64,000 bases of DNA, from NCBI GenBank assembly GCA_963847445.1, contig CAWJZV010000017.1, positions 64,001-128,000 on the forward strand, written 5' to 3'. The DNA comes from an uncultured delta proteobacterium (lineage in GTDB: Bacteria > Desulfobacterota > Binatia > UBA9968). A model generated the notes under the pieces. It had not been told where the DNA came from. It did no database searches and saw nothing but the letters and a program-made list of their open reading frames with translations. This document shows positions 1 to 64,000 of the stretch, in pieces. A program made the translations under genes and the position numbers. Position 1 is the stretch's first letter. The number at the start of each line of letters is the position of its first letter.

Positions 1-1
1 T

Positions 2-2284
2 CGCGGAGTATGGATACCCAAGGAAGATTCGGTTGCAGGCTACAAAAAGGGCAAACTCAAGTTCGATCTCAAGGGAGAAAAACTCAGAGGCGGTTGGACC
101 TTGGTAAAAAGTCACGGCGGCAGGTACGGCGCTAACGCGTGGTTATTGTTCAAAGAGGATGATGAGTACGCGCGCACAGGTCCGGAGGCGCGCGTTGTCG
201 ATATCCGCCCCGATAGTGTGACGACGCAGCGCAGCCTGGAGCAGATCGCCGCCGATCCCGAGCGGGTCTGGCATTCCAATAGAACCGTTGCCGCAAACAT
301 CAAAAAGGGAGCAGTCAAGAAGGCCAAAACGAAGATCGATCCATCGAAGATACCAGCCGCGCGAAAGGCGCTCCTGGCGAATTCCGTTGACGTTCAGCTT
401 GCGACATCGGCAACAGTCGCGCCCGAAGGCGAGGGCTGGATCCACGAGATCAAGTATGACGGCTATCGAATGCTTTGCCGGTTAAACGCCGGAACGGTTC
501 GAATCTATTCGCGAAATCGCAAAGAGTGGACTGCCGACTTTCCAAGCGTGGCGAGAGCGTTGGCCGATCTGCCCATAGAGTCGGCATGGATCGACGGCGA
601 AGTTGTTAGCATGGACGCCAAAGGGCGCTTCGGCTTCCAAGCGCTTCAGCAAGCGCTGTCAACGGGCACCGGCGAAGTCGTCTACTACGCTTTCGACTTG
701 TTGTATCTAAACGGCTACGACCTACGGGGTGTTACTTTGCAAGAACGAAAAACCCTCCTTAAGAGTCTTGTACCGGCGGCCGGTACCATTCGTTATAGCG
801 ACGATTTCGCTGTGTCCGGCGCGGAGTTTTTTGCCCATGTCTGCAAACTGGGGCTCGAGGGAATGATTTCGAAGCGCGTCGATTCAACCTATCAGGGCAC
901 GCGAGCGGCCACATGGCTCAAGGTAAAGTGCGCCCGTCGGCAGGAAATGGTCATCGGTGGATTCACGGATCCCGAGGGTTCGCGGCAAGGCTTCGGTGCG
1001 CTGTTGCTGGGCGTCTATGACGCCCAAGGCAATCTGCGTTATTCCGGCAAGGTCGGCACCGGCTTCAATGATGCCGTGCTGGTAACGTTGCGCCGCGACC
1101 TCGAAAAATTGGTTCGAGACAAGCCCGCTTTCATAAACCCACCCCGCGGCGCCGAGGCTCGCCGTGCCCATTGGGTAACGCCCGAGCTGGTCGCCGAAGT
1201 CACGTTCACCGAGTGGACTGACGACGGAACTCTGCGTCATGCATCTTTCCAGGGGTTGCGCAAAGATAAGCGAGCGCGCGACGTAGTGCGGGAAGAGCCA
1301 TCCCCCACCCCCAGCATCGCTCAAAGCAATTCTCAGTCGCCAGATAAATCATCACGCAAGACGAAGCCATCTCCGGCAAAGGGCGATAAAAATACCATTG
1401 CAGGAATTAAAATCTCTCACCCTGACAAGCTGCTTTACCCGGAAGCCGAAATTAGCAAACGTGATCTTGCGCTCTATTACGAAGCGATTGGCGAGTGGAT
1501 CGTCCCGCATTTGCGCAATCGCCCCTTGACGTTAGTGAGATGCCCCGACGGCTGGAACAAGGAGTGTTTTTATCAGAAGCATGCCGCTGCCGGTGTTGAT
1601 CAGGCGATCGAACGAGTGACGGTCCAGGACAGCGACGGTCCGGCGTTGTATATGATGGCCAACTCGGTGCGCGCTGTGGTCGCGGTGCTCCAAATGGGGA
1701 CGCTGGAACTTCATCCTTGGGGCGCGCGCACACCAAAGCTGGGATTTCCCGACCGCATGGTTTTTGATCTCGACCCTGACGAAGCACTCGGCTGGAAAGA
1801 AATTGCCAATGCAGCGACTGTTGTAAAAACCTTGCTCGATAACCTTGGCTTGCGGGGGTTTCTAAAGACCACCGGCGGGAAAGGTTTGCACGTCGTGGTG
1901 CCAATTCAACCCACTGTGCCGTGGGAGCACATCAAAGGCTTTACCAAGGCTATCGCCGAGTTACTGGCGCAAACATTTCCGGATCGATTTACCGCGAAGC
2001 TGCTTAAAGTCTCCCGCCATGGCAAGATATATATCGATTATTTGCGCAACGGCGAGGGCGCCACAGCGGTCGCGCCTTATTCGCTACGCGCTAAAGCCAA
2101 CGCGCCGGTGTCGACACCGATTAGCTGGCCGGAGCTCGCACGGGATTTACGCTTCGATTATTTCAACGTGAAGAATGTTCCGGCGCGGTTGAAGCGTTTA
2201 AAACGCGATCCCTGGGCGGAGTTTATGAAGACACGACAAACTGTCAGCAAGGCGATCATGAAAAAAGTCGGCTACACGATGTAG
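2..2284 (+). CDS. ligD: DNA ligase D (NHEJ; phosphoesterase tail + ATP-dependent ligase + polymerase), 5' end outside window
   Basis: Frame is open from nt 2 (RGVWIPKED..GKLKFDLKGEKLRGGWTLVK, PE domain end); ligase motif EIKYDGYR; polymerase motifs FDLDP, KTTGGKGLH, DYLRN. Confidence 0.95.
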   Translation, partial: RGVWIPKEDSVAGYKKGKLKFDLKGEKLRGGWTLVKSHGGRYGANAWLLFKEDDEYARTGPEARVVDIRPDSVTTQRSLEQIAADPERVWHSNRTVAANIKKGAVKKAKTKIDPSKIPAARKALLANSVDVQLATSATVAPEGEGWIHEIKYDGYRMLCRLNAGTVRIYSRNRKEWTADFPSVARALADLPIESAWIDGEVVSMDAKGRFGFQALQQALSTGTGEVVYYAFDLLYLNGYDLRGVTLQERKTLLKSLVPAAGTIRYSDDFAVSGAEFFAHVCKLGLEGMISKRVDSTYQGTRAATWLKVKCARRQEMVIGGFTDPEGSRQGFGALLLGVYDAQGNLRYSGKVGTGFNDAVLVTLRRDLEKLVRDKPAFINPPRGAEARRAHWVTPELVAEVTFTEWTDDGTLRHASFQGLRKDKRARDVVREEPSPTPSIAQSNSQSPDKSSRKTKPSPAKGDKNTIAGIKISHPDKLLYPEAEISKRDLALYYEAIGEWIVPHLRNRPLTLVRCPDGWNKECFYQKHAAAGVDQAIERVTVQDSDGPALYMMANSVRAVVAVLQMGTLELHPWGARTPKLGFPDRMVFDLDPDEALGWKEIANAATVVKTLLDNLGLRGFLKTTGGKGLHVVVPIQPTVPWEHIKGFTKAIAELLAQTFPDRFTAKLLKVSRHGKIYIDYLRNGEGATAVAPYSLRAKANAPVSTPISWPELARDLRFDYFNVKNVPARLKRLKRDPWAEFMKTRQTVSKAIMKKVGYTM

Positions 2285-2614
2285 CGCCTCACGGGCTCAG
2301 GCAAGGCCGTATGGGCGGCTCCGATACGACAACGCTATGGTGGCAAGCCCGTGCACTCACCGAGAGACAAATTAACTAACGTATTTATCGGCAAAAGAAT
2401 CGGCGGATCCGACCGTCGAGCGTTATCGCCTGGGTAGTCGCTGATGAATGATCTCGCGGAATATAGCCTGCGATAGACTAATCGGTTCCGTCCTGCCAAA
2501 TCTGCTTCGACCCTTTGGTCGAGAGACTCGACGCTTTTAACGAGCCGTTTCTCGGTTTCGGTCTGACATCCTCAAGAAGCTCGCGGAAACACAGCCGTTC
2601 CCTCATCGGAACAT

Positions 2615-2631
2615 CCGGCACAGATAATGCT
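2615..2631 (+). promoter_or_regulatory. putative sigma54 (-24/-12) promoter
   Basis: CCGGCACAGATAATGCT: GG-N10-GC with GGCAC core, ~46 nt upstream of the RBS/ATG at 2677. Confidence 0.55.
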
Positions 2632-2676
2632 TTTACAAAGGGGGAAGGACTAAACAGACAAACCAAAGGAGAGACT

Positions 2677-2757
2677 ATGGATACTATACTGATCGTTATA
2701 CTCGTGTTGTTTTTGGTCGGTGGCGGTGGCTGGGGATATTCTCGTTGGCGCCGGTAA
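2677..2757 (+). CDS. 26-aa single-TM microprotein (DUF3309-like)
   Basis: AAGGAG RBS; MDTILIVILVLFLVGGGGWGYSRWRR: hydrophobic helix, Gly run, basic tail. Confidence 0.75.
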   Translation: MDTILIVILVLFLVGGGGWGYSRWRR

Positions 2758-2815
2758 CGCCCGCCGGAGCACAAATCACGTCGCAACAAACCGCGTCGAA
2801 AGATTCGGAGAATTT

Positions 2816-3043
2816 ATGACTAAGCAAATCGACATCCACGGCCAGCGCGTCCAACTCTATAGTCCAGACAAAGGCCGTACCTGGTCGAGCAGCCCGCAAT
2901 CAATCATTGCCTATCGACAAAGGAAGACGATGCTGCGCTTGGAATTACAAAAAAGGTTTGAACGCATCGACGACGGGATGCAGGACCCCGATCCTAATTA
3001 TATCGGCGCGCTTGAGGTCCCAAGGAACTTCATCGGACGGTGA
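2816..3043 (+). CDS. hypothetical protein (75 aa)
   Basis: GGAG RBS before ATG 2816; co-oriented with neighbours. Confidence 0.55.
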   Translation: MTKQIDIHGQRVQLYSPDKGRTWSSSPQSIIAYRQRKTMLRLELQKRFERIDDGMQDPDPNYIGALEVPRNFIGR

Positions 3044-3141
3044 GACAACAGCTGAGATCCATTCGCATGCCTTCATTGAGGGATGTTATGCGCCTGAGCT
3101 CAATGGTGAATCCGATAACGCGCAAGAAAGGAGTAACTGAC

Positions 3142-3216
3142 ATGAATAGTATTATCTACGTTGTCGGTCTTGTGGTGGTGGTGCTCTTCGTTGCCGGCTA
3201 TCTCGGACTGAGGTAG
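3142..3216 (+). CDS. 24-aa single-TM microprotein
   Basis: AAGGAG RBS; MNSIIYVVGLVVVVLFVAGYLGLR; absent from the ORF track. Confidence 0.75.
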   Translation: MNSIIYVVGLVVVVLFVAGYLGLR

Positions 3217-3351
3217 CCCTGGCGCGTAGTTCAGGACTCCCCGAATATCTTTTTCAAACCTGTCTGAAGTCGGTCAGCAATCCTCGCGACTCAGCACAAG
3301 CGTCTGAAAGCCAAAAGAATAACTACAAATCAACTAATGGAGGACAATCTA

Positions 3352-3882
3352 ATGAACGAAGATGTTTTTGCCGGGCAATGGAAGCAAATGCGCGGCGAAC
3401 TTAAATCGTGGTGGAGCCAACTCGCCGATGATGAGTTGGACTTGATCGGCGGTCATAAAGACAAGCTGATCGGTTTAGTGCAGGAGAGATACGGCTATGC
3501 TCGCGAACATGCCGAGCAAGAGGTGGAGCGGCGCTTTAAGGAGTTTAGCGATAAAACGAGCGGGGCCGTCGCCAGCATCACGGCCAAAGCGCAGGAGTTC
3601 GGCGCGACGGCCGGGAACAAGGCGAATGATGCCGCCACCGTCGTTGGTGAAAAAATCGGATCCCTGGCTCATGTAATCCGGGAAAATGCCCCGCACGACG
3701 GCGCGGTGGCAACGGCGGCAACAGCGGTTGTGGACGGGCTGGAATCGGCGAGCTCTTACCTGCGCGAGAAAAAATTCGACCATCTGGCCAAAGATGTCAC
3801 GGACTTAGTCCGCACCTATCCGGTCCAATCTCTGCTGATCGGTATTGGTCTCGGCTATTTGCTGGCCCGGCGCCCGAGATAA
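3352..3882 (+). CDS. CsbD-family stress protein with ElaB/DUF883-like C-terminal anchor
   Basis: MNEDVFAGQWKQMRGELKSWW..L.DDELD.IGG.KDKLIG.VQERYG; C-terminal P.QSLLIGIGLGYLLARR; GGAGG RBS. Confidence 0.85.
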   Translation: MNEDVFAGQWKQMRGELKSWWSQLADDELDLIGGHKDKLIGLVQERYGYAREHAEQEVERRFKEFSDKTSGAVASITAKAQEFGATAGNKANDAATVVGEKIGSLAHVIRENAPHDGAVATAATAVVDGLESASSYLREKKFDHLAKDVTDLVRTYPVQSLLIGIGLGYLLARRPR

Positions 3883-3885
3883 GTC

Positions 3886-4305
3886 ATGGAAAACGGATCG
3901 CAATACCGCGCACAGGAAAGTTTCGTATCGTTGCTAGGCGGCATCGCTTACGATGCGAAGGAGTTACTGCTGCAAGAGGTGGCACTGACGAAACGCGAGC
4001 TGCAGTACGAGCTGCACAAAGCTAAAACCGCCGCGATCGCACTGGGGAGCGCAATCGGGATTATCGCCACCGGCGGGATATTACTGATGCTCGCGCTGGT
4101 TCACCTGCTCGACGCTTTTACAGTGGTGCCGCTCTGGGGGTGCTACGGGATCGTCGCGACTGTCCTCGTCGTCCTCGGCGCGGTGCTGCTCGTCGCGGCT
4201 AAAACTAAGGCAGAGGCACTAGAGGTGGTCCCTCAGCCAACAGTGGTGAGGATGAAGGAGAACGCACGATGGCTGACAAAGCAGACGACATCCGACAAGA
4301 GCTAG
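3886..4305 (+). CDS. holin-like (DUF1469/phage_holin_3_6) membrane protein
   Basis: L..QEVAL.K.EL motif, two TM helices, P..TV..MKE...W tail; typical partner of CsbD/DUF3618. Confidence 0.75.
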   Translation: MENGSQYRAQESFVSLLGGIAYDAKELLLQEVALTKRELQYELHKAKTAAIALGSAIGIIATGGILLMLALVHLLDAFTVVPLWGCYGIVATVLVVLGAVLLVAAKTKAEALEVVPQPTVVRMKENARWLTKQTTSDKS

Positions 4306-4790
4306 AAAAAGACCGTCAAGATATCGCGGCTACCCGTTCGGCGCTTACGGAGAAGCTGGGGGTCCTGGGCGACCGCGTTCAGGAGACCGTCGACGAGGTG
4401 AAGCAAACCTTCGATCTGCGTTATCAGGTGAAACAGCGACCGTGGCTCATGTTTGGCGGGTCACTGCTGGTGGGCTACGCGCTCGGTCGCCGCGGTGCGC
4501 CAAGAACCACAGCCGATAGGTCAAAGGCGCCGCCGTCTTCGAACGCGCAGCCGCAGAAAAGTATCGTGAGCGCAATCAGCACTCAGTTTACGGACGAGCT
4601 TTCCACGATCAAAGGGGCAGCCTTTGGAGCGGTGATAAGCACGCTCTGGGCGATGGCCAAACAGATGCTGCCGCAACCGGTCCGACAAATCGATAGCGCG
4701 ATCGCCAAGCCCGGCGTTCAACCAATCGATAGCTCACGGCAAATCACCGATCGAGGTAGCCCTTCGATGACCAACGGGCACGATCCGTAG
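4269..4790 (+). CDS. DUF3618-like protein
   Basis: DI..TRS.L.EKL..L.DRV N-terminus, PWLMFGGSLLVGYALG; overlaps upstream gene. Confidence 0.7.
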   Translation: MADKADDIRQELEKDRQDIAATRSALTEKLGVLGDRVQETVDEVKQTFDLRYQVKQRPWLMFGGSLLVGYALGRRGAPRTTADRSKAPPSSNAQPQKSIVSAISTQFTDELSTIKGAAFGAVISTLWAMAKQMLPQPVRQIDSAIAKPGVQPIDSSRQITDRGSPSMTNGHDP

Positions 4791-4868
4791 ATAAGGAGGT
4801 CACACGAAGTCAGCAGCTTCGGGAAAACTTAGCAATGAAAATACCAACCAATGAAAGAAAGAGGATTT

Positions 4869-5261
4869 ATGAGAATAGCTCTAGGTTTAGTTCTCGCGTT
4901 TCTAGTCGTCGGGTGTTCCAAAACTGAGCAGTCTAATACGGAACAGCCCAGCCAACCCGCCGTTGTCGCGGCTGATAATAGCGGCCGTAACGAGCGAGAC
5001 CGTAACGACGCGACCAAGACCGCAGGCGATCAAGCTGAGAATGAGGCGGATCGGACGATCTCACAGAACATCCGGCAGGCTATTGGCAAGGATGACTCGG
5101 TCTCGACGAACGGCAAGAACGCCAAGATCATCACGGTCGATGGCATCGTAACGCTACGCGGACCGGTGCAGAGTGAGAAAGAGAAAACTAACATCGGCGC
5201 CAAAGCCCAGCAAATCGCCGGTGTAAAAAGCGTCGATAACCAATTGGAGATTGCCAACTAA
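4869..5261 (+). CDS. BON-domain lipoprotein
   Basis: Lipobox VVGC; D..I...IR.AI..DD..S...KN.KIITVDG.VTLRGPV....EK..I...A. Confidence 0.88.
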   Translation: MRIALGLVLAFLVVGCSKTEQSNTEQPSQPAVVAADNSGRNERDRNDATKTAGDQAENEADRTISQNIRQAIGKDDSVSTNGKNAKIITVDGIVTLRGPVQSEKEKTNIGAKAQQIAGVKSVDNQLEIAN

Positions 5262-5277
5262 TTTAAAGGAGATGACC

Positions 5278-5832
5278 ATGTCTAAATCAGTTATTTGCTT
5301 ATGTGACAATGAATTCCAAACCAATATGATAGTCGAAAAGCTCAAGGGTGCGGGCTTTTCCAACAACGATATCTCGGTCTTGTTCCCCGATAAGTCGGGA
5401 ACCAAGGATTTTGCCCACGAACAGAATACCAAGCTACCGGAGGGTGCCGCCACCGGAGCAGGCACCGGCGGGGTGCTAGGCGCTGGTTTGGGCTGGCTAG
5501 TGGGTATTGGCGCCTTGGCGATTCCCGGCGTCGGCCCCTTTATTGCCGCGGGTCCGATCATGGCTGCTCTAGCAGGTGCCGGTGTCGGCGCAGCCGTCGG
5601 CGGGTTGAGCGGAGCGTTAGTCGGCATGGGCATCCCCGAGTACGAGGCCAAACGCTACGAGGGAAAAATCAAAGAGGGCAGCATTCTGATCTCGGTGCAC
5701 TCGGAAGATAGCGATGAAGTTAAGCGCGCTAAGGAGATTTTTGAAAAATCCGGCGCGCACGACATTTCGTCTACCGGAGAAAGCAGCGTGCCCAAAGCGG
5801 ACGATGAAAGCCGGGAACACCGCGTGTCGTAG
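5278..5832 (+). CDS. general stress membrane protein (Gly-zipper, DUF3341/17M-like)
   Basis: EGAATGAGTGGVLGAGLGWL.GIGALAIPGVGPFIAAGP..GMGIPEYEAKRYEG. Confidence 0.82.
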   Translation: MSKSVICLCDNEFQTNMIVEKLKGAGFSNNDISVLFPDKSGTKDFAHEQNTKLPEGAATGAGTGGVLGAGLGWLVGIGALAIPGVGPFIAAGPIMAALAGAGVGAAVGGLSGALVGMGIPEYEAKRYEGKIKEGSILISVHSEDSDEVKRAKEIFEKSGAHDISSTGESSVPKADDESREHRVS

Positions 5833-5899
5833 ACCGCCGCATGCAGGTTGCGGGTCCGTCGTCAGATGGGCGGACTCGCAACGTTTTTAGGAGAGAATT

Positions 5900-6022
5900 A
5901 TGAAGATTTTACCGAAGATCATTGCAAACGAGACGGGCGCGATAGGTTGGGTCCTATTATGGGCGATCGGCATTCCCATACCGATATTACTCGTGTTGTT
6001 CATGGTGCGCGGTTGTACGTAA
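5900..6022 (+). CDS. 40-aa membrane microprotein
   Basis: AGGAG RBS; MKILPKIIANETGAIGWVLLWAIGIPIPILLVLFMVRGCT; absent from the ORF track. Confidence 0.7.
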   Translation: MKILPKIIANETGAIGWVLLWAIGIPIPILLVLFMVRGCT

Positions 6023-6232
6023 TCATCAATTATGCGCGTCGATCGCGGGCCTTGCTCGTAGCGAAATTAAAATTGACTGACAACTCACGAACATTGCGCA
6101 TTCTAGTCGCCTTCTGCGCGACAAATACACCGCTTCATCGCCGGTGTTCGGTCGGGTATCCTCGCGACAAATGTGCGTAAGCGCGAAAGCGATACGCTGA
6201 GGGACGGCCGTTTTCATTAGACGAATCTCCCC

Positions 6233-7300
6233 ATGTTCAAAGTCACGCTGATCGCTCTTGGCACGTTCTTCATTGCTGTCACGGTTTTACCTTTGATACG
6301 CTCAGGTAACGCCTGGATCCGTATGTTGGATTTTCCACGCGCGCACATTGCCATCGGCGGCGTTTGCGTCGCAGTGCTATACGGTCTCTTTGTCTGGGAC
6401 ATTAAAAACGGCGCGGAGAGCGTGATGCTTGCGGGGTTGATCGCCTGCGTGCTGTACCAGGGGTACAAGATGTCTCCCTATACATTTCTCGCCTCTCGGC
6501 AGGTGCTGTCGAGCAACCGGCACAGCTCCGACGCCACTTTTAGTTTGCTCGTTTCTAACGTTCTGATGGAAAATCGCAACGCGACAAAATATTTGGAAAT
6601 TGTCAGAGAAGCGGACCCGGATATACTATTTGCCGCTGAAACCGACCGGTGGTGGACAGAGCAACTTGGCGTCCTCGATCAAACGTACCGCTACACAGTC
6701 AACTACCCGTTGGCAAACACCTATGGGATGATCTTGCGCTCCCGGCTAAAATTGATCGACCCGCAGATCAAGTTCCTCATCGAAGACGATGTGCCCTCCA
6801 TCCATACCGGTGTCGAGTTAACGTCAGGGGATCGTATCGTGTTGCACTGCTTACACCCGAGGCCTCCTCAGCCGGTGCAGGGTCAGGATTCCACCGAGCG
6901 GGATGCGGAACTGCTGGTTGTCGCGCGAGCAGTCGCAGAGTCGGACGAACCGGCTCTCGTCGCCGGAGACTTAAACGACGTCGCCTGGTCACACACGACG
7001 AAGCTGTTCCAAAAGATCAGCGGTCTCCTTGACCCGCGCATCGGCCGCGGCATGTACAATACTTTCAACGCCAAGAATCCTCTGTTCAGGTGGCCCCTCG
7101 ATCACGTTTTTCACTCCAGTCATTTCAGGTTGGTCAAACTCGAGCGGCTTCCGTTCTTTGGCTCCGATCATTTTTCCATCTACATCACGCTGAGCTATGA
7201 ACCGGAAGCGAAAGCGCAGCAGCCGGAGCCTGCCGCCGACAAGGAGGAGCGAGAGGAAGCGGCGGAGAAGATCGGCAAAGCGAAAAGCGAGGCGGTGTAG
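6233..7300 (+). CDS. endonuclease/exonuclease/phosphatase-family membrane protein
   Basis: N-terminal TMs; SNVL, AGDLNDVAWS, PLDHVF, GSDHF motifs. Confidence 0.88.
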   Translation: MFKVTLIALGTFFIAVTVLPLIRSGNAWIRMLDFPRAHIAIGGVCVAVLYGLFVWDIKNGAESVMLAGLIACVLYQGYKMSPYTFLASRQVLSSNRHSSDATFSLLVSNVLMENRNATKYLEIVREADPDILFAAETDRWWTEQLGVLDQTYRYTVNYPLANTYGMILRSRLKLIDPQIKFLIEDDVPSIHTGVELTSGDRIVLHCLHPRPPQPVQGQDSTERDAELLVVARAVAESDEPALVAGDLNDVAWSHTTKLFQKISGLLDPRIGRGMYNTFNAKNPLFRWPLDHVFHSSHFRLVKLERLPFFGSDHFSIYITLSYEPEAKAQQPEPAADKEEREEAAEKIGKAKSEAV

Positions 7301-7375
7301 TCTTCAGTCGCGGATACGGGGTGCGAGTTCCCAAAGTTATGAATCTATTTGAGCCTTTAATCATTCAAAGAAATA

Positions 7376-8365
7376 TTGCAGAACAGTCCCAGCCAAAGAG
7401 GGTCGACATCGGCCCAACCCATCGATAACGTTGTGACCAAGCCTTGCGCCCAGCCATTAGATAGCCCTGAGCAGAACCTCAGAAAAACCCTTAACTTAAA
7501 AGGGCTGGGGTTGCTCACGCGGGATGCTTTTTTTCAATGGATTGACGTTAACCCGTTTCAAATGGGCGCTGCCTTGGCTTACTTCACGCTATTCTCCATG
7601 GCGCCGGTTCTGTTGATCGCGATCGCAGTCGCCGGCTTAGTGTTCGGCCGCGAAGCTTCCCAAAACCAGATTATCGGCTTGATTGAGGATGTCGTTGGAG
7701 CACAGACCGCGGGGGCGATCCTGGCGATACTTGAAAGCGCCGGTCAAACGCCGGACTCCGGTTTTTTCGCCACCGTTATCGGCATGATTTTCTTGTTGCT
7801 AGGGGCCGCCGGCGTGGTCGGACAGCTGCAAGATTCGCTTAATACAATCTGGCAAGTCGTGCCCAAGGCCGGTCGCGGGATAATCGGCTTTTTGCAGGAT
7901 CGCTTGGTCTCCTATTCCATGGTCTTGAGTGTCGGCTTTTTGTTGCTCGTCTCATTGGTCGTCAGCGCGCTCTTAAGCGCGGTGTCGCAAATATTAGGCG
8001 GTTTTCTGCCGATCGAAGCGGCTACGGCGCACATACTGGATATCGTCATCTCGTTTGCGTTTATCACATTGCTCTTCGCGGTAATCTACAAATTCGTGCC
8101 TAACGTCCGGATCGCTTGGGGAGATGTCTGGATCGGCGCGGCGACGGCCGCATTGCTATTTTCGCTGGGCAAATTCTTGATCGGCTTTTATCTAGGCCAT
8201 AGCACGGTCACATCGATCTATGGCGCCGCCGGATCACTCGTTACACTCTTGTTGTGGGTCTACTATTCATCATTGATATTTTTCTTCGGCGCCGAGTTGA
8301 ACCAAGTCTACGCGCACCGGTACGGTTCGAAAATTACCTCCGCGGAAAACGCTCAAAAATCATGA
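7376..8365 (+). CDS. YihY/virulence factor BrkB family membrane protein
   Basis: GAALAYFTLFS.AP, LQDSLNTIW, YGAAGSLV.LLLWVYYS..IFFFGAE; start uncertain. Confidence 0.9.
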   Translation: MQNSPSQRGSTSAQPIDNVVTKPCAQPLDSPEQNLRKTLNLKGLGLLTRDAFFQWIDVNPFQMGAALAYFTLFSMAPVLLIAIAVAGLVFGREASQNQIIGLIEDVVGAQTAGAILAILESAGQTPDSGFFATVIGMIFLLLGAAGVVGQLQDSLNTIWQVVPKAGRGIIGFLQDRLVSYSMVLSVGFLLLVSLVVSALLSAVSQILGGFLPIEAATAHILDIVISFAFITLLFAVIYKFVPNVRIAWGDVWIGAATAALLFSLGKFLIGFYLGHSTVTSIYGAAGSLVTLLLWVYYSSLIFFFGAELNQVYAHRYGSKITSAENAQKS

Positions 8366-10109
8366 CTAATTCACCCGGCGAGTCAATCCCGGCAGTAGCG
8401 GTCGCAACATCGCGTTACTACCCACTCTGATCGGCATACGATCTTCGTTCTGATAGTTGCGTCGCTCTATTGGGCGCAAGCCGTCTTGATTCCGGTTGCC
8501 TTGGCGATGTTGCTGACCTTTTTGTTAAGTCCGGTTGCCGCCGCCCTTGAACGGATAGGACTTGGGCGGATTTCATCGGTCATCCTTGTCGCAGTTCTGA
8601 CTTTTTCCCTCCTCGGCGGCATCGGCTGGATCGTCACTCTTCAATTTGGCAGCCTGGCTAACGAGCTGCCCCAATACACCGGTAACTTGAGACAAAAAAT
8701 TGCCGACGTGCGCGGCGCGGCTAAGGGCGGTGCCTTAGAGAAGGTCCAACAGACCGTTGAGGCAGTGACGAGCGAGATTCAGCAAGGTGACGAGCCCGCT
8801 AAGGGCAAAGATCAGCGCCCTCCTGTCATCGTGGAGTCGATGGAATCCTTCACGTTTTGGCCCGTTCCATCGGCTATCGGGCCGATGTTGGAGCGGTTCG
8901 CCAGCGCCGGCCTCGTGATTGTGCTGGTGATCTTCATGCTCAGTCAGCGCGAAGACTTGCGCAACCGTTTGATCCGTCTCGTGGGATATGGCCGGTTGAC
9001 GTTTACGACCAGCGCGCTGGAAGAAGCCGGGCAGCGCATAAGCCGCTATTTGCTCATGCAGACAATCATCAACTCTTCTTTCGGACTAGCGGTGACTGTG
9101 GCGCTCTATATGATCGGTGTTCCCTACGCGGTGCTTTGGGGCTTTTTCGCGGCGGTGTTGCGTTTCATCCCGTATGTCGGGCCCTTCGCGGCTGCAATCG
9201 TGCCGAGCGCTCTTAGCTTGGCTGTTTTTGACGGTTGGCTATGGCCGATCCTGGTTGTCGGGATTTTCGTGGCTCTGGAACTCACCTGTAATATGGTTTT
9301 GGAGCCATTGCTTTATGCCGAGAGCGCCGGCGTTTCGGGGGTTGGACTTTTGGTCGCAGTCGCGTTCTGGACTTGGCTTTGGGGGCCGGTTGGTCTTGTC
9401 CTGGCCACCCCGCTCACGGTCTGTGTCGTCGTGTTCAGCAAGTACATCCCAAGGATGGATTTTATCGCGGTGCTGATGAGCGATCAGCCAGCCATGGAAT
9501 CAAACATCAGCTACTACCAGCGACTGTTAGCTCTGGACCAAGCTGAGGCGACGGAGATTGTCGAAGAACATCTCAAGACCCATGAACAGGAGCAAATTTT
9601 CGATGCGGTGCTGATTCCGGCGCTGAACTATGCTCGGAGAGACCGCGATCTCGGTAGGCTGACGGACGATGGCGAGCAATTCGTTTTCCGAGCGACAAGG
9701 GAGATCCTCGATGACCTGAAGAAATTGCCGCCCGACAGCTCGTCGGCGCCATCAGACCCAGAAAAAATCGCGCTGGACGGTAATGATTTGGCTGCCACGC
9801 TGGCGAAAGTCCGCGTCTTGGCGTGTCCTGCTCGCGACGAAGCCGACGAACTAGCTCTCGACATGTTTCGCCATCTGCTTGAGCCCACGAGATATGCAGT
9901 GGAAATTATGTCCGACTCTGATGCTTGCTTCCGAAGTCGTTGACCTTATTGGTGATCGCCGTCCAGCAATGATTCTTATCGTTACCGTCTCACCCGGCGG
10001 ACTAGGCCAGACACGTTATCTCTGCAAGCGCGCGAGCAAGCTTCCGGAGCAGTATCCGCGCGCCGGCACCGACAGGGTGGCACGACAATGCGCCGTCTTG
10101 TGCGGCTAA
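8362..10109 (+). CDS. AI-2E family transporter with C-terminal cytoplasmic extension (indels near 8430 and 9920; C-terminus possibly truncated)
   Basis: LYWAQAVLIPVALA.LL.FLL.P, RFIPYVGP, FWTWLWGP.GLVLATPLT; ATG overlaps yihY stop; continues in frame 9879..10109. Confidence 0.85.
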
Positions 10110-10348
10110 TTGCTCGAACATAATTCACATCGCTTCGAGCAGCACGGTTCCGTCAAGGATCAGAAATTTTATGATCTCTCACGCATTTATCATTTAATTT
10201 TATCAATCTGTTTTATTTCAGCCCGCACTTGATATCTAGGTCGACCATTTGGTCGTGTGCGTCGACCCGTTTGACGAGTCGTTTGTGGATTTCCCTCCGC
10301 GAGCGTCTGGAAGCTAGCGGAATCACTGCCTTTCCCACTTGGCAAACT

Positions 10349-10365
10349 CCGGCACAAATAGTGCT
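10349..10365 (+). promoter_or_regulatory. putative sigma54 promoter
   Basis: CCGGCACAAATAGTGCT, GG-N10-GC, 46 nt upstream of the entericidin ATG; nearly the same as the 2615 site. Confidence 0.55.
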
Positions 10366-10410
10366 CCACTTAGTGGGTGTAAAAACTAAGTGCAAACGAG
10401 GAGATTCACT

Positions 10411-10557
10411 ATGCGCTCGATAATCTTGGCAACGCTCATGCTCGTCCTGTTAGGCACGAACCTGGCCTGCAACACAATTCACGGATTTGGCCGAGACGTT
10501 GAGCGGGCCGGCGAAAAGACTCAGGACGCGGCCGACGCCGTGAAGAAGAAATTGTAG
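10411..10557 (+). CDS. entericidin EcnA/B-family lipoprotein (48 aa)
   Basis: GAGGAG RBS; MRSIILATLMLVLLGTNLAC-NTIHGFGRDVERAGEKTQDAA (lipobox + NT..G.G.D....GE); absent from the ORF track. Confidence 0.9.
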   Translation: MRSIILATLMLVLLGTNLACNTIHGFGRDVERAGEKTQDAADAVKKKL

Positions 10558-10823
10558 GGCCGATCAAAGAAGCGAAACGCAGGGAGCATTAAATCGGGCT
10601 GGCACGAGCCTTCATTGCGTGAATGCAGGCCTGACGATTTGTTTTTGCAAAAGCGTCCAAAATTAGACAGCAGTCCCGGACTCTTCATCGTATCGGTAAA
10701 TATATTAAGGCGTGGGGTTTTGGCCGTGCGTAGCGGCGGTAGGCGCTCTCGGCACAAGCGCAGATTACCAAACTGAAAAATTTCAGGTCGAGAAAGACTC
10801 GATCATTTAAAACAGGAAAGTTT

Positions 10824-11521
10824 ATGAATCTGATCAATCGTTGGATAGCGAGTTTAACTTTGGCCATGGCGTTGACGCTAAGCACTGGTTGCATGGAAAA
10901 CATCGCGTTAATCGGCAGACCTACGCTTCAGTTGGATCAAGAAGAGATTTTCGCGGAGATAGCCCGTGTGGATACTGCATCTCGGCAGCTTCATCTGCGG
11001 CCGGAAGACAGCCGCGACCGGGTGGTCGGGTATAGCGTTGACGCCCGTGTGCTCTATCGCGGCCGAGAATACTCGATCGCGCAATTAGCGAGCGGAGATA
11101 AGGTCTCCATGCAGCTAAAGCAGGACTCACGCGGCAATTCTTATACGGATTTGATTCGGGTTCAGGAAACCATCCAGGATCGCAATCAGAGTCGTCACGG
11201 TGATGCCAGTCCGGAGTCGACGATCCAATCGCTCGATGGAAGGGTGGAGCAGCTCGACAGCGCCACGGCTTGGCTTTGTTGCGCTGGTGTGAGGATGCAG
11301 ACGCTCGACGGGCGGTGGCCAAGGTGGATTTTCAGCGTCAATCCTTCGAAATTCGCGATCAGCCCAGAGACCGGTTGATCGTTTTCCTTTCGTCCACCGC
11401 TGAGAGATTTGATGTGGATCATTTTCGTGCACTTCGGGATGGCGATTATGTTCGAGTCGAAGGGATATTTCTCGATCGACAACGATTTGAGTTGGCTACT
11501 TTCCTTCGCGACAACCGATAA
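10824..11521 (+). CDS. lipoprotein with repeated OB-like beta domains (frameshifted)
   Basis: Lipobox STGC; ORFs 10824..11378 and 11270..11521 join; internal repeat QSLDGRVE/QTLDGR. Confidence 0.55.
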
Positions 11522-11565
11522 CAGATTGACCATCGGCGCGGCTTGAGCTGACGAGAGGAGAAACG

Positions 11566-12241
11566 ATGAGATACCTTCGGACTATAGCCACTTTGATCTT
11601 GGTCGCACTGCCCAGCCGGCTGCGCGCTGGAGACCGCTTCATCGCGCCGACCCGCGCCACAGGAATCGCCGCGCGCTTCGACCGGTCGCCCGCTCGATGC
11701 CAGGCAGACGGAGCGAGTGCAGCGGATCATGATGCCGCTAATGCGCGCGACCAATAACCCGCGCCGCTTAAACGAGGTCCGAGTCCGGGTTCTTGACGAT
11801 CCAAACATCAACGCCGCCAACGCCGGCGGCGGCGAGTTTCTAGTGACGACCGGTCTTCTGCAAAAGGCCAACGATGAGCACCTCAGAGGGGTGCTGGCAC
11901 ACGAGATTGCTCACGACGACCTTGGCCATGTGGCCAGAGCACAGACTTTGGGCACAGGGCTCAATATCGGCGTGATTCTGCTCGAGCAGTTTTTTCCGGG
12001 CAGCGGCGCGGTGACGCCGATCGCGGGCGCATTGATTGCAAATAGTTATAGCCGCTCAGAGGAAATCGAAGCGGACCGTCACGGTGTCGAGATCTTGCGC
12101 CGGGCCGGATATTCCAAAGAGGTAATGATCGACACGCTGACGTGGCTGACGCGCAGCGCAGGAGGCGACAAGGGCGGAGGTTTTTTGTCCACGCATCCCG
12201 CGACGGAAGATAGAATCGCCGCTTTGAGAAAGTTGGCATGA
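11566..12241 (+). CDS. M48-family zinc metallopeptidase (5' indels)
   Basis: INAANAGGG, GVLAHEIAH, YSRSEEIEAD, FLSTHP; signal peptide in ORF 11566. Confidence 0.88.
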
Positions 12242-12344
12242 AGGGCGCGACATTGGAGACTCGACAAGTTCTTAGTCAGCAAGATGAAGGAAGAAGCGGG
12301 ATGGAAATATTTACGTTTTCAGAAACAAGGCATGGGGGTGATTT

Positions 12345-12656
12345 ATGGTGCGAACATTCAAAATCGTGACAGTTACATTGGCGCTTATGTTGGTCTTGAA
12401 CGGCTGCCAAGCAATGACCGGTGCAACCGCGGGAGAGAACATCGATGACGGCACCCTTACGACCTATGTGAAGACCGCACTCGCAGGAGAGCGGGTTAAC
12501 ACCCTGACACGTGTGGGCGTCGAGACCAACAACGCCATCGTGGTCCTTACCGGCGAAGTCGAGACCGCCCAGGAGAAGTCGCGCGCTGGAACGGTTGCCG
12601 GGCAGGTAAAGGGCGTCAGGCAGGTGGTCAACAACCTGCAAGTTATCAAGCGTTAG
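12345..12656 (+). CDS. BON-domain lipoprotein (OsmY-like)
   Basis: LNGC lipobox; IDD..LT..VK..L....V.VET....V.LTG.V. Confidence 0.88.
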   Translation: MVRTFKIVTVTLALMLVLNGCQAMTGATAGENIDDGTLTTYVKTALAGERVNTLTRVGVETNNAIVVLTGEVETAQEKSRAGTVAGQVKGVRQVVNNLQVIKR

Positions 12657-12702
12657 AGGCTGACTGCGCCAACATTAGAGCATTCGATAAGATCAAAAAT
12701 TT

Positions 12703-13006
12703 ATGACAACGAACGGTGAATCGAAATTCTCGTACTTACTAATCGGTCTAGGGTTGGGCGCTATTGGCGGACTAATGGCCGCAATTCTCGCCCATAGAGA
12801 GACGCCGCGAGGGGTTGCGTGAACGCAGCGGGAAAAGCTTGGACTACCTCAATCATCAAGCGGGTAAGTTGCGCGAGACCGCCGATGTTATCGTGCAACA
12901 GGGAAAGAATCTCATAGCTGGCAATGGCTCCGACTTGGTCGATCGCTCCACGACCGCCGAAAAGCAAGCCTATCAGGAAGGCAAGCGAGAAAACTTGGGC
13001 GGCTAA
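12703..13006 (+). CDS. YtxH-like protein (frameshift near 12805)
   Basis: MTTNGESKFSYLLIGLGLGAIGGLMAAIL.. then helical RERSGKSLDYL..KQAYQEGK. Confidence 0.6.
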
Positions 13007-13050
13007 GAGTATCGAGGGCTGCCTAAAGCGAAGGAATGAATACAATGCGC

Positions 13051-13275
13051 ATGAATCCGATAACGCTTGTTGGGATCGCCCTGATCGTACTGGGAATAGT
13101 GGCTTTTGCTTATCAGGGCATCACCTACACAAGCCGCGAGACAGTGATCGATATTGGCCCTATCAAGGCCACCGCCGAGACCCAGAAAACCATCCCGCTC
13201 TCGCCTCTCCTGGGCGGGTTGGCGCTTGTCGGCGGCATCGTCTTGGTGGTGGTCGGAGCCAAGCGGTCGTCTTAG
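13051..13275 (+). CDS. DUF3185-like two-TM small protein
   Basis: GIALIVLGIVAFAYQGITYT.RE.VIDIGP...KTIPLSPLLGG. Confidence 0.8.
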   Translation: MNPITLVGIALIVLGIVAFAYQGITYTSRETVIDIGPIKATAETQKTIPLSPLLGGLALVGGIVLVVVGAKRSS

Positions 13276-13352
13276 CGGCGCGCCAGATTGGCAGAGTCGT
13301 GGCCAAATCGATGGCGCAGCGATTTCTAAAAATTAGCTAGGGAGGATTGGAC

Positions 13353-13436
13353 ATGGATACTTCGCTTTTATTGCAGCTAGCGCTGGTATTCGTCGCGCTT
13401 TGGCTCGGAATACTGATGATCAGGGGAAGAATCTGA
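13353..13436 (+). CDS. 27-aa single-TM microprotein
   Basis: GGAGG RBS; MDTSLLLQLALVFVALWLGILMIRGRI. Confidence 0.6.
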   Translation: MDTSLLLQLALVFVALWLGILMIRGRI

Positions 13437-13466
13437 TCGGGCTACATCGGTGGAAGGGGAGGAATC

Positions 13467-14696
13467 ATGAAACACGCCAACATTGCCGGAAAGATTCGTC
13501 AAATCGCGTTCCTCGGCAATCACTTGCCGCGCCAGTGCGGCATCGCTACTTTTACCACCGATCTGAGCGGCGCGATCGCCGCGGAGTCTTCCCATGCCGA
13601 CTGCTTCGTGGTCGCGATGAACGACCCCGGCAAACAGTATGCGTATCCGCCGCGAGTCCGCTTCGAGGTGGCCGAGAGCGATATCGCGTCCTACCGCGGC
13701 GCAGCGGATTTTTTGAACGCTAACAAGATCGATGTCGTGTCCGTGCAGCACGAGTACGGCATCTTCGGTGGCAAGGCGGGCAACTACCTGCTCACGATCC
13801 TACGCAATTTGCGCATGCCGATCGTGACCACCGTTCACACCATGCTCGGCAAGCCGGATTCCATGCAGCGTCGAGCGATGAATGAGATCGCTCGGCTTTC
13901 GAAGCGGCTCGTCGTCATGAGCGCCCACGGCGCGGCCCTCCTCCATAACGTTCACGGCGTGGCCAAAGATAAAATCGATATCATCCCGCACGGGATTCCG
14001 AGCGTGCCGGTCGCCGGCCGGAGCAAGAGAGAACTCGGGATCGAAGGCAAGTCGGTGCTTCTTACATTTGGACTGCTGTCGCCGGATAAGGGTATCGAGC
14101 ATGTCATCGACGCGCTGCCGGGGATTCTTGCGCGCAATCCGGACACGGTTTATGTCGTGCTCGGAGCTACCCATCCACATATCAAAGAGCGCTCCGGCGA
14201 GAGCTACCGCGAAAGCCTGGAGCGCCAGGTGCAAGCACTCGGCGTGGAATCCAGCGTGATCTTTCACAATCGTTTCGTCAGCCATGGCGAACTCGTCAAG
14301 TTTCTCGCCGCCGCGGACATCTATGTAACGCCGTATCTCAAGCCGGAGCAGAGCACGTCGGGGACTTTGGCCTATGCGGTCGGCTCGGGCAAAGCGGTTA
14401 TTTCCACGCCTTATCTTTATGCCCGCGAACTCCTCGCTGACGGACGCGGCATACTCGTGCCGCCGAGAGATTCGCGGACCATCACCCGCGCGGTGGTTGA
14501 CCTCTTGAGCGACGATGCAAAACGATTGGCACTGTGCGAGCGCGCGGCCGCGTACGGCCGCAGCATGGTTTGGCCCGCGGTGGCCCGCCGCTACCTGCAG
14601 AGCTTCGACCAGGCATGCAGTCAACAATCCCTGCCCCGAGTTAGCCGAGGATTAGACGTATCGTTGACCGCGCCTCTTAATTCAAACGTTTTCTAA
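13467..14696 (+). CDS. glycosyltransferase family 4
   Basis: PRQCGIATFT, QHEYGIFGG, FGLLSPDKGIE, SGTLAYAVG.GKAVISTPY. Confidence 0.9.
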   Translation: MKHANIAGKIRQIAFLGNHLPRQCGIATFTTDLSGAIAAESSHADCFVVAMNDPGKQYAYPPRVRFEVAESDIASYRGAADFLNANKIDVVSVQHEYGIFGGKAGNYLLTILRNLRMPIVTTVHTMLGKPDSMQRRAMNEIARLSKRLVVMSAHGAALLHNVHGVAKDKIDIIPHGIPSVPVAGRSKRELGIEGKSVLLTFGLLSPDKGIEHVIDALPGILARNPDTVYVVLGATHPHIKERSGESYRESLERQVQALGVESSVIFHNRFVSHGELVKFLAAADIYVTPYLKPEQSTSGTLAYAVGSGKAVISTPYLYARELLADGRGILVPPRDSRTITRAVVDLLSDDAKRLALCERAAAYGRSMVWPAVARRYLQSFDQACSQQSLPRVSRGLDVSLTAPLNSNVF

Positions 14697-14741
14697 GACA
14701 AGGATTCGAAACGAGTAAAATCGCAAAGGAGTTGCACTTTC

Positions 14742-15395
14742 ATGGACAAGCTTTCTCTATATCAAACCGCTTATACAAAATATCCCTATACGCTGCCGCC
14801 GCTCGAATATGCGTATGATGCGCTCGAGCCGCACATCGACGAACAAACCATGCATTTGCATCATGACAAGCATCATCAGACTTATATCGATGACGCCAAC
14901 AAAGCGGTCGGCAAATATCCTGCGCTGCAGAAAAGCGATCTAGTGACGCTATTGGCTGAGCTCAGCGAGTTACCTGCCGATATCAGGACGCCGTTGCAAA
15001 GCAGCGGCGGCGGCCACCTCAATCACGCGTTATTCTGGGGATACATGACGCCACAGGGCGGCGGTGAGCCCCACGGCAAGCTGGCAAAGGCGATGACAAA
15101 GACATTTGGCGGATTCGCTCAATTCAAAAAAAAGTTCGATGATGCCGCTAAAAAGCGTTCGGGCAGCGGTTGGGCGTGGCTCTTCGTAACCTCCACGGGC
15201 GACTTGGAGACTGGCTCAACGGCGAACCAAGAGACGCCATTATCAAACGGCCAGCTGCCAATTTTAGCTCTCGATGTGTGGGAACACGCGTATTATCTCA
15301 AGTACCACAACCAGCGAGCCGAGTACGTTACGAATTGGTGGCGAGTGGTGAACTGGAAGAAGGTCGAGGAACAGTTCGACAGCATCACCGCTTAA
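14742..15395 (+). CDS. sodA: Mn/Fe superoxide dismutase
   Basis: LEPHID..TM.LHHDKHH, GGGHLNH, GSGWAWL, LDVWEHAYY. Confidence 0.95.
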   Translation: MDKLSLYQTAYTKYPYTLPPLEYAYDALEPHIDEQTMHLHHDKHHQTYIDDANKAVGKYPALQKSDLVTLLAELSELPADIRTPLQSSGGGHLNHALFWGYMTPQGGGEPHGKLAKAMTKTFGGFAQFKKKFDDAAKKRSGSGWAWLFVTSTGDLETGSTANQETPLSNGQLPILALDVWEHAYYLKYHNQRAEYVTNWWRVVNWKKVEEQFDSITA

Positions 15396-15452
15396 CCGGG
15401 TCGAAAATCGCGCGACAATTAACGGCGTTTTTAGAGTGAAAGGATAACCGAC

Positions 15453-15659
15453 GTGAAAACAAACCGTGGCGATAACCGTATCGACACTACGTTGGGAGAG
15501 CTGATAGCGGCCGTCAGCGAGTGCGCCTTCGAATATTCCGCTGATACCAGAGAAGCCTATGATCTCGCCCGTTTGGTTTTGGTCGAGTTGCTGAAAGGGG
15601 CTTGCCCCAAAAGCGAAATCATCGAACTGGACTTTGGCGGAACTATGCGCCTGCATTGA
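15453..15659 (+). CDS. hypothetical protein (68 aa)
   Basis: AAGGA RBS, GTG start, co-oriented. Confidence 0.5.
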   Translation: MKTNRGDNRIDTTLGELIAAVSECAFEYSADTREAYDLARLVLVELLKGACPKSEIIELDFGGTMRLH

Positions 15660-15692
15660 GCGGTTTCACCGGGCCATCGGGAGCGTTTAATC

Positions 15693-15778
15693 GCTGCGGG
15701 TTAATTCCCCGCAGCTTGCGACGAACCTTCGTGGGCGGAGGCTTCGATACCCCTTAGCTTGCTTCGGGGTAGTTCATT
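15693..15778. repeat. double-hairpin palindromic element (IS200/IS605-end or REP-like)
   Basis: GCTGCGGG-N7-CCCGCAGC and TACCCC-TTAGCTTGCTTC-GGGGTA hairpins. Confidence 0.55.
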
Positions 15779-15908
15779 TTCGAACGTAGCTCGTCTAAGC
15801 AGATGTAGCATGTCAAAAATAACGGCACCGAGGTTTGGCGATTCGTGGGAATGTACCCGATTCCACGTGATCGCAAATTTACCTGCCCCAGTGACCAAGA
15901 GGAATACC

Positions 15909-17334
15909 ATGAGAATTAATATTTGGGATCGGCTGGCGATGGCGCTTGTCATCAGCACCCTGTCATTGACGGGGACCGGCATAGCGGCCGATGGGCCGCG
16001 AGAACCGCAGGAAGAGCAAAAGCGCGAAAAGGATGAAAAGCAGCAACAACGAAAAGAAGATCAGCAACAAGAGCGCGCACAGCAAAAATCGGAGCAGGAC
16101 CAGAAGCAACAGCAGCAGCGCGTCCAGCAGCAACAGCAGCAACAAGAGCAAAAGCAGAAACAAGACCAGCAGCAGCAAGAGCGCGCGCAGCAAAAATCAG
16201 AGCAGGACCAGAAGCAACAGCAGCAGCGCGTCCAGCAGCAACAAGAGCAAAAGCAGAAACAAGAGCAGCAGCAGCAAGAGCAGCGCGCAGCGAAAGTCAG
16301 AACAAGACAAGAAGCAACAACAGCAGCTCGTCCAGCAACAACAGCAGCAGCTAGAACAAAAGCAGAAACAAGAGCAGCAGCAGCAAGAGCGCGCGCAGCA
16401 AAAATCAGAGCAAGACAAGAAGCAACAGCAACAGCGCGTCCAGCAGCAGCAAGAGCAAAAGCAGAAGCAAGACCAGCAGCAGCAAGAGCGGGTTGAAAGA
16501 AAATCGGAGCAAGAGCAGAAGCAACAGCAGCAGCGCGTTGAACAGAAACAGCAGCAGCAAGAGCAAAAGCAGCAGCGGCAGGAGAAGGCGCAGCGAGAAT
16601 CAGAGCAGGACCAGAAAGAATTTCGCGCGCGGCAACAGCAGCAGCAAGAGCGGATTGAGCGTCGATCCGAGCAACTCGATGAGCGACGCGAGCAGCAACA
16701 GGACAGGCAAGAGCAAATTCAGCGACAGCGTCTGTCCCAGCAGCAGCAACAACTGCGGATTAAAGAGCAGCGACAACGCGTAGAGCTGTACCGCCAGCAT
16801 CTAGAGCAGCAGGAACGTCTCCACGAACAGCATATCCAGGCGTTACAGCAACAAAATCGCATTGCCCAGTACCGGTTTCAGCGACAGTATCTGGAACGGC
16901 TACGCCAGCAACAGCTAAGTCTCCGCAACGACCGGTTTGATTACGATAATGACCCGTACTTCTACACGGCTTCGACCTATCGTTACAATCGTGGCGGTCG
17001 CAACTACGAAACCAATCGATACGGTGCGAGGACGCTACGTCAGGCGGTTAACTATGGCTATGAAGAAGGGGTCCGCGCTGGCAAGGCAGACCGCGAAGAC
17101 CGTTGGCGTTCCAATTACAAAGATTCTTATGCCTATAGGGACGCAAACTACGGCTATCGGGGCTATTACGTAAACCGGACCGATTACAACCACTACTTCC
17201 GCGAGGGCTTCCGGCGCGGTTATCAAGATGGTTTCAATAGCCGATACCAATACGGTCGCGTCGCCGATGGAAACCCCGCCATCATGGATAACATTATGTC
17301 ACAAATCCTCAATTTCCAGGATCTTCGCCGATGA
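15909..17334 (+). CDS. secreted Gln/Glu/Lys-rich coiled-coil protein with Tyr/Gly/Arg-rich C-domain (one indel near 16285)
   Basis: Signal peptide MRINIWDRLAMALV..GIAA; Q-rich frame passes from ORF 15759 to ORF 15991; C-terminal YGYEEG.RAG..D / YFREGFRRGY.DG. Confidence 0.75.
16060..16620 (+). repeat. coding tandem repeat, ~5 units of ~35-39 aa
   Basis: Unit QQQERAQQKSEQDQKQQQQRVQQQQEQKQKQ(D/E) recurs. Confidence 0.85.
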
Positions 17335-17558
17335 CCGAGAGAGGTCGAGGCGCGTTGACATTGCAAGCAGGCGAATCGACGTCAGAACCGCGCGTAATCG
17401 ATCGGAAGCGAACTCATCGGAACCTGGCGCAGATTGCGTAGCGGCGGGGCCGTGGTATTAGTATCTTGATTCCTACCCTCGCCGCGCTTAAGATCCGTCG
17501 TATATGGCGAAGGTGAGCCGATAACTGTATAAATGCCTATGAAGGGAATGAAGATTTC

Positions 17559-17789
17559 GTGGATGCAAAACCGCTGATACAAGTCGGAATCGCCTGCATT
17601 TTTCTCGGCATCGTTGCTTTCACCTATCGCGGCGATGCCGATACTAGTCGCGAACAAGCCGCCCAACTCTGGACGGTTCAAGCCGGCGCCGATGCGATGA
17701 AAACCCTGGCGCTCTCACCGCTGTTGGCTGGCTTGGTGCTGGCGGGCGGGATCGGGCTGGTTGCCCTCGGAATTAGAAAATCAGCGTAG
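17559..17789 (+). CDS. DUF3185-like paralog
   Basis: VGIACIFLGIVAFTYRG..TSRE..KTLALSPLLAGL aligns with the 13051 protein. Confidence 0.7.
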   Translation: MDAKPLIQVGIACIFLGIVAFTYRGDADTSREQAAQLWTVQAGADAMKTLALSPLLAGLVLAGGIGLVALGIRKSA

Positions 17790-17881
17790 CGCTGTAAAGT
17801 AACGATCTCCAGCGAATCTCTGTGCTGTAACAGCGACGGGTTAGTAGGAAACAAGGTTATCTATCGTAAGCCGCGGACTCC

Positions 17882-18424
17882 TCACTGTTCGTGCCAGGCC
17901 AGCCGCAGCTGGTTCATCGCGGCCGGATGGCGCCGGATCAAAAACCCGAACATCGCGACGGCGGCGAACAGGTTGCCGCAGGCGACCGCCACGCTGCCGA
18001 TGGTGCCGATGAGGTTGGGAAAGATCGCCGCCGCGGCCGAAAATAGAATCGATTCAAATAATAGAAACAATAACAGGATCACGATGCCGAACTGCGGGTT
18101 GTGCTCGAACAAGGCGAACATCCGGGCGATGGCGAATCCGGCGATGAGAAAAAGCACGCCATGCAGGCCGGTATAGGCGAAGACAATATAGGGATTGATC
18201 GATACGGCCTGCTCCGCGCTCTGGCCGAGAAAGATCACGCTGCCGAGGAGCGACGGCGTGAGAAACATTTGGCCGCGCGCGGTATCGAGGATCAAAAACC
18301 AGACGGCGACTACCGCTGCGCCGGTCATACCGGTGAGAATCCCATCTTCGAATAGGCTTCCTGAACGCTGGCGATGCTCGCTGGGCGTAGACGCTTGGGC
18401 AGTGGATGGCGTTGCGCTTACCAT
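17882..18424 (-). CDS. hypothetical 4-TM membrane protein
   Basis: GGAGG RBS; four hydrophobic segments. Confidence 0.7.
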   Translation of the reverse strand: MVSATPSTAQASTPSEHRQRSGSLFEDGILTGMTGAAVVAVWFLILDTARGQMFLTPSLLGSVIFLGQSAEQAVSINPYIVFAYTGLHGVLFLIAGFAIARMFALFEHNPQFGIVILLLFLLFESILFSAAAAIFPNLIGTIGSVAVACGNLFAAVAMFGFLIRRHPAAMNQLRLAWHEQ

Positions 18425-18700
18425 GCGACCTCCGTAAGCACCGAGTTTTGTCCGGTGCTGTTTGGGTAAAATGTCGGTACGCCAGTGCCGCGTTCAAGCT
18501 TCGCTTTGACCACAACGCCGGGTGCTTGCTTTTTGCGTCGATCGGCGACGCCCGGTTACCGATTGAGCGGAGAGATAACTCAGCGCGGGCGGCGATGTCA
18601 AGCCGATCTTAGGGCGATTGTTTCGTTCCCGTCATGCCGTCATTGCCGCACATGTCTGTTCCCCCTGTTGCTGCTTCCGCGTCATCAACGCTAACGGACA

Positions 18701-18868
18701 CTATTTGTACAGCGCGTCGATGAAGCCGTTCTTGTCGGGGTTTCGATGATGCCGGCATCGACCACGTCCTGGTATTTCATCCCGGCCGCTTTTGCAGTGA
18801 ATTGGTTATCTCGGCGATCACGTCGGCGAATCCGTCACGGGTCGGAGGTTTTCAACGAGGTTCCTCCC
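18701..18868 (-). pseudogene. internally deleted NMT1/SsuA-type binding-protein gene remnant
   Basis: RBS+start segment matches 35999..36022 at 22/24 nt, then jumps to a C-terminal PTRDGFADVIAEI..AKAAGMKYQDVVDAGII..KNGFIDALYK*. Confidence 0.75.
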
Positions 18869-18887
18869 GGCAAATCAAGTTTCTGTG

Positions 18888-19391
18888 TTACCGACCAGTC
18901 ATCACCGACGCCTGCGTCACGCACCAGGAAAGCATTTCCATCTGCGGCATGGTTTCCACCATGGATCCCGCGCGGGAAACTAAGCTTTCCGCTTCGGTGA
19001 TCGGTTGGCCCATGGCGAGCAGCACGGAGACGGCGAGCATGGCGGTGCGGCCGACGCCGCCGGCGCAATGAACCAGCACCGCTTCGCCGGAGTGCAGGCG
19101 GTTGGCGACATCGTTGGCGAGCGCCCAGAAGGCGTCCTTGTTCTCCGGCACGCCGCCTTCGCGTATTTCAAAAGGCACGACGGAACAGGGAACCGTGCCG
19201 GCGTCCAGCGCTTCGGCGTATTTAACCGATTTTTGGCGAATCTCGAAATCTTCGTTCAAGCAGACGATGGCGCCGACCGCGTCGGTCTTCACTTGATGCC
19301 AAACTTTATCGAGTGCTTCAAAGCGGCCGGGCATGCTGTGGAGCAGCAATCTTCCAGGAATGGAGTCGGGGAGTTCGACGTTACGAAACAT
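18888..19391 (-). CDS. protein-tyrosine/dual-specificity phosphatase, copy 1
   Basis: HCAGGVGRT (CX5R) P-loop. Confidence 0.9.
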   Translation of the reverse strand: MFRNVELPDSIPGRLLLHSMPGRFEALDKVWHQVKTDAVGAIVCLNEDFEIRQKSVKYAEALDAGTVPCSVVPFEIREGGVPENKDAFWALANDVANRLHSGEAVLVHCAGGVGRTAMLAVSVLLAMGQPITEAESLVSRAGSMVETMPQMEMLSWCVTQASVMTGR

Positions 19392-19500
19392 CTTGGCATC
19401 TCCAGTTAGAAATTATCTTCGCCGTCTTGCTTAGAAATATGCAATCGACAAGGGATAAACAAGCATGGCTCGGAAAAACTCGGAGTATTAACCGCAAAGA
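18910..19500. repeat. diverged direct repeat, copy 1 (phosphatase gene + upstream region)
   Basis: Aligns by eye with ~40118..40705, including the upstream CTCCAGTTAGAAAT..AATATGCAATCGACAA..GATAAACAAGCA. Confidence 0.9.
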
Positions 19501-19790
19501 GCCTAGCGCGGCGAAGCCGCAACCAAAGAAGAAACCGGGATTCCACCGCAGAGGCGCGGGACATGAAAAAAAATCCCCTTTTGCAAAATTCAGCTGTTGC
19601 ATGTAATTGATTTCATTGAGGCCAATTTTGCGATTTTGCTCACTTTTGAATTTTTTCTCACGACCGCGGAGTTTACAGAGTTCGGAACATATCTTCATCA
19701 AGAAACTCTTTACTCTGCGTTCTCGGCGGTCATGAGAAAAAATCGAAACTTGAGACTCTGCGTCGTTTTTTTGGCTCTCGGTTTTTTCGA
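19492..19790. repeat. cluster of REP-like palindromic elements
   Basis: CCTAGCGCGGCGAAGCCGCAACCAAA (inverted relative at 47906..47931); TTTCTCACGACCGCGGAG...CTCGGCGGTCATGAGAAA stem. Confidence 0.55.
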
Positions 19791-20180
19791 ACGTATCCGA
19801 AAGTTTGTGTGTGAAGCAAGTTGGTTATTTTAATTGCGGCTCGAATCGATCGGCGAAAAGGATCGCAAATTGAATCATGGCTGACTTCCATTCCCGTGCG
19901 CTCATCTTCCAATCCTTGGTAATATTTCTCAACGCTAAATAGAGCAGCTTCACCGCGGCCTCGTCATTGGGGAAATGGTACCGGTTCTTGATAATTTTTC
20001 TGAGCTGCATGTGCAGACTCTCGATAGCGTTGGTCGTGTAGATAATCTTTCTCACCTCGGCGGGATACGCAAAAAAGGGAATGACCTGCTCCCACTGCCG
20101 TTTCCAGATCAGCGCGATGGGCGGATATTTCTTGCCCCAGGGACCCTGCGAGAATTCTTCCAATGCCGCAAGGCCGTACC
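19788..20180 (-). mobile_element. IS256-family transposase 3' fragment with right end
   Basis: WGKKYP.I...W...W..VIPFFAYP.EVRKIIYTTNAIES..FPNDEAA.KLLYLAL; N-terminal part missing. Confidence 0.88.
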
Positions 20181-20426
20181 ACTTCGGAATTGGCAATCTG
20201 TCGGCCGTCGCAATCAGCTCTACAGGTGGAAGGAACGGTTAACTTTGATTCTCCGTAAAATCCAGGCTAGCTGAACCTAATCCCATGCTTGACGCGAGAC
20301 GCTAGTCATGACATCTGACAAATACCTTGCGGTTTTGACTGTGATGGGATGATGGGCATAAAAATTGGGGGGGGGCGGGTCCGGTTGCGTGCATGTCATG
20401 GACAAAGGAGGAATGCCTGGAGCTGT

Positions 20427-22299
<1,873 letters not shown>

Positions 22300-22399
22300 T
22301 TAGATTCATCCCGGAATCCGTAGTAAAGAAATCAAATAGGAGTGGTTGATCTCGCTCCATGTTGTCGTTTTTTTGATCTCATTCAAAGACAGGGGCGGG

Positions 22400-23590
22400 T
22401 TATACATAGCCGAATCGTTTTCGGAATCTCCGCACGGACTCTTCAGGCAGTGTATAGCCGCGGCACTGCAGACCAGCCGCCTGATAACCTAATCCCTGGA
22501 GCACTTGGTAATGCGACTTGGAGGAATCGTCATCGACGACGCCGAGGGTCGGCTTCAAACTTTCATAACGCGCCGTCAGCAGTCCCGATAGCACGCAACC
22601 GCCGATGTTAAGCGGGTTATATTTGGATATGGCTTCGAGAACAGCCGGCGGCGTCTGGTCCTGCACCCTTTGAGGTAAATACAGAGTTCGCTGGAAAGGT
22701 TCCGGGAGCCGAAGGACGCCGCCCGCAGTAAAAAGAATATCCTCGTGGGCTTCAAAACGCTGCATAGCCTCATCGGATTGAAGCAATGCGGAGCCGAGTC
22801 GTCGACGATCACGGTTCCTGGTCTGAGCTGTTCGATATCCAGTACATCGGGCACATTGGTGGCTCCAACAATCAGGCCGGCGTCGTAAACTTCGTGCGGC
22901 ACTTTCCCATCGACTCGACGATCTGAATAGAGTCCTGCGAATTTCAATTCACGAATGAGGTCATCGCGAACTTTTTTTAGGTGATCGAGCTTGCTGTAAA
23001 TATCACAAAGCGTAATGGACTTTGGATGGGGCAGGCTGTGAAGCATGAGGCGAAGCGTGGTGTAACCGATGGATCCCAGCCCGAGGAATGCGACATTTTC
23101 TTCGGCCAGGCTTTTGCCCGCTTCGCGCAAAATCCTTTCGATCGTCATTACGACGGTAGACACGGTCGTCGCATGACCGGTGGTGACGAGAGGATAGCGA
23201 TCGTTTGCGGAAATGACGTCCGCGATGGCCTGCCCGTAGTTGGTTGCCGAGGGGAGCAAGCCGGTCAAGGAAACAACGCGTGCTCCGATGCGATGGGATA
23301 TTTCCAAGGCTTCGAGAATCAAGGTGACGAGATCCGATTGATCGTCGTATAGACGGGAGCGCAACCGAGGCAACCCGATATTCGCGATCCGGCCAAGGTG
23401 GGTTTCATTGATGCCGAACACGCAGGGTAGTTCGTCGAACCAGTCATAAAGAGCGGCATCGCGCGACAACCCCATGTGCTGGAGAAGGTCCTCCGACAAA
23501 TAACTCAACGCGGCGGCATCGACGGGAGGGATCTTTCCCGCTGCCAGAAGAGAAAGCAGCGATCGTCGTTCGATCGATAGCGGTCTCGCG
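22400..23590 (-). other. terminal NAD(P)-binding domain, acyl-ACP reductase/COG5322-like
   Basis: [49 protein letters not shown] in the same order as the AAR motifs. Confidence 0.7.
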
Positions 23591-26500
23591 CTGCCATCGA
23601 CCGGGTGAGAATGCATGGGCCTCGTTCCGGACACGCTTAGTAATCAATTCCGCGTCGGCTTTCGGGCCGCTCGGGCTTGGCTCAGGGTTGTTCTCATCAG
23701 CGAGTGTCTCGATCAGCCGAGCGAGCCCGGCGATCGTCGGCGCCTCAAAAATATGCCGCAGGGGCAGCTTTTTACGCAGCTTGGTGCGCACGCGGGATAC
23801 TAGCTGTGTGGCGGACAAGGAGTGTAGGCCCAGGTCGAACAAGTTGTCCTGAATGCCGACCTTATCGATTTTCAAGATCTCAGCGGCGAGTTCTACGAGT
23901 TTTCTTTCAAAGACGCTACGCGGCGCCGCAAAGGTTTCATTGATCTCGCGGCGTTTAAAGTCGGGGGCAGGAAGTGTCTTACGCTCCACCTTGCCATTAG
24001 GGCTACGCGGTAGAGAAGGCAGGAATACGAAAAACGCGGGTACCATGTATTCGGGCAGCTGCTGTTTGAGAAAGTCGCGTAGACTCCAGGCGGCGGGAGC
24101 ATCTTCGTCTTCCGCTACAACGTAAGCGACCAGCTGCTTTTCTCCGGAGTTATTCTCTGGTGCCAGAATGACGGCTTCACGCACTTTCGGATGTCGGCCG
24201 AGCACTGACTCGATCTCTCCCAGTTCGATGCGGATGCTGCGGATTTTAACTTGCCCATCACGGCGACCGACGAAAGTGAAAGTGCCGTCGGACCGATACC
24301 GAACAACGTCTCCGGTTCTGTACAAGCGCTCCCCCGGCTTGTTGCTATAGGGATGGGGAATAAATTTTTCGGCGGTTAGATCAGAACGATTGAGGTAACC
24401 TACGGTTAATCCTTCGCCGCTTATATAAAGCTCGCCTTCGACTACCCACGGGCGTCGGGTTGAGATCGTCGTCCAAGACATAAAGCTGAGTATGCGGAAT
24501 CGGTCGACCGATCGGTGCGGTCGGGCACTGGTGGTCGGCCAACGAGATCGGATGATAGCTCGAGGTCATTGTGCATTCGGTTGGACCGTACTGATTAACC
24601 AGCAAAGTCTTCTCTCCGAAAGCTTCATGAACCTTGCGGCATAAAGACCCATGCAGAGGCTCGCCGCCTAACCAGGATGAGACGGAGGCTGTCGTGACTC
24701 GGTCGGTCCTCGGCTAGCATGGTTTCAGCCAGCTCGTTGAGCATCGGCGGCACCGTGCTCAGCAGACAGGTTATCCGATGTTGCTTGATCTTGGAGATCA
24801 GCACTGTCGGGTCTTTGGCTCCCTGTTGATCCACCAGTACGACCCGCGCACCGACCGTTAGCGGAGCGATCATGTCGCGGACCGAAGCGTCGAAAGAAAA
24901 GGACGCCAGCTGCAGCACGCTATCTGCACTATTGAGATTGTAAGTGTCGGCGAGAAAATTACAGTAGCGCGCGAGTCCCCAATGCGATGTGAGGACTCCT
25001 TTAGGCGTTCCCGTGGAGCCCGAAGTATAATACACATAGGAAAGATCGGCGGCACTCGTCGCCCAAGTAGGATTGTCCTCAATTTCACTGTCAAAGAGAT
25101 GCCGATCCCGATCGAAGCAAATGATCTCTCCCTTGTACTCGGGTAGTCGGTTGAGACACGGCGCGCTGGTTACCAGCAGAGTCGCCCGCGTGTCTCCCAG
25201 CATGTAGGCAAGGCGCATCCTGGGATAGTCAAAATCCAGCGGCACGTAGGCGGCGCCGGCTTTGAGAATCCCTAACACCGCGATCACCATATCGCAGCAG
25301 CGCTCCATGAAGATCGGGATCAAGTCTCCTGTTGCCACTCCGCGCGTTCTGAGGTGACGGGCAAACTGATTAGCCCGTCGATTGAGCTCACGGTAGGTCA
25401 AGCTCAGGTGCTCGTCGGTGAGCGCGATGGCATCTGGGGTTCGCTGAACCTGGGCTTCGAAGAGTTGGTGGATACAGCGATGTTCGGCCGGGTGTGTTTC
25501 CGAGCCGCTCCACTCTGCGAGCAATTGGCGCCTTTCGTCCTCGGCCAAAAGGGGCAGTTCTAACAACCTACGACCGCAGTCCGATGTGAGTGCCGCCAAT
25601 AAGTTGCAAAGGTGCCCGAGCATGCGGTTGATGGTTGTGTCGTCAAACAGATCGGAGTTGTAATTGATTGTCAGAGTCAGCCGTTGCGGCTTGGGTATGG
25701 CATAGAGCGTCAAGTCGAATTTGGAGGGTATGGCAATGTGCTCCGAACGGCGATGCATCTAACCTGGGAAGCGACAGCTGGTCGTCTTGTGTTTCAAGGA
25801 GATTGAACAGCACCTGAACCAGCGGCGAGTGGCTGAGGCTGCGTTGGGGGTGAAGTTCTTCGACCAGCTTTTCGAAGGGCAGGTCCTGATGCGTGTAGGC
25901 GCCGAGAGCCGTCTCGCGAACTCGGGTTAACAACTCGTTGAATGTCGGATTGCCGCTCAGGTCGGTGCGCAGAACCAGGGTGTTGACAAAAAACCCGATC
26001 AGCCCCTCGATCTCAGCGCCGGTTTCGGTTGGCGATCGGCGAGCCGACAACGATATCGTTTTGTCCGGTGTAGCGGTAAAGCAGGGTTTGGAAGGCCGCT
26101 AACAGGGTCATGAACAAGGTGACCCCTTGTCGAGCGCTGAGCGCTTGGAGTCCCTGGGTCAGCTCTTGGGACAGCTCTATCGATTGTTTCGCGCCGCGAT
26201 AGCTCTGCACTGCCGGGCGGGGCCGATCGGTGGGAAGATGGAGCATAGCCGGCGCCCCGGCAAGTTGTTTTTTCCAGTAGGACAGCTGGTTCTCTAACAC
26301 CTCTCCTTGCAGCCACTGGCGCTGCCAGACGGCAAAATCGGCGTATTGAATCGGCAGCTCGGAAAGCGGCGAGGGGTTGCCCTGGGTGTAGGCTTGGTAG
26401 AGCAAGGACAGCTCGCGGTAAAACACCCCCCTCGACCAGCCGTCCGATACAATATGATGCATCGATAAAACCAAAATGTGATCGTCTTGGCCGAGACGAA

Positions 26501-29500
26501 GCAGCAGGACTCTGAACAGGGGGCCTTGGGATAGATCGAACGGCTCGCGGGCCAGCTCGGTTGCTAGTCTTTGCGCTTCGTTCTCACGGTCGCTTGCGGG
26601 ATGATGCGTCAGATCCGTTATCGGCACCGACATCCTCAGGGCCGGCGCGATCAGCTGAACCGGTTCGCCGTCAACCGCCGCGAAGGTCGTCCGCAGCGAC
26701 TCATGGCGCCGCACGATCTCGTTAAGACTTTGCTCCAGGGCCGGCGATGTCTAGTGATCCTTTGAGACGCAGTGCGCTGGGGATGTTGTAAACGGAACTG
26801 TTCGGCTCGTACTGATCCAAAAACCACAACCGCTGCTGGGCAAAGGATAGCGGAATTCTCTCCTGCGGGTCGGTGGCAAACATTGGCCGGGCGTGTCGTC
26901 TCTCTCCTTGACCACGGACTTGATCGATTCGCTCGGCCAAGCCTGCGATGGTTGGGCTCTCGAACAGAAAGCGCAAGGGAATCTCGGCCTGGCAGGTTTC
27001 CCATATGCGGGATATAAGCTGGGTGGCGAGCAGGGAATGGCCGCCCAGGTCAAAAAAGTTATCGTGGATGCCGACCTGGTCTACTTTTAGAACCCCAGCC
27101 GCAATCCCGGCCAACAACTCCTCCGTAGCTGTGCGAGGGGCGACGTAGCGCTCCTTCTAGTTCTGGTCTACCCTGTTCCGGTGCCGGCAGGGCTTTTCTG
27201 TCTAGCTTGCCGTTGGGGGTGAGCGGTAGACGATTTCGAGCATTACGAACGCCGATGGCACCATGAATTCCGGCAACTTCCGTTTCAGAAAGCTTCGTAG
27301 CTCATTCGTTGAAGTGTCTGGCCGAGCAGACCACATACGCCACCAGCCGCTTGTCTGTTCCGGGCGAAACCGCACGATCTTCAGGACCATCTTCGCGTGC
27401 GAGCACAGCCGCCTGCTCGGATTGCCGGATGTTGTCCGAGCACCGCCTCGATCTCACCGAGTTCGATGCGATAACCGCGGATTTTCACCTGATGGTCCAT
27501 CCGTCCCAAAAATTCGATGTTACCGTCAGGCAAGTAGCGGGCTAGATCGCCGGTCTTATATACGCGGCTTGCAGGATTGGCATTGAATGGATCGGGTATA
27601 AATTTTTCTCTGGTCAGTTCAGGACGGTCTAAATAACCCCGGGCTAAGCCGTCGCCACCAATATGCATCTCTCCTGACACTCCAATGGGGACGGGATTTA
27701 GGAGTTTGTCTAACAGATAAATTTGCGTGTTGGCGATGGGCCGGCCCAAAGTAACTCTGCTGACATTCGCCGCCACTCTCTGGACGGCCGAATAGATGGT
27801 AGTTTCCGTCGGACCATACATATTCCAGAGCGAAGCACAGCGTTGCACGAGCTGCTTGGCCAAGTCGTCGGCAAGCGCTTCCCCGCCGCAGAGAATTTTC
27901 AATTCTCGGTTGCCTTGCCAGCCACCTGCCAAAAGCATGCGCCAAGTTGCGGGGGTCGCCTGCATTGCCGTTGCGCCACAGTCTGACAATAGCTGTGCCA
28001 GTCTCAAACCATCGGAGGCGACGTCTCGGCGTGCCAGCACTACGCGCGCGCCTACGGTTAGCGGCAAGTATATTTCCAGTCCGGCGATATCGAAGCAGAA
28101 CGTCGTGACCGCAAGAAGGATGTCCGTTTCGCTCAGGCCGGGTTGGCGCGCCATCGAAGCCAGGAAATTAACCACACTGCTATGTTGAATCATGACTCCC
28201 TTGGGCTTTCCGGTTGAGCCCGAGGTGTAGATCACATAGGCGAGGTTGTCGGGGTCTAGTTGTTGGCCGACATTGGTTATGCTCTCACGCGCGATCTCTT
28301 GCCAGTCCTGGTCATAGGAATCCGCACGCCAGCAAAGGTTGGCACGAGTTTACCGATCTGCGCTTGAGTCAACAAAGAAGCAGCACGGCTATCTTCAAGC
28401 ATGAAATCAATCCGTTCGGCGTGGAAAGTCGGGGTCGATTGGCAGGTAGGCGCCGCCGGCTTTGAGAATCCCTAGCAGCCCGACGATCATTTCTATGGAC
28501 CGTTCAACGCAGATGCCGACGAGCACATCGGGTCCGACGCCGAGCTTTTGTAAGTAATGAGCGAGTTGGTTGGAGCGGTTATTGAGCTCGCGGTAGGTGA
28601 TCTGTTGGTCCTCGAAGACCACGGCGATGGCGTCCGGAGTTTTCTCGACCTGCGCTTCGAACAACTCGTGGATGCACTGTCGTTGGGGTAGTCGGTTTTG
28701 GTGTCATTCCATTCGACTAAGAGTTGATGCTTCTCCGCCTCGGTGAGCAACGGTATCTCGCTAATCGGTTGGTCTGGGTTAGCGACGATGCCTTCGAGCA
28801 AGACTTGAAAATGACCGAGCATGCGCTCGATGGTGGCGGCATCGAACAGATCGGTATTGTAGTTGAGCGAGGCGCGAGCGAGCCCTGTCTATCGGATATG
28901 GTGAGCGAGAGGTCAAACTTAGCAATGTTGCTAGAGGATACGAATCGGAACGGCGCTAAGTCCTTCAAGCTCCAAGGAAGGATCGCCGGCGTTTTGGAGT
29001 GCAAACATCACCTGGAACAGAGGCGAGATGCTGGGGTTGCGCTCGGGATGTAGTTCCTCGACAAGTTTCTCGAAGGGCAGGTCTTGATGAGTATAGGCTT
29101 CTAGAGTGGTTTCGCGGACTTGGGCCAGCAGTTCTTTGAAGGTCGGGTTGTTGGAAAGATCGGTGCGCAAGACCAGCGTGTTGACGAATAAACCGATCAG
29201 CCCCTCGGTCTCCTGGCGGGTCCGACCGGCGACGGGAGTGCCCACGGCGATGTCTTGCTGGCCGCAGTAGCGGCAGAGCAGGGTCTGGAAAGCCGCCAGC
29301 AAGGTTATGAAAAGGGTAACGCCTTCGCGCTGGACTTAAACCCTCAATTGCTTCGGAAAGTTGCGTCGAAAGCTCTACGGATTGGCTCGCATCCCCGGTA
29401 AGTTTGCAGCGCTGGGCGGGGATGATCGGTAGGGAGCTGGAGCGTCGAAAGACCGTCGAGTTGCTTTCTCCAGTAGGAAAGTTGCTTGTCGAGGTTTTCG

Positions 29501-32500
29501 CTTTGGAGCGAATCGCGCTGCCAGAGGGCATAATCGGCGTATTGGATCGGGAGCTCACTCAGGGGACTGGGCTTCCCGGAGCCGTAGGCTTGATAAAGTG
29601 TCGAGAGCTCGCGGAAGAGCACGCCCATGGACCAACCGTCGGAAACGATATGGTGCAGGTTCAAGGCGAGCACGTGGTCGTGCGGGGCGAGACGCCAAAG
29701 CCGAGACCGTATCAGCGGCCCACGGCTAAGATCGAAGGGCTGTAGAGCTTCTTCTTCGAGCAGGGATTGTAGAGCCGGTTCGCGTTCGTGTGCTGGAAGC
29801 TCGCTCAGGTCGATAGGAGTCAGCGAAAAAACCAACGACCGCAAGATCTTTTGCACTGGATTGCCATTGACGGTGGCAAAGACCGTGCGCAGAGCTTCGT
29901 GACGGCGCACGACTTCATTGAGGCTTTGTTCCAGAGCGTTGAGGTTGAGATCGCCGGCCAAGCGGAACGCTGCCGGTATGTTATAGGTTGCGTTACCGGG
30001 ATCGAGACACTCCAAGAACCATAAGCGTTCCTGAGCGAAAGAGAGCGGGGTGGCGTTGCTCCTTGGGACCGGAAGGTTGGGTTGAAAGCTCCGTGAGTCA
30101 TTCTTGATTCCCATGCTGGCCTGGACCGAATCGGCGAGGCTGGCAATGGTTGGCGACTCGAACAATCTGCGCAAAGGGAAATCGATCTGGAACGCTTTAT
30201 TTATACGCGAGACGACCTGAGTGGCTATGAGGGAATGGCCACCCAGGTGAAAGAAGTTGTCATGGATGCCGACCTTGTCGAGCTTGAGGATCTCGGCCCA
30301 GATGTTAGCGAGGAATCTCCTCCACCGGAGTTCTTGGGGCGGCAAAGGCATCGTCGAGCTCGGGTCTGCTGTGATCGGGAGCCGGCAGAGCCTTTCGGTC
30401 GAGCTTGCCATTGGGCGTGAGCGGCAGCGAATCGAGGAACATAAAGGCCGACGGCACCATGTAGTCGGGCAGCTTGTGCTGGAGATAGCTGCGCAGGTCG
30501 TGAGCCGAAGGGGCTGGAGCCCGCAACAGCAACGGTGTAGGCCACCAGGCGACGGTCTCCCGGAGTGTCTTCTCGCACGAGCACCACCGCCTGTTGGATG
30601 GCGGGATGTTGAGCGAGCACGGATTCGATTTCGCCGAGTTCGATGCGATAGCCGCGAATCTTGACTTGATCGTCAATTCGTCCGAGAAACTCGATGTTGC
30701 CGTCAGGCAGGTAACGCGCCAGGTCGCCGGTTTTATACAACCGCGCCTGCAGATCGTTACTGAATGGATGCTCAATGAATTTCTCGGTTGTTAGTTCCGG
30801 ACGGTTGAGATAACCGCGCGCTAAGCCTGGTCCGCCGATGTAAAGCTCTCCACAGACGCCAATCGGTACCGGGCTTAGGTGGTTATCGAGAATGTATGTT
30901 TCCGTGTTCGCAATCGGCCGACCAATGGGAACCGTTGCGGCGTTCGCTGCAACGGATTTTACCCGGTACCACGTTGCAAACGTCGTCGTTTCTGTAGGAC
31001 CGTAGACGTGGAGCAATCGACTTGGCGGGCTGCTGCGTAACAGCTCTCTCACTCTCTCGGGATCGACGGCTTCCCCGCCAAAGAGCAGGTTCCGCAACTT
31101 GCCGAGGGCGGCGGGTATTTGTGTCCACCATCTGATTGAACAAGGCAGTGGTCAAAAAGAGCGTGGAGATCCCATGCCGTTCGATTGCCTTCGACAAAGA
31201 CTGCGGCGATAGCAACGTATCTTTGGCGATCAACACCAGCCGTGCGCCGTTTAACAACGCTCCCCAGATCTCGAAAGTCGCGGCATCGAATGAAACATTG
31301 GACGCCTGGGCGATCACTTCCGATGGCGTAACCTGCACGTAGTCTGTATTCATCACCAAGCGATTGACCGCCCGGTGTGACACGGCAACCCCTTTAGGCC
31401 GCCCCGTCGATCCCGAAGTGTAGACCACATAGGCGAGACTGTCTGATGAAGTTTTCGCCGCTAAGTTGCGCTCGCTCCCTTGACCGATCTTTTCCCAGTC
31501 TGTGTCCAGAGAGATAATTGTGGCTGTGTGATCGAATACATCGACAAACGCATGCTGGGCGATTAAAACCCGCGCTCCGCTGTCCTGGAGCATAAACCTC
31601 AGTCGTTCATTGGGATAGGTAGGGTCTAAGGGAACATAGGCGCCGCCCGCTTTGAGGATGCCGAGTAACCCGACAATCATGTCTATGGAGCGGTCAACGC
31701 AAATACCGACGAGTTCGTCGGGACCGACACCATGTGTATGCAAGTAATGAGCGAGCTGGTTGGCGCGGCTGATTCAGTTCGCGATAGGTCAACTGCTGGT
31801 CTTCGCAAACCAGGGCTATGGCGTCCGGGGTCTTCTCGACCTGTGTCTCAAACAGTTCATGGATGCACTGATCTTTCGGATAGTCGGTCTTGGTCTCGTT
31901 CCACTCGTATAACAGCTGATGTCTCTCGGTCGGACTTAACAGCGGTATGTCCAGGAGCTGGCGGTTCGGATCGCGTATCATTTCTACAAGCAGTGTCCGC
32001 AGGTGATTCAGCATCCGCGTGATGGTGTCGTCATCAAAACGCTGCCGATCGTAGGTGATTTCCAGCGATAAATCCGGCCCCAGATAGCCCGCGACCGTCA
32101 GCGGATAATGGGTCATCCCGCGCAGGTGAAATTCGCGGTTTTTCCACCGATCGCCTTGCTCGTGCATCAAGGCATTGAGTTGGTAATTTTCAAAAACGAG
32201 CAGGCTGTCGAATAATGGTTTGCCCGAGGGAACGGGGCTCCATTCGTGGATTTTGACCAGTGGAGTATGCTCGAAATCCCGCATGGCAATCCATTGGGAA
32301 CGCAGTGTCTGCAAAAATGGAAGCAGCCTGCTGTTCGGAGACACACGAACCGGCACCGGAACCGTGTTGATCAGAAGTCCAACGACGGAATCGGCCCCTT
32401 CGAACGCCGCGTGACGGCCGGCCCGGGTTGCGCCGAAGACGACGTCGTTCTCCCCGCTGTAGCGGCTTAGGAGCAATGCCCAGGCTCCTTGCAGCAAGGT

Positions 32501-33254
32501 GTTGGGCGTCAACTGGTACCGTTCGACCAAGGAGCGAAGGGCACGAGTATCGGTTTTGGAAAGCCGGGCGGTCTTCTCGCCATAACTCTGCACCTGCTGC
32601 GGGATTGGTTGGCGATGATTTCCGGCCAGACTTTGTTCGGCGTTGAGATCTTTCAGTCTCGCGCGCCAGAAATTCTCCGCTTCGCAAATGTTTTGTTTCT
32701 GAAGCCAGTCGATGTACGACCGATAGGGCGAAGGATTGCTTAAACTTAAGTTGTCGCCACGACAAATGGCTTCATAGAACGCGAAGACTTCGTTGAGGAG
32801 CAAGACGCGCGAGCGGCCGTCAAATAGAGCGTGATGAGAAGTCCAAATTAATCGGTATTCAGCTTGAGCGCAGCGAAGCAGCGTCAATCGCATCAGCGGG
32901 GCTTGATCCAGGTGAAACCCAAGCTGCCGGTCGGTTTGCAGAAAGCTTTCGAGTTGTTTTTCCTGTTCATCAAGAGTTCGATCGCTCCAATCCAAATGTT
33001 TCAAGGGAAGTTGGACATCTCGATGCACTTGTTGGACGGGCGGCTCCGTCCCTTCCCAGAAAAAGCTTGTCCGCAGCGCGGCATGGCGGCGCAAGACTTG
33101 ATCCCAGGCTCGCTGAAAAGCGCTGACATTCGAGCTCTTCGCGGAGCACGGCAACGAGCTGCTGAATATAGACACCCGATTGCGGCGCCGACAAGCTATG
33201 GACGAGCATGCCATGTTGTAATGGCGACAGGGGGTATGAGTCTTCAATCTGCAT
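22400..33254 (-). CDS. trimodular NRPS C-A-PCP-C-A-PCP-C-A-PCP + acyl-ACP-reductase-like terminal domain (many indels)
   Basis: Consecutive overlapping ORF fragments: C1 HHALFDG; A1 [10 protein letters not shown]; PCP1 LGGHSL; C2 HHIVSDGWS; A2 [10 protein letters not shown]; PCP2 LGGHSL; C3 HHIVSDGWS; A3 [10 protein letters not shown]; PCP3 LGLHSL; terminal Rossmann domain. A single-gene reading is inferred. Confidence 0.85.
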
Positions 33255-33331
33255 AAGGAAAAACTTTTTGCGCTCGATGTATGTACGTCGTTACCGAACC
33301 AACCTGAATCGCATTGAATCTAGCCGCGCTT

Positions 33332-33550
33332 TTATTCCTCGGAGCTATTTTCTGCCATTTTGTTTCTCAAACTTAGCGGTCTCATGTCGGTCCAAACTTT
33401 CTTGATATAAGCCAAACAATCGGCCTTCAGCGCTTCTTTACCAGCATCTTTCCAACCGAGGGGATTGGGTTTTTCCACTGGCCAGATCGAGTATTGTTCT
33501 TCGTGATTTACCACTACTTTGTAAATCCTATTGTCTTCTGTTTCTTCCAT
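33332..33550 (-). CDS. mbtH: MbtH-like protein
   Basis: [16 protein letters not shown]...[15 protein letters not shown]. Confidence 0.97.
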
Positions 33551-34059
33551 TGCAATTCCCTACCTTTCCTAGAGCTTCAATTGGAGCGGTCGGCATCGAC
33601 AGCTACGATCCTAGCTTGTTGCAATCTCGATCTAAAAATCAAGAAGCTAATTTAACGGTTTACCACTCGTGAGACATTTGGTGCCATTCAGGGACAACGC
33701 GCGACACTTCTTTGCTTTCGACTGCGTGGTGTTGCATCCCCTGTCGGGTAAATCCTTGCAGGGCGTGAATGCAACTACCGAGTTCTGGCCTTGCTGCAAC
33801 TTGGTCGCGATTTCGCATCGTGTACGGGAGTTTGTCGATTTGAACGCAACGACAAAATGGCTGGCAGTTTTGTTATACCGTTGTGTGTAGGGGGGTGCAA
33901 TGGAGACAATGCAGCCTTAGAGGTCGCCGGTGACAACGAACTAGATTATCCGATTGACCGATTTCACGGAACGTACCCACCCAATATCAGGTGGTCCCCG
34001 GTGGTTTTCTGAGCGCAGCGGCGAACGATGGTAGCTTGGCCAGCTGGAGGATCCAGTTG

Positions 34060-34830
34060 ATGGCCAAAGAAAGGACCAGCGTTCGTATGCAAACTCAGAT
34101 CAAGGTTATGTCGGCGCAGGGGCACTCGCTGCGCAGTATCGCTCGGGTGCTTCGGCTTTCGCGCCGCACCGTACGGAAGTATTTAGAACCAGACCCCCAG
34201 CCGCCCAGTGAGAACGGTGGCTGGGAGGACAAGATAGACTGGGATTATGTGCGCCACGAAGTCTACGGCAAAGGGACCACGGTCAAACAGATTGGCCGGG
34301 AGGTTGCCTCAGAGATCGCGTATGTAAAGTTCTGGCGGGTGTTTCGTGAACAGGCCGGACACAAAGCCAGTCCACAACAAGTCACCATTCGACTTCATCA
34401 CAAGCCGGGGAAAAAACCCAGGTCGATTTCGGCGACGGTGTTTTTATCACTGAGCGAGAAAGCGGCAAGAAGACGCTCACGCAGTTTTTCTTGGGCGTGT
34501 TGCCGTTTAGTTCGTACACCTTCGGGGAGTTTGTTTTAGACCAGAAACTGCCGACCTTCATCGGCGTCCAACAACGCATGTTCGCTTACTTTGGCGGGGT
34601 CACCCCGTACCTGGTGGTGGACAATCTCAAGAGCGGGGTACATAAGGCCCATCTCTACGATCCCGACGTTAATCCGACCTATTGCGATTTTGCCAATCAC
34701 ATGGGCTTTGCCGTGCTGCCGGCCCGGCCCTACAAACCCAAAGACAAGGGCTCGGGGGAATGTCACATCGGAGTTCTGCAAAGAGGCTTCTTTCAGGAAG
34801 TGCGTAACCGGGTCTTCTATTCATCGGCGA
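34060..34830 (+). mobile_element. istA: IS21-family IstA transposase, frameshifted and 3'-truncated
   Basis: HTH SLRSIARVLRLSRRTVRKY; FGGVTP.LV.DNLKSGV, PARPYKPKDKG..E; no istB. Confidence 0.85.
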
Positions 34831-35049
34831 GCCCACTATCGCAGACGCCATCTGCGATCGCTTGCTGCACCACAGTTACAAAATTGAACTGAAAGGAGAC
34901 TCGATTAGAAAGAACAAGAAATGAGAAAACCGACTTGCAACTTAATGAAGCCTTAGGCTATGAAAAAAACTCCAGCGTCGCTTCGCTCCGACCCCCGGCC
35001 GCAGTCAGCGAAATAGGGGGCCGAAATGCAGCGAAGTCACCGGCCGAGT

Positions 35050-35486
35050 TGTGCGAAATATCCATCCGGCGATGCCCAGACACTGAAGTACCCATGTGAA
35101 CACCGTCCGATGGGTTTCCAAATCGATCAATCGCCGCGTCCGCGATATCGTCGAATGATCCGGCGCACACTCTGTCAGCCCCAGCTCAAGGAACGATCGC
35201 ACTCCCGAGGAGTCCGCCGCGCGCCACGCCATGGCGCGTTCAGAGTCCAGGCATTCGAAGTAGCCAAGTAATAGAAAACGGAAATATCGTCCAGGCGCCA
35301 GACTGGGCCGCCCCATCTTCTCGGCATAGAACGACCGGCACTGCGCTTCGACAAACTCGTCGAACCCATGCTTGGCCAATAACCCGTTGAGCTTCTCGTA
35401 GAACGGGTGGCTCACAGACTTCGGCAGCTCGCTCACTGCCACCCATATCGCCGACTGCTCTTCGCGCTTCTTTGTCCCATCGCCAT
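35050..35486 (-). mobile_element. IS1182/IS5-like transposase 5' fragment (DUF772)
   Basis: HPFYEKLN..L....FD.FVE..C..FY...GRPSL.PG.YFR, PDHSTISRTRR; truncated. Confidence 0.85.
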
Positions 35487-35569
35487 GTAAAAAACTTTAA
35501 ACCCTATCAACCTTCGTGTCGATCACTTACGGTTTTCTACCGTCACTCTGTGCGCGACTTTCACCACGG

Positions 35570-36009
35570 GCTGCTAGACGCGAAGCCGATAGTCCCAGTC
35601 CGGAGGAGCCAACCCGCTTGCCTTTCACGTCGGCGATGGTTTTGACGCCCGGCCCGCCGACAATCAAAAACGCCAGTGACGGCGTCCCGCCGAAGATCGC
35701 TTGCACCGGCACGCCGCCGGCGGTGGTGACGATACGCGAGATCGGACCGTCGTAGGATACATCGAGGGCGCCACTGACCATCATCTGCGCCCCCTGCGTG
35801 CCGCCGCTGACATTGACCTGTTTGACGTCTAGACCATTCTTTTTGAAGTAGCCTTCTTGCTCGGCGATCCACAGCGGCGCCAAGCGCGCGTTGCGAAAGC
35901 TCATGCCGAAGTTGACGGTGATGTTTTTCGCGTGGGCGGTCAGTGCATTCGCGGCGGTGAATAAGAAAACGGCTGCGATGATCAAGCGATGACGTGTTGA
36001 GGTTTTCAA
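35570..36009 (-). pseudogene. NMT1/SsuA-type substrate-binding protein, 3'-truncated
   Basis: GGGAGG RBS + TTG; signal peptide; PLWIA.QEGYFKKNGLDV, DVKGKRVG; breaks off next to the IS fragment. Confidence 0.8.
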
Positions 36010-36364
36010 TGAGGATCCTCCCAAAGAAGTATGCCGAGTCACGCGCTCGGGTGGTTTAGTTTCTATAGCTCAAAGAGAGAGTTGGTGACAAAGGAAATAT
36101 TGAAGTGGTGTTCGTAAGCAAACGCCTTACGTCCACTTTTCTTCACCGATTTAGTTAGCTGTAACGTAACCGAGATGCAGTGCGCTGAAGGCGTTCGGTC
36201 AGCCGAAGAAGCGGGATACAATCAAACGAATGATCTTTTGCATGAAACAAGCGTTGTCTGAAGACCTGATCCTGATTCTCTATTGCATGGTACTAAGTAT
36301 AATTATCTTGTAAAATCACTTAGAAAAGCAGATAAGCCTGTTCACAAGGACACTCATAAGTACA

Positions 36365-37363
36365 ATGGCCAGTGCTGACCAATTAAAGGCGCTCATCAAG
36401 AGTCACGCTGAAGGTGACGATGAGAGGTTTTACACGATTGCAATACAGGTCGCAGCGCAAGCTGCGCGTCAAGGACATACCAGATTTGCGACCGAACTTC
36501 GGGACTTAGTTATGCGAGCAAAGGCTCGTGGAAACGTCGTTCTGTTGGGTCAGCAGACAAGGCCAGTGCCGCTAGTTCAACCTCGCGGCGAGCTTGCAGG
36601 GCTTTTGACGGCGGCGTATCCCAAACTTCGCCTCGCAGATATGGCGCTGGAGGAGAAAGTAAGATCCCGAGTAGAACGTGTACTTCTAGAACAACGGCAA
36701 CGAGAGCGAATTCGGCAGCATGGTTTTACGGCTCTCCGTAAACTGCTCTTTATAGGTCCGCCCGGCACCGGAAAAACGATGACCGCAGGGGTCTTGGCCG
36801 GTGAGCTTGGGTTACCGCTCTTTACGATTCAACTCGACGGGCTAATTACAAAGTACCTTGGGGAAACAGCGGCAAAGCTTCGTCTTATCTTCGATGCAAT
36901 CCAGCAGACCCGTGCCATTTACTTGTTCGACGAGTTCGATGCCCTTGGGAGCGAACGAACGGCGCGAAATGAAGTTGGAGAAATCCGTCGGGTTCTAAAT
37001 TCTTTTCTCTTGTTTCTTGAAGAAACTCAGTCGGAAAGCATTATTGTCGCTGCAACGAATCATCCGAAGCTGTTAGACCGTGCACTCTTCAGAAGGTTCG
37101 AGGCCGTGATAGAATTTAGTCCGCCTTCTAAAGTCGTGGCAGAAAAGGTGCTTCGGTCTAGACTTGCGCTATTGGAGACGACCGGGCTGGAATGGCCGAA
37201 GGTTGTTCACGCGGCAACTGGGCTCAGTCACGCAGATATCGCTCGTGCCTGTGAGGACGCCGCTAAAGATGCAATTCTCGCTCACCGCGCTCGCATTGAG
37301 ACCAGGGAACTCGTTCGGGCTCTCACCGAACGACGAGCTGCGCACAAACCAGCTCGTAGTTAG
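36365..37363 (+). CDS. AAA+ ATPase, IetA-like
   Basis: MASADQLKALIKSH..GD..RF; Walker A GPPGTGKT, Walker B YLFDEFD, AATNH..LLDRALFRRF. Confidence 0.9.
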   Translation: MASADQLKALIKSHAEGDDERFYTIAIQVAAQAARQGHTRFATELRDLVMRAKARGNVVLLGQQTRPVPLVQPRGELAGLLTAAYPKLRLADMALEEKVRSRVERVLLEQRQRERIRQHGFTALRKLLFIGPPGTGKTMTAGVLAGELGLPLFTIQLDGLITKYLGETAAKLRLIFDAIQQTRAIYLFDEFDALGSERTARNEVGEIRRVLNSFLLFLEETQSESIIVAATNHPKLLDRALFRRFEAVIEFSPPSKVVAEKVLRSRLALLETTGLEWPKVVHAATGLSHADIARACEDAAKDAILAHRARIETRELVRALTERRAAHKPARS

Positions 37364-37369
37364 TAAGAA

Positions 37370-39886
37370 ATGGCGGCTCCACGCAACCGAAAGCACCTCG
37401 TCGTAGTTACACCTCCATCGACGGAAGCATACAGAAGCCATGCTCGTATAATAACGGCACCCACCTTGCCAGTGCCGCCTGACAGAGGAAGGCATGCTAG
37501 GGAACTGCGTTCAGCGTTAGTAAACGCTGAACGCGAATCATTAGAGAGCCGGCAAGCTGTTGGCATTCGAGTGCACGGGGCAACGCCCGGTCTGTATGTA
37601 CAGTTTGAGAGCCCTCCTGGAATCGACCTAAGACTTGAGTCCCTTGAAGACAAGCGCAAAGGTATTGAGGTCGTTGCGGTGAGACATCTAGGGGATCCAC
37701 CGGTCCAGCTCGCGACGGTTTTTGTGCCTGACGGAGAGATCAAGCACTTTATTAGGCGATTTGAGAAATACGAATTCGAGAAAACAAAAAAAGATGAGCC
37801 CCGGCACAAAGATATGGTTGACCGAATCGCTGCATTGCAACGGGCGACCCTCCGTGCGCTTTGGACTGACGAGGCGAACGAATACCCTTCCGAGAATCAA
37901 CCAATCTGGTGGGAAGTGTGGTTGCGCCGCCATGACGGTGGAGAATTGGAACGTTTAAGTGCGTTCTCACGCGTGATTGGCCTCGTCCTTGGTGAGCAAT
38001 CGCTAGCCTTTGATGAACGAATCGTTGTCCTTGTGAGGGGAACAGCCAGACAGCTAGCCGGATCTCTCGATGTACTCAATGATGTTGCCGAGGTACGCAA
38101 AGCGAAGGAGAGCGCGGCATTCTTTGTAGATGCCTCGCCGACAGAACAGGCGAACTGGTCGGACGACCTGAGGGCGCGAACAACACCGCCCGGAGCAGAC
38201 GCTCCTGCTGTTTGCGTACTGGATACTGGCGTGACCCGCAATCATCCATTGATTCAGGATCTCTTATCACCAGGGGATTTGATGACGGTGAATCCTAATT
38301 GGGGGCCGCAAGATGATGGTGGCGGACCTGGCCAAATGGGGCACGGGACCGAAATGGCGGGGCTTGCTGCTTATGGAGATCTCACGGGCGTTCTCATGTC
38401 GGTGGCGCCGGTAAACATGCGGCATCGATTGGAATCTGTTAAAATTCTTCCACCGAGGGGAAGCAATCCCCAACAACTTTATGGCGCGATCACGGCGCAG
38501 AGTGTTGCGTTACCGGAGATTAACACACCCAATCGCCTACGAGTTTTTTCGCTTTCGGTTACAGCAATTGACCAACGGGACCGTGGCCAACCGACTTCGT
38601 GGTCTGCTGCTGTTGATGCACTTGCAGCCGGTCGAAGTTTTGATCCCGGAACTCAAGGTCTCATATACATAGATAGTGCTGAGGCCGAAGCGCATCGTCT
38701 TTTCGTAGTTAGCGCTGGGAATGTCCAACCTGAAATGTTTGAACCAGCTCACCTCAATCAGAGCGATGTTCAGCCGGTTCACGACCCTGCGCAGGCGTGG
38801 AACGCGCTGACTGTCGGGGCCTTTACGGAGAAAAGCGTGATTACACATCGTGATTGGGATGGATGGAGTGCACTCTCACCACCAGGTGAATTATCTCCCC
38901 ATAGTACAACTTCGGTCATGTTCCAGGATATCTGGCCTACTAAACCGGACGTTGTGTTTGAAGGTGGCAACGTGGCTTACAATGGAACGGACTTTGATCC
39001 AGGCGTTCCAGATCTTTGTCTACTTTCGACTCACTACCAACCAAATGAGAAACTATTCGTACTGTCGCGTGCAACGAGTGCTGCTACAGCGCAGGTCGCG
39101 CGCATCGCGGCCATTATTCTGGCAGATTATCCAACCTTCTGGCCTGAAACTGTTCGAGCGCTCATTGTTCATTCAGCCAAATGGACACAACCGATGGAAA
39201 ACCAGCTAATTGGTGTGTCGGGAAAGCGGGCAAGAGCAATACTCGTACATCGTTACGGCTTCGGTGTACCGCAATTGGAGAGAGCTCTACGGAGTGCGAA
39301 TGACTCGCTCACGCTCGTTGCCCAAGGTATCTTGCGTCCATTCACAGTCGGGAAGATGCGTGAAATGCATTTTTATCGATTGCCATGGCCAAAGGAGGCT
39401 TTGGAGGAGTTGGGTGGTGCGGTGGTGCGTTTGCGCATTACTCTTTCATACTTTGTAGAACCAAACCCTAGCCGACGAGGCTGGAAACGTAGGTACAGAT
39501 ACGCATCTCATGGCCTTCGATTCGACGTAAAACTTCCGACCGAGGATATTGATACTTTTCGTAAGCGCCTGAACAAGCGCGCGTTGGAAGGGGATGAAGA
39601 TAAACCGCAAAGCAGTAGCGATTCTGCAGATTGGTTTTTGGGTGAACAGGCACGGAACAAAGGATCAATTCACTCCGACATCTGGAAAGGTACCGCAGCC
39701 GACTTGGCCGAGCGCGGCGTAATTGGTGTCTGTCCCGTTTCCGGGTGGTGGAAAGATCAGCCAAAACGAGATCGAAGTGATTTTGGTGCTCGCTATGCAC
39801 TTGTAGTCAGCATTGAGACCGATGCGGAAGATGTGGATATCTGGACGCCTGTCGCTCAACAAATCGGGGTGTTGATTGAGGTGTAA
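37370..39886 (+). CDS. S8 subtilisin-like protease, IetS/y4bN-like
   Basis: Triad VLDTG, HGTEMAG, ATSAA; oxyanion SAGN; KPDVV.EGGN; YFVEPNP; no signal peptide. Confidence 0.9.
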   Translation: MAAPRNRKHLVVVTPPSTEAYRSHARIITAPTLPVPPDRGRHARELRSALVNAERESLESRQAVGIRVHGATPGLYVQFESPPGIDLRLESLEDKRKGIEVVAVRHLGDPPVQLATVFVPDGEIKHFIRRFEKYEFEKTKKDEPRHKDMVDRIAALQRATLRALWTDEANEYPSENQPIWWEVWLRRHDGGELERLSAFSRVIGLVLGEQSLAFDERIVVLVRGTARQLAGSLDVLNDVAEVRKAKESAAFFVDASPTEQANWSDDLRARTTPPGADAPAVCVLDTGVTRNHPLIQDLLSPGDLMTVNPNWGPQDDGGGPGQMGHGTEMAGLAAYGDLTGVLMSVAPVNMRHRLESVKILPPRGSNPQQLYGAITAQSVALPEINTPNRLRVFSLSVTAIDQRDRGQPTSWSAAVDALAAGRSFDPGTQGLIYIDSAEAEAHRLFVVSAGNVQPEMFEPAHLNQSDVQPVHDPAQAWNALTVGAFTEKSVITHRDWDGWSALSPPGELSPHSTTSVMFQDIWPTKPDVVFEGGNVAYNGTDFDPGVPDLCLLSTHYQPNEKLFVLSRATSAATAQVARIAAIILADYPTFWPETVRALIVHSAKWTQPMENQLIGVSGKRARAILVHRYGFGVPQLERALRSANDSLTLVAQGILRPFTVGKMREMHFYRLPWPKEALEELGGAVVRLRITLSYFVEPNPSRRGWKRRYRYASHGLRFDVKLPTEDIDTFRKRLNKRALEGDEDKPQSSSDSADWFLGEQARNKGSIHSDIWKGTAADLAERGVIGVCPVSGWWKDQPKRDRSDFGARYALVVSIETDAEDVDIWTPVAQQIGVLIEV

Positions 39887-40092
39887 CGATTGAAGTATAA
39901 ATTGTTTGACTCTGATCGGTCCTTTGTCACGGCCTCTAGATTTTGACAGTCGATTTCTTATCCACGACCAACAGGAAAAAACTGCTCTTTGTGAATCGTC
40001 GAAACAACAAAAGCAATTTAACCAAGTCTACTGCGCAATAGTCATTGTTTGGGGTCTAAGTGCAGGCCCGTAAAGCAGTGATCGCTGGTTCA

Positions 40093-40599
40093 CTAATCCG
40101 GAGTGGTCCCGATCGATACCTGCGTCACGCACCAGGATAGCAGCTCCATCTGCGGCATGGTCTCCACCATAGAGCCCGCGCGGGAAACTAAGCTTTCCGC
40201 TTCGGTGATCGGTTGGCCCATGGCGAGCAGCACGGAGACGGCGAGCATGGCGGTGCGGCCGACGCCGCCGGCGCAATGAACCAGCACCGCTTCGCCGGAG
40301 TGCAGTCGGTTGGCGACATCGTTGGCGAGGGCCCAAAAGGCGTCTTTGTTCTCCGGCACGCCGCCTTCGCGTATTTCAAAAGGCACGACGGAACAGGGCA
40401 CCGTGCCGGCATCCAGCGCCTCGGCGTATTTAACCGATTTTTGGCGAATCTCGAAATCTTCGTTCAAGCAGACGATGGCGCCGACCGCATCGGTCTTCAC
40501 CTGATGCCAAACTTTATCGATGGTTTCAAAGCGGCCGGGCATGCTGTGGAGCAGCAGTCTTCCAGGAACCGAGGCAGGCAGTTCGACACTACGAAACAT
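40093..40599 (-). CDS. protein-tyrosine/dual-specificity phosphatase, copy 2
   Basis: HCAGGVGRT; core identical to 18888..19391 with differences near the termini. Confidence 0.9.
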   Translation of the reverse strand: MFRSVELPASVPGRLLLHSMPGRFETIDKVWHQVKTDAVGAIVCLNEDFEIRQKSVKYAEALDAGTVPCSVVPFEIREGGVPENKDAFWALANDVANRLHSGEAVLVHCAGGVGRTAMLAVSVLLAMGQPITEAESLVSRAGSMVETMPQMELLSWCVTQVSIGTTPD

Positions 40600-40705
40600 C
40601 TTGGTTTCTCCAGTTAGAAATGGATCTTCACCGTCACGTTTACAAATATGCAATCGACAATCGATAAACAAGCAGGCCCGGGGAAACCTTCGAGGATCAA
40701 CTAAA
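40118..40705. repeat. diverged direct repeat, copy 2
   Basis: Same orientation as 18910..19500, offset ~21.2 kb. Confidence 0.9.
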
Positions 40706-40754
40706 GCGAACGTAAGGTTACAACCAAAACTGGCTAGAACTGAGGGGCCGCGGA

Positions 40755-41402
40755 CTAGCCGAGCTTGACGATGCGTATGCCGCTGGTGCGAAGCTGTTGG
40801 AGGAACTGCTCGTTTGGGCGGGTGGGAAAATGAAACGCTGAGAAAATCTTGTTCTCCATTTTATGATTGCGAAATGAGATGGCGTCAATTATACCCAGCC
40901 GACATTGCTCGGCTAATTGGCTAATCAGATTGAGGGTCTTGCCGACGTCGTCGGATTCCACGACCAGCCGGATGGCGTGGTCGTCGGCACCGGTCATGTT
41001 GAGCATGGCGTCGAAAACGTCGGATTCCGTTAGGATCCCAGCTAAAATGCCCGCTCGTATCACCGGCAGGGCGTTGATCCGCCGGGTGCGGAAAATGCGC
41101 GCGGCCTCTTCTATCGGGCAATAGGGTTCAACCGTGACGACATTGCGCACCATGATCGTCGAGATCGGTTGGGGCACGGTGTTGTCGGCGACTTCGAGAG
41201 AAAACGGGTTGAGATGATTGGGAAAGGCCCGGGCGAGATCGTATTTGGACAGCAATCCGGCCAATTTTTTCCCGTTGGTCGCGGCTTCTGCGACCAGTAA
41301 GTGGCGGAATTTGTGCCGGCCCATGAACAGTGCCGCTGCTGAAATCGTCATAGTCGGCGGCACCGTCAGTGGGTCGGGCGTCATCCAATTCTCAACAAAC
41401 AT
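40755..41402 (-). CDS. CBS-pair + ACT-like protein (AcuB-like)
   Basis: MFVENWMTPDPLTV.P, IM.RNVVTV.P...IEEAA, LPV....L.GILTESD. Confidence 0.82.
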   Translation of the reverse strand: MFVENWMTPDPLTVPPTMTISAAALFMGRHKFRHLLVAEAATNGKKLAGLLSKYDLARAFPNHLNPFSLEVADNTVPQPISTIMVRNVVTVEPYCPIEEAARIFRTRRINALPVIRAGILAGILTESDVFDAMLNMTGADDHAIRLVVESDDVGKTLNLISQLAEQCRLGIIDAISFRNHKMENKIFSAFHFPTRPNEQFLQQLRTSGIRIVKLG

Positions 41403-41794
41403 TGACTGAATTTCTCCCGGAAGGAATAGCTACCCGTTCTCTCTAGTGAACTATCGGCTGGTGCGATGGCGAGCTTTAACTACGAGCCGATTATTAATAC
41501 TGTCGGCGTCGGATTGCTTTGCGCCTGAACGGCGACGGCGGCAATGAAAAAGCCCATTGAGCCAAACGCCAAAGAGAACGGATAAGGTCTCGAAATGGGC
41601 TTGCTACGGTCCAGTCGCTACATCGCATGGGTCGCTGTGGCGTCTTAGCACAAGTCGTAAGAAAATCGCATGCGCCGATAAGAGCTGCGAGTTACGTAGC
41701 AATTGCCAGTTTCCAAGTTTATTATGTTTCTCAAGATAGTTGTGCGTATTACGGACAACCTAGTCACGTGGAGTTAACAAGGAGTAGGTAAGAG

Positions 41795-43448
41795 ATGGCG
41801 ATTCATCCACTTGCGGGCAAGCCGGCGCCGGTCGATATTATTGATCGACGTGGCGGCGCTGGAGAAGGCCTATTACGAGCGTCAGCCCAATGTCGACGAC
41901 CCGGCCCAACTGGTCAGCTTCGGCACCAGCGGCCATCGCGGCAGTCCGCTGAGCGCGAGTTTGAACGAAGCGCATATTCTGGCGATCACCCAGGCGATCT
42001 GCGAGTACCGCGCGAGCAAGCAAATTACCGGGCCGTTGTTCATGGGTAAGGATACCCATGGGGCATCCGGGCCGGCGCAGCGGACGGCGCTCGAAGTGCT
42101 GGCGGGAAATTCTCTCGACACGATCATTCAGAAGGACGATGGCTTCACACCGACACCGGCGATCTCGCGGGCGATCTTGACGCACAACCGCGGCAAAAAA
42201 GACCGCCTCGCCGACGGCATTGTCGTCACGCCGTCGCATAATCCACCGGCCGACGGCGGCTTCAAATACAATCCGCCGGATGGCGGGCCGGCCGATACCG
42301 ATGTCACCGATTGGATTCAAGGGCGGGCAAACGACTTGCTGCGCGCCGGCAATCGCGGCGTCAAACGGATCGGCTACGACGCGGCGCTCAAAGCGACCAC
42401 GACGCACCCATTAGATTTAGTCAGCCCCTACGTCGACGATCTGACGGCGGTCATCGACATGGAAGCGATTGGCGCGCAACGGGTAAAGATCGGTGTCGAT
42501 CCCCTCGGCGGCGCGGCGCTCGGCTATTGGCAAAAGATCGCCGAACGTTATCGCTTCGATCTAACTGTGGTCAATGCGCATATCGATCCGACGTTTCGCT
42601 TCATGACTTTGGATCACGACGGCAAGATTCGCATGGATTGTTCGAGTCCCTATGCGATGGCTAGTCTGGTCCAATTAAAGGACCGTTTTCAGGTCGCCTT
42701 CGGCAACGACGCCGACTCGGATCGTCATGGAATAGTCACGCCCGCTCTTGGGCTGATGAATCCCAATCACTATTTGGCGGTGGCGATTCATTATTTATTG
42801 TCGCACCGGCCGCTGTGGAACAAATCCGCTGCCGTAGGCAAAACCTTAGTCAGCAGTTGTCTGATCGATCGGGTGGTCGAGAGTCTCGACCGCAAACTCT
42901 TCGAAGTGCCGGTGGGCTTCAAATGGTTTTCGCCGGGGCTGTTCGACGGCTCGGTCTGCTTCGGCGGCGAGGAGAGCGCCGGCGCGAGTTTCCTGTGCAA
43001 AGACGGCACCGTCTGGACCACCGACAAGGACGGCATCATTCTCTGTCTGCTCGCGGCGGAAATGATTGCGACGACGGGGCGGGACGCGGCGAGTTGGTAT
43101 GAGGAGTTGACCGGCGCCATGGGCAAGCCTTTTTACACCCGGGTCGATCTGGCGGCGACTGTGGCGCAGAAAAATGCTTTGAAAGCGCTAAGGCCGGATT
43201 CGCTCACGGCAACCGAACTCGCCGGCGAGCCGATCACGGCGAAACTCACCCACGCGCCGGGTAACGGCGCCGCCATCGGCGGCCTCAAAGTCGCCGCCAA
43301 GAGCGGCTGGTTCGCGGTGCGTCCGTCGGGCACCGAGGATCTGTGTAAGATCTACGCCGAGAGTTTGCGCTCGGAGGCGCATTTAGCGGCGATCAAGGAT
43401 CAGGCGGCGGCGATCATGCAGGATGTTTTCACGGCGGCCAACGCCTAA
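41795..43448 (+). CDS. pgm: phosphoglucomutase (indel near 41840)
   Basis: [12 protein letters not shown]; [36 protein letters not shown]. Confidence 0.95.
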
Positions 43449-43459
43449 GCGAACGGGAC

Positions 43460-44278
43460 ATGGAATTTACGATCGATTCTAAAATTAAACTCAATGACGG
43501 CCATGCTATTCCGCGCCTCGGTTTGGGTGTGTGGCTGATCAGCTCGGGGAAGAGCTGCGAGTCGGTGGTGCGCGCGGCGCTCGACGCCGGCTACCGGCAT
43601 ATCGACACGGCGGCGTTTTACGGTAACGAAGAGAGCGTCGGCAAAGCGATCCGCGACAGCGGCATCGCCCGCGCCGAGATTTATCTCACCACCAAATTGT
43701 GGAACAGCGATCACGGCAATCCCGAGCGCGCCCTGGAACGCAGTCTCGGCAAGCTCAAGATCGATTATGTCGACCTTTACCTGATCCATTACCCGGTGCC
43801 GGAGCGGTTGCGCAGCTGGCGCGCGCTGGCAGGCTTGCGCGCAGGCGGCAAAGCGCGCTCCATCGGCGTGAGCAATTTCACGATCGGACATTTGACTGAG
43901 CTGCTCGCCAACAGCGAGACAGTTCCCGCCGTCAACCAGGTGGAATTGCATCCGTACCTGTACCAGCGTGAGCTGCTGGATTTCTGCCATAAAAAGAACA
44001 TTGTGATCGAGGCCTATAGCCCGCTGACTCACGGCGAGCGGCTCAACGATGCGAAACTGGTGGCGATGGCGCGGAAGTACAGCAAATCTCCGGCGCAGAT
44101 CCTGATTCGCTGGGCGTTGCAGCATGACGTGGTGGTCATTCCGAAATCGGCGAAGCGAGAACGAATTATCGAAGATGCCGATGTCTTCGGCTTCGCCATC
44201 AGCGCTGAAGATATGCGGACGCTCGATGGCTTCAATGAAAACTTGCGGACTTGCTGGGACCCGACCCATGCGCCATAA
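43460..44278 (+). CDS. aldo/keto reductase
   Basis: GYRHIDTA..YGNE, TTKLW, DLYLIH, IGVSNF, NQVELHP, IPKS. Confidence 0.95.
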   Translation: MEFTIDSKIKLNDGHAIPRLGLGVWLISSGKSCESVVRAALDAGYRHIDTAAFYGNEESVGKAIRDSGIARAEIYLTTKLWNSDHGNPERALERSLGKLKIDYVDLYLIHYPVPERLRSWRALAGLRAGGKARSIGVSNFTIGHLTELLANSETVPAVNQVELHPYLYQRELLDFCHKKNIVIEAYSPLTHGERLNDAKLVAMARKYSKSPAQILIRWALQHDVVVIPKSAKRERIIEDADVFGFAISAEDMRTLDGFNENLRTCWDPTHAP

Positions 44279-44310
44279 CCAATTGATCGCCATTGGCTAA
44301 GGAGGCGAAG

Positions 44311-45291
44311 ATGAACATCTCGCTAAAGTTCGGCATTGCCAGCTTGATTGTCGTTGTCGGGTTGATGGCGCAGTCCGCGCCCGCGCAAGAAACCATGCGG
44401 GTGGCGATCCCGCTATTTCCGACCGCGGCGTTTCCCTTGCTGGTGGCCAATGACCGCGGCTTTTTTCGTAACGAGGGACTGACCGTCGAACCGATCCGCA
44501 TCAACAGCGCGCCGACGACCTATCAAGCGCTGATCTCGGGCGACGTTCACGCCGCCGCCGGCGCGCCCACCGGCTTGCTGCCGAGCCATGCTCAAGGCGC
44601 GGATGTGATCGCGGTGGGCAGCTGGGACAATCTGGTTCCCTATGTCTGGGTGACAAGAGAAAAAATTGCCGACATCCGCGAACTGCGCGGCAAAAAAATC
44701 GGCGTCAATCGTGCCGGTAGTAAACCCTGGTTGATCGTCCATGTGCTGTTGCAAGACGCCGGTCTCGATCCGGCGAAGGATTTGACTTTGCTACAGATGG
44801 GCGGCGGCTCCCAGGAACGGATCGGCGCGCTGATGCGCGGCGGCATCGATGCGACGCTCGCCGACGTGCTGTTCGAACCGATCATGAAAAAACGCGGCTT
44901 CTTTGTTTTGCGCGGCAAGCCGACGCCGTTCATGAACGCGCCGATCGCCGTCAAGCGTTCCTTCGCCACTGGCCAGCGCGCGACGCTAAAAAAATTCGTC
45001 AAGGCCTACGCCGACGCGACCCGCTATCTGATCGACAATCGCGACGGCACCATGCGGCCGCTGACGCAGCTGCTCAACACCAGCGACGCCGAAGTCCTCG
45101 ACTTCGCCTACCAGTATTTGCACGCCAACTCCGAAGCGACACTCTATCCGCCTGAAGATGCGGTCAGGAATCTCATTCGCATGTCGGGCTACATGGACAA
45201 GAGATTAGCGTCCATCAGTGTCAGTCGGGTCATGGACCTATCGCTACTCGACGAACTGGGCACCAAGCGGCACCAGCGCGGACAGCGGTAG
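44311..45291 (+). CDS. NMT1/SsuA-type substrate-binding protein
   Basis: Signal peptide; GFFRNEGL.VE, ELRGKKIGV. Confidence 0.85.
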   Translation: MNISLKFGIASLIVVVGLMAQSAPAQETMRVAIPLFPTAAFPLLVANDRGFFRNEGLTVEPIRINSAPTTYQALISGDVHAAAGAPTGLLPSHAQGADVIAVGSWDNLVPYVWVTREKIADIRELRGKKIGVNRAGSKPWLIVHVLLQDAGLDPAKDLTLLQMGGGSQERIGALMRGGIDATLADVLFEPIMKKRGFFVLRGKPTPFMNAPIAVKRSFATGQRATLKKFVKAYADATRYLIDNRDGTMRPLTQLLNTSDAEVLDFAYQYLHANSEATLYPPEDAVRNLIRMSGYMDKRLASISVSRVMDLSLLDELGTKRHQRGQR

Positions 45292-45327
45292 CCGTGACAA
45301 TTTCACGCTGCGAGCTTTTAGGTTGTG

Positions 45328-46168
45328 CTAGGTGATCAAGCTTTCGCCGATGCGGAACGCATCCGAGAAGCGATCCAAACCGTGGCTGCCGCCGTTGACC
45401 AGCCGGCGTGCCAGGCGCAGATCGCCGATGATCAAGGCTTCTTTGATGGCGCGCTCCTTGTCTTTGAGAAATGCCGCGAGCAGCTTACCGGCGATGGTTG
45501 GATCGTTGGCGAGTTCTGGGTTGGTCGCCAGTTTGCTGCCCATATCCAGAGCGGTGCCGAGTTTCTGATAGTTGAAACGGCCGGTGAGCTGAATGTAACC
45601 GCGGCCGCGAAACTTTGCCCCGTCGCCTTTGCCCTGGTTGCCCAGGTCGGAGCGAAAATCGTAAAGATCGTAGGGATGACCGCCGGGAGAAGTATTGAAC
45701 TTGGATAGCCCTTCATTGATCGGCTGGAAACTTTCGGTCTCGGCTCGAATGGTCGCCAGTGCCATCAGCACCATCGGCTTGTCGCCCAGGGTGCGCTCGA
45801 CCAAGCCCTTCAAGACAAACGGCAGGTTGTCGCGAATGTTGTCCACCTGTGTGAACGGAAACATCTTGGACACGATGGTGACCGTCACGCCTGGGATCAC
45901 CGACGGTAAGCGGTCGTTGGCGGCTAACTTTAGCGCCGCCAACGTGCGCGGTCCGGCGATACCGTCGGCGAGTAGGCCGGCACTTTTTTGGAATCCGATC
46001 AGCGCCGCGGCGGTGGCTGGGCCAAAATCGCCATCGGCGCGGCCGGGATTGAAGCCAACTGTTTTTAGCCTGGTTTGCAGTTTGACTACTGCCGGACCGG
46101 TGGAGCCTTCTTTGAGTAACGGTGCAGCTCCGCGCGCAGCCAGTTGAAGATGATTTGGGTTGTGCCAT
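45328..46168 (-). CDS. peptidoglycan-binding domain + GH19 lysozyme/chitinase (indel in the first ~30 nt)
   Basis: AGGAG RBS; LKEGSTGPAV..LQTRL..GF.PG.ADGDFGP.T..A...FQ...GL.ADGIAGP.T; LATIRAET, FRGRGYIQLTGR.NY, VNGG..GL. Confidence 0.88.
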
Positions 46169-46382
46169 TTTGCTCTCCTGACTAGATTGTCATTGCTGGC
46201 TGGTCTTTTCTAAGATCCGCAGCGCGCTCAGATTTACCGATGCAGTGTAGTTCTTGTTCATCGCGGCGCGGCAGCGACCATGGAACAACGCGCAGAAAAG
46301 CTCGCCGCGGCCTCGTCCCACTCAGCGGGGTATCCCGATGGTTTGCGTCGTCGCGCTTTATACCGCAAATAGACCCGGCCCG

Positions 46383-47198
46383 TTAGACAAAAACCTTCCA
46401 GGCTTTCATGCTCTTGGTGCCGTACAGATTGGGCGTCTGGGGATACTGTTGCGACGGCAGTGCTTTGCGGATCGCGTCATGCCAGCGTTGATAGCTTGCG
46501 CTGGCCGGCAGCTTGGCAAGCTCGCGCAGTGCGACGAAGCTAAACGCGCCGTTGGGCCGGCCTTGAAAAGAAGCGTCGTAGCTATATTCGCTGTCTTGGC
46601 AACCGGCCATCAGCAGCCCGGCGTGACGCCCCGGTGGGTTGGAGCGGCGGATGGCGCGGCTGGAACCCAATTTCGCCAAATCCCGCTTCGACAGGAACAC
46701 GGCGGGCGGTAAGAAGCGCACTTTGCGCTGCGGCGCATTGCGCCCTTTGATCGTCGGCGGGGTGGTGATCGGGGCAAATCGCGCGTTGCTGCCGGAATGG
46801 CAGGAGTCGGAAATCACCAGCAGCTTTACGCCGGTTTTCTTGGCGCTGTACATGTCGAAGAGTTCGTCGTCGGTGATCGGTCCATTGGCATTGATGTCGT
46901 AGGGGCACAGACATTCGTCCTTACCGTCCGGCTCATCGCCGTTGTCATCCGGCACATAGGAGCCATGTCCCGAATACTGGATGACTACCAGATCGCCCGT
47001 GCCGGCTTTGCCGATCACCGCGGCGATCGCGGCACGCATGTTCTTGCCGCTGGCCTTCTTGTCGAACATCTTGGTTGTTGTGAAGCCCCGTTTCGTGAGC
47101 AGCGCCGCCCAATCGTTGGCGTCGTTGACGCACCCCGAAAGGTCGCTGCCGGTGCCAGGATAATCGTTGATTCCGATACAAAGCGCATATTTTGCCAT
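46383..47198 (-). CDS. caspase-family (C14, metacaspase-like) cysteine protease
   Basis: ALCIGINDY...L.GC.NDA, catalytic YSGHG and SDSCHSG; AAGGAG RBS. Confidence 0.92.
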   Translation of the reverse strand: MAKYALCIGINDYPGTGSDLSGCVNDANDWAALLTKRGFTTTKMFDKKASGKNMRAAIAAVIGKAGTGDLVVIQYSGHGSYVPDDNGDEPDGKDECLCPYDINANGPITDDELFDMYSAKKTGVKLLVISDSCHSGSNARFAPITTPPTIKGRNAPQRKVRFLPPAVFLSKRDLAKLGSSRAIRRSNPPGRHAGLLMAGCQDSEYSYDASFQGRPNGAFSFVALRELAKLPASASYQRWHDAIRKALPSQQYPQTPNLYGTKSMKAWKVFV

Positions 47199-47271
47199 GT
47201 GAGTTCTTCTCCTTGATCGATCTAGTTCGAAGTTTTTATTTTCAGTCTGTCGGTTCGCTGGCCTTCCTTAC

Positions 47272-47288
47272 AGCAACTGCGATGCCAA
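47272..47288 (-). promoter_or_regulatory. sigma54 promoter upstream of caspase gene
   Basis: Minus strand TTGGCATCGCAGTTGCT, near-consensus TGGCA-N6-TTGC, ~75 nt upstream of the ATG. Confidence 0.75.
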
Positions 47289-47813
47289 GTTATCTGCTGA
47301 CGTGGGCAATGCGGGAAACGCGCCATTCGTGGCGAAATCTAACGATTTCTTCGTGCATCCAGATTAGCGCAATCGGCCGCCGGTAACTTTCGTATACAGT
47401 GGGTGTATCCATTGGTTGCATTGGTGTGTTCGCAACGACGGTTGACGACATCGGCATAGCGCAAAACTTTTAGTCGGAACTGTGTTAGGTTGGCTTGGCT
47501 GAGAAACTCTTTATCAATGACAGTAGGGAAACGCTCATGAAGATTGCTGTTAAACCGTTACCTTCCGTCATTACATATTCGCGTGTCTTCTGACAATAGC
47601 TGGGCTTGGACTTCTTCCGCCGCAGGTGTTTGGCCAATCTGCGAGTGGCGCTGCGGCCAGAACTCAGCGTCAAAGAGATGCAAGAGCGGTTGAAGACCTG
47701 CAAGTGAAACGAGCGATCGCGCCGCCGATCCCGCCTGTGAGACTGTGTCCTACTTCGCAAAAATCCGTTTTTAGCGTCTTCGACGGTGGCTGCTGCATGG
47801 GCACAAGAAGTGT

Positions 47814-47931
47814 TCACCACGAAGGCACGAAGGACACGAAGGTTCGGAAGTTAAGACTCTTCCTTCGTGCTCTTCGTGTCCTTCGTGGTGAGAAACTCTT
47901 TGCCATTTGGTCGTGGCGGAGCCGCGCTAGG
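47814..47931. repeat. REP-like long hairpin
   Basis: TCACCACGAAGGCACGAAGGACACGAAGG ... CTTCGTGCTCTTCGTGTCCTTCGTGGTGA; related to 54607..54936. Confidence 0.75.
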
Positions 47932-48007
47932 ATATCTGTGCCACGGTGATGAACCATTCCGTGTTCGAGCTGAATGATGATGTCGAAGCATAAGCGCCTT
48001 CATTTAA

Positions 48008-48024
48008 CCGGCACTAAACTAGCG
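48008..48024 (+). promoter_or_regulatory. weak sigma54-like site
   Basis: CCGGCACTAAACTAGCG, GG-N10-GC, ~65 nt upstream of 48089. Confidence 0.3.
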
Positions 48025-48088
48025 GCTCAATCTTTTGGCTTCTCTGGCCTGCCGAGTTTGGTTAAACTGTCAGCGCAGATCGATTGCA

Positions 48089-48670
48089 ATGAAACAGTTC
48101 TGGTTCATCGGCGCGCTGCTTTTCGGCGTGTATTTCTGGAGCGGTCGAGATATTGCCCGCCCAGGAGGGGTACTGGTGCCGGAGGAACCAGTCCAGCGCC
48201 AGGTTTACACGTCGCGGTTACGCGTGAAGAATGGCTACCAGATCGAGCTCCTCGCCAGCTTCGATATCAGAGCGCGGGTCATCGCTGTCGAAAGATATCG
48301 GTTTGATCGCGGTGCGGCGCTATCGCCGGTGGATCTCGCTTTGGGTTGGGGGCCGATGTCCAACGGCGATATCTTGAAGCAGATTAGCTTCTCCCAAGGC
48401 GGACGCTTCTTTAGTTGGTGGGCACAGAACTATCCGGTTCCCCGCAATGTCATCGAAAGCCATAGTGCCAACATGCATATGATTCCGGCAGACGATGACA
48501 TCGAGCGCCGGCTGAAATCGATCCGCGCGGGAAGTCTCGTGCATATCAAAGGATACCTGGTGGAAGCCATGGGTAAGGACGGTTTTCGCTGGAAAAGCTC
48601 GCTGTCGCGCAGCGACACCGGTGCGGGCGCCTGCGAGTTGATCTGGGTCGAGTCGTTGGAGAGTTGGTGA
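48089..48670 (+). CDS. conserved hypothetical exported protein
   Basis: N-terminal TM; SPVDLALGWG.MS, SHSANMH.IP, W.SSL.R.DTG.GACE. Confidence 0.75.
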   Translation: MKQFWFIGALLFGVYFWSGRDIARPGGVLVPEEPVQRQVYTSRLRVKNGYQIELLASFDIRARVIAVERYRFDRGAALSPVDLALGWGPMSNGDILKQISFSQGGRFFSWWAQNYPVPRNVIESHSANMHMIPADDDIERRLKSIRAGSLVHIKGYLVEAMGKDGFRWKSSLSRSDTGAGACELIWVESLESW

Positions 48671-48753
48671 GTCGCCAGCCGTTGGCAAATTTCTGGACAT
48701 TGCACCGTGCTTGGAGTAAACCGCGCATAGTTAGTTTAGCCCGAGGAGCCAAG

Positions 48754-49758
48754 ATGCGACGGATAATGCAATGGGTGTTGGGAACGATACTGACGATAAC
48801 TTTACTGGCGCGGCTGCCTGCCGTGCACGCGGCGGAAACGGCACTGAAGGTCGTCGACGTTTCGCTGCCGGCGGTGTCGTTGTTGCAGTCGCCGCTGTTT
48901 GCCGCCATCGAAAGCGGCGCGTTCAAAAAGTACGGCATGGAGGTTCGCTACATCGTTACCGGAGCGCGGAGCATCCAGGCGTTGATCGGCGGTTCGGTCA
49001 ATTTCGCCCAGGGAGTTTCGAGTCGTACCGTGCCCTCGGCGGTGCTGGCCGGATTCGATGCGGTGTTGATCGCCAACTTCAGCGACAAGTTTTTATTCAC
49101 CATGCACAGCGCGCCGGAAATCAATTCGCTACATGATCTAAGGGGCAAAATCATCGGCGTTTCCGGCCTCGGCGGCAGCACCGATTTCGCCACCCGGGTG
49201 GCGCTGCGCGAAGCTGGGCTGGTGCCCGACAAAGACGTCATGATTCGCGGCGTTGGCGGCGTGCCGGAGACCGTGGCGGCGCTGCGCGCCAAATTGGTCC
49301 ACGCCGGCACGCTGTCGCCGCCGTCGTCCTTCGTCGCGCAGAAGGCGGGATTCAAGATGTTGTTCGACATGACTAGCTTGGGCGTCGACTATGTTTCCTC
49401 CGGTCTGGGCGTCAAGAAGACCTGGCTCGTCGCTAACCGGCTGGAAGCGAAACAGTTCGTCATGGCGATGATCGAAGGGGCGAAAATCCTCAGCACGGAC
49501 GAAGAGTTCTCCCTGCGGGTATTGGCCAAGCACACGAGAATTTCCGACCGCGAAGTTTTGCAGCAGAGTTATCGCTATATCAAACCGTATTTCCTCAAGG
49601 TACCGTATCCGTCGACGCGGGCGATCAAAGATACTTTAGATGCGCTGGCGAAGGATTTGCCCAAGGCGAAGGACGCCGACCCGCGCGACTCTGTCGACTT
49701 GTCGATTGTCAAAGAAATCGAAGCGAGCGGCTTCATCGCCAGCGTCTATGGCAAGTAA
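48754..49758 (+). CDS. NMT1/SsuA-type substrate-binding protein
   Basis: GAGGAG RBS; G.FKKYG.EV, DLRGKIIGVS..GG.TD. Confidence 0.87.
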   Translation: MRRIMQWVLGTILTITLLARLPAVHAAETALKVVDVSLPAVSLLQSPLFAAIESGAFKKYGMEVRYIVTGARSIQALIGGSVNFAQGVSSRTVPSAVLAGFDAVLIANFSDKFLFTMHSAPEINSLHDLRGKIIGVSGLGGSTDFATRVALREAGLVPDKDVMIRGVGGVPETVAALRAKLVHAGTLSPPSSFVAQKAGFKMLFDMTSLGVDYVSSGLGVKKTWLVANRLEAKQFVMAMIEGAKILSTDEEFSLRVLAKHTRISDREVLQQSYRYIKPYFLKVPYPSTRAIKDTLDALAKDLPKAKDADPRDSVDLSIVKEIEASGFIASVYGK

Positions 49759-49759
49759 C

Positions 49760-50911
49760 ATGATGCGCCGATTTATCTCCGCCGACGATCACATCGATCT
49801 GCGTTGGCTGCCGCAGGATCTATGGAGCGAAAGATTGCCGGCGCGGCTGCGCGAGCGCGGCCCGCGGGTGATCGAGAATGACCACGGCGCGTACTGGAGT
49901 TGGGAAGGTCAAACTTTCAGTCCCCATGGCTACTACACCGCGGCGCAGGGGAGCGGTGCCATGTGGGCGATCGAGCGCGGCGGTGTCATGCGTCCGGGTG
50001 AGTTGCGGCCGACCACGGCAGAGCTGCGCTTGAACGACATGGACCGCGACGGCGCCGAGGCTTCGATCATGTACGGCCCCACCGATCCGATGGCGATCGG
50101 CGATCCGGAGCTGCGCCGGTTATGCTACCAAGCGTACAACGATTGGTTGAGCGAGTTCTGCGCGGCGCGGCCGGAGCGACTGTTCGGCGTGCCGCAGTTG
50201 TCGATGGAAGATCCGCTGGCGGCGCGCGACGAGCTGGCGCGTTTGGCCAGGCGCGGCGGGCTGCGCCATGTCAACATTCTCGCGTCTCGCGCCAGTCCGC
50301 CGGTGTACGATGACGCCTGGGAGCCGTTTTGGGCGCTCGCCGAAGAAATAGATGTTCCCATCGGCTTTCATCTTGCCGTTGTCGTGAAAAAGAGCCGGCT
50401 CGATGAATCCAAGCGCGCTGCGGCGAATTTGGTCGTCACCGTGGCTGCGCAATTCGCCCAAGAGCCGCCCGGCATGCAGTTGCTCGAACCCATGACGGGA
50501 CTAATTTTTGACGGCGTGCTCGATCGTCACCCGAGGTTGAAAATCGTCATGGCCGAAGCCGGGCTCGCCTGGGTGCCGAGCATGATCCAAGGTCTCGATA
50601 TCTGGTATCAGCGCACCCGCGACGGCCGCAGGCTAACCGGCGAAAAACCGATCGCATTGCCCAAGCTTTTACCGAGCGAATATTTTCACCGGCAGATCTG
50701 GATTAGCTTCGTCGACGATCCGTTGGGCGTTAAAATGGTCGGCAACGTGCTCGATGCCGATAAAGTGATGTTCGGTTCCGATTACCCTCATCCGGCGAGT
50801 ACTTGGCCCAACTCGCAAGCGGCGATCGCCGCGCAGATAGAGTCTTTGCCTGCCGCTACGGTGCAAAAAATAACCCGCGACAACGCCCGGGCGCTGTTTG
50901 GCATTGCTTAA
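49760..50911 (+). CDS. amidohydrolase family 2 protein
   Basis: ISADDH, AYNDWL.EFC, IGFH, MFGSDYPH. Confidence 0.9.
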   Translation: MMRRFISADDHIDLRWLPQDLWSERLPARLRERGPRVIENDHGAYWSWEGQTFSPHGYYTAAQGSGAMWAIERGGVMRPGELRPTTAELRLNDMDRDGAEASIMYGPTDPMAIGDPELRRLCYQAYNDWLSEFCAARPERLFGVPQLSMEDPLAARDELARLARRGGLRHVNILASRASPPVYDDAWEPFWALAEEIDVPIGFHLAVVVKKSRLDESKRAAANLVVTVAAQFAQEPPGMQLLEPMTGLIFDGVLDRHPRLKIVMAEAGLAWVPSMIQGLDIWYQRTRDGRRLTGEKPIALPKLLPSEYFHRQIWISFVDDPLGVKMVGNVLDADKVMFGSDYPHPASTWPNSQAAIAAQIESLPAATVQKITRDNARALFGIA

Positions 50912-51169
50912 ACCTGGATAATCTCTGAATCCGTTGTCAGAATCAGAAGTTGACGGCGCGGCGAGGGCAAGCCCTCCGCAGTGAAGCCAATGGGCGCCCA
51001 CCTCTGAGATCTGATTGGGCAAGTAAGCATCCGGTTTACCCAGCAGATATGCGACCGCTTCGAGCTTCCGGTTGAAATAGATTTTGCGACTGCATAGTTG
51101 GGTGGCTTCACTGCTCCGGGTTCACCCCTCGCCGGGTCGCTCGTTGATTGGCTATTGCTGGATTCGGAT

Positions 51170-52022
51170 TTACGCCGAATGGCGTCCGATAAAATCGAGC
51201 ACTGTGCGATTGAAAACTTCGGGTTGCTCCCAATAGGGCGAGTGGCCGGCTTCGGAAAAAATAACCACTTCATTGTCAGGGATATGACGCGCGATCATGC
51301 GCGTGATCGATGGCGGCGTCGACGGATCGGCGGCGCCGGTCATGAGCAGCGTCGGTACTTGCAAAGTTTCCAGCTGCGCCGGCGTGACGATGTTGGCGAG
51401 GGATTGGCGCGCGCCTTTGCCGGTTTCGGATTGTTCATTGATCTCCCGCCACTTCTCCGCACCTTCGGGATTCGCCGCGCGGTAGGATGGGCCGAGTTCC
51501 CAACACCAGCGCGGCAGCGCTTCCAATGCTTTCAACTTGATTCGCGCCGCGGCGTCGGCGATGTAGCCGTCGCGGGCGGCGAGATTGTTGCTCGACACGG
51601 TTAGGCTCAGAAGCCGTTCGGGGTGCGACAACGCATAGTCGGCGGCGACGCTGCCGCCGGCGGCGGAACTCACGGCGTGGAATTTTTTCACGCCGAGAAA
51701 TTCGCTCAGGTTGTGTAAGTCTTCAGCAGCGATGCCGGGATTATCTGGCGGCGCGAGATCGGAGTTGTAGTAATTGCGCCGGGAGTAGCCGATGACGCGA
51801 TAGCCAGCCTGGGCGAAGACCGGCTGCTGGTACAACCAGATCAACGCGCTGCCCGATGCTGGATGTAAAAAAATTACCGGCGTGCCATTGACCGCCGGTA
51901 TCCCAATAGCCGAGACGGGTGCCGGGAAGTTCGGCGATCCCTTGCGTCGCCGGAGCCTGCTCGGGGATCGGAATCGGCGTCAGCGGATCGTTCACCATTG
52001 CAGCTGGTTTGCCTTCACTCAT
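51170..52022 (-). CDS. alpha/beta hydrolase fold protein (indel near 51890)
   Basis: YWDTGG..(FL)HPASGS, YRVIGYSRR, GAAD, AGHSPYWEQP. Confidence 0.82.
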
Positions 52023-52030
52023 TCTAGCTC

Positions 52031-53203
52031 TCAGCTCGCTCGCGCTGCGGCGAACGAGAAGGCGTCGTAGCCGTCTTCATGAATCAACTTGATGACCTCA
52101 TCCTTGGCCGGATCGAAATTGACGCCGATGGGGTCGGCGCCGTTTTGCACCGACTGAATCTGTTCCCGCAATAACTTGCGAAACATGACGATGCCGCGGT
52201 CGCCTTCGCCAAGATGTTCTTTAGAACGGTCGGCGAGGGGGCCTTGGGTCTCCCAGGCCATATGGTCTTGGCTGGTGAAATTGTCCATGTGAAATTCGCC
52301 GGCCGCGTCAGTAGTTCCGACATAGGCTATCGGCGTGTTCTCCGGCTGTTCGACCGCGCTGCGATCTTTGCTTGGGCTAAAACGGAATTGATAGACCTGG
52401 GTGTTGGTGTCGTCGATCGGCGTGCGGAAATGCATCGCATAGCCGATGCGCACGGGAACGAATAGTATGTTGGGGAAAATCAACGGATGGGGCGTTTCGA
52501 CGGGGGCTTCGTCGCCTTCGAATATGCGTTGTTTCTGGATGCCCGCCCAGGTCGGATAGTTGACGAATTCAAAATCGAACTTGTTGAGCATGCGATAATG
52601 ATACGGCACATGATCGGGATCGCCCTTGAGCTTGAGGGTGTGCGAATGGAGATAATAAGTGTGGGTCGGGTCGACGGAGTTCTCCATCGCTTGCAGCCAA
52701 TTGCAGCGCAAGGTTTCGCAGATGTCGACTTGCTTCTTGCCATCGTTGCGCACCAACAGGTCCCATTTGGGCAACAGCGGTTTCCTCTCCGGCGGGCCCA
52801 TGTAGGCGAATAGCAGGCCGGCGAGTTTTTCCACCGGGTAGGCGGGATGTTGAATCTTGGCTTTGAAGCCGGCTTCCGGGCTTTCGAAAGGCTGGTCGAT
52901 GCAGCGGCCGCAGGCATCGTACTTCCAACCATGATAGGGGCAGCGGATGCCGTCCTTCTCGACAAAGCCGTAGTAAAGCGACACGCCGCGGTGGGAACAA
53001 TTCTCCGCCACCAGGCCGTAACCGCCGGAGCGGTCCTGGTATAATAGCAAGTTTTCACCGAGCAGGCGGACGCGCTTTTTCGGTTTGGCATCGTTCAACT
53101 CGGCGGCGGCGCCAACCACATGCCAATAGCGCCGCAACAATTGCCCGGCGGGAGTGCCGGGACCGACCCGGCAGAAAAAGTCGTTGTCTTCGTGACTGAG
53201 CAT
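52031..53203 (-). CDS. Rieske non-heme iron oxygenase alpha subunit (phthalate dioxygenase/LigX-like)
   Basis: VGPGTP.G.LLRRYW; CSHRG..CPYHGW; EN.VDP.H...LH; QD.MAW.TQG. Confidence 0.92.
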   Translation of the reverse strand: MLSHEDNDFFCRVGPGTPAGQLLRRYWHVVGAAAELNDAKPKKRVRLLGENLLLYQDRSGGYGLVAENCSHRGVSLYYGFVEKDGIRCPYHGWKYDACGRCIDQPFESPEAGFKAKIQHPAYPVEKLAGLLFAYMGPPERKPLLPKWDLLVRNDGKKQVDICETLRCNWLQAMENSVDPTHTYYLHSHTLKLKGDPDHVPYHYRMLNKFDFEFVNYPTWAGIQKQRIFEGDEAPVETPHPLIFPNILFVPVRIGYAMHFRTPIDDTNTQVYQFRFSPSKDRSAVEQPENTPIAYVGTTDAAGEFHMDNFTSQDHMAWETQGPLADRSKEHLGEGDRGIVMFRKLLREQIQSVQNGADPIGVNFDPAKDEVIKLIHEDGYDAFSFAAARAS

Positions 53204-53551
53204 GACGGTGGACTCCTTATGGCGATTTGTCCTGCGGGCGCTCGCGCAGCGACAAGATATTAGCTGACAGTATTAGAAATTTTGCCAAGGTGTCAACTTG
53301 GGGAAAGCAATCGGCAGTCGGCAGGAGGTGGGACTGTCGAAGTTTTACGGCAATAGCCAATGACCTGCACTGTTGTCCTTAGGCCATAATCGTCGCCGGT
53401 TGTTTCCAGGGCATGTAACGCTCCATTTCATTATTCTCTCCAGTTTCCACAATGTCGCGCATTGACATGCTCTTTTACGCGGTGTTATGGCTGCACCATG
53501 GCGCATCGTCCGGGTTCATTGCAATCTTTTACGTAATAACAAGGAGTCAAT

Positions 53552-54574
53552 ATGGCAAACTATAAAGTCATCGATGCCGATGGTCATGTGCGCGAATCGA
53601 ACGCCGGCATGCGCGAGTTCCTGCCACCGCGCTGGCAGCGCCGCAACCTTTTCCCCAACGACGAGTGGGATCGCGACCTGCGCGGCAAGCTGGGGCAGAA
53701 GCCCGAGGGTCCCAAAGATCAGCTGGCGGCCATGGACGAAGACGGTATCGACGTCATGGTGATGTACCCGACGGCCGGGTTACATGTCTCGGCGCTGCAC
53801 GAAAAAGATTACGCCACGGCAGTAACCCAGGCCTATAACGACTGGCTCTATCATTTTTGCAAGACCGATGCGGCGCGGCTGAAGTTCGTCGCGTTATTGG
53901 CGCCCCAGGACCCCAACGCCGCCGCTGAAGAATTGCGCCGCGCGGTGACGGAGCGCGGCGCGGTGGCCGGCGTGTTGCCGACCTACCTGCCGCAGATGCC
54001 GGACTTCGGCGATGGTTTTTACGATCCGATTTATGCCGCCGCCGAGAGTCTCGGCGTCGGTCTCGGTTTTCACACCGGAACTTCCGCCGATTCGCTCGGC
54101 GGCCAGCGCTTTCGCAAGTTTCTCTCGGCCCATACCATCGACCATCCGGCCGAGCAGATGATGGCGCTGATCGCGACCATCGTCGGCGGCGTGTTCGAGC
54201 GCTTTTCCAGGCTCAGCATCGCTTATCTCGAGTCGGGTATCGGCTGGGTGCCGTATATGATCGACCGGCTCGACGAAGAGGTGGAAAAACGCGGCGCCGA
54301 CGAAGCGCCCTACTTAACCAAGCTGCCGAGCGAATATGTGAAGAGCGGACGGGTCTATTTCGGCGTCGAATGCGAAGAGAAGACGATTCCCGACGCCATG
54401 CGCTGGGGCTTGGAAGACACGATCCTTTATTCCTCCGACTATCCGCACTGGGACGGCGACTGGCCGCATACCGTGAAAGGCATCCGCAAGCGCACCGATC
54501 TGTCCGATGGTGTGAAAAAGAAAATGTTGCACGATAACGTGGCGCGGTTCTATCGACTGGATGCGGCGGTGTGA
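53552..54574 (+). CDS. amidohydrolase family 2 protein
   Basis: IDADGH, AYNDWL, LGFH, LESG.GW, SSDYPHWD. Confidence 0.9.
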   Translation: MANYKVIDADGHVRESNAGMREFLPPRWQRRNLFPNDEWDRDLRGKLGQKPEGPKDQLAAMDEDGIDVMVMYPTAGLHVSALHEKDYATAVTQAYNDWLYHFCKTDAARLKFVALLAPQDPNAAAEELRRAVTERGAVAGVLPTYLPQMPDFGDGFYDPIYAAAESLGVGLGFHTGTSADSLGGQRFRKFLSAHTIDHPAEQMMALIATIVGGVFERFSRLSIAYLESGIGWVPYMIDRLDEEVEKRGADEAPYLTKLPSEYVKSGRVYFGVECEEKTIPDAMRWGLEDTILYSSDYPHWDGDWPHTVKGIRKRTDLSDGVKKKMLHDNVARFYRLDAAV

Positions 54575-54606
54575 CCTGGAGCCGATGTTCGATCGACCGG
54601 AAGGTT

Positions 54607-54936
54607 TCACCACGAAGGAGCTAGTACTAAGAGCAGGAGGTGCGGAGCTTTATTATTCCGAACCTTCGTGTCCTTTGTGATCTCCTTAGAAAATACAGGT
54701 AAGGGGAGGGTCTCCGCAGTAGGTCACCTGGGTTCCGTCATACCCGCGAAAGCGGGTACATGGGAGGGCGGACACATAGGTCCGCCCCTACGGGAAGAAC
54801 CTGGATTCCCGCCCTTCGGCTTTGCTCAGGACAGGCGTGCGCGGGAATGACGCGTCAAGCAGACCGCCTATGGAGGGATCGCCATCCATTTTCATTTTCT
54901 GTAGACGAGCGTAAGCTCATGGACACTTCGTGGTGA
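54607..54936. repeat. nested REP-like palindromes
   Basis: Outer TCACCACGAAG..CTTCGTGGTGA; GTCATACCCGCGAAAGCGGGTA..CTGGATTCCCGCC..GCGGGAATGAC; inner GGGCGGACACATAGGTCCGCCCCTAC and CTTCGGCTTTGCTCAGGACAGG. Confidence 0.75.
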
Positions 54937-55039
54937 AATGAGCTCTAGCAGATCCCGAAGGCAATCAAGTGCTCGTGTCGGAACAGAGTTGGCCAATTGA
55001 TAGCCTCTTGCCGATGCTTTCAACGAAAGGAAGTGTAGC

Positions 55040-55342
55040 GTGATCGTCGTATCCAATCGCCTTCAAGTAGCCAAGGGTCATGAAGCGGATTTTGAAAAAC
55101 GCTTCGAAGGCCGCGCCCGGCTGGTGGAGAACATGGCGGGATTTATCCGCTTGGAAATTCTCCGGCCGATAAAAAGCGATTACTACATCGTCCTGACTCA
55201 CTGGCAAGACGAAGCTTCGTTTCGCGCCTGGACCGACAGCGCGGAGTTTAAAGAAGCTCATAACAAGCGCCCACCGGCGGAAATTTTTGCCGGCCCGAAT
55301 GTGTTTGAGATGCACGAAGTGATTCAGCAAGCGGGAAATTAG
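55040..55342 (+). CDS. ABM-family monooxygenase, IsdG-like heme-degrading
   Basis: VSNRL (Asn), FE.RF..R, GF, W.D...F.AW..S..F..AH. Confidence 0.8.
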   Translation: MIVVSNRLQVAKGHEADFEKRFEGRARLVENMAGFIRLEILRPIKSDYYIVLTHWQDEASFRAWTDSAEFKEAHNKRPPAEIFAGPNVFEMHEVIQQAGN

Positions 55343-55491
55343 CGGCAAAAAGATCGATTTCATCGACCGATGATTTTGCCCGCTCGCGTATTGGCTAGGG
55401 AGACGTTTCGCTAACGAGCAAAACGCCTTCGCTTGACATCGCCCTGCCTGCCCATTACTGCTGGAGCTAATCGATTCTTAAGGAGGTTCTC

Positions 55492-55884
55492 ATGCCTAAA
55501 CTACGCCATTTGGCGATTCGAACAGAAGATACCGGGAAGTTAGCGGCATTTTACATGGATGTTTTTGAGATGCAGATACTGCACAAAGAGCGAGACGAAG
55601 GCGGCGTGATTTATTTGACCGACGGTTATTTCAATCTCGCTATTCTGCCCAATAAGGAGCAGAACTCGCCCAACGGGCTTTATCACTTTGGCTTCGAGGT
55701 CGAAAGCGGCGAGAAGATCGTCGAGCGATTGAAAAAGATCAACCCCAATAAATTGCCCAAACAGCGCCCGAACGACCGTCCCTACGCGGAAACCCGTTGC
55801 TCCGATATCGACGGCAACTTTTTCGATATCTCCGAGCATGGTTTTCTCGATTACGAACTGGTCGGCGACAGGAAGAAGAAGTAG
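55492..55884 (+). CDS. VOC/glyoxalase family protein
   Basis: LRHLAI, FY..VF, LTDG..NLA.L, GL.HFGF.V, D.DGN.FD.S. Confidence 0.88.
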   Translation: MPKLRHLAIRTEDTGKLAAFYMDVFEMQILHKERDEGGVIYLTDGYFNLAILPNKEQNSPNGLYHFGFEVESGEKIVERLKKINPNKLPKQRPNDRPYAETRCSDIDGNFFDISEHGFLDYELVGDRKKK

Positions 55885-56001
55885 GAAAGTTCGTTCAAAC
55901 TCGTTGCACCGCTGCGTTCCGTTCAAACCGTGGGAACTTGCCAAGCCGGTTTGAACTGTTTGAGCCAGCTTCATGGATTGAAGTTACCGGAGGACTGAGT
56001 A

Positions 56002-56997
56002 ATGCGCCGTGGATTGTTTTCTCTGCTCGTAGCGCTCGCGTTTGTGCCAGCCGAGCTGTCTGCCCAAGTTCGTTCTAACTTCGCCTCCAGCATTACCAGC
56101 GAGAGCATGGCCTCCGTCTGGGTCGCCAGACAATTGGGCTTGTTCAAAAAATATGGCCTTGAGACCCAGTATATTCTCATGCCGCGTTCGCCGCTCGCGG
56201 TGGCGGCGTTGCTGGCCAACGAAATCGATGTGGCGGTGATTGGGCCGGGCCATCTGGTTAACGCGGCTACGAGCGGCGCCGATGTGATCGGCATTGCGAA
56301 CTTCGTTCAGAAACTGGACTACCGGGTTAACGTGCGTCCCGACATCAAGAAGAAAGAAGATCTGCGTGGCAAGAAGATCGCTATCAGCGGTCCGGGGGCG
56401 ACCTCGCACCTGGTCACGCTGTTGGCGCTGCAGCATATGGCGATGGATCCGAATCAAGCGAAGATTACGTTTCTGACAATTCCCGGCACTGAGATCAACC
56501 GCCGTCTGGCGTTGGAAAGCGGTAGTATCGACGCCACCTCGCTGAACGGTTCGGTGGGGGACACTTACGCGAACAAAGGTTATCCGATTATCTATAATTT
56601 CAAAGGTTCAGGCGTGACCATGCCCCAAACCATGCTGGTCACGACCCGCCGTATTGCGGCAGCCAAGCCTCAGGTTATCGAAGGTTACTCGAAAGGACTC
56701 GTCGAGGCGATCGCTTACATGCTCGATCCGGTTAACAAGGAAAACGTAACGCGCATCATGGCCACCAACTTACGGCTGTCCAATACGAGCGAGGCCGACG
56801 AAGCCTATCAGGCCGTGTTCAATGCCTACGAGCGGCTGCCCCTACCGACGGTGGAAGGCATGAAGCGACTGCATGGCTTGCTCCTGACGATCAATCCAAA
56901 ACTTCCAGATGTCAAAGCCGAAACTTTGATCGACGACAGCTTTATTCATAGGCTCGAAGCTTCCGGTTTTGTCCAGAGCGTTACTAAAAAACGTTAA
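56002..56997 (+). CDS. NMT1/SsuA-type substrate-binding protein
   Basis: WVA..LGLFKKYGLE, DLRGKKIAIS..G. Confidence 0.87.
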   Translation: MRRGLFSLLVALAFVPAELSAQVRSNFASSITSESMASVWVARQLGLFKKYGLETQYILMPRSPLAVAALLANEIDVAVIGPGHLVNAATSGADVIGIANFVQKLDYRVNVRPDIKKKEDLRGKKIAISGPGATSHLVTLLALQHMAMDPNQAKITFLTIPGTEINRRLALESGSIDATSLNGSVGDTYANKGYPIIYNFKGSGVTMPQTMLVTTRRIAAAKPQVIEGYSKGLVEAIAYMLDPVNKENVTRIMATNLRLSNTSEADEAYQAVFNAYERLPLPTVEGMKRLHGLLLTINPKLPDVKAETLIDDSFIHRLEASGFVQSVTKKR

Positions 56998-57014
56998 AGA
57001 GTGATCAGACAGAG

Positions 57015-57130
57015 GCTCACCGCAAAGAGCCTGTAGATCACTGACAGAATCTTTGCAAAGAACGCAAAAGACGCATAATAATATCCGCAGCGTAGGGACG
57101 CGAGTCATTGCGACCTTTGCGACGCTTTAA
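57015..57130. repeat. degenerate REP-like palindrome
   Basis: CACCGCAAAGA..GCAAAGAACGCAAAAG versus TTGCGACCTTTGCGAC. Confidence 0.35.
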
Positions 57131-57306
57131 CCTAACCTTGCGCAAAGTGCCGGAATTCTCAGCAATCGTCACCCAATCGAAGATTCGGGACGGGAGGATT
57201 GGCGGCGAAGTAGGCAAAGCATAACAATGAAAGAACTTCGGCATGAACAACGGCGAGCTTGCAACTGGCCGTCGTGATTTGTGCGGCATGCGGGAGCAGG
57301 CAAACG

Positions 57307-58776
57307 ATGAAAGAAGAACAGGTTTCAGTCGTGGTTGTCGGCGGTGGCAGCGCCGCCTTTGAAGCGGCGGTGGCGGCCAAGCAAAGCGGTGCCCGTCAAG
57401 TCGTCATGTTGGAAAAAGCGCCCGAGCCGGAGTTCGGTGGCAACGCGCGTTTCTCGCACACCGGATTTCGCTTCGCCTATTCCGGCGCAGCGGAAATCCG
57501 CGGCTTTATGCCCAATATGAGCGTTGGCGAGTTCGACCGATTGCACTTGCCCGGCTATACGCCGGCGGATTTCACCGCCGATCTCATGCGTGTGACGCGC
57601 GGCCGGATCAACAAAAAACTCGCTGAAGTCTTGGTCAACGAATCCAACGTCGCCGTGCACTGGATGGATCAACTCGGCATGCAGTGGGAACCTGCCGGTC
57701 ATGTGGAGATCGACGGCAAACTTTATTTTGAGCCTGGTATCGTCATCCATCCCACTGGCGGCATTGGCGGCGGCATCAGCCAGCTCAATCAATGGCGCGA
57801 TATCGCCACGCGCATGGGGGTGACGATTCGCTACGAGTCGCGGGTGCGCGAGCTGCTGGGCAATGACCGGCATGTCGAAGGCGTGCGTGTATCCGATCCC
57901 GGAGAAGAATATGAGATCCGCGCCGGCGCGACGATTCTCTGCGCCGGCGGTTTTCAGGCCAATCCGGAAATGCGCGCGCGCTATCTCGGCGCCAACGCCG
58001 ATTTGATGAAAGTGCGCGGCAGCCGGCACGATACCGGCGAGGTATTGCAAATGGCGTTGGCGCTTGGTTGCAAAGCCTCCGGCCACTGGCAGGGCGCCCA
58101 TGCAACGCCCATCGACGCGACCTTTGGCGATGTCGAGCTTAGCAACAAAGCCAATCGTTACGGTTATACCTTTGGCATTACCGTTAACTCCCTGGGTCAA
58201 CGCTTCTTTGACGAAGGTGAGGCGCATATCTCTTACACCTACGCCAAGACGGGCTGGGCGGTGTTGAGCGAGCCGGGCGGCATGGCTTATCAGATTTTCG
58301 ATCGCAAAGGCGCGGCATTGCAGGACCCGAGCTACTACCAATTCGCCAATCCCATCGAAGCGCAGACGATTGCTGAGCTGGCCGGTAAGATCGGCATTGA
58401 GTCAAACGTGTTGAGTCATACCGTGGACAAATTCAATCAAGCGGTGCGCCATGATATTCCGTTCGATGCTTCGAAAACCGATGGTCGCTGCACCGAAGGC
58501 ATTCAGCCGCGCAAATCCAATTGGGCGGAGCGCATCGATGAGCCGCCCTTTCAGGCGTTCCCGGTGACTGGCGGCATCACTTTCACCTTCGGCGGCCTCG
58601 AGATTAACGGTGATGCCCAGGCGGTCAACACCGGCGGTCAGCCGATCCGCGGCTTGTTCGCATCGGGCGATATCATCGGTCTGTTTTTTCATAACTACCC
58701 GTCGTGCACGGGGCAGACGCGCAATGTGGTTTTTTCGCGCTTGGCCGGCAGACACGCCGCGGCGCAGGGATTGTAA
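57307..58776 (+). CDS. FAD-dependent oxidoreductase, tricarballylate dehydrogenase TcuA-like
   Basis: VVGGG.A, LEKA....GGN.RF, GGFQAN.EMR.RYLG, RF.DEG, GITFTFGG, F.HNYP...G. Confidence 0.85.
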   Translation: MKEEQVSVVVVGGGSAAFEAAVAAKQSGARQVVMLEKAPEPEFGGNARFSHTGFRFAYSGAAEIRGFMPNMSVGEFDRLHLPGYTPADFTADLMRVTRGRINKKLAEVLVNESNVAVHWMDQLGMQWEPAGHVEIDGKLYFEPGIVIHPTGGIGGGISQLNQWRDIATRMGVTIRYESRVRELLGNDRHVEGVRVSDPGEEYEIRAGATILCAGGFQANPEMRARYLGANADLMKVRGSRHDTGEVLQMALALGCKASGHWQGAHATPIDATFGDVELSNKANRYGYTFGITVNSLGQRFFDEGEAHISYTYAKTGWAVLSEPGGMAYQIFDRKGAALQDPSYYQFANPIEAQTIAELAGKIGIESNVLSHTVDKFNQAVRHDIPFDASKTDGRCTEGIQPRKSNWAERIDEPPFQAFPVTGGITFTFGGLEINGDAQAVNTGGQPIRGLFASGDIIGLFFHNYPSCTGQTRNVVFSRLAGRHAAAQGL

Positions 58777-58799
58777 CGAAACCGACAATTGAGGTGAAT

Positions 58800-59804
58800 A
58801 TGGCAGGTTGCCGCCGCAAATTAGCGCTCGCAGTTTTGTCAATTTTTTTCCTGCTATTTGCGTTCGCCGCGCGCTCGCCCGCCGCCACACCCGCGAATCC
58901 ATTGCTGATTACTATCGGCAGTCTCAGCGAGCGCGAAGCGGTGCTCTTTGTCGCCAAAGACTATGGCATTTTTAACAAGCATGGCTTGGATGTACGCGCG
59001 GTGCATGTGCGCAACGGCGCTGTCGCGCTGTCGGCGTTGGCGAATGGCGAGGCGCAGTTCTACATGGGCGCGGCGACCGGCTCGACCCTTGGCGCCATCG
59101 CCAACGGGCTGGACGCGGTGTTCATCACCAGCTTGATTCACAAGCTCGAAGGCACTTTCGTGGTCATTCCGACGATCAAGACGCCGGCCGACTTGAAAGG
59201 CAAAAACATCGGCGTCACCAGCCTCGGCGGCGGCGTCTGGATGCGCTCCATGCTGGCGTTCGAGCACTGGGGGCTCGAGCCACAGCGCGACAAAATAACC
59301 TTGCGCGTTATCGGCGACGAGTCTTTGCTCGCCCAGGCGATGCCCAACAAGGTGATCGACGGCGCTTATTTCAACTACACTTTTGCCAGCGTGCTCGAAC
59401 GGCAAGGCTTCCGCGTCTTGGCCGATCTCGCCAAGCTCAACATCCCGTATCAAAACACCGCGCTGCTGGCCCAGCGCAGGTATTTGAACAGCGCGCAAGA
59501 CTCCACGGAGCGCTTGCTGCGAGCGCTTGCCGACACGATCGGCTTCGTTCTCGACCCGAAAAACAAATCGCTGGTGCTTAAAAGCATGGCCAAAGGCCTG
59601 CGCCTCGCGCAAGTGGAAGACGCCGTCGGCGGGTATGAGCGCCTCGGCAATATGTACCAACGCCGCATCTTTCCCAACGTCGACGGCATCCGCTCGACCA
59701 TCCGCTTTCTTGGCGCGACCAACGACAAGATCCGTGCGCTGAAGGCTGAAGACTTGATCGACGAACGGTTTGTGAAAAAATTGGAACAAGAGGGCAGGTT
59801 TTAG
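58800..59804 (+). CDS. NMT1/SsuA-type substrate-binding protein
   Basis: VAKD.GIF.KHGLDV, DLKGKNIGV.S.GG. Confidence 0.87.
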   Translation: MAGCRRKLALAVLSIFFLLFAFAARSPAATPANPLLITIGSLSEREAVLFVAKDYGIFNKHGLDVRAVHVRNGAVALSALANGEAQFYMGAATGSTLGAIANGLDAVFITSLIHKLEGTFVVIPTIKTPADLKGKNIGVTSLGGGVWMRSMLAFEHWGLEPQRDKITLRVIGDESLLAQAMPNKVIDGAYFNYTFASVLERQGFRVLADLAKLNIPYQNTALLAQRRYLNSAQDSTERLLRALADTIGFVLDPKNKSLVLKSMAKGLRLAQVEDAVGGYERLGNMYQRRIFPNVDGIRSTIRFLGATNDKIRALKAEDLIDERFVKKLEQEGRF

Positions 59805-59966
59805 ATTGAGTCGTGGCCGGTCGTCTTGTCGTTTTCCCTACTCGACCTCGTCAAGCCGCCTGCGATCGCGATAGATTGCGGTTTCGATACCCGCCGCGCT
59901 CGGTAACTCGAATTGCCAACAAAACGTTAAAACCGTCCAACGTCATTCAGTCCGAAGCGCGAATCC

Positions 59967-60422
59967 ATGAAATCTATCAGCGAGTATTACAAAATCCTCG
60001 GAGTCGACTCCAGCGTCACAGCCGAAGAGCTGAAGAAGGTTTACCGAGAGCTGGTCAAAGAGTGGCATCCCGATCGGCTTTTGCATAATCCGAGTCTGCA
60101 CAAGACCGCGCAGCAAAAGCTCCAGGAAATCAATGAAGCCTACGATCAGCTTCAGGCGCACTTGGCAAATCCCGAACCCCAATCGTCGCCGCCCAAGAAC
60201 GAGCCGAGTCGAGATACCGCCGACGGGCGCCGCAAAGCAACCAATGCGACCGCAAAACGGCCCGTTGCCCCTGTGACTCAATTGTTAAACCCCTATGTCG
60301 CATTTTGGCGAAAGCATCGTGTGTTGGTCCGGCGCGTAGCCTTAGACACCGTGAAAGATCCGTGGATCATCGCGGCCTTTATTTTCATGCTGTTGTTGGC
60401 GATCGCTGTAGATTGGTTTTAG
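59967..60422 (+). CDS. J-domain protein with C-terminal TM anchor
   Basis: YYKILGV...ELKK.YREL.KEWHPD..KLQEINEAY; terminal hydrophobic helix. Confidence 0.88.
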   Translation: MKSISEYYKILGVDSSVTAEELKKVYRELVKEWHPDRLLHNPSLHKTAQQKLQEINEAYDQLQAHLANPEPQSSPPKNEPSRDTADGRRKATNATAKRPVAPVTQLLNPYVAFWRKHRVLVRRVALDTVKDPWIIAAFIFMLLLAIAVDWF

Positions 60423-60757
60423 CAATCAAGCTAACTCGCTGGAATCGAAAACTCGTCAAGGGAAATGATCGATCCCTGCCGACGTCAAACAAATCTTCGT
60501 TGAAGCGGTTACCGAGTTGGTCTCTATGACTGCGAAACGTAGAGGAAGTTCTTCGTTGGTACGCAGCCGTGGTGAGCGACACCAGCAATCTCGATCTCGA
60601 CGCGAAAATCAGTTACTTAGAATCAAAAACAAACAACGAAACGCTAAGCAAGTCCCGCCTACTTCAAAAATCTTCGACTTCGTATAACAGGATTGAATCG
60701 GAAGTCTCCTGCGATCAAATCTGCCAATTCATTCGTCTGTGTGCCGCATACGGATAG

Positions 60758-60967
60758 TCATTTACGTTTCTGACTTATTTTATCGTGCGTCGATTCGTCT
60801 GGGTGAAAAGGTTCTTTAAGGAACGAGAGTCGGCTGATTGCTTTCGCTCGGCAATTGCAGCAGGCGAGAACGCTGGAGGACAGTTCGATGCAAGCGCGAC
60901 ATTTTGCATGCCGACAAAAGGAACAGACGAGGCCTAGGGCTGGGGAATAATGTAGTAATCGAGTCAC
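60758..60967 (-). CDS. possible small Cys-rich (Zn-finger-like) protein
   Basis: CSFC-x4-CRAC-x9-CCNC; GTG start with weak AGGA upstream. Confidence 0.3.
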   Translation of the reverse strand: MTRLLHYSPALGLVCSFCRHAKCRACIELSSSVLACCNCRAKAISRLSFLKEPFHPDESTHDKISQKRK

Positions 60968-61504
60968 GGTGCGCCATCCTAACCCACGCGAACATTTGTA
61001 TCGGTGTAGCGGTTTAATTTAAAATTGAGTCCGCATCCTTATTTAAGATTGTATCGAGTGTCAAGCGAATAACGATTTTCTCAAGTTGTTTTTGACAAAA
61101 AAAAGCAATGACAAGCAATTCTTAATGAAACTAAGTTTTAATAATCGAAATCGATCATTCTTAAAATTCTTGTTGGTCGCGGTTGCTCTTCAATCGCAGA
61201 TCTGTCAAATAAATCCTTTGACATTAGTCTGAGGTGTATTCAGGTGAATCCGCGAGTAAAGCGCTGGGCCTTAGCAGCGACGCCGTCATTGTAGAGATAA
61301 AGGCAGCGGCATCCGCCCTGTGTCGGGTAGAATCGTTGAAAATATAGTGCCGCAGCCGTGTGATCGTCTAGCTGTGCGATCTCAAGAAACCGGCTGTCCG
61401 ACGTTTCTCGCGGCGCGGCGCCTTGGTCAAATAATTGAACTGATTCGTGTTGGGGATTCTGAGCTCGGTTCGATGACCGATTGTCACGGGCGCGATCTCG
61501 CCGG

Positions 61505-63896
<2,392 letters not shown>

Positions 63897-64000
63897 GGAT
63901 GAAGCCTTATGGGATCAACGAATCGATTGAGTATATCAGCGTTGCATAAAGAATTAAGCGCGGTGAAAGAAAAGTCACGCAACCGGCTAAAAACAAAGCA

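Follow-up and report, generated by a model that had tools for sequence, protein, structure and literature searches.

The C-terminal domain of a three-module NRPS from a soil-type bacterium is assigned to the terminal amidation domain (TAD) family

The closest described relatives of the domain studied here are the terminal amidation domains (TADs) of CarI, VatR and HcaD. The TAD family was described by Rankin et al. [quoted passage not shown] In particular, the products of the carmabin, vatiamide E/F and hectoramide B pathways are C-terminal primary amides, not aldehydes. In the CarI TAD, the phosphopantetheine arm of the PCP reaches Cys2238, as seen from a BMOE crosslink and from a crystal with a dPCoA-Cys2238 disulfide, and this residue lies 4 Å from C4 of the nicotinamide. 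NAD(H) is bound with Kd values of 11.6 and 3.5 μM and NADP(H) is not bound; NADH (Kd 3.5 μM) is bound by the CarI TAD slightly better than NAD+, with Asp2102 as the residue that favors NAD(H) over both NADP(H) and CoA. [quoted passage not shown] It should be mentioned that the three amide-linked TADs are 85–95% identical to each other, so that the link to amides is effectively a single observation. Our literature search found no journal version, follow-up or later mechanistic paper beyond this preprint.

The window analyzed here is a stretch of DNA of 64,000 nucleotides. It contains an NRPS gene that, according to the preliminary description of the window, is terminated by an AAR-like domain off-loading the peptide reductively through a Cys thioester. 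We compared the sequence of this domain with that of the TADs and found it practically certain that it belongs to the TAD family of the CarI type. The features of the locus are as follows (positions in the window).

19828..20238, minus strand: what remains, at the C-terminal end, of a transposase of the Mutator family that flanks the cluster (PF00872, profile positions 290-378 of 379)
20427..22299, minus strand: next gene after that of the TAD, encoding a stand-alone A-PCP (Pfam matches to AMP-binding, AMP-binding_C and PP-binding)
22400..33254, minus strand: NRPS, (C-A-PCP)x3-TAD, in about 20 frame pieces (stop-to-stop ORFs, collinear in tblastn with the homologs P0121 and P0125)
33252-33254, minus strand: start ATG of the NRPS, matching the start of the ortholog in the congener G014; the stop codon is at 22400-22402
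22403..23586, minus strand: TAD, about 395 aa with AAR-like fold, from RPLSIERR to FRKRFGYV (match to 9e4x_A and fold match)
23711..23905, minus strand: PCP3, PP-binding (PF00550, E=1.9e-15, residues 221-285 of ORF 23447-24565), directly upstream of the TAD
23819-23821, minus strand: phosphopantetheinyl Ser of PCP3 in DLGLHS (motif look-up)
30926..31581, minus strand: junction at which the window is without two modules (about 6.4 kb) present in G014
33958-34892, plus strand: transposase with HTH and rve (integrase-core) parts in two frames, upstream of the NRPS (Pfam)
35008-35496, minus strand: DUF772 transposase fragment, upstream of the NRPS (Pfam)

In the CarI TAD chain 9e4x_A, the first piece of the domain matched positions 4-274 (E=1.4e-80) and the second positions 275-396 (E=2.8e-30), and the two matches were contiguous across the frameshift in the window. 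Crystal structures of the CarI TAD are available as PDB 9E4S, 9E4U, 9E4X, 9E50 and 9E56. A profile built from 48 homologs matched 9e4s in a profile search of the PDB (E=2e-182); the only other solved protein that it reached was the PigE N-domain (4ppm, E=3.4e-8, chain residues 68-278), and AAR chains were absent from this search at E≤10. The fold was studied on a homolog, P0002 (76% identical to the window piece), rather than on the frameshifted copy of the window. Its AF2 model (pLDDT 91) matched the TAD crystals in Foldseek with target TM of 0.90–0.96, rmsd of 1.8–2.4 Å and 48–49% identity. The best non-TAD matches of P0002 were the AAR structures 6JZQ, 6JZU, 6JZY and 6JZZ (target TM 0.71–0.73, 15–17% identity, E about 1e-13), in agreement with the AAR-like fold proposed from the motifs. 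The N-lobe of the TAD resembles a macrodomain and its C-lobe is of the Rossmann type; the TAD shares common ancestry with the cyanobacterial acyl-ACP reductase.

No Pfam match to a thioesterase (including PF00975) or to SDR/NAD_binding_4 was found in the window domain pieces or in the G014 ortholog, which bears out the earlier statement that neither a TE nor an SDR-type R domain follows PCP3. The sole Pfam match of the domain pieces at E≤0.1 was a sub-threshold one to the Rossmann family THF_DHG_CYH_C. In NCBIfam, the first piece matched the PigE N-terminus (E=1.8e-6) and, more weakly, the SbnB family (E=0.01), both at sub-threshold level; the second piece gave no match, and AAR family models were not among the NCBIfam or Pfam matches of the domain. 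The domain has the following features of TADs: the sequence match, the two-lobed fold (on P0002), the Cys, the cofactor motifs and the C-terminal position after a carrier protein. With the AAR family it shares the fold (the equivalence of the Cys being taken from the preprint) and not a sequence-model match, and the features of SDR-type R domains (TGxxGxxG, YxxxK) and type I TEs are missing from it. The preliminary description had placed this release mode outside the standard domain lists. In fact, this kind of proposed release domain is real and was published in 2024 as the TAD, with structures released on 2025-02-26, and the window copy is not a new category. It should be noted, however, that it is only about 49% identical to the three amide-linked TADs.

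We next list the motifs of the domain, which were located by motif look-up in the stop-to-stop translations of the minus strand; all six motifs quoted in the preliminary description were found among them.

23260-23313, minus strand: 18-residue motif
23164-23187, minus strand: VTTGHATT
23176..23184, minus strand: Thr-Thr-Gly at the junction of the two lobes, equivalent to CarI 2042-2044; it positions the Cys (role according to the preprint)
23065-23094, minus strand: 10-residue dinucleotide-loop motif
23065..23082, minus strand: GLGSIG, the GxGxxG dinucleotide-binding loop (G in 276/277, 273/277 and 277/277 homologs)
23002..23004, minus strand: Asp of LCDIYS, equivalent to CarI Asp2102 (its offset from TTG fits the CarI numbering; D in 273/277)
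22789-22809, minus strand: IVDDSAP
22789..22803, minus strand: DDSAP loop, equivalent to CarI 2169-2173 (Asp-Asp-Ser-Gly-cisPro); the second Asp stacks on the nicotinamide
22712-22726, minus strand: AGGVL
22577-22606, minus strand: 10-residue Cys motif
22595..22597, minus strand: invariant Cys (TGC codon), equivalent to CarI Cys2238, which opens the helix following the lobe crossover, and to AAR Cys294

All catalytic and cofactor residues named in the preprint are present in the window and conserved among the 277 complete homologs. The Cys, which aligns with the Cys of NIMGCAFSALL in 9e4x, was found in every one of them, as the proposed catalytic role would demand. In the Thr-Thr-Gly motif the first position is T in 202 homologs and S in 74, while the second T and the G occur in 269 and 274, respectively. 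The DDSAP loop has D in 275, D in 270, S in 272 and P in 272 homologs, with A (153) or G (91) at the fourth position. Thus, the motif residues are each present in at least 269 of 277 homologs, except for the first Thr and the Gly/Ala position.

As a rule, the domain is located at the very end of the protein: for 267 of the 277 complete domains, no more than 30 residues remain between the domain and the C-terminus, and 205 are preceded by more than 200 residues. Most of the long homologs have the arrangement C-A-PCP-X by their Pfam lists and some PKS-ACP-X; a TE following the TAD was revealed in a few of them (P0226, P0235). The homologs are therefore not mainly internal. Nor is the domain a separate gene, since C-A-PCP-TAD is encoded without a break of the frame in the P0121 and G014 orthologs. 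The C-terminus of P0121 (87% identical, C-A-PCP-domain) is ...FRKRFGYV, as in the window copy, where the stop codon follows directly. In the representative library, 812 clusters, including both NRPS and PKS, matched the TAD at E≤1e-3, and the TAD is a widespread alternative to thioesterase release. Its distribution is patchy: it was found in two of the 25 genomes of the genus and in none of 400 other genomes drawn from the phylum, for which reason the neighborhoods were surveyed in metagenome contigs. A search of genome contigs with P0002 gave six matches, all to carrier proteins; the query patterns came partly from the PCP part.

In the congener G014, the cluster is encoded by open ORFs of 4309 aa, (C-A-PCP)x4, 1474 aa, C-A-PCP-TAD, and 623 aa, A-PCP. 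The window NRPS was collinear with this cluster in blastn at 87–88% identity, apart from the junction listed above (L015 55-1740 maps to window 33267-31581, and L015 8802-17339 to window 30926-22379). The A-PCP gene of the window contains a single +1 frameshift at about 22180; its nucleotide identity to the open G014 ortholog is 86.5%. The statement that the NRPS is terminated by the domain is thus right for the NRPS protein and needs a correction for the locus, where a stand-alone A-PCP gene still lies downstream. Since the NRPS begins directly with a C domain, this A-PCP is most simply read as the initiation module; a tail of about 45 residues following the PCP of the A-PCP protein was also counted toward this role.

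The NRPS of the window contains about 20 net frame breaks in 10.9 kb. The indel sites revealed between 22300 and 26000 are as follows.

23616: extra base in the PCP3-TAD linker that breaks the frame; absent from the X1 and X2 contigs and from G014
22776: missing base just after ...PHCFNP that breaks the TAD frame; X1, X6 and G014 have one more base (behind 22776 in X1 and X6; in the X2 contig it is behind 22774)
22904..22933: compensating +1/-1 pair (at about 22933/22904) as compared with contigs of other runs and G014, by which about 10 residues are garbled (window LYSDRRVDG, P0121 SIRIVESKG)
24444, 24667/24671 and 25739: the remaining frame-breaking indels

The frameshifts are probably artefacts, that is, consensus errors of the assembly in repeat-rich DNA. 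The five frame-breaking indels of this region (22776, 23616, 24444, 24667/24671 and 25739) are absent from contigs of four other runs wherever these cover the sites, runs X2, X6 and X8 leaving parts of it uncovered. Comparison of the NRPS coding part with G014 revealed 34 gaps of 1–2 nt and no gap of 3n; most of the gaps are non-templated insertions of one base outside homopolymers. Of the codons compared with G014, 3365 in the NRPS and 622 in the A-PCP gene, none was an in-frame stop, and dN/dS was 0.14–0.26. Full-length Pfam matches were obtained for the flanking genes, and rpoC lies in a 1390-aa open frame. A tally by codon position of 31 of the 127 substitutions relative to X1, with 15 in the third, five in the second and 11 in the first, did not decide between artefact and decay. 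Other NRPS clusters of the same genome are fragmented too, as are the IS copies in the window, which fits error-prone filling of repeats. Alternatively, the locus may be a decaying pseudogene cluster in which the frameshifts are real and the domain is inactive. Breaks occur only in the NRPS, the A-PCP gene and the IS remnants, while the neighboring genes are intact; together with the transposase remnants on both sides of the cluster and the two modules fewer than in G014, this may point to true decay of an accessory island, and the patchy distribution in the genus and phylum agrees with it. However, decay would hardly leave about 4000 corrected codons without a nonsense codon and with such low dN/dS, the 1–2 nt and mostly non-templated insertions are unlike natural slippage or deletion-biased decay, and near-identical contigs from other runs lack the indels. 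We therefore consider decay unlikely.

Elsewhere in the window, the ORF pairs 48664/49640 and 57259/58704 were considered as halves of frameshifted genes and rejected, since the members of each pair match different Pfam families and are separate genes. The overlapping ORF pair 15759/15991 had no Pfam match.

Taken together, we favor, with somewhat more than even confidence, a model in which the (C-A-PCP)x3 NRPS is initiated by the A-PCP and ends in a TAD, the chain is off-loaded through the Cys to an amide, and the frameshifts are artefactual. The peptidyl chain bound to PCP3 would enter the NAD tunnel on its phosphopantetheine arm and would then be moved by transthioesterification onto the invariant Cys (codon 22595-22597). 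A nitrogen nucleophile would resolve the acyl-enzyme with NAD(H) bound, giving a peptide with a C-terminal primary amide. The first two steps are based on homology to CarI, whose Cys was shown to be accessible to the arm, and off-loading via a Cys acyl-enzyme appears likely. The last step is suggested only by three cyanobacterial pathways, closely related to each other, that yield amides, and the chance that the product here is an amide is about even or slightly better. No gene for a nitrogen donor is evident in the window.

The earlier proposal of reductive off-loading through a Cys thioester thus holds in part. The fold and the Cys were read correctly, as the preprint reports an AAR-like fold and a PCP arm that reaches the Cys, while release as an aldehyde is unsupported, the known TAD products being amides; nothing found here favors reductive over other release. 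Use of NADPH, as in AAR, is not supported, since TADs bind NAD(H) and not NADP(H) by means of a conserved Asp, and the presence of this Asp in the window sequence would speak against NADPH here as well. Still, a TAD might act as AAR or PigE, with the chain transferred to the Cys and reduced by NAD(P)H to a peptide aldehyde that is either the final product or is later aminated and re-oxidized. AAR is the nearest non-TAD fold, and the PigE N-domain, reported as an AAR-like thioester reductase (PMC8341465), is the only other solved relative detectable by sequence (4ppm and the NCBIfam PigE matches). Both relatives found are thioester-to-aldehyde reductases, although for the PigE N-domain this comes from bioinformatics and work with lysates. 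Moreover, the CarI TAD binds NADH and has been crystallized with it, and the preprint itself names a reduce-aminate-oxidize route. On the other hand, NAD(H) with loaded PCPs gave no release in the experiments reported there, a conserved Asp beside N1 of the nicotinamide was argued to favor NAD+, and the window domain matched no AAR family model in NCBIfam or Pfam. Given these points and the amide products of the known pathways, we regard an aldehyde route as improbable.

Another reading concerns the gene that follows. In the TAD subclade of the window, the TAD might not be the end of the line, and the chain might be handed to, or the nitrogen be taken from, the aminoacyl-S-PCP of the next NRPS gene, which is A-PCP in the window and C-A-PCP or A-PCP-TE in related loci. 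We surveyed 59 metagenome loci in which a complete TAD is followed by 2 kb or more of sequence, and in 15 of them an NRPS ORF on the same strand starts between -51 and +100 nt from the TAD end. Four such ORFs were scanned; three were C-A-PCP or (C-fragment)-A-PCP-TE and the fourth A-PCP. The A-PCP is also kept beside the TAD in G014, and the only nitrogen donors tested in the preprint, free amino acids and ammonia, were without effect. However, the trait is missing in 44 of the 59 loci, and on a tree of 68 complete one-frame TADs its 13 rows require 4–5 changes: 11 fall in one branch of 15 rows and two form a separate pair, so that the trait was mostly inherited with one cluster family. In addition, the preprint reports no consistently co-occurring ORF, and a separate loading module is in any case required by an NRPS whose first domain is C. 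This reading has a very low probability. A specific form of it, highly speculative and restricted to the soil-bacterial TAD subclade, is that the co-transcribed A-PCP serves as the nitrogen donor: the chain would pass from the TAD Cys to the α-amine of the aminoacyl-S-PCP, and oxidation of the new Cα-N bond by the TAD with NAD+, in the manner of an amino-acid dehydrogenase, followed by hydrolysis of the imine would give the carboxamide and a 2-oxoacyl-S-PCP. If true, the failure of free amino acids and ammonia in vitro would be accounted for.

Short assembly lines terminated by a TAD occur in soil bacteria, with three modules here, five in the congener and a separate A-PCP in each. Their authentic substrates would be small peptides, far easier to synthesize than the lipopeptides of cyanobacteria that stood in the way of the published assays. 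Considering also its long open frames, the G014 version is a possible practical system for deciding between amide and aldehyde. It should also be mentioned that the TAD has neither a Pfam model nor a dedicated NCBIfam model, due to which annotations should be read with care, as the domain appears in them as an unannotated tail.

Comparison of the window domain with known systems revealed that it is closest to the TADs of CarI, VatR and HcaD. It shares with them the organization of a two-lobed domain of about 400 aa fused after the last PCP, as well as the TTG motif, the GxGxxG loop, the NAD-selecting Asp, the DDS(G/A)P loop and the invariant Cys. It differs in its origin, a soil-type bacterium (the runs with related sequences are soil and sediment metagenomes) versus a marine cyanobacterium, in having DDSAP versus DDSGP in CarI, Ala being the commoner form among the homologs, and in belonging to a short NRPS that lacks an N-methyltransferase and has a stand-alone A-PCP gene behind it. 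AAR has the same overall fold and, according to the preprint, a spatially equivalent catalytic Cys and a nicotinamide cofactor in the adjoining tunnel, while at 15–17% identity it is beyond detection by sequence profiles. Unlike the TAD, it is free-standing and NADPH-dependent, pairs with an aldehyde-deformylating oxygenase and releases a fatty aldehyde; the TAD, as the preprint describes it, is a dimer with an extra strand and helix in the N-lobe, binds no nicotinamide cofactor other than NAD(H) and has been connected with amide products. The PigE N-domain of the prodigiosin MAP pathway (4PPM) is likewise AAR-like, contains a conserved Cys and acts on a thioester (PMC8341465), and its proposed aldehyde would be transaminated to an amine. 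Its fusion partner is a class III aminotransferase and not an NRPS, and it does not serve chain release. Amidation of the myxothiazol MtaG type also yields C-terminal amides at the end of the assembly line, as stated in the Introduction of the preprint. This route depends on an additional Gly module in which a monooxygenase is embedded, and no such domain was found by Pfam in the NRPS, TAD or A-PCP pieces of the window. Finally, SDR-type R/TD domains resemble TADs in their C-terminal position after a carrier protein, their dependence on nicotinamide and their role as an alternative to the TE, whereas their fold and motifs are unrelated. R domains reduce the phosphopantetheine thioester directly, without a Cys acyl-enzyme.

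The tail studied here belongs to an NRPS that is directly followed by a second, smaller gene:

33252-33254 (ATG) to 22400-22402 (stop codon), minus strand: NRPS, in about 20 overlapping frame pieces
about 22299 to 20427, minus strand: stand-alone A-PCP gene, directly after the NRPS

The NRPS has the domain order (C-A-PCP)x3 and ends in the tail, some 395 unannotated residues directly downstream of PCP3. Neither a TE nor an SDR match was found in this tail with Pfam or NCBIfam; the sole Pfam match was a sub-threshold Rossmann one, and NCBIfam gave only sub-threshold matches to the PigE N-terminal part and the SbnB family. All six motifs quoted for the tail in the preliminary description were located at their positions by motif look-up. 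With these motifs in place, PCP3 upstream and no TE or SDR in the tail, its observation is thus correct, beyond chance.

This tail belongs to the terminal amidation domain (TAD) family. Its two frame pieces match positions 4-274 (E=1.4e-80) and 275-396 (E=2.8e-30) of the CarI TAD chain, contiguously across the internal frameshift, and P0002, a 76%-identical homolog, matches PDB chains 9e4x_A and 9e4s_A with E ~1e-115. The matched entries, released 2025-02-26, are titled "TAD from Carmabin Biosynthetic Pathway" and include apo, NAD, NADH and dephospho-CoA disulfide forms (Foldseek). The AlphaFold model of P0002 (pLDDT 91) fits the TAD crystals with a target TM of 0.90-0.96 at 48-49% identity.

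Two intact homologs, P0121 (1175 aa; 84-91% identity in each piece) and P0125 (1707 aa), align over their whole length with the NRPS frame pieces in collinear order, the frame changing at every junction. PCP and TAD form one polypeptide in P0121 and four other close homologs, three of which share the FRKRFGYV terminus of the window TAD, and the ortholog in the congeneric genome G014 is a 1474-aa open frame comprising C, A, PCP and the tail. Judged by these sequences, the tail is fused to the NRPS, and the separate unrelated gene considered in the preliminary description is ruled out.

Compared with G014, the coding part of the window NRPS contains 34 gaps of 1-2 nt, none a multiple of three; most are insertions of one non-templated base outside homopolymers. 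In the corrected frame, no stop codons were present in the 3365 NRPS and 622 A-PCP codons compared, with dN/dS values of 0.23-0.26 (NRPS) and 0.14 (A-PCP). Contigs of four sequencing runs from different studies (three labelled soil/sediment, the fourth unlabelled) were compared with the window over 22300-26000. Where they covered them, they differed by single-base indels exactly at five frame-breaking sites and at two compensating pairs; a 7768-nt contig from run X1 spans the whole interval with 87 substitutions and 9 gaps. The flanking genes gave full-length Pfam matches, and rpoC is open over 1390 aa. Fragmentation also affects the IS copies in the window and further NRPS clusters of this genome, an assembly of 48 contigs with 91.8% completeness and 6.9% contamination. 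This pattern probably reflects an error-prone consensus in repeat-rich stretches, which it fits better than natural decay. The NRPS clusters on contigs C46 (385999-398769) and C23 (147709-159382) of this genome are split into short frames like the window, with the condensation domains of C46 in 3-5 pieces. In G014, two NRPS ORFs of 4309 and 1474 aa overlap by 106 nt (L015 12892-12998, G014:C3), the second starts inside a C domain (Pfam profile position 14), and P0125 reads through the corresponding PCP-C junction without a break, which suggests that G014 may also be frameshifted there.

In total, 347 homologous proteins were collected, and the 277 with a whole domain were used for counts and MAFFT alignment. 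The Cys proposed as catalytic in the preliminary description is present in 277/277. The three glycines of GxGxxG are conserved in 276, 273 and 277, the NAD-selecting Asp in 273, the two loop Asp in 275 and 270, and the second Thr and Gly of TTG in 269 and 274. The window TAD carries all of these residues by motif look-up; its loop, DDSAP, is the commoner variant (Ala in 153 versus Gly in 91 of the 277). Of the 277, 267 end within 30 residues of the TAD and five more end after 31-100 residues; the other five extend by more than 100, and among these P0226 and P0235 list a thioesterase family and P0232 SDR/thioester-reductase families. More than 200 residues precede the TAD in 205/277. The representative library contains 812 clusters of TAD homologs at E<=1e-3. 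To judge from the Pfam lists, PKS-ACP-TAD architectures occur among the long homologs, and a TubC_N docking domain is present in some homologs. Within the genus, the TAD was found in two of 25 genomes, the window's own (once) and G014, and a draw of 400 further genomes of the phylum contained none. The distribution of the TAD cluster is patchy.

The position of the A-PCP gene is conserved in G014, where it encodes 623 aa, and in the closest of the metagenome loci. Since the window NRPS begins directly with a C domain, the simplest reading of A-PCP is a loading module; that it supplies nitrogen to the TAD is of low probability. Of 79 metagenome TAD loci, 59 include the intact end of the TAD followed by 2 kb or more of sequence. 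In 15 of these 59, a same-strand NRPS ORF starts -51 to +100 nt from the TAD end, encoding, where scanned, A-PCP, C-A-PCP or (C-fragment)-A-PCP-TE. Full C-A-PCP or (C-fragment)-A-PCP-TE directly follows the TAD-ending NRPS in L047 (1525-4830), L059 (2496-5726) and L038 (8495-11899), where the TAD is not last by gene order. An MFS transporter directly follows the TAD in about 4/59 loci and a PPTase in 2/59. In 12 other loci of the 59 (L041, L043, L049-L052, L054-L056, L058, L067, L068) the TAD is followed by a family-5 solute-binding protein (~630 aa) and a 4HB_MCP/HAMP/GAF sensor (~680 aa); ten of them share a branch in the TAD tree. This tree is restricted to 68 loci whose TAD is complete and in one frame, 13 of them with an NRPS ORF next. 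Of these 13, eleven sit in the window's subclade, a branch of 15 rows, and there is one separate pair; thus, this trait is largely inherited with one cluster family.

The G014 cluster comprises (C-A-PCP)x4 plus C-A-PCP-TAD, and the window has two modules (~6.4 kb) fewer. The junction lies within homologous A domains (window 30926-31581 versus L015, G014:C3, 1740-8802), and these congeneric species differ either by a natural deletion of modules or by their expansion. Transposase remnants flank the cluster on both sides. Just past the one bounding the cluster lies a 167-aa dual-specificity/tyrosine phosphatase-like ORF (18891-19391, minus strand; Pfam Tc-R-P, Y_phosphatase, DSPc). At 36365-39886 on the plus strand, adjacent open frames for an AAA ATPase (332 aa) and an S8 subtilase (838 aa) match PADLOC IetA (E=8.9e-75) and IetS (E=1.5e-35) and are therefore assigned to an Iet-type anti-phage defence pair.

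The TAD is a ~400-residue C-terminal domain of CarI, VatR and HcaD, whose pathway products (carmabins, vatiamides E-F and hectoramide B) end in a primary amide, according to Rankin et al. (bioRxiv 10.1101/2024.10.28.620694), on which the following account also draws. The active site is lined by a Thr-Thr-Gly motif, GxGxxG and an Asp-Asp-Ser-Gly-cisPro loop; the spacing in the crystal chain as aligned here (TTG to GxGxxG +34, TTG to Asp +60) agrees with the published CarI numbering. The invariant Cys2238, equivalent to AAR Cys294, lies 4 A from nicotinamide C4, and the PCP Ppant arm was crosslinked to it and forms a disulfide with it in the crystal. CarI TAD binds NAD+ (Kd 11.6 uM) and NADH (Kd 3.5 uM) but, because of Asp2102, not NADP(H) or CoA. 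For CarI, the carrier arm can thus deliver its load to Cys through the NAD tunnel. By homology, the PCP arm of the window NRPS would do the same, and everything after this delivery we infer. The most likely outcome, with about even confidence, would be Cys-mediated off-loading with amide formation. The amide is preferred as the one outcome for which a correlation with products is available; this correlation comes from three nearly identical TADs, to which the window TAD is only about half identical.

The preliminary description had instead proposed AAR-style reduction with release as an aldehyde. Both AAR and the PigE N-terminal domain, the relatives of the TAD found here, are reported to reduce to aldehydes, and NADH is bound by the TAD; PMC8341465 describes the PigE domain as a thioester reductase that resembles AAR and has a conserved Cys. 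However, this chemistry is improbable in view of the products known from TAD pathways, the Asp that favours NAD, the lack of NADPH binding and the assay of Rankin et al., in which no release of a model substrate was obtained when NAD(H), metals, ammonia or any one of the 20 amino acids was supplied. That study left open where the nitrogen comes from and what NAD does; no later TAD paper was found by PDB code, domain name or product names.

The claim of a release mode outside the known lists is not supported, as the literature already covers this family, its resemblance to AAR, the Cys and a wide distribution; the 757 homologs gathered by Rankin et al. span bacterial phyla, most of them with the domain at an NRPS C-terminus. 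The structural part of the preliminary description proved right and amounts to an independent rediscovery of this family, of which the window TAD is a further member of modest interest. The TAD fold has been described as similar to AAR (Rankin et al.), and for the P0002 model the best structures after the TAD crystals were indeed AAR entries 6JZQ, 6JZU, 6JZY and 6JZZ (target TM 0.71-0.73, but only 15-17% identity), followed at far lower TM by amino-acid dehydrogenases (Foldseek).
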